Under the pieces are notes generated by a model. The model was not told the DNA's origin. It did not search any database and worked only from the letters and a program-made list of their open reading frames with translations. Shown piece by piece: positions 1 to 30,265 of a stretch of DNA of 30,265 nucleotides. Positions within the stretch are counted from its first letter, which is position 1. Each line of letters starts with the position of its first letter. Made by a program: the position numbers and the translations under genes. The stretch is from the IMG/VR virus record IMGVR_UViG_3300037631_000496, positions 1 through 30,265 of that record, one strand, 5' to 3'. The stretch is from a virus. Taxonomy: Duplodnaviria; Caudoviricetes.

Positions 1-1012
1 TTTGCTGTTGTATTCCACTTGGGTCAAAACCAGGTCTACCTTGTAATTCTGCGATCTGTTGTTGCAACCCAGTAGGATCAAACATGGGTATTTCCCTACT
101 TTGCAACGTGCTTATTTGTTCTTGTAAGCCTGTTGGATCAAACATAGGTATATTACCTATGGATTGTTGTAAACCACTAATCTGTTCTTGTATTCCGCTA
201 GGATCGAATCCAGGTCTTTGTTGCAGAGCTGTAATCTGTTCTTGCAAAGTTGATGGATCGAATCCAGGTCTTTGTTGTAGTGCGCTTATTTGTTCTTGTA
301 TACCACTTGGATCAAACTGAGGTATTGAACCTATCTGTTGCTCAAGACTACCAATTTGTTGTTGTAGTCCAGTAGGATCAAACTGGGGTCTAGTTTGTAG
401 TTGGTTTATGTCTTGTTGTATGGACATAAAATCATCTCTAGTCGGTACTTGTTGTTCTAATATACCAAGTCTTTGTTGTAATGTTGTTGGATCAAATGGT
501 GTTATCTGACCAATATTTTCTTGTAAACCAGCTATTTGTTGCTGTAATCCTGTAGGATCAAAACCTGGTCGTGTTTGCAATTCTGCTATTTGTTGCTGTA
601 ATTGTGTTGGATTAAATCCAGGCCTTTGTGAAATTTGTGTTATCTGCTCTTGCAATCCTGTTGGGTCAAATCCTGGTTGTTGTTGTAATAAGTTAATTTG
701 TTGTTGTAATCCTGTTGGGTCAAACTGTGGTATTTCTCTTGCAGATAATTCAGCTATATCTTGTTGAATTGACATAAAGTCATCTCTTGATGGAACTTGC
801 TGTTGCAATAAACCTATTTGTTCTTGTAAACCAGAAGGATCAAATCCTGGTCTTTGTTGTAATGCAGTAATCTGCTCTTGTATTGCACTAGGATCAAAGC
901 CTGGTCTTTGCTGTAAAGACGTGATTTGTTCCTGTAAACCTGATGGGTCGAATACAGGTATCTGTTGTGATTCCAATGCACCCAATCTTGTTTGTAAACC
1001 TGTTGGATCAAA
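1..1012 (-). repeat. Degenerate coding tandem repeat, 54-bp (18-aa) basic period with 60/66-bp variants
   Basis: GGATCAAA/GGGTCAAA-type cores (F-D-P codons) recur at about 21, 75, 135, 201, 255, 309, 375, 489, 555, 609, 663, 717, 837, 891, 945 and 1005. Confidence 0.9.
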
Positions 1013-1597
1013 GCTTGGTACTTGTTCCAAAATGTCTGCTTTTAAAGCTTCAGGATCTATTTGTGGTACTCCTAACAATCCTTGCAATCCTGTTCTTACA
1101 TTTTCTGGTATTTCTATTTGTGAAAAATCAATGTTAGACAAATCTATTTGTGGCAATTGTCTTGGTATTTGCAATCTATCAAAAGGTATAGTTACTCCAC
1201 CAATACCTGTGCCTAAGAAACCAAGATCATCAGGTAGTTGTGTTACAGGTGGTGTTACAGGTGGTACGAATATTTGATCGTCCCTAACTGGCGGAGGTGG
1301 TGCAACAGGTTTTTCTACTGGTATATCACCATTAAGTTGTGCTTGTGTGTAACCCATAGGTTGTTCGGGCGAATAGCTTACACCTGGTGCTATAACTTGT
1401 GACATTGGCATACCGCCAGCTATAGAACGCGCATAATCAAAACCGCTAGTGTATCCTGCGTTTCCTAAATTCGCCATGTTACCTGGTAAAATGTTATATA
1501 TAGAACCTAAGTTATTAGCAAATAATGTTCTTTCAGGATCTTGATAAAATTCTATTTCACCTGTTTCTGGATTTCTTTTTCTATATGTATATGCCAT
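1..1597 (-). CDS. Gln-rich segmented coiled-coil repeat protein (partial, runs off left edge; fibre-like)
   Basis: Manually translated open frame from ATG at 1597 (MAYTYRKRNPETGEIEFYQDPERTLFANN...) to the window edge. It has a Pro-rich linker, then about 16 FDP(S/T)GLQ(E/Q)QIxxLQxRPG units. It is absent from the ORF track because there is no stop in the window. Confidence 0.85.
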   Translation of the reverse strand, partial: MAYTYRKRNPETGEIEFYQDPERTLFANNLGSIYNILPGNMANLGNAGYTSGFDYARSIAGGMPMSQVIAPGVSYSPEQPMGYTQAQLNGDIPVEKPVAPPPPVRDDQIFVPPVTPPVTQLPDDLGFLGTGIGGVTIPFDRLQIPRQLPQIDLSNIDFSQIEIPENVRTGLQGLLGVPQIDPEALKADILEQVPSFDPTGLQTRLGALESQQIPVFDPSGLQEQITSLQQRPGFDPSAIQEQITALQQRPGFDPSGLQEQIGLLQQQVPSRDDFMSIQQDIAELSAREIPQFDPTGLQQQINLLQQQPGFDPTGLQEQITQISQRPGFNPTQLQQQIAELQTRPGFDPTGLQQQIAGLQENIGQITPFDPTTLQQRLGILEQQVPTRDDFMSIQQDINQLQTRPQFDPTGLQQQIGSLEQQIGSIPQFDPSGIQEQISALQQRPGFDPSTLQEQITALQQRPGFDPSGIQEQISGLQQSIGNIPMFDPTGLQEQISTLQSREIPMFDPTGLQQQIAELQGRPGFDPSGIQQQ

Positions 1598-1598
1598 A

Positions 1599-1838
1599 TT
1601 ACTTGCTGATTATTTTGTCCATTTTTTCGTCTAGTTTATCTAAACGATCTATAACTCTGTCTATGCTGATTGTTAGCTCAACTTTAGTTACATAATCTTT
1701 TGCAACTTCTTCGCGAGTCTTATTAAGCAGTATATCAACTCTTTTCATTTCTGTCGCGTTAGTTCTGATGCCATGTATGATTGGTGCAAATACTAATGTC
1801 ATTACAATATTCCAAAACATCATGCCATCAAATTCCAT
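1599..1838 (-). CDS. Small membrane-anchored coiled-coil protein (lysis-region hypothetical)
   Basis: N-terminal hydrophobic segment (FWNIVMTLVFAPII) followed by a heptad-rich C-terminus. The ATG at 1838 overlaps the endolysin stop (TGATG). Confidence 0.7.
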   Translation of the reverse strand: MEFDGMMFWNIVMTLVFAPIIHGIRTNATEMKRVDILLNKTREEVAKDYVTKVELTISIDRVIDRLDKLDEKMDKIISK

Positions 1839-2209
1839 CAGTAGCTCCAAATATGTGGTCTAGGTCTACCTTGTGAATCTTTAGATATATCAAGATGTAT
1901 AAATCTTGCGCCACCCTTTTGGTTTACACCAATACCAGTAAAGCCAAAGTCTCTGGCCTTAGATATAATTTCTAATGCTTGTTTGCCTCTAACACCTATA
2001 TCTGCTGCTAAACCTAAAGCATGTGTACCAGGTTTAGATTTCTTAATTTCTACAGGATGATCTGCACATCTATAACCAGATGTGATTTTGAATGGAAATC
2101 CACACTCTGTTCTTAGTTCTTGTAGCTTGTCTATAAGCTCATGCTCTATTTGGTTTTCACCACAATGTTTACAAGCAAATTCTTCTAATACAAAGTTCTT
2201 CCAACTCAT
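1838..2209 (-). CDS. Endolysin, peptidase M15A family (Zn peptidase)
   Basis: EEFACKHCG, ITSGYRC, H-x6-D (THALGLAADI) and FIHLD motifs; adjacent to the holin. Confidence 0.9.
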   Translation of the reverse strand: MSWKNFVLEEFACKHCGENQIEHELIDKLQELRTECGFPFKITSGYRCADHPVEIKKSKPGTHALGLAADIGVRGKQALEIISKARDFGFTGIGVNQKGGARFIHLDISKDSQGRPRPHIWSY

Positions 2210-2586
2210 TTTGATACTCCTTTAGTCTTTTCAAATGTTCTTAATCCACCAAGTCCTAGCATACCCATTAATACAGTCATTAGCGAACCCATATCAAAAC
2301 TTGGTAAGTCAAATGATAGTCCAGCTGCTGATAGTCCGAATACAATAATAGGCTGTAATAAAAAGTGGTACAGCATAGCAATGCCGCAAGTCCACCCCAC
2401 AAAAGGCCGCCAGCCTGCAACGAATAAGGATCTATGTCCAGCTTCAATCTTGTTGATCTCAATCTGTGCCATATTCGCTTTATGTAATTCTGTTTTAAGT
2501 TCATGGTTAAGCTTTGCTTGTAAGTCTTTATCAGGCACTAATTTGCCAACTATGTCGCTGACTGGACCTATTAGTTTATCAATCAT
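2206..2586 (-). CDS. Holin (3TM GTA-type holin family)
   Basis: FVAGWRPFVGW motif, hydrophobic helices and a GMLGLGGLRTFEK C-terminus; ATGA overlap with the endolysin. Confidence 0.85.
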   Translation of the reverse strand: MIDKLIGPVSDIVGKLVPDKDLQAKLNHELKTELHKANMAQIEINKIEAGHRSLFVAGWRPFVGWTCGIAMLYHFLLQPIIVFGLSAAGLSFDLPSFDMGSLMTVLMGMLGLGGLRTFEKTKGVSK

Positions 2587-2917
2587 CTTTTTTATGTAGT
2601 TTTAAAAAATACTCAGCATCTACTAATGCTAATGGTTTTGTTCTGTTTCTTTTAATTATAACCAAAGGTTCGTAATCTTTACAGTTTTCTTGCGACTGTT
2701 CGTATGCTTTCCATACATTCACAGCTTCTTGATTTTTGCACTCTATTGAATATGGGAATTGTTTGCGAGATTGCACGCCCATGATGATATCTTCACCATT
2801 AGAACCCATTGGTCTTGATTCTAAATCTTCTGGATCAAATCCTAGTAGTTCAACAAGTTTGTCTACTACCCATTGTTGCAAAGCTCTCCCTTTGGCTTTT
2901 GCAGATGATGGTTTCAC
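2579..2917 (-). CDS. Holliday-junction-resolvase-like PD-(D/E)XK nuclease
   Basis: SAKAKGR...GED...SIECKNQE pattern typical of phage Hjc-like resolvases; GTG start. Confidence 0.75.
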   Translation of the reverse strand: MKPSSAKAKGRALQQWVVDKLVELLGFDPEDLESRPMGSNGEDIIMGVQSRKQFPYSIECKNQEAVNVWKAYEQSQENCKDYEPLVIIKRNRTKPLALVDAEYFLKLHKKDD

Positions 2918-2994
2918 TTTTTAGTTTTTTTTACTTTTTTCTTTTTAGGTGGTCTACCTACTTTAGATCCGTATGTTCCTTTACCTCTTGGCAT
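2914..2994 (-). CDS. 26-aa basic micro-protein MPRGKGTYGSKVGRPPKKKKVKKTKK
   Basis: AGGAG Shine-Dalgarno just upstream of the ATG; the stop overlaps the next gene's start (GTGA); it fills the gap exactly. Confidence 0.75.
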   Translation of the reverse strand: MPRGKGTYGSKVGRPPKKKKVKKTKK

Positions 2995-3002
2995 AATTAC
3001 TC

Positions 3003-4751
3003 CTATGTTGTATAAATAATCAAAGGTTTTTCTTTGCCTTTAACTTTTATTGGTTTTAATAATTTTAACTCAATTTTAGATTTATTTGCAGTAGATTCAC
3101 CGATCAATATATCTACACCCACTTCTTTAGTTGCTGACTCTAATCTCGCAGCTGTGTTTACACAGTCACCAATAGCAGAATAATCAAACCTAGTATCACT
3201 ACCCATATTACCAATAACAGCAGTTCCTGTATTTACACCTATACCTATAGCTATAGGTTCTGATAATTCTTGTTGTAATTGTTGTATAGATGTTTTTATA
3301 TCTTGCGCACATGCTATAGCTCTATCTTCATGGTTATCTAAATCTAATGGTGCTGAGAATATTGCCATAGCTGCATCACCAATAAACTTATCTACCATAC
3401 CGCCGTGTGCTTGTATGCAACGCACTTGTGCAGTTAATACCTTATTCATAATTTCAGTAACTTGTTCTGGCTCTAACTTTTCACTTAAATTTGTAAAACC
3501 TCTAACATCTGTAAATAAAAATGTTGCTTCTTTTTTCTCACCACCAAGTTTTAACAAGTCAGGATTGTTTTGTAATTGTTTAACTTGTCTCGGATCAAGG
3601 TAATGTTCAAACTGTTTTTTTATCTGTTGGCGTAATTTATATTGTTTTTTGTAGCTTAAATACAAAGCAATAGTAGAAACTAGTATTTGAGAGATGAAAG
3701 TCCATGAAAAATCCAACAAAATACCTTTCTGAACGCTAAAAACCCCTGAGAAGCCTGTGGTGAAGAGCAAAATTACAGCGAGACTTATGCCCTTAGCTAT
3801 ACTGAGATAATTAATTACAAGCCACGTCAGCGACACAAAAATTCCTAAAATTAAAATTTCGGCTAATAAATGCCAATCAGGAATCCTTGGTGAATTTTCT
3901 ATCAAGATTGACTCAGATAATGCTGCTTGAATTTTGTGTGGTTCTAATAATCCAGTTGGAGTTGCGATTTGTGGCATGATGCCTGGAGCAGTTACGCCAA
4001 CAAATACAAACTTACCAGCAACATCCATTTCTTGTAAATTAGTTTGTGGTGTATCTACCCAACTGATCCACTTACGACCTAAACTGTCGGTAGCAACTGG
4101 TGGTAATCCTTTGACTCTAATTTCTTCTATACCAAGGTCATTGGTTTTTATAACGTATGTTTTTGCATCTACCAATGCTTTTAATACTTCTGTGCCAAAC
4201 GCAGGTACATATCCATCTGGTGTTCTTAACAATAATGGTATTCTTCTTACTAAGTTGTCTACATCAGTTGGTGCAGTTGCAATACCTTCCTGTGCATAAG
4301 TTGTTAATATCTTTGTATTTTGTATGACACCATTTGTAGTCATACCACCTACATCATCACCAAGTATGACAGTTCCTGTTGTTGGCGGATAAACACCATT
4401 AGGATTTTCAAACATTGCTAATATAGAAGTGCCATACTTTAATGATTCTGCAAAGTATTTGTCACCACCTAAACGATCTGGTTGTGGGAATCCAATAACA
4501 TAACCTACACCTATAGCACCTTTAGCAATTATCTCTGTATGTATTTCACCTAGTCTTTTTCTAGGTAACGGCCAACCACCTTCGTTAGCTATATCTTCTT
4601 CTGTAATATTTAGAATAGTAAAGTACCCAGAAGGCTGTTGCTTTGGTACTAAATAATCAAAGACTTTTAATTTTAATATTTCTGTAGGCGTTGACTGATA
4701 TAACAAAGGCAATGCTAGTATTATAAGTATGATGAATAGTAGTCGTTTCAT
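3003..4751 (-). CDS. CHASE2-domain membrane class III adenylate/guanylate cyclase
   Basis: N-terminal TM, CHASE2 motifs (GGWPLPR, DVDNLVRRIPL) and three TM helices. The catalytic domain carries FTDVRGFT, VDKFIGDA, GIGVNTG and GDCVNTAARLES. Confidence 0.95.
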   Translation of the reverse strand: MKRLLFIILIILALPLLYQSTPTEILKLKVFDYLVPKQQPSGYFTILNITEEDIANEGGWPLPRKRLGEIHTEIIAKGAIGVGYVIGFPQPDRLGGDKYFAESLKYGTSILAMFENPNGVYPPTTGTVILGDDVGGMTTNGVIQNTKILTTYAQEGIATAPTDVDNLVRRIPLLLRTPDGYVPAFGTEVLKALVDAKTYVIKTNDLGIEEIRVKGLPPVATDSLGRKWISWVDTPQTNLQEMDVAGKFVFVGVTAPGIMPQIATPTGLLEPHKIQAALSESILIENSPRIPDWHLLAEILILGIFVSLTWLVINYLSIAKGISLAVILLFTTGFSGVFSVQKGILLDFSWTFISQILVSTIALYLSYKKQYKLRQQIKKQFEHYLDPRQVKQLQNNPDLLKLGGEKKEATFLFTDVRGFTNLSEKLEPEQVTEIMNKVLTAQVRCIQAHGGMVDKFIGDAAMAIFSAPLDLDNHEDRAIACAQDIKTSIQQLQQELSEPIAIGIGVNTGTAVIGNMGSDTRFDYSAIGDCVNTAARLESATKEVGVDILIGESTANKSKIELKLLKPIKVKGKEKPLIIYTT

Positions 4752-5950
4752 TAATCACTCTGTGTGATCTTAATTATACTACCAGTACCGCCATTTACTT
4801 TAACCACCTTTGATGCACCATCTTGTATAAAGATAACTGTATAACTAGAAGATGAATCTATGTCTACCCTTGCAGTATCATTAACACTACGCATAAGTGT
4901 TAAAACTTCACCAGTCACATACGATGTGATTTGTGTGTTTAAGTCTTGACCTAAGCTTGTACCAACTAGATTAATTGTTGTTGCATCCTGTGCTAACTGA
5001 TCCTCTTCTTGTATTTCTTGTAATGCGTCTATGACATCAAGTAAATCTTCTAAGAAGTTCACATCAAGATAGTTTATATCTAGCTCTGTAAACTCTAGTT
5101 CTTGTTCTGCATCTAATAAATCTTCTTCTAAATAATCTATATCAAGATCATCAAAGTCTAATATATTTTTCTTTTTTGTTTGTATAGTTTCTTCTATAGC
5201 TTGCTCTTGTTTAGGTGGGTTTACGATAAGCATGTTATCTATTAGCTCTAGCGTTAAGTCTAGTATGACTGGCGTACTTGGTGACTTTTCATATACATCT
5301 ACAGTTGTAGCTTCATAGGGTTTATTAAGCGTAACTGTACCCATAGCTGTAGTTACTAGTATTTCACCACTAGATAAACCATTGATATCAGGTAATAGTA
5401 TTAATAAACTGCGACCAGTTTCATCTACAGTTACAGTGAAATCAGTACCTCTTATAGCTATATTCGCTGTAGGTGTTTTAAGATCTATATTATTTTTATC
5501 TATCTTATTTAGGCTACCTGTAATAAATCTAGCTGTGCCAAGACCAAAGGTAATAGCCATTTTAGATTTGCTGGGGTTAGGATCAAAGATATATTCGTCA
5601 ATAGTAAGTTGCGAATGTTCAGTCAGTTTTACTTTAGAATCATCTAAGAATGTAATAGCCATACGACCATTAGATGTAATGGCTTCATCATTTTGTTGTA
5701 TATCAAACGACTCTGTAGCTGTGTATGGCTTATCTCTTACAACCTGTGCTGAACCAGTCAGCTCAGATATATTGCCTACATCAACAGCTGGTTGTTGTTC
5801 CGCCGTCGTTTTGAACGACGCAAACAGTACCGCTAGACCCAGTAGAATTGATCTGTAGCCAATCAGCAGCAAGCGTTGATGATTGTATGATGTTAAATGT
5901 TCTACTGTTTCCTGTTTGGTCGAGATAGAAGTATCCTCCTGCATATCCAC
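4751..5950 (-). CDS. FecR-domain exported/periplasmic protein (true start may be TTG at 5872)
   Basis: Hydrophobic signal/anchor, FecR motifs (ITFLDDSKVKLTEHSQL; LKTPTANIAIRGTDF), an acidic middle region and a beta-rich C-terminus. TAATG coupling to the cyclase. Confidence 0.85.
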   Translation of the reverse strand: MDMQEDTSISTKQETVEHLTSYNHQRLLLIGYRSILLGLAVLFASFKTTAEQQPAVDVGNISELTGSAQVVRDKPYTATESFDIQQNDEAITSNGRMAITFLDDSKVKLTEHSQLTIDEYIFDPNPSKSKMAITFGLGTARFITGSLNKIDKNNIDLKTPTANIAIRGTDFTVTVDETGRSLLILLPDINGLSSGEILVTTAMGTVTLNKPYEATTVDVYEKSPSTPVILDLTLELIDNMLIVNPPKQEQAIEETIQTKKKNILDFDDLDIDYLEEDLLDAEQELEFTELDINYLDVNFLEDLLDVIDALQEIQEEDQLAQDATTINLVGTSLGQDLNTQITSYVTGEVLTLMRSVNDTARVDIDSSSSYTVIFIQDGASKVVKVNGGTGSIIKITQSD

Positions 5951-6491
5951 TTCCTGTAAAGTTTACTGTGTTGCTATCCCCATCTACATCAACATAGCTA
6001 GTAGCACCATCATAATTAATATCAAAATCAAAGGTATTGCTATCACCATTGATTATCCAATCTAAGTCTAAGTTTTCACTTAATGCGCTTGTACCAGTAT
6101 CTAACGTAAATGTGTTAGAACTACCTGTTACATCAACATTGTAGTTTGATCCGTCAATCCCATAAGTATCTGTTGGATCTGCTTGTATAGTGAATGTATT
6201 ACTATCGCCATCAAACTCAAAAAATCCTGTTATATTATTACCATAAATATCACCAAGAAATTTATTGCTGTTACCTATCTGGTTAATATCTAGTGTTAAG
6301 TTAAGGCCATCTAAATCAAGCGGCGTAAGTGTACCTGCTATAGAGTTGAGACCACCAATAATGTTAGATGAGCCTAACTGCTCTAGGTCTATGTTTGCAG
6401 TTGCGCCTGCTTGCTCTACATATATTTCGTTGTCAGCCGCGAATAGCGGTAAGACAATCGTCATCGCAATCAATTGTTTTAAATTCTTCAT
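5781..6491 (-). CDS. Secreted curlin-like beta-solenoid repeat protein
   Basis: Signal peptide ending near LPLFA|A, then ~11-aa strands ending in Q/D-x-G followed by xSNTF (EQLGSSN, NQIGNSN, FDGDSNTF, VTGSSNTF, INGDSNTF, VDGDSNTV, DQTGNS); located downstream of csgG. Confidence 0.75.
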   Translation of the reverse strand: MKNLKQLIAMTIVLPLFAADNEIYVEQAGATANIDLEQLGSSNIIGGLNSIAGTLTPLDLDGLNLTLDINQIGNSNKFLGDIYGNNITGFFEFDGDSNTFTIQADPTDTYGIDGSNYNVDVTGSSNTFTLDTGTSALSENLDLDWIINGDSNTFDFDINYDGATSYVDVDGDSNTVNFTGSGYAGGYFYLDQTGNSRTFNIIQSSTLAADWLQINSTGSSGTVCVVQNDGGTTTSC

Positions 6492-7302
6492 AATTCCAAT
6501 ATCCTCTATTTGTTCCTTCTTTTATAGTTTGTAAAACAGCAGTTTCTATCGCTGTTTGTAGTGCTATATTGATTGACTCGTTCCTGACTAAACCGCTCTC
6601 TACTTCTACTAGTTCGGTTGAATCACTAATAAAACGAAAGATATCTTGATCTATAGATGCACTTAATATCGTTTTAGTTACTAATACTTCTAGTAATACT
6701 TTACCCGTACTCACAGATACAGTACGTAAGGAGATGGTAACTGTATCTTGTTTGTACTGCCTAGACATTCCTATTCCAAGGTATCTAGCTCCAGCACCTC
6801 CACTCTTTACGTTACTTTCGTATGATATCACGCCACCTTGCATTATTAAACCCGCAAACATAAGTGGTTGTAATTTGGTATCTTTTTTAAACTCTTGCCT
6901 GGTGCTTCTTATGATCTGTCTTTCTTTAGTTACATGATCTAAACCAACTCGCTCTACTACTTCAAAAAAACCATTATGATTTATACCTGCATGTTTTAAG
7001 GCTCTAATTAAGTATGCGTCTGGTGCTTGTGTTACTGCTGATGAGAAAGTTGCGTAAGTGCTGTTGCTTCTTCTTTGACCAGTTTGATCTGTAAATGATC
7101 CTGCGTAGATAGCTACTACTGGTTTGGCTTTATTGTTTGCTTTTATGTTAGCAAGCTCAGGTACAAGTAATGAACCTATTTCTGGCTTTTCTATTTTTTG
7201 TAATGGTGGTAGGTTGTTTTCTAACGGATCTATTATTATTGCGCAACTAGAAAGTAAAGTTGCCAATAGGCAAAGATATAGTCGTTGTATCACCATTTGC
7301 AT
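6433..7302 (-). CDS. csgG: Curli secretion channel CsgG-family outer-membrane lipoprotein
   Basis: Lipobox LLSSC. KPVVAIY..F.DQTGQ, FSSAVTQ, FEVVERVGL...KERQIIR, GGAGARYLGIG and LRTVSVSTGKVL all match CsgG. Confidence 0.93.
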   Translation of the reverse strand: MQMVIQRLYLCLLATLLSSCAIIIDPLENNLPPLQKIEKPEIGSLLVPELANIKANNKAKPVVAIYAGSFTDQTGQRRSNSTYATFSSAVTQAPDAYLIRALKHAGINHNGFFEVVERVGLDHVTKERQIIRSTRQEFKKDTKLQPLMFAGLIMQGGVISYESNVKSGGAGARYLGIGMSRQYKQDTVTISLRTVSVSTGKVLLEVLVTKTILSASIDQDIFRFISDSTELVEVESGLVRNESINIALQTAIETAVLQTIKEGTNRGYWNYEEFKTIDCDDDCLTAIRG

Positions 7303-7684
7303 CTGTTATTGTTAAAGTTATTATTCCGTCTATAACATTATACTCTATAGTATTGCCTTCTAACTCTAAAATACCACTAGTGCTTGCAGTTTCACCAAAC
7401 AGGTTCTCTACTAATTGTCTTGATAGCTGTGCATAGATTCTTGATTCTAAGTTTCTTATAAACCTTGCTAGTGTAGTATTTTCTTTGTCTCTTTCTATTT
7501 CATCTTGCAACGCTTTTATCTCTGCTTTTAACGTCATCTTTCTAGTGTGCATTTGGTTTTCTATAGTTAGATAATGTGCAGATGTGCCAACACCAGAGAA
7601 CGATGGTGACTTAAATTTATGTACCATTTCATCTGCTGATACAGATAAACATAATACTAATAAACTAATCTTTCCTTTTGTCAT
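7247..7684 (-). CDS. csgF: Curli assembly protein CsgF family
   Basis: Signal peptide, then ADEMVHKFKSPSFSG (compare CsgF F.F.NP.F.G), LESRIYAQLSRQL and a beta-rich C-terminus; directly upstream of csgG. Confidence 0.85.
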   Translation of the reverse strand: MTKGKISLLVLCLSVSADEMVHKFKSPSFSGVGTSAHYLTIENQMHTRKMTLKAEIKALQDEIERDKENTTLARFIRNLESRIYAQLSRQLVENLFGETASTSGILELEGNTIEYNVIDGIITLTITDANGDTTTISLPIGNFTF

Positions 7685-8015
7685 TTCTTTTTGCTTTAGC
7701 TATTTTGTTAGTGTCTATTAACTGTGGAACTCCTAACATAGTTTTAATCATAGTGTCTTGTCTGATAATTTCATTATCTAGTGATCTAACTCTATCTATC
7801 AATGCTACTAAAATACCATGTTGTGTGTCTAGTTTTGTGCCTAGTCTTTCTTCCATGGCTGTGAGTGATGTATTAACTTTTTCATCTACAGTATCTAATT
7901 TAGTTTCCATACCATCTATGATTCTGTTAATTAGTTTCCAAACAAACATACCTAGACCTATGGCCGCAGCTATAGGAAAACCTAATTCGGTTATCAAGGT
8001 AACGATGTCGTTCAT
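7665..8015 (-). CDS. Single-TM coiled-coil membrane protein (YvrJ/holin-like GFPI motif)
   Basis: ELGFPIAAAIGLGMFVW TM segment, coiled coil and basic tail; overlaps the csgF start. Confidence 0.7.
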   Translation of the reverse strand: MNDIVTLITELGFPIAAAIGLGMFVWKLINRIIDGMETKLDTVDEKVNTSLTAMEERLGTKLDTQHGILVALIDRVRSLDNEIIRQDTMIKTMLGVPQLIDTNKIAKAKRNDKRKD

Positions 8016-8095
8016 TTAGATTGTGTTAGTTTATCTTCTGTTTTTTGGAATGATCGTTCTAAAAATTTATCTATAAGGTAACTTATAAACTTCAC
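8012..8095 (-). CDS. 27-aa micro-protein MKFISYLIDKFLERSFQKTEDKLTQSK
   Basis: The GTG start overlaps the upstream stop (GTGA) and its stop overlaps the downstream ATG (ATGA). Confidence 0.55.
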   Translation of the reverse strand: MKFISYLIDKFLERSFQKTEDKLTQSK

Positions 8096-8241
8096 TTTCT
8101 TTTCTTAGCTGTTTTCTTTGCTTTCTTAAAAGCCTTAGCTGTAGGTGCGCCTTTAGTTCCAGGCTTTCTCATCTTCTCATTAGAACCAGCTTTAATTCTT
8201 TTTCTTTTAGCGTGTATATTTGCGTATAGTCCTCTTGGCAT
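8092..8241 (-). CDS. 49-aa highly basic micro-protein (MPRGLYANIHAKRKRIKAGS...)
   Basis: AGGAG RBS, clean ORF, Lys/Arg-rich; resembles small basic proteins common in marine phages. Confidence 0.8.
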   Translation of the reverse strand: MPRGLYANIHAKRKRIKAGSNEKMRKPGTKGAPTAKAFKKAKKTAKKRK

Positions 8242-8250
8242 ATTATCTCC

Positions 8251-8508
8251 TTATTTTCTTCTTGATTTAGCTCCAGAACATTTCCATCTTTTTCTTGATA
8301 GGTTGTTAGGAGTGTTGGGGTTGTTTTGTTTTTTCTTAGATAATCTTTTCTTTATACCTAGACTTCTAGCGCAATATGAATCGCCTTTAGATGTTCCTGG
8401 CTTAACCCTTGGTCCACCGCCTTTAGCTTTGCCTGCTTGTCCGTAACTTACTTTTTTACCAGACTTGGTAATCTTTACTTTTGCTTTGCCTTTTCTTGGT
8501 GCTACCAT
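8251..8508 (-). CDS. Basic hypothetical phage protein (VSYGQAG...SYCARS...W.C)
   Basis: 85-aa Lys/Gly-rich ORF, TAATG-coupled to the upstream ORF. Confidence 0.8.
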   Translation of the reverse strand: MVAPRKGKAKVKITKSGKKVSYGQAGKAKGGGPRVKPGTSKGDSYCARSLGIKKRLSKKKQNNPNTPNNLSRKRWKCSGAKSRRK

Positions 8509-8669
8509 TATTTCTTCTTCCTAGGTCTGCCTCTTTTTTTAATGATTGGTTTAGGTTCTAGTAAGTTATCTAACCAACCTGCAACTTTGTTATAGGCATA
8601 TTTAATCCAGCCTACAATCTTTAGGGTGATCTTTTTAATCCATTCCCATGCTATTTTTAAGTATTTCAT
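8508..8669 (-). CDS. 53-aa amphipathic-helix plus AT-hook micro-protein
   Basis: MKYLKIAWEWIKKITLKIVGWIKYAYNKVAGWLDNLLEPKPIIKKRGRPRKKK; TAATG overlaps at both ends. Confidence 0.75.
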   Translation of the reverse strand: MKYLKIAWEWIKKITLKIVGWIKYAYNKVAGWLDNLLEPKPIIKKRGRPRKKK

Positions 8670-8845
8670 TAATGTACCATCCTTTCTTCGTAATAAATTA
8701 TTTCAGAATCTTGTGTTACTTGTCCACCTGACATTACAGACATAATCTGCATTGCGTGATTTCTGTCCTTCGCTCTAATTTCTTTACCAACATAAACCAT
8801 GTCATCCACAATTACTTCAATATCAAATATTTTGTGGTGGGACAT
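8669..8845 (-). CDS. Hypothetical protein (58 aa; ORF track extends start to 8881)
   Basis: MSHHKIFDIEVIVDD...; overlaps the portal 3' end and is coupled to the next gene. Confidence 0.6.
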   Translation of the reverse strand: MSHHKIFDIEVIVDDMVYVGKEIRAKDRNHAMQIMSVMSGGQVTQDSEIIYYEERMVH

Positions 8846-10976
8846 TGTTTGTAAATAATCCTTGAGCTTGAGCTTTTGCATTTTGTCTTATTCCTTCTCT
8901 GTCTCTTTCCATTACTGCGTTGATTTCTGCGATATTAATTTGTGCGCCGTACTTAGCTTGTAGCTCTAGCGCTTTGACTCTAAGTTGTGCCTCTTCAATA
9001 TCTCTTTGTCTGTCGTCATCCATGATGATTTTCATTCTATCGGTTTCAGCATCGATCATTGCCTTTTGTGCGCTGACCTGTGCCTTCATTGCTTCAGCTT
9101 GTGCAAGCATTTCAGCTGCATCTGGCTTTTGTTGCTCAGGCGCTTGCGGAGGCATCGGCGGAACTTCTGTATTGATAAAGCTTTGCGCGTCTTGGAAACC
9201 AGCCATCTCTATCATTCTAGTCAAAGTATTAGCGTATTGTTGCATTGACACTAGAGGATTCTGTGGTCCTAGCGTTGCCATGATTTGTTCTTGTTTTTGC
9301 GATAATTGTGCTAACACTTGGAACTTTTCTTCGTCAGATGACTTAGATATAGCTACATTTACCACTAAATCCTTGTCATTATCCCAATATCTTGGGTCTA
9401 CAGGGATAAATTTACCATTCAATCTAAACACATCTTGCGCGTTTTGGTGCTTGATTACCAAGCTATTTACTGTTTTAAACATGGTTTTTAAGCCACCTTC
9501 AGCAAAATGTCTGCAAATAAGTTCTACTCTACCTTGTGCGCCACTCATAGTAGCTGATACAGCTGTTGAGGTGCTGGATTGTAGAGCGTCTGCGTTTAAG
9601 CCAGCTGATGCTTTGGATACGCCAGTTCTGTTTTCTTTAGCTTCGTCCAAATATCCTAGTACTGGGAACGCTTCTTTACCCACAAACGGCACAGCAAATG
9701 GTTGTACCATTCCTGGCGCACGCATCCTAATAGGTTGCCCTATGTCGGTGTTTAGTACATCGTCTATATTTACTTGTCCTTCAACAATACCCATGCGTGG
9801 GAAGATTGAATGACCGAGTGAATCTAAAGTGTCACGCATAATTTGTGACTTAGCTGATTGTATTGGTTTAAGATAATCAGCAGGACATGAACCTATAGCT
9901 GTGTGCGGTTCTGGATCAGGGCAGAACATACATATTGGTAGCTCATCCCATTGCTCTACGTTTAATATTTCTAAGCCGTTGCCTGCGGTGCAAACTCTGA
10001 TACGTTCATCAATACCATCGCCATCAAAGTCATAAAACAAGTAATGTTCTATGTATAACACATCTTTACCGCCAGCATCGTTTCTATCTGGGTAGACCAT
10101 ATTGTCAAATGGGTTTCTAGCTTCTTGTTCTTCGTAGCTTTCAGGATCTAACGCACTACCGCCGTAGCCTGCGTATTGTTCTATTTCTTCTTGATCGTAA
10201 CCCATTGCCACTAAATCAGATACAGATTTAATCATGCGGTGCGCAACGTAAGATGCAGATTCTATATCGCGTGCGTGTCTTGATATTAAAACTTCTTCAG
10301 GCGGTATAGATTCTATGCAAACTTGGTCTTTTGGTTTTAATCTTCTAATGGTTAGGTCGTAACTAGCAGGCACTTCTTGGGTGACTTCTTGTTGGCTGAT
10401 AGGATCAAAAGTTATTATCGTCTCGTTGGTTACTGACTCTTTTACTATCTCAACATTTTTATCTAGTATTAACGCTTGGTAGGATTGCGGATCTAAGTTA
10501 GTGTATTCGTGCGTGGTAGCAGTTACTGAATCATCCCAAAACACTTTGACAAAACCAGTCTTTCTAACAAGTGCATCTTTGAATACATCATACAGCACTT
10601 GGAAGCCTGGGTTCTTTTGCTGAATAATATAATTAATATAATCAGTTTGCTGTTCGGCTAGTTGGATATCTTCTGGTCCTTTGGGTACAAACTCAACAAT
10701 CTTCTTAGTACCAAAGAAAGTACGCATGATAGACGGCAACATAAATAAAATGCTTTCTCTAACATCTGTAGATACAAATTCTGACTGTAGTGAGCTAGTG
10801 CCTTCTGGCTCGTTACCAAGATAGTATTCTGTGGATTCAGCTCTTTCCGCGCCGACTTGGTGTATAAAATCTTTAGCGTCATCCATCTCGGATTTAATCA
10901 CGCCGACTAAATCAATAGACTTACTTTCTTCTTCTGAGATAGCCTTGATTTCTTCTTCTTTGTATTGCTTTGCCAT
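8823..10976 (-). CDS. Portal protein (P22-like)
   Basis: 717 aa directly after terL. It has EYYLG, FKDALVRKTGFVKVFWD and ENRTGVS motifs and a long Q/A-rich C-terminal helical barrel. Confidence 0.9.
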   Translation of the reverse strand: MAKQYKEEEIKAISEEESKSIDLVGVIKSEMDDAKDFIHQVGAERAESTEYYLGNEPEGTSSLQSEFVSTDVRESILFMLPSIMRTFFGTKKIVEFVPKGPEDIQLAEQQTDYINYIIQQKNPGFQVLYDVFKDALVRKTGFVKVFWDDSVTATTHEYTNLDPQSYQALILDKNVEIVKESVTNETIITFDPISQQEVTQEVPASYDLTIRRLKPKDQVCIESIPPEEVLISRHARDIESASYVAHRMIKSVSDLVAMGYDQEEIEQYAGYGGSALDPESYEEQEARNPFDNMVYPDRNDAGGKDVLYIEHYLFYDFDGDGIDERIRVCTAGNGLEILNVEQWDELPICMFCPDPEPHTAIGSCPADYLKPIQSAKSQIMRDTLDSLGHSIFPRMGIVEGQVNIDDVLNTDIGQPIRMRAPGMVQPFAVPFVGKEAFPVLGYLDEAKENRTGVSKASAGLNADALQSSTSTAVSATMSGAQGRVELICRHFAEGGLKTMFKTVNSLVIKHQNAQDVFRLNGKFIPVDPRYWDNDKDLVVNVAISKSSDEEKFQVLAQLSQKQEQIMATLGPQNPLVSMQQYANTLTRMIEMAGFQDAQSFINTEVPPMPPQAPEQQKPDAAEMLAQAEAMKAQVSAQKAMIDAETDRMKIIMDDDRQRDIEEAQLRVKALELQAKYGAQINIAEINAVMERDREGIRQNAKAQAQGLFTNNVPPQNI

Positions 10977-10979
10977 AAA

Positions 10980-12512
10980 TTACCCTACTCTGATTATTCT
11001 AGATTTTAGTGGTTGTCTGAAATTATAACCTAAAAAGCTAGTGCTTCCACCAAAACTTGCAGCAGAGGATGCCATAGTCAAAGCAAGTGCATCTGCTTTG
11101 TCTGGTGATTTAATCCCGCGCTTGCGCATTTCGTCTTTTGATTCTATCTTTATTTTGCCAGTAGAGGTATATTTATACAATGGCGCAGCCAATTCAGCGA
11201 CAAGATCATCATCACTAGGCAGCCTGCAATCACGCTGCGCCAGCCAATCCTTAATAGCAAACCATAACTCTGCGCGTAAGTTTAAATAATTCTTTTTAGT
11301 CGCGGGAGCTTCAGCAACATTAATCCCGCGTACTGGTAAATTTTGTTCTGCAAGCCTGTCCACCACGCCTGCGCCCAAGCCGATTACATCTACCAATATT
11401 TCTTGTGGTTTTTCTATCGCGGTGCATTCATCGTACATATTTTTAATCACACCGCATAACTGCATTAGATCCATAGACTTAAATGACTTGATACTCATCA
11501 CATGATTACCTTGTCTAACGCATAGCGCGGAGTTGTCACCGCCGAAGCGTGCAACATCTAATCCCCATATAATCGGCGCGTTAGCTGTAAGTGATACATC
11601 CCTATCAATAGCAGCTTTGACTAAGCTCATTGGTATTACAGTATCGTCATCAGCGGATGGAAACTCGCCCATCACCTCCACGCGCGCGACTGTGGAATCT
11701 TCGCCGTACTGCTCAATCATCGTTTGAAAGAGCTTTTGGTCTGTGCCTTCTACAGTGCGCGAGTCTATTTGTTCGTTTTTCCAAAAGGATTGTTTAGAGT
11801 TAAAGCTATCGTAGAATGGCCCTGTGTTTCGGCGCGGGTTGGAAAAAGTAAACCAGTACCTATCGCGCGTGGGTTCGGAGAAGAACCCTTCGCTGACGGA
11901 GTAGATGGGCGCGGGAATACCCGATGCTTCATCCATAATCAAACATACGCCGTATGATGAGTGGATACCTGCAAACGCATCTGGGTTTTCCTCGCTCCAT
12001 AACTGCGCTTGCGCGTAGTAATAACCAGTATCTATCTTGAGGTCATTAATTAGCGCATCTTCAAACCATTGTGCGGGTTTTATCGTGGTAGCTGTTTTGG
12101 TGAACCAATGTGAGTTGATAGCGAGCGTGAGCCATTTACCTAGCTCCGCCCATGTTCTTGATCTGAGCTGTTGTTCGGTGTTAGCGGTAACAATAATGGT
12201 TGACCCCAGGCGCGTGGAGAGCATCCATAGAATGATCCATGCGACTAGTGCAGATTTACCAATACCACGACCAGAGGCTACGGCTAGTCTAAACATCTCT
12301 GGTAAATCTAATACATTGTTTCGCTCAATGTGTATTGCCATTTCTCGCAAAATTTTTTCTTGCCACTTTCTTGGTCCTTTAAACTCTTCAAGGGGGGTGT
12401 CTTTCTGTCCCCATGGGAATACATACTTAACAAAGTTTACTGGGTTGTCTTTGATTGGTCCTGACCATAGTTCGGTCATCAATTCCTTTTCTAGTTTTAC
12501 GCCGTATTTCAT
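10980..12512 (-). CDS. terL: Terminase large subunit
   Basis: Walker A SGRGIGKS, Walker B LIMDEA, FSNP motif, and RNase H-like nuclease motifs GLDVARFGGD and SPDKADALAL. Confidence 0.95.
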   Translation of the reverse strand: MKYGVKLEKELMTELWSGPIKDNPVNFVKYVFPWGQKDTPLEEFKGPRKWQEKILREMAIHIERNNVLDLPEMFRLAVASGRGIGKSALVAWIILWMLSTRLGSTIIVTANTEQQLRSRTWAELGKWLTLAINSHWFTKTATTIKPAQWFEDALINDLKIDTGYYYAQAQLWSEENPDAFAGIHSSYGVCLIMDEASGIPAPIYSVSEGFFSEPTRDRYWFTFSNPRRNTGPFYDSFNSKQSFWKNEQIDSRTVEGTDQKLFQTMIEQYGEDSTVARVEVMGEFPSADDDTVIPMSLVKAAIDRDVSLTANAPIIWGLDVARFGGDNSALCVRQGNHVMSIKSFKSMDLMQLCGVIKNMYDECTAIEKPQEILVDVIGLGAGVVDRLAEQNLPVRGINVAEAPATKKNYLNLRAELWFAIKDWLAQRDCRLPSDDDLVAELAAPLYKYTSTGKIKIESKDEMRKRGIKSPDKADALALTMASSAASFGGSTSFLGYNFRQPLKSRIIRVG

Positions 12513-12663
12513 ATTAAAAAAAAATTAAAAAATTTTAGTTGAGTAGTTCCATTTTTTTCCCCCCCGCAATACAAACGAAGGGGGGGTCAAATGCGAATTA
12601 TCGAGAGCTTGCATTAGTTAAAAAGGGAGCTTTAAAAAACTAAGCCCGCATCTAACCCCTTTG

Positions 12664-13110
12664 TTATTCATCCACACCCTCGCTAGCGCTCGCTGTTGGC
12701 GCTTGCGTGCGCTTGGGTAGCGAGGTCGGGCGATGGTCTATGATCCTAGAGCGCGCGCTGGTGAGAACATTCTTAAGATCTAAATTGTAATTTACTTCCT
12801 GGCGGTCCGCCCAGTTATCTGGGTCGCGGTTTTTGAGAAAGAAAATGGCTGAAGTTTCTTTGCCATCCATCGCGTTTTCAAAAACTTTATTTGCTACCAG
12901 TTGCACCGCTTTGTATCTTCCTTTTTTTATAGCGTGCGCGAATTGCTCATTACGTTTCTTTTCTCTGGTAATTGTTGAGATGTTTACATTAAGTAAAGTA
13001 GCTATTTGGCTTTCATTTAAGCCATCTCCAGCCCATGCGCTAATCTGTTTATAGTCTTCTTCTGTAAGACTTGCTAACTTTCTTTTTCTACCTGGTTTTC
13101 CCTTTTCCAT
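12664..13110 (-). CDS. terS: Terminase small subunit
   Basis: N-terminal HTH (GLNESQIATLLNVNISTI) and AIFFLKNRDPDNW motif; upstream of terL. Confidence 0.8.
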   Translation of the reverse strand: MEKGKPGRKRKLASLTEEDYKQISAWAGDGLNESQIATLLNVNISTITREKKRNEQFAHAIKKGRYKAVQLVANKVFENAMDGKETSAIFFLKNRDPDNWADRQEVNYNLDLKNVLTSARSRIIDHRPTSLPKRTQAPTASASEGVDE

Positions 13111-13173
13111 GCTTTATTTTAGGTTATTTTGCACATTTTAGGTAATAAATTGCACATTTTTACATATATATTG

Positions 13174-13201
13174 TTGCATATTGGGTGAATATATGCATAA
13201 T
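13174..13201 (+). promoter_or_regulatory. Putative sigma70-type promoter for the early small-gene cluster
   Basis: TTGCAT-N16-CATAAT in the AT-rich divergent gap, followed by a hairpin and a GGAGA RBS. Confidence 0.45.
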
Positions 13202-13247
13202 GAGTATTGTAAGGTAATTAAATCTTACATACTTTGGAGAAGTAATT

Positions 13248-13340
13248 ATGAAAAACTTAATTAATAAACTACTAAATAGAACTACCAAACAAAAAGCTTG
13301 GCATGGTTCATATCTAATAAACCATTTCTTAAAAAACTAA
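13248..13340 (+). CDS. 30-aa hypothetical (MKNLINKLLNRTTKQKAWHGSYLINHFLKN)
   Basis: GGAGAAG RBS; first ORF of a packed plus-strand chain. Confidence 0.6.
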   Translation: MKNLINKLLNRTTKQKAWHGSYLINHFLKN

Positions 13341-13341
13341 A

Positions 13342-13449
13342 ATGGATCAAGTAATAACAATAATATTATTAGCCTTGTTCATGGCCTTTTGTATACACGG
13401 CGCATATTTAATAATTAAAGATAAGGAGAAAAACAACCATGAAGATTGA
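13342..13449 (+). CDS. 35-aa single-TM micro-protein
   Basis: MDQVITIILLALFMAFCIHGAYLIIKDKEKNNHED; starts 1 nt after the previous stop. Confidence 0.55.
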   Translation: MDQVITIILLALFMAFCIHGAYLIIKDKEKNNHED

Positions 13450-13534
13450 TAGGCGCAAGATCCCGCAACACTTAAGACATTTAACCAATAAACAATTAGA
13501 TTTGTTAATACAACTATTTAAGGCAAGACTATGA
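13439..13534 (+). CDS. 31-aa hypothetical (MKIDRRKIPQHLRHLTNKQLDLLIQLFKARL)
   Basis: TAAGGAG RBS; ATGA overlap with the next ORF. Confidence 0.65.
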   Translation: MKIDRRKIPQHLRHLTNKQLDLLIQLFKARL

Positions 13535-13713
13535 CATTTGACCAGGCACTAGCAAAATACAGGGCGCACATGGTAGACAATGGAATAACTGGCGATTATG
13601 CCTACATTTCAGAAGATGCCTCTAAAACGGACGGACAGGGCGCGTGGTTACTTATTGATACAGATAAGGATAAGATAGCCTATGTAGACAAACATGGCGT
13701 TACAAGGCTTTAG
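13531..13713 (+). CDS. Hypothetical protein (60 aa)
   Basis: ORF track; translationally coupled within the chain. Confidence 0.7.
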   Translation: MTFDQALAKYRAHMVDNGITGDYAYISEDASKTDGQGAWLLIDTDKDKIAYVDKHGVTRL

Positions 13714-13715
13714 AA

Positions 13716-13877
13716 ATGACCAGAGAGGAATTATTAAGAGATATACGGCAAAAATACGGCTTAAACCAGAACAAAGGGTGGAAAAGTAGACTTACCCTGG
13801 AAAAAATACTCAAGATCGTTTCTAAAGATGACCGCGAGAAAATAATGAAAGCATATAACCTAAACCAAAAGGATTAA
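13716..13877 (+). CDS. 53-aa hypothetical (MTREELLRDIRQKYGL...)
   Basis: Fills the gap between 13713 and 13879 almost exactly. Confidence 0.65.
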   Translation: MTREELLRDIRQKYGLNQNKGWKSRLTLEKILKIVSKDDREKIMKAYNLNQKD

Positions 13878-13878
13878 C

Positions 13879-14064
13879 ATGAGCGTAATACACAACGAGC
13901 AACAACTAGAAAATATATACGATGAAGTTGTTGAAATGGATAACAAAGGATTATTAGAAATAGAAATAACAGATATAGCAATTAACCAAGGCTTACATCA
14001 AGATGATGACCGCGATGAAATATTACAGTTAATAGCTGAATCAATTGTAAACGACCAGGAGTAA
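13879..14064 (+). CDS. Strongly acidic 61-aa protein
   Basis: AAGGA RBS; D/E-rich with very few basic residues. Confidence 0.7.
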   Translation: MSVIHNEQQLENIYDEVVEMDNKGLLEIEITDIAINQGLHQDDDRDEILQLIAESIVNDQE

Positions 14065-14066
14065 CC

Positions 14067-14192
14067 ATGACAGGAAAAGGCTCACGCCCTCGCCCAATAC
14101 CAGACCGCAAAAAATACGAAGCGGAATTTGATCGTATATTCGGCAAGCGCGCAAAGAAAAAAACAACCAAAGAGAAAAAAGACAAGAAATGA
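14067..14192 (+). CDS. 41-aa basic micro-protein (MTGKGSRPRPIPDRKKYEAEFDRIFGK...)
   Basis: AGGAG RBS; the GKGS.PRP...DRIF pattern is familiar from small phage proteins. Confidence 0.7.
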   Translation: MTGKGSRPRPIPDRKKYEAEFDRIFGKRAKKKTTKEKKDKK

Positions 14193-14300
14193 TACAATAA
14201 GTTTGAACTAGTGAGAGTTCTATTATCTTCTCCAAAGATAAAAGCTCCCCCTGTATAGCTCTCGCTAGTTCCTTGCGCTCCCGCCCACGCGCCGAACCAA

Positions 14301-14732
14301 TCAAAGCAAATCCACTAACCCCACCAACAAAAAATGCTTCTTCCCACCAGGTTGAGACTTCCGCAAGCGCTTCTGCTCACCCTCTAGCACACACCAAAGC
14401 ACCTCTTTTTCAATCAACTCAGTCATAGCGCGCCCTGATGTTTTCCTATTCACCCCAGTCATCTTTGCATAATAACTAATCGCATCATGCGATGACCATG
14501 TTTCATACCGCCACCGCTCGCACACCGCCCACATAATCAGCTTCGCACTGACTGACAAATCCGTTCTCCCGCACTCGCGCCTAAACCATGCCCACACCAC
14601 CCCGCGCACTCGCGAGAAGTCACCATCCTTCCGCGCAAGCGCTAAAGGTATAAATACTCCCGCTCTATCGCTTGGGTTTTCATGCGTGGTGATCCACCAA
14701 TGATTCTTGTCTATCGTTTTAAATCTTTTCAT
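14301..14732 (-). CDS. Winged-helix HTH protein, likely replication initiator/origin binder
   Basis: LSVSAKLIMWAV...ISYYAKMTGVNRKTSGRAMTELIEKEVL is a wHTH pattern; adjacent to the iterons. Confidence 0.7.
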   Translation of the reverse strand: MKRFKTIDKNHWWITTHENPSDRAGVFIPLALARKDGDFSRVRGVVWAWFRRECGRTDLSVSAKLIMWAVCERWRYETWSSHDAISYYAKMTGVNRKTSGRAMTELIEKEVLWCVLEGEQKRLRKSQPGGKKHFLLVGLVDLL

Positions 14733-14767
14733 CTTCTTTGCTTCTCTCTACCTTCGTTTCTTTTCAT

Positions 14768-14913
14768 GGAAGCTGAACCCCCTCAAGGGGTTCGCTTCCT
14801 ATATCATATGACTATGATATGGATATATGGGAGTGTCTTACTCAAGTTATGTCCCTATCTTACCCAAGGTATGTCCCTAACACTCCCATAGTATGTCCCT
14901 AACACTCCCTATG
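14768..14913. other. Putative replication origin: GC hairpin, AT palindrome and 11/22-bp iterons
   Basis: Inverted repeats at 14768-14799 and 14801-14820; TATGTCCCTA at 14848, 14870 and 14892; TATGGGAGTGT (14826) is the inverse of ACACTCCCATA (14880). Confidence 0.7.
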
Positions 14914-16182
14914 GTTTATTTCCATATTTTGTAAAATATGAGCAATTACATCTACTGTCCAGCCGTTTCCGAGCATCTTATAGCGCTGAGTATTTGATAC
15001 ATGATTAGTATAATCATCTGGAACTGTTTGTAATCTTTCGCACTCAATCGGGGTGAGCTTTCGCCAATAAACCTCTTGCTCATCTCCGACATTAGTTCTT
15101 GATGCAAATTCTCTTGTTAAAGCATGGGACTTACCATCAACATGAAAAACCCTATCTTGCATATATGGTTGTTTGCCACTTGCTTTCTTACTTGGATTTA
15201 TTTGATTTGGTTTTCTTTTATCCACCATTACTTTTGGTTCTCTATTTCCACCAGTGCAAGCATTAAGAGTTGGTGACTTACCATCTTCTGAATAGACTCT
15301 TTTTAATATATCGTGACCATTAATATCTATAGCTTCACCAACCTGGATTGGTTTTTGTGGTATTCCTGTAGCACCAAATGTTCCACCCTTCCTTCTATCA
15401 TTTTCAAAATTAGCACGAGAAGATTTATAGTATTGCGCTTTAATGGTTTGTGACTTGTCGGGTATATCAGTAAGATCATCTACAAGTTTAGTTTTATCAA
15501 CTGCAATAACGCCATAAGGAACGCCTTTGTGCATATTTGCTGTTAAACAATTAGACTTTTTGCTTTCATGTTTTATGTAATGTTCGGCTCTTGTTTTGCC
15601 ACCCGACCATTTCTCGCTACCTCTATTCATGTAAGCAATTGCTTTTTCAGATAATCCATCTATCTCTTTATTTTCTAATATATCTCTTAAAACCATGCCT
15701 CTTTGTTCAGGCTGTTCAACTCCAGGTATATTTGTCCAATAATATCTGACTCTGTTTTGTGCTGATACTAACGCTGAATTAATCATTATTGGCTCTACTC
15801 CCATGTGTTCAGAAATAATATCCAAATATTCTTTTTTCATTCTTACGTTTTCTAATAAAAAATATTTTGGTTTTAATTCTTTCACACATCTAACAAACTC
15901 AAAAAACAATGCAGATCTTGGATCATCAAAAGCCAGTTGTTTACCAGCAAAACTAAATCCTTGACATGGACTACCACCCATAACCAAATCAATGTTTGGT
16001 AGCGTTGAGGTATCTAATTCAGTCACATCACCAACTTGTATAATATCTGGGTAATTAGCTTCACTAACTTTCATAGCATACTTATCAATCTCACTAGCAT
16101 AATAGTTATTAACCTTTATGCCTAAACGCTCCAGGGCAATACGCCCACAACTCATACCATCAAATAAACTTAATACATTCAT
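14899..16182 (-). CDS. DNA (cytosine-5) methyltransferase
   Basis: Motif I LSLFDG, motif IV GGSPCQGFS, motif VI LLENV, motif VIII QNRVRYYW, and motifs IX/X RKLTPIECERLQ and YKMLGNGW. Confidence 0.95.
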   Translation of the reverse strand: MNVLSLFDGMSCGRIALERLGIKVNNYYASEIDKYAMKVSEANYPDIIQVGDVTELDTSTLPNIDLVMGGSPCQGFSFAGKQLAFDDPRSALFFEFVRCVKELKPKYFLLENVRMKKEYLDIISEHMGVEPIMINSALVSAQNRVRYYWTNIPGVEQPEQRGMVLRDILENKEIDGLSEKAIAYMNRGSEKWSGGKTRAEHYIKHESKKSNCLTANMHKGVPYGVIAVDKTKLVDDLTDIPDKSQTIKAQYYKSSRANFENDRRKGGTFGATGIPQKPIQVGEAIDINGHDILKRVYSEDGKSPTLNACTGGNREPKVMVDKRKPNQINPSKKASGKQPYMQDRVFHVDGKSHALTREFASRTNVGDEQEVYWRKLTPIECERLQTVPDDYTNHVSNTQRYKMLGNGWTVDVIAHILQNMEINHREC

Positions 16183-16191
16183 AATTTTCTC

Positions 16192-18036
16192 CTAAAAATT
16201 GTCATATAACTTAATTGGATTTTGTAATTCTTCTAATAATTCAAGCACGCCATCTTTCCTAAATAATGTTTTGGTTTCATAGTCAACATTGCCAGAATTA
16301 GATTTAACAAGTGCAGCTTTTACCACCGCCATGCGATCATTTTTCACGCGCATTTCCTCACAGATTCTTTCGCAATCCTCCGCGCTCGCCAACCACATAG
16401 CAATTGCCCACCTCACGCTATCAGTAATACTTGATGCGCCTCTGATCTCCGCTCTATGACTCATAGCATCATCACTATCATTTGCTAACGCTCCTTTATT
16501 AAGATGATGTACTGTGAGCGTGCAACACTTCAATCTAGCGCTGATGTTTGCGCAGTAAGATCCCCAAAGCTGTCCCGCCTCATTACTACTTGATACATTA
16601 CCAGTTGTAAATGCTTGTAGCGGATCAAAACAAACCAACCTTAAATTTGGTATTGCTCCTAACTCCTCCACCAGCTCTTGCGCGATAGGAGTAACCCCTT
16701 CTTCTCGCATCAATATCATTGGTTCTTTCTGCTCTGGGACTGGAAACACATAGACATCATATGAGGAGTCGAATCGCTTGCCTTTAGGATCAAGCAGATC
16801 TAAACGCCTATGTATTTCCATTAAATCATCTTCAGCACAAAAAATTACTGTATTACCACGCTGTTTTACATCTTTACCCCACCACCTGCCTCCGCACGCC
16901 ACAGACAATGCTAGCTGAATGATACTAAGTGACTTACCCACGCCACCAACTGCCGCTAATATGCCTGGCTTGGCTATAGGTATCAATCCATCTACTAAAA
17001 ATTTTTGTGGCTCTGGCTTACCTACTAAGTTTCTAACAGCGTACTTTTGTATGCCTAGCTTATGCTCCATGAGTTCAGCTTTAACTTTATCTAAACCATG
17101 TTTAAGATACAGATCATTATAATCACCGCGCTCGCTCGGTAGTCTCACCGCACAGTTAATTACAGCACTCGCGCACTCTTGCGCCTTCTTCTCACCAACA
17201 CCATTATCATCATTATCAAGCGCTAAAATAAATCTAGCACCTGTTAGCTCGCGCAATTTAGAGGCTGCATCTAACACAAAGTTAGCACTAAATACGCAAG
17301 CAACAGGAATTTGGGTAGCTTCATAAACTGAAGCAGCAGTTGAGTAGCCTTCAACTAAAATTAATTTTTCTATATTTTTTATTTCTGCAAAGCTAGTACC
17401 AATTAAAAATACATTGCCTTTGATTTCTGATGCAGATTTGAATCTTTTGTTGCCTTTTTTATCAATAGACTGTAGAGAACGAAGCTCGCCTGATGTAGAA
17501 TACACAGGAACAATTAAGTTTCCATTTAATTGCTTCAACCCATAACTTTTAACTTTTTTACTTGTGAGATATTCATGTTCAGTAGCCTCGTGGCATATAT
17601 TCAGTCGTTCTTTTGCCTCCACAGCAACTTCGTCTTGTCTCAGTTTCCTTTGCTCTTTCGCTTTTTTAGATGCCTCTGCCATCTGTTCATGTAAAGCTTG
17701 CTTGTCTACTACACTAAGGCTATTAGTATCTACAGAACTCCATTTGCCTTCAAAGCCAGTCTTCCAATTACCATAAGTACAAAACATATGTTCGCCAACT
17801 TGGTTTACCACATAGTAACCACTACGTTGACCGCCTTTATCTGGTTTGCTGTTTGTTGCATGTACTGGCACTCTGATTATGTCACCAGTAATTTCTAAGA
17901 AGTCTACAAGCAATCCCTGTGCTTGCATCTCGTTTATTAAATCTTGTGTACTCTTACCTGTACTAAAACCTAAGTCGTTATAGAGTACGTCCTTTTTCAG
18001 GTACTTTGTTAAATCCATTTGCAGCTCTCTGGTCAT
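16192..18036 (-). CDS. TOPRIM primase fused to RepA/AAA_25-type helicase (likely start ATG 18018)
   Basis: TOPRIM LVEGYSTA...ALDNDDNGVG...GDYNDL; Walker A GGVGKS; VCFDP, VHHLNK and IRGASS. Confidence 0.9.
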   Translation of the reverse strand: MTRELQMDLTKYLKKDVLYNDLGFSTGKSTQDLINEMQAQGLLVDFLEITGDIIRVPVHATNSKPDKGGQRSGYYVVNQVGEHMFCTYGNWKTGFEGKWSSVDTNSLSVVDKQALHEQMAEASKKAKEQRKLRQDEVAVEAKERLNICHEATEHEYLTSKKVKSYGLKQLNGNLIVPVYSTSGELRSLQSIDKKGNKRFKSASEIKGNVFLIGTSFAEIKNIEKLILVEGYSTAASVYEATQIPVACVFSANFVLDAASKLRELTGARFILALDNDDNGVGEKKAQECASAVINCAVRLPSERGDYNDLYLKHGLDKVKAELMEHKLGIQKYAVRNLVGKPEPQKFLVDGLIPIAKPGILAAVGGVGKSLSIIQLALSVACGGRWWGKDVKQRGNTVIFCAEDDLMEIHRRLDLLDPKGKRFDSSYDVYVFPVPEQKEPMILMREEGVTPIAQELVEELGAIPNLRLVCFDPLQAFTTGNVSSSNEAGQLWGSYCANISARLKCCTLTVHHLNKGALANDSDDAMSHRAEIRGASSITDSVRWAIAMWLASAEDCERICEEMRVKNDRMAVVKAALVKSNSGNVDYETKTLFRKDGVLELLEELQNPIKLYDNF

Positions 18037-18382
18037 CTAACTCGGCTTGCACGTTCGCCCAGTTTAGATATTCTCTAACAATAGAAGCAAAGACTCGTTT
18101 TCTGTTCTCCCTATCCCATTGATGTAATGGTTTGTCTGCTTCTTTTAATGTTAAATCTAAATATAAATCTTTGGTTTGTGCTATAGAGTATTCAATACCA
18201 TCATCATTTAATTGTGCTTTATTAGGTAGCCTTTCGCCTTCACTAATCTTTTTTAAATGATCCATACTGCACGCACCAAGCCAATGTTCTCCATCTTGTT
18301 TCAAAAAAGGGCCAGCTGGACGCTTACAATAAGCGCACAGCGTTGGCCTACGTTTAGCATCAAAATGGTACGTCATCATCAT
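17978..18382 (-). CDS. Hypothetical protein with putative Zn-binding CxxC...CxxxH
   Basis: LCAYC...GACSMDH; lies directly upstream of the primase. Confidence 0.7.
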   Translation of the reverse strand: MMMTYHFDAKRRPTLCAYCKRPAGPFLKQDGEHWLGACSMDHLKKISEGERLPNKAQLNDDGIEYSIAQTKDLYLDLTLKEADKPLHQWDRENRKRVFASIVREYLNWANVQAELDDQRAANGFNKVPEKGRTL

Positions 18383-18854
18383 CAGCTACACTTGATCCCA
18401 TTGCTTTAAGATCAGCCTCTGATGGACCAGCTTGTATTGGTTTTTCGCTAACAACTTTTGGCTTTGCATCAGTTGATTGCCAAGTCTTTCCCCAATCCTC
18501 GTTAATTTTTAGATACCCGTTCTCATCTTTTATAAGTTCAGCAGATACGCTTTTACCCATAAATGCAGTTGATGTATCTTTAGGTGGTTCTTTAATACCC
18601 ATAGCTTGCGCCATAAGTAAAATAGATTTAATACCACTATCAACATACTTAGGATTGTCATGTCCTACTGTAAAGGTATGGTTAATTCTTATACCAGAAT
18701 CACCAACCTCAAAATACATCTTGCACCCGCGCCAGCCGTTTCTACCTTCCACTAACGCTTCGTCCTCACCTTGCCAATGCAGAACATGCCTGCCTGGCTC
18801 TACTTGTCCTCTGCCTTCACCGACAGAATCAACATTATAATTTGTCAAATCCAT
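18360..18854 (-). CDS. Single-stranded DNA-binding protein (DUF669-like)
   Basis: Acidic C-terminal DDDVPF tail; position after the Sak4-like ATPase; AGGAG RBS. Confidence 0.7.
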   Translation of the reverse strand: MDLTNYNVDSVGEGRGQVEPGRHVLHWQGEDEALVEGRNGWRGCKMYFEVGDSGIRINHTFTVGHDNPKYVDSGIKSILLMAQAMGIKEPPKDTSTAFMGKSVSAELIKDENGYLKINEDWGKTWQSTDAKPKVVSEKPIQAGPSEADLKAMGSSVADDDDVPF

Positions 18855-18868
18855 AATTTACTCCTTTT

Positions 18869-18997
18869 TTAAATCCAACATTTATATTCAACGCAGTCAT
18901 CCTCTTTAGATCCACAATAGTTACAATAACCATCTGTATACTGTGGATCATCACCAGGATCAAACTCGTTATACTCTAATAGCAATATCTCATTCAT
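18869..18997 (-). CDS. 42-aa acidic four-Cys micro-protein
   Basis: MNEILLLEYNEFDPGDDPQYTDGYCNYCGSKEDDCVEYKCWI; ATGA overlap with the ATPase stop. Confidence 0.65.
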   Translation of the reverse strand: MNEILLLEYNEFDPGDDPQYTDGYCNYCGSKEDDCVEYKCWI

Positions 18998-19722
18998 TTC
19001 AACATCTGCTCCCTAATCGCTTGCCAATCAAAAGGCATCTCTGCATCTAAGCCAAATCTATTTTTAGCTTGGAAGCCAGGTGTTTCTTGTGTGAAGATAG
19101 TTCTATCACCTTGTTTTAGTTTAGTAGTCATGCCACCGCCTTTGCCTTTTACTTGGATAGTACCTATCTTGTAGTTAGCAAAAAATACAGCATCACTATG
19201 CTCTATGATTAAATCAGCTGCTTTTCTATGCAGTTTAATCTGATGTCTATCATGTGGCTCGCTTGATGGATCTTCATATCTTTTTACTTCGTTATGTGCG
19301 ATTTGTAGAATAGTAAATCCTTTTGCTCGCAACTGATTAAGTAAAGCAAGATACTCTTTCCAAGTCTCAAGACAAGCCGCATAGCCTTTTCCGTAAGCTG
19401 GTGCAGAGATATCTGGCCAACCATTCTTAAGACATACATGTTCATGCATCAATGTTTCTAACCAATCTAAACTATCTATGACAACAGTTTTGTATTCACT
19501 ATCATCATTGATTAATGCTCTTAAGTTATCTTCAAACTCAGTGTATGTACTAGCCACAGGAAAGTGTGGACATTCTATTTTACCGATACCATCTTCGGCT
19601 TGTACTATGATTGCTTTATTCATAGTTGCGCCAAAGGTTGTCTTACCAATACCACCTGGTCCATAAATAACCATGATTGGTGGTTTTAGTTTAGCCTTTT
19701 GTCTTATGTTAGCTAGACTCAC
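18994..19722 (-). CDS. Sak4-like/AAA_24 ATPase (single-strand annealing recombinase)
   Basis: IYGPGGIGKTT Walker A, VVIDSLDWLE Walker B, IAH and AKNRFGL. Confidence 0.85.
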   Translation of the reverse strand: MSLANIRQKAKLKPPIMVIYGPGGIGKTTFGATMNKAIIVQAEDGIGKIECPHFPVASTYTEFEDNLRALINDDSEYKTVVIDSLDWLETLMHEHVCLKNGWPDISAPAYGKGYAACLETWKEYLALLNQLRAKGFTILQIAHNEVKRYEDPSSEPHDRHQIKLHRKAADLIIEHSDAVFFANYKIGTIQVKGKGGGMTTKLKQGDRTIFTQETPGFQAKNRFGLDAEMPFDWQAIREQMLK

Positions 19723-19985
19723 TTAGACACCTCTATCTTAGGTTCATCAGTTGGCTCAACGATTTGCTTCATACGAGCCTCGTAAGATGCAAGTAAAGTA
19801 TTAAGATCATCAATATCGTTTTGTGCTTTCACAGTAAACTCATCTCTGACCTGTCTCTTTTCTTGCCATCTAGCCATCAATCGCTTTGCTTCTTCTGGTA
19901 ACTCAGAAAGCTTATGCTCTTTACCATCTTCAGTAAATTTAATTGTTGGCTCTTCAACATTTTCTGTTTTATTTTCTTCAACCAT
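19719..19985 (-). CDS. Hypothetical coiled-coil protein (88 aa)
   Basis: GGGAG RBS before the ATG at 19985 (MVEENKTE...); the longer track ORF overlaps the nuclease. Confidence 0.7.
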   Translation of the reverse strand: MVEENKTENVEEPTIKFTEDGKEHKLSELPEEAKRLMARWQEKRQVRDEFTVKAQNDIDDLNTLLASYEARMKQIVEPTDEPKIEVSK

Positions 19986-19986
19986 T

Positions 19987-20721
19987 TTAGTCTCCCTTTT
20001 GGTTTTGTTTATAGGTATCACATACTTCTTTAGCATTACACCAACGGCATCCGTCTTTGCTGTAGTTGTATGTGGGTATTTCTTCAAAGCAAGCATCAGC
20101 TGCTGGCTTTAAAGTTTCATAGGCCCATTCAACTAAATTAATAGCTGATATGGAATATGATCTGATTGGACCATCTTTATGCCAACCTCTTGGTTGCACG
20201 ATAGTCATTTGAACTGTGCAGTCATCGCCGTATCTAGTTAATGCACCTAGCGCATAGATACGCATTTGTGGGTTGTCTGCTTCTACCGCCCACTTACCTG
20301 TTTTTAAATCTATTATTTCTATGGTGTCTTTACCAATAAGAATAGCATCTGCTGTACCCCATAAATCTTCGTGTATCTCTGGCATGTTTACCTTTTCTTC
20401 AATCAATGGTCTTTTGATATCCAGCTCTTGTATTCTTTGATCTATGTAATCAACATAACTATTAGCGCAGTCAATCATCTCTTGATCTACAGTTATGTCA
20501 AAATCTTCTACATGATGTGTAGTACCTAGATAATACTCTTCTATGGTTAAGTTATTGAGTCTACCTTTTAGTAGTGTCTCTACCATTTCGTGAATCAATG
20601 TACCAGTAGCAGCGGGTATGCCTACCTTATATTCTACATCCATGCTCGCAAGTAATTGTGGCATACCTGGACATGCCATCCATATCTTTGCAGCTGATGG
20701 ACTTAACTTAGCGTGTGCCAT
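19987..20721 (-). CDS. Cas4-like PD-(D/E)XK exonuclease (DUF2800-type)
   Basis: HAKLSPS...CP, GTLIH, GTADA, DLKTGK, Q...YALG and a C-terminal CRWC...C Fe-S pattern. Confidence 0.85.
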   Translation of the reverse strand: MAHAKLSPSAAKIWMACPGMPQLLASMDVEYKVGIPAATGTLIHEMVETLLKGRLNNLTIEEYYLGTTHHVEDFDITVDQEMIDCANSYVDYIDQRIQELDIKRPLIEEKVNMPEIHEDLWGTADAILIGKDTIEIIDLKTGKWAVEADNPQMRIYALGALTRYGDDCTVQMTIVQPRGWHKDGPIRSYSISAINLVEWAYETLKPAADACFEEIPTYNYSKDGCRWCNAKEVCDTYKQNQKGD

Positions 20722-20923
20722 GGACGGAAATGTAAGAGTCTTGTTCCATTCTCTTCACATCATCAAGATCGTATTTAATCTTGCCACCAATCTTAAAGTA
20801 GTTTGGTCCTTGACCTCTGTACCTTCTATTATCGATTGTTTTCTTGCTGACTCCCCATCTCTCTGCTAGTTCGTCAACTTCTATGGTATTTGATATGTCA
20901 AAATTCTTTTCTGATATTTCCAT
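20708..20923 (-). CDS. Excisionase/AlpA-like HTH DNA-binding protein
   Basis: DELAERWGVSKKTIDNRRYRGQGPNYFKIGGKIKY. Confidence 0.85.
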   Translation of the reverse strand: MEISEKNFDISNTIEVDELAERWGVSKKTIDNRRYRGQGPNYFKIGGKIKYDLDDVKRMEQDSYISVHGTR

Positions 20924-21012
20924 AAATTTCCCTTTTATTTATATTTTTGTTTATAATATACCAATATTACTAATTTACAAGTAGTATAATAATAAAAAAG
21001 TGGAGAAATTTT
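20924..21012. promoter_or_regulatory. AT-rich divergent promoter region
   Basis: TATAAT boxes at about 20953 and 20986 (+); TTGTAA-N16-TATTAT on the minus strand; GGAGA RBS before 21013. Confidence 0.45.
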
Positions 21013-21345
21013 ATGAATAAAACTGTATATGCACATACAAATATAGGAAATGAAAAGGAATGGGATCAGGCTATAGATAAGCTTGCAACCAATAACCAAG
21101 TAGCTGGTACACATTATAAGTCAGCCAGAATACAACCCATTGACTATATCTATGCTAACAACCTGTCTTATAACTTAGGTAGTTGTCTTAAATACATAAC
21201 TAGAACAAAAGGTGATAAGAAAGATAGAGTAACTGATCTAATGAAAGCTAAACACTTTATAGATTTAGAACTACAGATGGTCCATGGCGTAGATTCTGAT
21301 GGTAACGATATAGGTAAATATTCAGTAGAGGTTTCTCTGGATTAA
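21013..21345 (+). CDS. DUF3310 family protein (T7 gp1.7/SaV-like)
   Basis: QVAGTHYK...IQPIDYI.AN.L...G..LKY..R...DL.KA.H signature. Confidence 0.8.
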   Translation: MNKTVYAHTNIGNEKEWDQAIDKLATNNQVAGTHYKSARIQPIDYIYANNLSYNLGSCLKYITRTKGDKKDRVTDLMKAKHFIDLELQMVHGVDSDGNDIGKYSVEVSLD

Positions 21346-21354
21346 GAGGTAACT

Positions 21355-21570
21355 ATGAATTTTGATGCGTTTGACGATCCAATTCTTAAAGAAAGAAACG
21401 GAAGAAAACCTATCTATGTAAACAAACATTTGGCTAGAAAGTTTAGAGATTTTTGTAAAATGGAACAGAAAGAACCACATGATGTGGCTGAGTATCTAAT
21501 ATCTTTAGGTATGAACTCTGTAACACATTATAAAGATCCTACTGTGTCTGTTGACATTGAAGCTCTTTAA
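21355..21570 (+). CDS. Ribbon-helix-helix-like small regulator
   Basis: RKPIYV strand followed by two helices; GAGGT RBS. Confidence 0.55.
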   Translation: MNFDAFDDPILKERNGRKPIYVNKHLARKFRDFCKMEQKEPHDVAEYLISLGMNSVTHYKDPTVSVDIEAL

Positions 21571-21952
21571 ATAGGTTTTCAGTATTAGTTAGCGAGTTCC
21601 ACGCACGTATCTCTTCGTCTTTAAAACTTATCTGTTTTAAGCCTTGTGGAAGAAGAAACTTAACTGATTGGTATTTAAGTGCAACCAAAGCATAAACATC
21701 TATAGCATCTTCTTTATAGAATCTTTCTTTGGTGTAAGCACCACGTCTAAAATCATATATCCATGAAACCCTACATCTTTGTATTTTAGACTGTGTTTTA
21801 ACTTGGCATTTATATATTTTATTATCAATGTCAAAGATGATGTCTGCTTCTGCGCTGTGTGGAACAATTACCACAGTATCAGTATATAAAGAAAGTAGCG
21901 AGGCTACTAAGTATTCTCCAGATCGGCCAACTCTTTCTGATTGGCGCGGCAT
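21539..21952 (-). CDS. Free-standing PD-(D/E)XK endonuclease (PDDEXK_5/I-Ssp6803I-like)
   Basis: GRSGEYLVASLL...ADIIFD...KCQVKT...Y....IDVYALV. Confidence 0.75.
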   Translation of the reverse strand: MPRQSERVGRSGEYLVASLLSLYTDTVVIVPHSAEADIIFDIDNKIYKCQVKTQSKIQRCRVSWIYDFRRGAYTKERFYKEDAIDVYALVALKYQSVKFLLPQGLKQISFKDEEIRAWNSLTNTENLFKELQCQQTQ

Positions 21953-21956
21953 ATGG

Positions 21957-23897
21957 TTATTCGGGTACTGTTAATAATGATTCTTGCTTATATTGGTTCT
22001 CTATAAGCTGTTGTGCTTGTGGACCTGTAAAACCAATAGCTGTTAAAACGGCGACTTTTGCATCTATAGGTGTATCAGCTTTTGTTGCCCAATTTTTGAA
22101 TGTAGCTTTAGTAGCTGGATTTGTTAGTGCTGCTGTAATGGCTTTTGGCGTTAAATATGCTCCTGCTGCAAGACTCAAGCCTGTTGTTGGATCTCCTGAA
22201 ATAATACCTCCACCAGCTCCTAATCCAAGAGCTGTATATAATTCTCTTTGGGAATTACCAAACGCTGTGTTAGAAAAGTTTACAGATTTACCAGCTTCTT
22301 TAAAACCTCTTGATAAAGTTTCTATGTCATCAACTTTTGTTCCTAAGCTTAATATTGATACAGGTAACTCATTTGTGCCTTTTTTTAGTTTTTCTATATT
22401 AGAAACTGTTTTTCCTACACTAAAACCACCATCAACGTCTCTTGTCAAATCCATAAATTGTTTTTCACCTAACAGTTTTAATTGATTTTCGTTGCCTAAA
22501 TTTTTATTAAAAATGTTACCTAAAAATTCATTTGCTTTAGAAGGTTCAGTTCTTAGATTTGTTTGTAATTTACTATAAATTTTTTCAGAAGGTAAAATAT
22601 CTTTACCAGCTTGTGTGGTGATAGGTTTTATTTGCCTATTGATAACATCGCTACCTTTTTTATAATAACTATTAGCTAATCTAGCTGTAACAGCGACATC
22701 GCCTCCTACTGATTCAGCTGCATCAAACAAGTCATCAGAAAGTGCTGCATATAATTTTTTTAAATCTGTCAAATCTGGAGAAGTACCTACTACAAAGTTA
22801 CCTTTAAGTTGTCTGCCTATGAGTGTTCTAAGCTGTGCTGTGTCTCTGTAATTAAGTATTGGATCGCCTTGAAAGTATACATTTAACCTATCGCCGATGT
22901 TTTTGCCAAACAATTCATTTAACCCTTTGTTTGAAAATCTATATTTGTTTGCTTGTAATACTTTTTTTGTATTTGACAATTCAAATGTTTTATTTCTTGG
23001 TATTTGTTTAGTCAGTCTTGCATACAAAGCGTCAGATCTTGTTAAAAAGTCATCTTCGAATTTTAAAGCAGCATTCAGAATTAAATCGCCTGCATCTTTA
23101 CTACCAAAATTACTACCTGTAGCTGTTAAATCTTCTATAGCTTTATTCAATTGTTCTAAAGATTGTGAATAAGATTGCACAACTTTGCTACCACCAGCTG
23201 TAGTCGCTAATGCGTTTTCTGTTCTAGCAACACTAGGTACTGTAACGCCTAAAGGTAAATCTTTCATACCAAGATTTTCCGCAGATTGGTAACTTGCTTT
23301 AGCTGTTGGACTGGTAAAAACTTTGTTTGCTTGTGATCTTAATACTTCAGAACCTTTAGCTATAGGAAATGGTGAAAGTCCTTCTATTGTTCCTTGTAAG
23401 GCTATATCGCCTGCGTGTTCTTTTATAGTTCTTGTATCTTCAGCTCCTTGACCAAAAAAATAACGTAATGCGGCATCATAAGCTTCACCATAAGCAACTG
23501 ATCCAGCGGCTGCGCCACCAGCAACTGCTATTGGCACTCCAGCAATAGATGGTGACGAAACCAATCCACCAGCAGCACCACCAACAAGACCGCCTGCTAT
23601 TTCTGGTAATATTCTGCCGTACTCAAAAACATCACCAAGATCAAATCCACCAGGATTAAACAAGGTGGGTTGTTTAGTTTTGGGATTTGTAAATACATAA
23701 TTATCTGAACCGAAAGGTATTGCGTCTGGATAATATTTTCTTAATAATTTTAATTTATCTTCTGGTTTTTTATATGCAGAAATAACTGCTCTTATTTTTT
23801 TTGGCGCACCTGTTTCATTATCTAAATTATCAAAAGATAAAGCGCCACCAGGAAGTGGTGGTGTTGTTGTTGCTCCTTGTGGCAGAGGTATAGCCAT
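21957..23897 (-). CDS. Internal virion/DNA ejection protein (large)
   Basis: 646 aa, helical, with Gly/Ala hydrophobic hairpins; last of three ORFs after the tail genes. Confidence 0.6.
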   Translation of the reverse strand: MAIPLPQGATTTPPLPGGALSFDNLDNETGAPKKIRAVISAYKKPEDKLKLLRKYYPDAIPFGSDNYVFTNPKTKQPTLFNPGGFDLGDVFEYGRILPEIAGGLVGGAAGGLVSSPSIAGVPIAVAGGAAAGSVAYGEAYDAALRYFFGQGAEDTRTIKEHAGDIALQGTIEGLSPFPIAKGSEVLRSQANKVFTSPTAKASYQSAENLGMKDLPLGVTVPSVARTENALATTAGGSKVVQSYSQSLEQLNKAIEDLTATGSNFGSKDAGDLILNAALKFEDDFLTRSDALYARLTKQIPRNKTFELSNTKKVLQANKYRFSNKGLNELFGKNIGDRLNVYFQGDPILNYRDTAQLRTLIGRQLKGNFVVGTSPDLTDLKKLYAALSDDLFDAAESVGGDVAVTARLANSYYKKGSDVINRQIKPITTQAGKDILPSEKIYSKLQTNLRTEPSKANEFLGNIFNKNLGNENQLKLLGEKQFMDLTRDVDGGFSVGKTVSNIEKLKKGTNELPVSILSLGTKVDDIETLSRGFKEAGKSVNFSNTAFGNSQRELYTALGLGAGGGIISGDPTTGLSLAAGAYLTPKAITAALTNPATKATFKNWATKADTPIDAKVAVLTAIGFTGPQAQQLIENQYKQESLLTVPE

Positions 23898-23902
23898 GTT
23901 TA

Positions 23903-25000
23903 TTATTCTACCGCCTCATTAGTATCAGAATAAATCCAACCATCTCCTGTTGCATTTACCTCTATTTTTCTGCCTTTTAGATAGGCTGTTTGTGTTGTTT
24001 GCGTGATTGTTCCTTCAGGCTCTTCCATTCCCAGTTCTTTATAGATTGGTGTTTTTCTATCTTGAATGGATTTCAATAAGTTATTCAATTGTTTTTTTAC
24101 ACCCTCTGTGCCACCTTTTACAAAAAACTGTTTAAAGCTCAATGGATCACCAAGCATGCTTTGTAATAAATCTAAATCAGGTCCGGCAAGAACACCTAAC
24201 TCTTCTAGGTTTTTAAGTTCTAATAATACTGCTGTGTACTGACTTTCTATATCAGCCCTATCTTCACCAACAGTAAGAGGACCTGGATCTAGTTCATCTA
24301 ATTTTTTTTGGAAAGCTAATATTTTTCTTTCTGAATTATTTACTGTGTCAATTTGTGTTTCTAAGGTTTTTCTTCTTTCTGGAGATACCTTAACAATTTC
24401 TTCTACTTTAGGTTCTTCTGTAACAATTGGTTCTTCGTCAACCGTAGCAACACCAGTTGGAGGTAAATAATCTTCTTTAGAAATCATCCCTGGTATTTTT
24501 CTTGTTACTTGTTGTCCGACTTCATTTATATATGTTTCTGTCTTAGGTTGCGATAAATAATCATACGCAGTTTTGTACATTGGAGACTGTCTTACAGATG
24601 GATTTCGTTGTCCCTGTAAAAGAATATTATAAAATTGGTTAGCAATGCCTTGTCCCTCAAATAATGCACCATCGTCTTTGCTTAACATTTTAGCTGGTAT
24701 CCCAGCTTCTAATGCTCTAAGAGTTTGTGCATACTGTGGGTTTTTAGCTAAAAAATCTTCACGAAGCTTTCTTTTTCTTGCAGCTTCTTCTTGTTGCTGT
24801 GCCAAAGCAAGTCTTTGTGGATCACCAGATAATATGGCAGCAGATTTACCAAAGCTTCTTTGTAAAGCTTCTAATCCAATATTTCTTCTTCTAGCTGCCT
24901 CTTGTGCTGATACTTGTTGCCTAGGATCATAACCACCTACTTGCACAAGTCCTCTGCCTAGCCTTTGACCTAAACCTTTAAAAGCATCTCCTATAGCCAT
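23903..25000 (-). CDS. Putative internal virion/DNA ejection protein
   Basis: Position in the podovirus ejection cluster; helical composition. Confidence 0.5.
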   Translation of the reverse strand: MAIGDAFKGLGQRLGRGLVQVGGYDPRQQVSAQEAARRRNIGLEALQRSFGKSAAILSGDPQRLALAQQQEEAARKRKLREDFLAKNPQYAQTLRALEAGIPAKMLSKDDGALFEGQGIANQFYNILLQGQRNPSVRQSPMYKTAYDYLSQPKTETYINEVGQQVTRKIPGMISKEDYLPPTGVATVDEEPIVTEEPKVEEIVKVSPERRKTLETQIDTVNNSERKILAFQKKLDELDPGPLTVGEDRADIESQYTAVLLELKNLEELGVLAGPDLDLLQSMLGDPLSFKQFFVKGGTEGVKKQLNNLLKSIQDRKTPIYKELGMEEPEGTITQTTQTAYLKGRKIEVNATGDGWIYSDTNEAVE

Positions 25001-25004
25001 ATCT

Positions 25005-26030
25005 TTATCCTAATCCTGGTAAACCGCCTGTGCCTGGTAAAGTAGACGGCATATTTATTTGTGGTACTTGAGCTGGTGTTTGTGTTGGTGGATTAAATAA
25101 ATTACTTAAAGTTTGGTAAGTGCCTATACCTGTTTGTAATTTATCAAACATACCAGGGTTATAGCCTGTTGTAGTTGATGTTGTTCCTGGTATTCCAAAT
25201 ACAGCTTGTGACAATAAACCAAGTTGCTGTGATGGATATGCCAATGCTCTTTGGAATTCGCCTCTTTGCGCTTCGATACCTCTTTGTTGTAGTTGTTGCT
25301 GTTGCGCACCCGCTTGCCCTAGCAACCCTAATCCTTGTAACTGACCAGCTTGTAAACCACCTAGCAAGCCTGCTTGTTGTTGCCTTGCTTGTAATTCAAA
25401 CTGTGGCGCAAACATTTGCATTTGTTGTTGTCTTGCCACATCACGCTCCGCCGCCGCTTGCGCCTGCTGAAAACCAGACTGCCTTAAACCAGCAGCTGTT
25501 CTAGCCATTTGCTCTGCGTAAGGTCGTTGCGACTCAGACTCTAACAATGCTGATCTTGAACCACCAAATGCGCCTGCTCTGATCGCACGCTCCTGCGCAC
25601 CGCCTCGCGCTATATCAGCTTGCTTTTGTATATCCTGCATTGCAAGATCTATAACTTGTTGCTGATAAGGTGATTGATATGCGCTAATGTCTTGACCAAG
25701 TAAAGATGCAGCTTGACCAGTCACAGGTCTAGCTTCTTGTGCTAATCCTTGTAAAGCTTTTGTTGGGTCGTAACCCATACCTGTTTCAAATAGTCCTCTA
25801 GTCGCCTGAAACTGTCGTAGTTGATCTGGGTTAAAACCTGCAACCATTGGGCCTGTATAAGGTATAAACGGCTGTTGTGCGATGCCTTTAGCTCTTTGGT
25901 AGATATCTTCATATCTAGCTTGTGTTTGTGGATCTGTTTGTTGCGTGACTGTTTGTGAGCCACCGCCACCTTGAGTCGCGCCGTAAACTGCTGCTCCAGT
26001 TGTAATGTATGGTAATGCTGCTTGTGGCAT
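25005..26030 (-). CDS. Gln/Gly/Ala-rich pilot/DNA ejection protein
   Basis: GGGGSQTVTQQT start, AGAFGGSR motif, Q/A/G-rich; AGGAG RBS. Confidence 0.65.
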   Translation of the reverse strand: MPQAALPYITTGAAVYGATQGGGGSQTVTQQTDPQTQARYEDIYQRAKGIAQQPFIPYTGPMVAGFNPDQLRQFQATRGLFETGMGYDPTKALQGLAQEARPVTGQAASLLGQDISAYQSPYQQQVIDLAMQDIQKQADIARGGAQERAIRAGAFGGSRSALLESESQRPYAEQMARTAAGLRQSGFQQAQAAAERDVARQQQMQMFAPQFELQARQQQAGLLGGLQAGQLQGLGLLGQAGAQQQQLQQRGIEAQRGEFQRALAYPSQQLGLLSQAVFGIPGTTSTTTGYNPGMFDKLQTGIGTYQTLSNLFNPPTQTPAQVPQINMPSTLPGTGGLPGLG

Positions 26031-26038
26031 GTTTTCTC

Positions 26039-26446
26039 CTATAAATCTTTACTCAACAACACTTCTTGTTTTATGCCTAAGTGTTTTGCTTTTCTAATCC
26101 ATCCTTTTCTGCCACCACCATATAATCTTTTGATGCCAGCTTCTCTTGCAAATGTTTCTACGTGTTTAAACATTTCTTCAAATTCTTCAAAATTTCCTGC
26201 AAAAACTAAAATGTTCATTGCTTTCATTTGTGGAAATAACGCTAATTCTGTCACCATAGCTGATTTTTTACCTGGCCATAGTAGTGCTATTCCATTTCTT
26301 ATTTTATCTTCTATGTCGTCAATTGTATAGGTATCTTGATATTTCATAGCTTTTACGAGCAAGGGTTTGCACCTATCCCATTCAACTTCCCAAGGTTCTT
26401 TTTTGACCTCTTGTATATCAACTACTTTATTAGTCGCCTTTACCAT
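26039..26446 (-). CDS. GNAT-fold-like virion assembly protein
   Basis: FAREAGIKRLYGGGRKGW pattern; located between tail and ejection genes. Confidence 0.5.
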   Translation of the reverse strand: MVKATNKVVDIQEVKKEPWEVEWDRCKPLLVKAMKYQDTYTIDDIEDKIRNGIALLWPGKKSAMVTELALFPQMKAMNILVFAGNFEEFEEMFKHVETFAREAGIKRLYGGGRKGWIRKAKHLGIKQEVLLSKDL

Positions 26447-26801
26447 ATTCTATAATGCTTAAAACTACATGTATGTTTGCATGGTTTACTTGCGCTTTTA
26501 TTACTTCGCCTTGCTGAATAATAATACCTTCGTTAGTTTGTAACTCTTCAGTAGCATGTGCGCTTATGTTGTGTTGTTTATAAATAAAAAACTCATTAGA
26601 ACTTGTATCGGTAATAGATACGTCTATATTGGTTTGCTGATTACCATGATCGCAAGCAATAAATCCTTTAACAATAGCAAAAGTAAAATCATCACCAGTT
26701 GGTGCTGTGTAAATAGTTTGCTGTGTAGTAGCAGTAAAAGCATATTTAACATTAATTGCTCTTTGTATGTATTGCTCTTTTGCCGCTAAGGTTAATGACA
26801 T
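26430..26801 (-). CDS. Beta-rich structural hypothetical protein
   Basis: TIYTAP...IVK.F..C.. pattern; TAATG-coupled to the tail gene. Confidence 0.6.
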   Translation of the reverse strand: MSLTLAAKEQYIQRAINVKYAFTATTQQTIYTAPTGDDFTFAIVKGFIACDHGNQQTNIDVSITDTSSNEFFIYKQHNISAHATEELQTNEGIIIQQGEVIKAQVNHANIHVVLSIIEYGKGD

Positions 26802-28312
26802 TATCTTCTACCTCTTTGTCTTAGGTTTAATCTTATGTTACCAACTTGGAAATCCTGTGTGGTTGTACCTGTTACAGTCATTTGTACTTGTCTTGCTGTA
26901 AACCTTGCATCAGTATAACCATCGTTCTCAAAGGTAAATGAACCAAAGTCAGTCTCTGCGCCTAGCGGTGTAAACTTGCCTTTAAAGCTTATCGTTACAC
27001 CAGGTAATGTATTAGCTTCTTCGTCTGGAATAATCTGATTACATTGCACATAGTTATCGCCGTTGCCTAATTCTATTGGACCGCTAGTACAAAAAGGTAC
27101 ATCAGAGTCTAAGTTAGGTGAGTTAGATAATGAGGTTGATTCATGTTCGTAAATAAAACCAAGTGAATCACCTGCAATTGGATAGTCAAATGCACCTTGG
27201 TCAATCCAACAGCCTCTATCTAATGATCCAATAGACCAAGTGTTTTCTCTGTAGTTCCAAATAATATATTTGTTAGGTCTGTATTGGCTTGTGCCTACTG
27301 GGAATCCCCACCATATCTCGTTAAAGTTTGAGTTGTGTCCACCCCATGATGCGTTTCTACCTGGAACATTTAAGTTGTCATATACAAAGTCATGCACTTC
27401 ACATGGTATTTCTCTTACAACACCATCATAAACAAAGTAAGCATTCTCACCCATCCATGCTAAGAAGTTACCTGTTTGTACTACTGATCTTCTACTTACT
27501 GCTTTACAGTTAGAACCAGCTGCGGTAATACCATAGACAAAAGGTGAGCCAACATAGCTCATTCTATCTATACCAGTATCACTAAATATGATGACATCGT
27601 TTTGATATTTAACACCTAGCAATGCCCTACCGCCTGTAGGTATTTGTAAGTCACCTGCTGTGTTTCTAGCTGTGGATGTCCAGTTGGTATTATCTTCTCT
27701 ATCACTCCATGCAACTTTCCTAGGATCTCCGCCTGCACCAATAGCAACTAAATGCCTTTCGTTAGTTACTAATATAGCTTGGTTATTAATAGGTGCATTG
27801 CTTACTACTGTGCCGATAGTATCAGGTGATCCACCTGCTGAGTCTGGTCGCCATTGATAGATTTTGCCGTCACCAGAAAAACAAAAGATTAGGTGTTCAC
27901 CCCAGTTGTCAAAGGAGAAATGACCTTGTTGTAATGGTAAACCTGATTGTGATCTAGCATCACCATAATCTTCTACACCCCAATGGTATGCACCATAACC
28001 TAATGGATCAGCTGTAACATCGTTTACAAATCCTGATGGTGTTATATCAGTCCAGGTGTTGTCGTAAAGCACATAGATCTTTTGTCTAGTACCAACTGCT
28101 AATACAGAGTTACCAGCATTATCTTTATAGGCGTACATGCCAATAGGCTCGCCATCTAATGCTGTAGCTCTTAGTTTAGACCAACCGCCTATAGGTTTAA
28201 GAAAACCATTTTCAAAACGAACTAAGTTGCCGTCAACCCAACGACCTTTATTAGCATAGTCAGTTCCATTTTTGACTATCCCAGCTGGCGGAGTTACAGG
28301 CAACAGGGCCAT
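26801..28312 (-). CDS. Tail nozzle/stabilisation protein (P22 gp10/tubular protein B-like beta-propeller)
   Basis: W.DGNLVRF...PIGGW, VAWSDRED..NW and Trp-rich propeller-like repeats; 503 aa. Confidence 0.7.
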   Translation of the reverse strand: MALLPVTPPAGIVKNGTDYANKGRWVDGNLVRFENGFLKPIGGWSKLRATALDGEPIGMYAYKDNAGNSVLAVGTRQKIYVLYDNTWTDITPSGFVNDVTADPLGYGAYHWGVEDYGDARSQSGLPLQQGHFSFDNWGEHLIFCFSGDGKIYQWRPDSAGGSPDTIGTVVSNAPINNQAILVTNERHLVAIGAGGDPRKVAWSDREDNTNWTSTARNTAGDLQIPTGGRALLGVKYQNDVIIFSDTGIDRMSYVGSPFVYGITAAGSNCKAVSRRSVVQTGNFLAWMGENAYFVYDGVVREIPCEVHDFVYDNLNVPGRNASWGGHNSNFNEIWWGFPVGTSQYRPNKYIIWNYRENTWSIGSLDRGCWIDQGAFDYPIAGDSLGFIYEHESTSLSNSPNLDSDVPFCTSGPIELGNGDNYVQCNQIIPDEEANTLPGVTISFKGKFTPLGAETDFGSFTFENDGYTDARFTARQVQMTVTGTTTQDFQVGNIRLNLRQRGRR

Positions 28313-28314
28313 GA

Positions 28315-28659
28315 TTAACCTATAGTCTTAGTAACGCTTGTTGGTGTGATGATTTCAGCTATCTTTGCATCTAATGCTGCTTTTTTAGCTGCAACATCAT
28401 CAGCTCCGAAAACTCCTTCAACCCAGCCTTGTACGTCAGAAGCTGTCAAATCTGCAAAAGCTGTAAAGCTTGAGAGGTCTGAAGTATCTAAACCACAAGT
28501 CCCGTATGAAGTAGCAGTAATGTTGTTGCCATCAGCATCCTGATTAGCATCATCTTCTGCTGTTAATCTCCAATGTACTGAATAAACCACATCAGTATTA
28601 CCATCTAGTGTTGGGTAAGTATCAACTGTTGAAACGTCCCAAGTATATCCAATTGCCAT
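28315..28659 (-). CDS. Tail-fibre-associated small acidic protein
   Basis: YTW....D.YP...VHWRL...FTAFADLT...V.GWV; AGGAG RBS; follows the fibre gene. Confidence 0.7.
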   Translation of the reverse strand: MAIGYTWDVSTVDTYPTLDGNTDVVYSVHWRLTAEDDANQDADGNNITATSYGTCGLDTSDLSSFTAFADLTASDVQGWVEGVFGADDVAAKKAALDAKIAEIITPTSVTKTIG

Positions 28660-28673
28660 ATTATTCTCCTTTG

Positions 28674-30265
28674 TTAAATTGCTGCAATAATAAATGCTAG
28701 AAGTTCGCTATAACGTACTCCTAGTCTTGTTTGTTCTACTCCGTCATCATCAGTCCAAGTGCTACTAATAAACATAGCATAGTCACCTGCATCTAATCCT
28801 TCAGCAGTAAAAGCATCTTGTAAGTCTTGAGCTATGATTCCAAAGTGGATTCTAGCATCATCACCTTTTAAAGCTACAGCAGACTGCCATCTGAACTTTC
28901 TAAGTAGTCCTTTAGCTGCAACAGCTACTCTAGTCTCTGCATCTGTTAGAGCTTCTATATCTTGTTTCTCGTTCCTGTCTGAAGTTTGTATAGTTCCATT
29001 GGTAGCGTAAATGTCTTTGAATCTTGTATCAGACTTACCTAAGTCTATAGCATTATCTCTACCTGCTATAGTTGATGTATTGATAGGATAAATTGCATCT
29101 TCAGATGCATTGAAGAAAACACCAGTATCACCTGTACCTATATATAGGTTACTGCTAGTTGTACCAATACTTCCAACTATTGCTCCTGACTTTCTTAATG
29201 CAATGATATCACCATCACTACCTGTTCTATTAAGGTCTAAAGGTGCAAAATTGTATCTTGCTGCATAAACATTTCCAGCATTTCCTAAAGCTATGCCATT
29301 GTCTGCTGATGTATTTGCACTATTATTAAAAGGAGAGCTATCAGTAGTTCCAACCAACAAATTACCTGAAGAGTCTATTCTCATGCGTTCTGTGCCAGTG
29401 CCATAAAATATATAATCTGTAGCATCAAAATCAACGCCAGTATAAGAAGATGTTGAGCGGTTATAATTTATTACTAAGTTCCTTGTACCTGAGTAACTTG
29501 GATTTATTTCTAAACCACCTGCTCCTGCATTTGAAACGCTAAGTTTTGATGAAGGACTATCGGTTCCAATTCCAACATTACCTGTTCCTGCACGTATAGT
29601 CATTGCAGTTTTGGTAGCGTTATTTGAGGCTTGACCAGTAGATGCACCAGAAACAAGAAAATCCATATCAGCTACATTACCAAAATAACTACTGTTATCA
29701 GGTCTGTCCGCAGAACGCATTTGTATACGACCTGTTATCCCTGTTCCTCCTCCAGTTGAGTCGTTTTGTTCAAAAATTAAACCACCAACTATTTGACCTT
29801 CTGTTAATGTTATATCTGTGTTTTCAATACGTATATATGGCTCTGTAGATGCCGATATGTGTAAAGGATTGTCAGGACTACTCGTTCCAATTCCAACATT
29901 ACCTGATGAGTCTATTCTCATGCGTTCTGCACCATTGGTTCTTAAAGTCATATAATCACTTGCATGATTGTATTGAATTTGACCACCATCGTTCTGACCT
30001 GCTGTAGAAGATTCTGTATCAGTAAATATTAGTCTACCATTTCCTGATGTTGAAGATTTAATAGTTATACCATCGTTACCAGTACCACCTACAACAAGAT
30101 TATCTGCTTGTCCCCAGTAACTTGATGGATTGGTTACACCAATTCCAACGTTTCCTGATGAGTCTATTCTCATGCGTTCTGTATTGTTAGTTCCAAATCT
30201 TAAATCATTATTTGTATACTGCCATACATCAAAAAGTGAAGTAGAGTTATCAAACTCAATCCAAG
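28674..30265 (-). CDS. Tail fibre with C-terminal peptidase S74 intramolecular chaperone (partial, open to right edge)
   Basis: Repeated ERMRIDSSGNVGIG modules; TSDRNEK cleavage motif, HFGIIAQ and VRYSELLAF. The frame stays open from 30173 to 30265. Confidence 0.9.
   Translation of the reverse strand, partial: WIEFDNSTSLFDVWQYTNNDLRFGTNNTERMRIDSSGNVGIGVTNPSSYWGQADNLVVGGTGNDGITIKSSTSGNGRLIFTDTESSTAGQNDGGQIQYNHASDYMTLRTNGAERMRIDSSGNVGIGTSSPDNPLHISASTEPYIRIENTDITLTEGQIVGGLIFEQNDSTGGGTGITGRIQMRSADRPDNSSYFGNVADMDFLVSGASTGQASNNATKTAMTIRAGTGNVGIGTDSPSSKLSVSNAGAGGLEINPSYSGTRNLVINYNRSTSSYTGVDFDATDYIFYGTGTERMRIDSSGNLLVGTTDSSPFNNSANTSADNGIALGNAGNVYAARYNFAPLDLNRTGSDGDIIALRKSGAIVGSIGTTSSNLYIGTGDTGVFFNASEDAIYPINTSTIAGRDNAIDLGKSDTRFKDIYATNGTIQTSDRNEKQDIEALTDAETRVAVAAKGLLRKFRWQSAVALKGDDARIHFGIIAQDLQDAFTAEGLDAGDYAMFISSTWTDDDGVEQTRLGVRYSELLAFIIAAI

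What the first reader, a model, noticed from the sequence alone, without database searches (positions are those of the whole stretch)
3003..8015. Phage-encoded trans-envelope signalling operon: CsgF-CsgG pore, curlin-like protein, FecR and CHASE2 adenylate cyclase
Seen: six co-oriented genes, each overlapping the next (TM protein, csgF, csgG, curlin-like, FecR, CHASE2-cyclase), inserted between the portal and lysis genes. Established: CsgG/CsgF form the outer-membrane curli channel, FecR domains relay signals across the periplasm, and CHASE2 cyclases are inner-membrane sensors. From memory, csgF/csgG pairs are reported in SAR11/OM43 myophages; I do not know of a characterised five-part version with a cyclase in a small podovirus. 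Inference: the parts span surface, outer membrane, periplasm, inner membrane and cytoplasm. The infected cell may therefore build a surface sensor that outputs a cyclic nucleotide (superinfection/contact sensing, lysis timing or cAMP reprogramming) rather than biofilm curli. csgE, csgC and csgD are not present.
Basis: partly seen in the sequence, partly recalled or inferred. Interest (0 to 1): 0.93.

Follow-up and report, generated by a model that had tools for sequence, protein, structure and literature searches.

The report
Phage curli pore with tethered sensor
A small marine phage carries an intact, already published six-gene 'viral curli' cassette (outer-membrane pore, fibre-like subunit, FecR-fold protein, membrane adenylate cyclase), and comparison with bacteria suggests that the FecR protein is likely a tether held in the pore that would report surface contact to the cAMP-making enzyme, an untested but directly testable idea.

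Summary
The six genes are real, overlapping and intact, and their order is kept: the cyclase follows FecR in 126 of 127 viral contigs with room. The cassette is not new. Wittmers et al. 2022 described it in small podoviruses and myoviruses, and this scan found it before on other DNA (35 notes). Added here: (1) the carrier is a different lineage, about 36 kb without PolA; (2) the published 'histidine kinase' is a 79-121 aa membrane protein, not a kinase; (3) the operon without that gene sits among cellular genes in four Caulobacterales MAGs; (4) the FecR protein is a signal-peptide protein with a FecR fold, an acidic linker and a C-terminal curlin-type strand (110 of 125; background 4 of 811), and many of its closest bacterial matches are N-terminal modules of large adhesins; (5) bacterial CHASE2 relatives have a FecR-fold gene beside them in 11 of the top 20 loci. 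Best reading: a pore-tethered surface sensor feeding cAMP (0.5). No binding was tested, co-evolution tests were inconclusive, and host and cAMP target are unknown.

The parts
7665..8015 (-). Small membrane protein (N-terminal hydrophobic helix plus probable coiled coil); the 'histidine kinase' position of the published module, but not a kinase
   Evidence: No Pfam hit; phrog_18771 and weak holin phrog_4898 E 7e-4; homologous to HTVC008M gp11/12 and Melnitz 97/98; 253 relatives are 79-121 aa and 87 have no His; absent from the cellular operons
7247..7684 (-). CsgF
   Evidence: PF10614 E 2.6e-18
6433..7302 (-). CsgG outer-membrane pore lipoprotein
   Evidence: PF03783 E 1.4e-45; lipobox-like motif in 195 of 199 relatives; 45% to HTVC008M and Melnitz
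5781..6491 (-). Curlin-like subunit with degenerate repeats and probable signal peptide
   Evidence: AlphaFold2 all-beta model, pLDDT 88.9; top VIA hit Pontibacter CsgA 8C50 Z 17.3, rmsd 8.8 over 194, tied with SufBD-type solenoids Z 16.4; 30% to HTVC008M 'curlin minor subunit CsgB'
4751..5872 (-). FecR-fold protein: probable signal peptide, FecR-fold domain, acidic low-confidence linker, small C-terminal beta domain ending in a curlin-type strand (start codon uncertain)
   Evidence: PF04773; model domains 1-182, 185-275, 279-342 of the mature chain; PupR Z 15.2, 5IX9 Z 7.2; G-T motif 125 of 125; terminal motif 110 of 125
3003..4751 (-). CHASE2 class III adenylate cyclase, catalytic set intact
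   Evidence: PF05226 + PF00211; D415, K455, D459, D523, N532, R536 kept in 50, 49, 50, 45, 49, 50 of 50; best PDB hits adenylate cyclases
1838..2917 (-). Context: RusA-like nuclease, 3-TM holin, M15 endolysin directly downstream
8092..10976 (-). Context: portal gene and four short ORFs (three of them Lys/Arg-rich) upstream

Best explanation
The cassette encodes a CsgG/CsgF pore, a curlin-like subunit, a FecR-fold protein and an intact CHASE2 adenylate cyclase, and it likely works as a surface structure wired to a cAMP sensor, with the FecR protein predicted to be the tether between them. Steps: (1, inferred from homology) late in infection CsgG and CsgF form a pore in the host outer membrane and export the curlin, which would build a short fibre or surface stub. 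(2, inferred) The FecR protein reaches the periplasm by its signal peptide; its C-terminal domain, which ends in a curlin-type strand, would pass through or dock at the pore and stack on the curlin/CsgF, the roughly 85-residue acidic linker would span the membrane, and the folded FecR domain would stay behind as a stopper, like the retention domain of type I adhesins. (3, inferred from gene pairing) The stopper would contact the CHASE2 domain, so that assembly of, binding to, or pull on the fibre changes cAMP output; self-cleavage at the invariant Gly-Thr may be part of this. (4, speculative) The phage would use cAMP to match lysis timing or host physiology to the presence of neighbouring cells or particles. 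Shown here: genes, order, conservation, catalytic residues, predicted folds, bacterial gene pairing. Not shown: any binding, export, cAMP output or target.
For: Order kept in 126 of 127 and 140 of 140 viral contigs with room, across unrelated backbones and in four cellular MAG contigs. Cyclase residues intact. FecR three-part model; FecR domain matches PupR (Z 15.2) and the adhesin pore plug 5IX9 (Z 7.2, rmsd 2.3 over 71; profile E 0.0026); 5IX9 is described as too large to pass the TolC pore (PMC5550230, passages). 39 of 68 listed bacterial matches to the FecR profile lie in frames over 1000 aa; a TolC-family gene is adjacent in 8 of the 20 loci fetched and RTX repeats occur in 4 of 5 such proteins scanned. 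Terminal hydrophobic-x-hydrophobic-x-Q strand in 110 of 125 FecR proteins against 4 of 811 other ORFs; it matches the curlin motif N-x-psi-x-psi-x-Q (PMC10192328, passages). FecR-fold gene within about 4 kb of the best bacterial CHASE2 matches in 11 of 20 (15 of 33 taken in rank order); in three of them it is the N-terminal module of a 1450-1640 aa adhesin-like protein directly upstream of the cyclase. Precedent: outer-membrane NsrA signals through CHASE2 cyclases (PMC13001267, PMC7529298, passages); CHASE2 cyclases cluster with FecR-domain genes in Campylobacterota (PMC9239204, passages).
Against: 0 of 20 fetched stretches around the closest FecR-fold matches (19 large proteins, 1 short) held a CHASE2, cyclase or csgG gene, so the fold often acts without a cyclase beside it. 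18 of 33 rank-ordered CHASE2 loci have no FecR gene nearby. In S. meliloti the FecR-domain gene smc02177 beside cyaD1 was not needed for signal perception (PMC5498481, passages). The published survey says FecR and the cyclase are not always present in viral curli regions (PMC9599517 section 9), and my FecR-anchored sets cannot see FecR-less modules. In myoviruses other genes lie between FecR and cyclase (0.3-4.8 kb). The 5IX9 match is partial and its Z is under the tool's caution level of 8. CsgG export with a retained folded N-terminal domain has no precedent that I found. No cAMP receptor was found among the window ORFs scanned.
Confidence: 0.5

Rival explanations
1. Curli fibres for aggregation ('sibling capture') or shielding against superinfection; FecR and cyclase only regulate expression or host lifestyle and are not physically coupled to the pore (the published reading).
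For: Pore, CsgF and a curlin-fold subunit are all present. Myovirus versions add a second, variable curlin, in HTVC008M with a PA14 domain. Proposed in PMC9599517 (passages).
Against: No clumping seen in Melnitz infections (PMC9004378 section 9). Does not explain the curlin-type terminal strand on FecR or the FecR-CHASE2 pairing in bacteria. The window curlin has no Curlin_rpt hit.
Confidence: 0.25
2. Envelope-state sensor for lysis timing: the FecR-CHASE2 pair reads pore opening or envelope stress from inside, and the pore or small membrane protein assists lysis; no outside signal is involved.
For: Among 103 podovirus-type loci the gene after the cyclase is the window-type holin in 34 and RusA in 12; one other is an Rz-like spanin followed by an endolysin, and endolysins lie close in two more. 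The small membrane protein has a weak holin match. A lysis role for phage CsgGF was proposed in PMC9004378.
Against: In HTVC008M and Melnitz the cassette lies after the ssDNA-binding gene with no annotated lysis gene in the 11 kb viewed; 38 of 103 loci are followed by an unknown-function family (phrog_1544). The operon also exists in cellular genomes without the small membrane gene. This phage has its own holin and endolysin.
Confidence: 0.15
3. Uptake channel or receptor decoy: the ungated pore imports nutrients (iron, vitamins) or the surface protein blocks competing phages, and FecR senses the cargo as in Fec signalling.
For: No CsgE gate; FecR fold matches PupR; suggested as an alternative in PMC9599517.
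Against: No TonB-dependent receptor, ECF sigma or cytoplasmic FecR N-domain in the cassette; strict retention of curlin and CsgF is unexplained.
Confidence: 0.1

Closest known systems
Viral T8SS/curli region of pelagiphages (Wittmers et al. 2022, PMC9599517; HTVC008M gp011-019; Melnitz 97-104)
   Same: Same genes in the same order: small membrane gene, csgF, csgG, csgA/B-like, fecR, adenylate cyclase; no csgC/D/E; 30-45% identity to the cultured myoviruses.
   Different: One small membrane gene and no second curlin; FecR abuts the cyclase; carrier is a 35-37 kb PolA-less podovirus, not the 59 kb PolA-bearing HTVC023P type; next to lysis genes.
Cellular csgF-csgG-curlin-fecR-CHASE2 cyclase operon in Caulobacteraceae and Henriciella MAGs (L086, L087, L090, L091; found here)
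   Same: Same order among cellular genes; FecR 37-39% identical.
   Different: No small membrane gene; two curlins or one long one; cyclases form their own clade (SH-aLRT 99, quick tree); rare: full-length match in 1 of 401 Caulobacterales (the query's own genome) and 2 of 262 in the Henriciella family.
Retention (pore-plug) module of type I-secreted adhesins, MpIBP RIN, PDB 5IX9 (PMC5550230)
   Same: Related fold at the N-terminus followed by a linker; many of the closest bacterial matches to the phage FecR are such N-terminal modules.
   Different: Phage protein is 370 aa, has a probable Sec signal peptide, and its operon has CsgG, not TolC/ABC/HlyD.
S. meliloti NsrA-CyaK/CyaD1/CyaD2-Clr cAMP relay
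   Same: Outer-membrane element signalling to inner-membrane CHASE2 cyclases (PMC13001267, PMC7529298, passages).
   Different: No beta-barrel receptor and no CRP-family gene in the cassette; input and output unknown.
FecA-FecR-FecI cell-surface signalling (FecR, PupR, FoxR)
   Same: Periplasmic fold (Z 15.2) and an invariant Gly-Thr like the self-cleavage site Gly181-Thr182 of FecR (PMC12036975, passages).
   Different: No cytoplasmic domain, no ECF sigma, no TonB-dependent receptor.

Membership tests
Viral T8SS/curli module (Wittmers 2022) | Order small gene-csgF-csgG-csgA/B-fecR, often followed by cyclase; no csgC/D/E | tested here: met
   against HTVC008M and Melnitz
HTVC023P-type pelagiphage | About 59 kb genome with PolA in the core | tested here: not met
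   Four same-backbone relatives are 35.3-37.3 kb, rated 100% complete, PF00476 found in 0 of 5 records searched; only partial 28-33% match to HTVC023P/027P structural protein
Phage of Pelagibacter | Infects SAR11 | tested here: inconclusive
   No close cultured relative; a related cassette is on a phage-like contig binned in a Pelagibacter MAG (L082), which does not show the host
Curli secretion system | CsgG lipoprotein pore and CsgF | tested here: met
Curli secretion system | Curlin subunit with beta-solenoid repeats | tested here: inconclusive
   Predicted solenoid with top VIA hit CsgA, tied with SufBD; no Foldseek hit; no PF07012 hit in the window protein, though its Caulobacteraceae homolog passes the cut-off
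Curli secretion system | Forms amyloid fibres on the cell surface | not testable with these tools
   needs expression and microscopy
Class III adenylate cyclase | Two metal-binding Asp, adenine-specifying Lys and Asp, catalytic Asn and Arg (roles recalled) | tested here: met
   PDB matches
Sensor histidine kinase (published label of the small gene) | Conserved phospho-His box and HATPase domain | tested here: not met
   79-121 aa, 87 of 253 without any His, no Pfam hit
Classical FecR anti-sigma factor | Cytoplasmic N-domain, membrane anchor, cognate ECF sigma | tested here: not met
   Only about 26 residues precede the FecR fold; no sigma factor among ORFs scanned
Classical FecR anti-sigma factor | Periplasmic fold with Gly-Thr self-cleavage motif | tested here: met
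   cleavage itself not testable here
Type I adhesin retention module | RIN-like N-terminal fold followed by a pore-spanning linker | tested here: inconclusive
   Partial fold match Z 7.2, profile E 0.0026; linker present; passage through a pore not testable
Type I adhesin retention module | Secreted by TolC/ABC/HlyD with RTX repeats | tested here: not met
   No such genes or repeats in the cassette

The most novel reading that the evidence does not exclude
Marine phages install in the infected cell a mechanosensor built on the curli pore: a FecR-fold stopper threaded through CsgG and capped on a curlin fibre pulls on a CHASE2 cyclase, so the virocell senses contact with neighbours or particles and sets lysis or host behaviour by cAMP. 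It would be the curli-pore counterpart of an undescribed bacterial module that pairs adhesin retention domains with CHASE2 cyclases.
Probability: 0.3. Interest if true: 0.85.

Novelty: new member of a known kind. Interest (0 to 1): 0.45.

Why it matters
The cassette is abundant (about 0.1% of assembled ocean viral proteins according to PMC9599517), moves between unrelated phage lineages, and has no tested function. The tether model gives specific experiments on an open question, corrects one published label (histidine kinase), and points to a cellular version and to FecR-fold/CHASE2 gene pairs in bacteria where genetics is easier. As a gene cluster it is not a discovery.

Tried and rejected
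Co-evolution by distance partial correlation: in 48 podovirus-type representatives FecR-N with CHASE2 gave 0.41 (5-95% 0.17-0.53) and FecR-C with CsgF 0.34, but in 17 myovirus-type representatives FecR-N with CHASE2 was -0.16; branch-rate covariation ranked FecR-N/CHASE2 13th of 36 (rho 0.28) and curlin/FecR-C was not significant. Inconclusive, not used as support. Foldseek on the curlin model gave no hit at E 0.001. The FecR C-domain got no clear structural match in a whole-protein search that barely tested it and no Atlas hit. The Atlas gave only unnamed viral clusters for the small membrane protein. Promoter scan: 24 sites against 29.5 expected, no evidence. RNA-labelled runs hold only low-depth contigs across cassette and flanks alike, so expression is not shown here. 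The careful tree did not finish; one search is a quick tree with long-branch warnings, so direction of transfer is not claimed. Pyrimidine or guanylate specificity rejected from K455/D523 (residue roles recalled). Pseudogene rejected: 125 of 126 cyclases full length or running off the contig end.
Full report
Observation. The six minus-strand ORFs are present at the stated place and overlap in series by 20, 56, 59, 92 and 1 nt. Pfam identifies CsgF, CsgG, FecR and CHASE2 plus class III cyclase; the curlin-like and the 116-aa protein have no hit over cut-off. The window is a whole virus record of 30,265 bases, 84% complete, with portal, terminase, P22-like ejection and stabilisation genes, and RusA-like, holin and endolysin genes straight after the cassette.

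Prior art. PMC9599517 (seen: abstract, passages, sections 6 and 9; figures and supplements not seen) describes this module in nine HTVC023P-type podoviruses and in myoviruses: 'histidine kinase', csgF, csgG, csgA/B, fecR, often a second curlin and an adenylate cyclase. [quoted passage not shown] PMC9004378 (passages and part 1 of 2 of section 9) saw no clumping with Melnitz and proposes a lysis role. HTVC008M and Melnitz carry the module. The scan's own notes hold it many times (35 findings by words, 33 windows by sequence).

Conservation. I fetched 79 viral loci with CsgG and 80 each with two FecR queries (these are the best 80 of 101, 305 and at least 462). After removing repeated contigs, 210 remain: the cyclase follows FecR within 5 kb in 126 of 127 with at least 3 kb of room (125 full length or running off the end), and csgF, csgG and curlin precede it in 140 of 140. 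Contigs without room were left out of these counts, many are near-identical, and FecR-anchored sets cannot show FecR-less modules, which the paper reports. Close cassettes sit in several unrelated backbones. Four relatives with this window's backbone are 35.3-37.3 kb, rated complete, and PolA was found in 0 of 5 records searched, whereas the HTVC023P type averages 58.8 kb and has PolA. So this is another carrier lineage; the host is undetermined.

Parts. The cyclase keeps D415, K455, D459, D523, N532 and R536 in 50, 49, 50, 45, 49 and 50 of 50 sequences; by recalled class III residue roles it is an active adenylate cyclase. The small gene is not a kinase: 253 relatives are 79-121 aa, 87 lack histidine. 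The curlin-like protein is predicted as an all-beta solenoid (pLDDT 88.9) whose top match is Pontibacter CsgA, Z 17.3, rmsd 8.8 over 194, tied with SufBD solenoids. The FecR protein starts with a short hydrophobic leader, then a confident FecR-fold domain, an acidic low-confidence linker (median 84.5 residues, median net charge -13) and a confident small beta domain. The fold matches PupR (Z 15.2) and, in part, the adhesin pore plug 5IX9 (Z 7.2; profile E 0.0026). Gly-Thr is invariant in 125 of 125, recalling the FecR self-cleavage site (PMC12036975, passages). The protein ends in hydrophobic-x-hydrophobic-x-Q in 110 of 125 (75 with a leading N or S) against 4 of 811 other ORFs, the curlin strand motif of PMC10192328 (passages).

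Bacteria. A scan of species genomes gave 30 loci. Six carry the cassette on short MAG contigs; the two whose flanks I read (L082, L085) look like binned phage DNA. Four (two Caulobacteraceae, two Henriciella, one on a 397 kb contig) carry curlin(s)-fecR-cyclase among cellular genes, three with csgF and csgG in view and one cut at the contig end, all without the small gene. Their cyclases form one clade apart from both viral groups in a quick tree. The operon is rare. In 401 Pseudomonadota genomes the FecR profile matched 46; 39 of 68 listed matches are in frames over 1000 aa. I fetched 20 loci, picking 19 long ones: TolC-family genes were adjacent in 8, RTX repeats were in 4 of 5 proteins scanned, and none of the 20 held CHASE2, cyclase or csgG (one has a CHASE2 gene 7 kb away). 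In the reverse test the CHASE2 profile matched 64 of 401; a FecR-fold gene lay within about 4 kb in 11 of the top 20 non-cassette loci and 15 of 33 taken in rank order (two contig-end hits skipped); 7 further hand-picked loci gave 6, four of them known beforehand and not counted as a test. My rough ceiling for chance is 4% per stretch, from at most 16 candidates in 5.9 Mb. In three top loci the FecR fold begins a 1450-1640 aa cadherin/Ig/RTX-type protein directly upstream of the cyclase. PMC9239204 (passages) notes a similar cluster in Campylobacterota; NsrA signals through CHASE2 cyclases (PMC13001267, PMC7529298, passages); against this, the FecR-domain gene smc02177 was not needed for signal perception (PMC5498481, passages).

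Mechanism. I commit to tether-and-report (0.5): curlin exported through CsgG/CsgF, FecR held across the pore with its folded end in the periplasm, CHASE2 cyclase reading its state. A functional FecR-CHASE2 pair I put at about 0.7, FecR passing through or docking at the pore at about 0.5, and the purpose (contact or density sensing that tunes lysis or host physiology) at about 0.3. All of these are inferred. Rivals: curli for aggregation with loosely coupled regulators (0.25), internal envelope sensing for lysis (0.15), uptake or decoy (0.1). Lysis adjacency holds for 46 of 103 podovirus-type loci by holin or RusA but not for the two cultured myoviruses.

Novelty. The cassette is known; this is a new member in a further phage lineage. 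I found no paper with the tether reading in the held library: FecR + CHASE2 + adhesin gave 0; at least three of CsgG, CsgF, FecR, CHASE2 gave 4 papers, none with CHASE2; the retention-domain search listed none mentioning FecR. Subscription papers are not covered, and an earlier scan note already suggested an adhesin-system origin. Interest 0.45: published locus, open function, now with specific tests.

Noticed in passing
L086:5037-11094, L087:5032-11052, L090:5041-11064, L091:3-4786: Cellular curlin-fecR-CHASE2 cyclase operon (with csgF-csgG in the three not cut by a contig end) in Caulobacteraceae and Henriciella MAGs, although the published work says FecR and cyclase are not in bacterial curli operons.
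   Followed up: yes
L315:5188-11909, L316:5057-12281, L317:5140-12113: Large adhesin-like proteins with an N-terminal FecR fold directly upstream of CHASE2 adenylate cyclases: a candidate bacterial adhesin-to-cAMP sensing module.
   Followed up: partly
L325, L349, L351 (also L314): Short stand-alone FecR-fold genes beside OmpA-like genes (Pfam-confirmed in L325 and L314), near CHASE2 sensors in L325, L349, L351; output domain varies (HD-type in L325).
   Followed up: partly
L112:7079-8404 and other myovirus loci L118-L191: The second curlin is highly variable (about 110-500 aa) with swapped N-terminal heads, a PA14 domain in HTVC008M: looks like a variable adhesive or sensing tip.
   Followed up: partly
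L298, L304, L307, L308: TPR-CHAT proteins of about 1280 aa directly upstream of giant FecR-fold proteins.
   Followed up: no
window 8092-8669 (-): Three short Lys/Arg-rich ORFs (49, 85, 53 aa) between portal and cassette; similar basic ORFs are inserted near the cassette in other phages (e.g. L159, L248).
   Followed up: no
L022:11427-11912 and 37 similar loci: A 160-aa protein of unknown function (phrog_1544) follows the cyclase where this window has its holin; possibly a lysis gene.
   Followed up: partly
L052:451-8944: Apparent tandem duplication of the cassette (or assembly artefact).
   Followed up: no
L157 (after 7068) and L175:7680-9254: One locus without a cyclase within 6 kb of FecR, and one with the cyclase in four pieces.
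   Followed up: no
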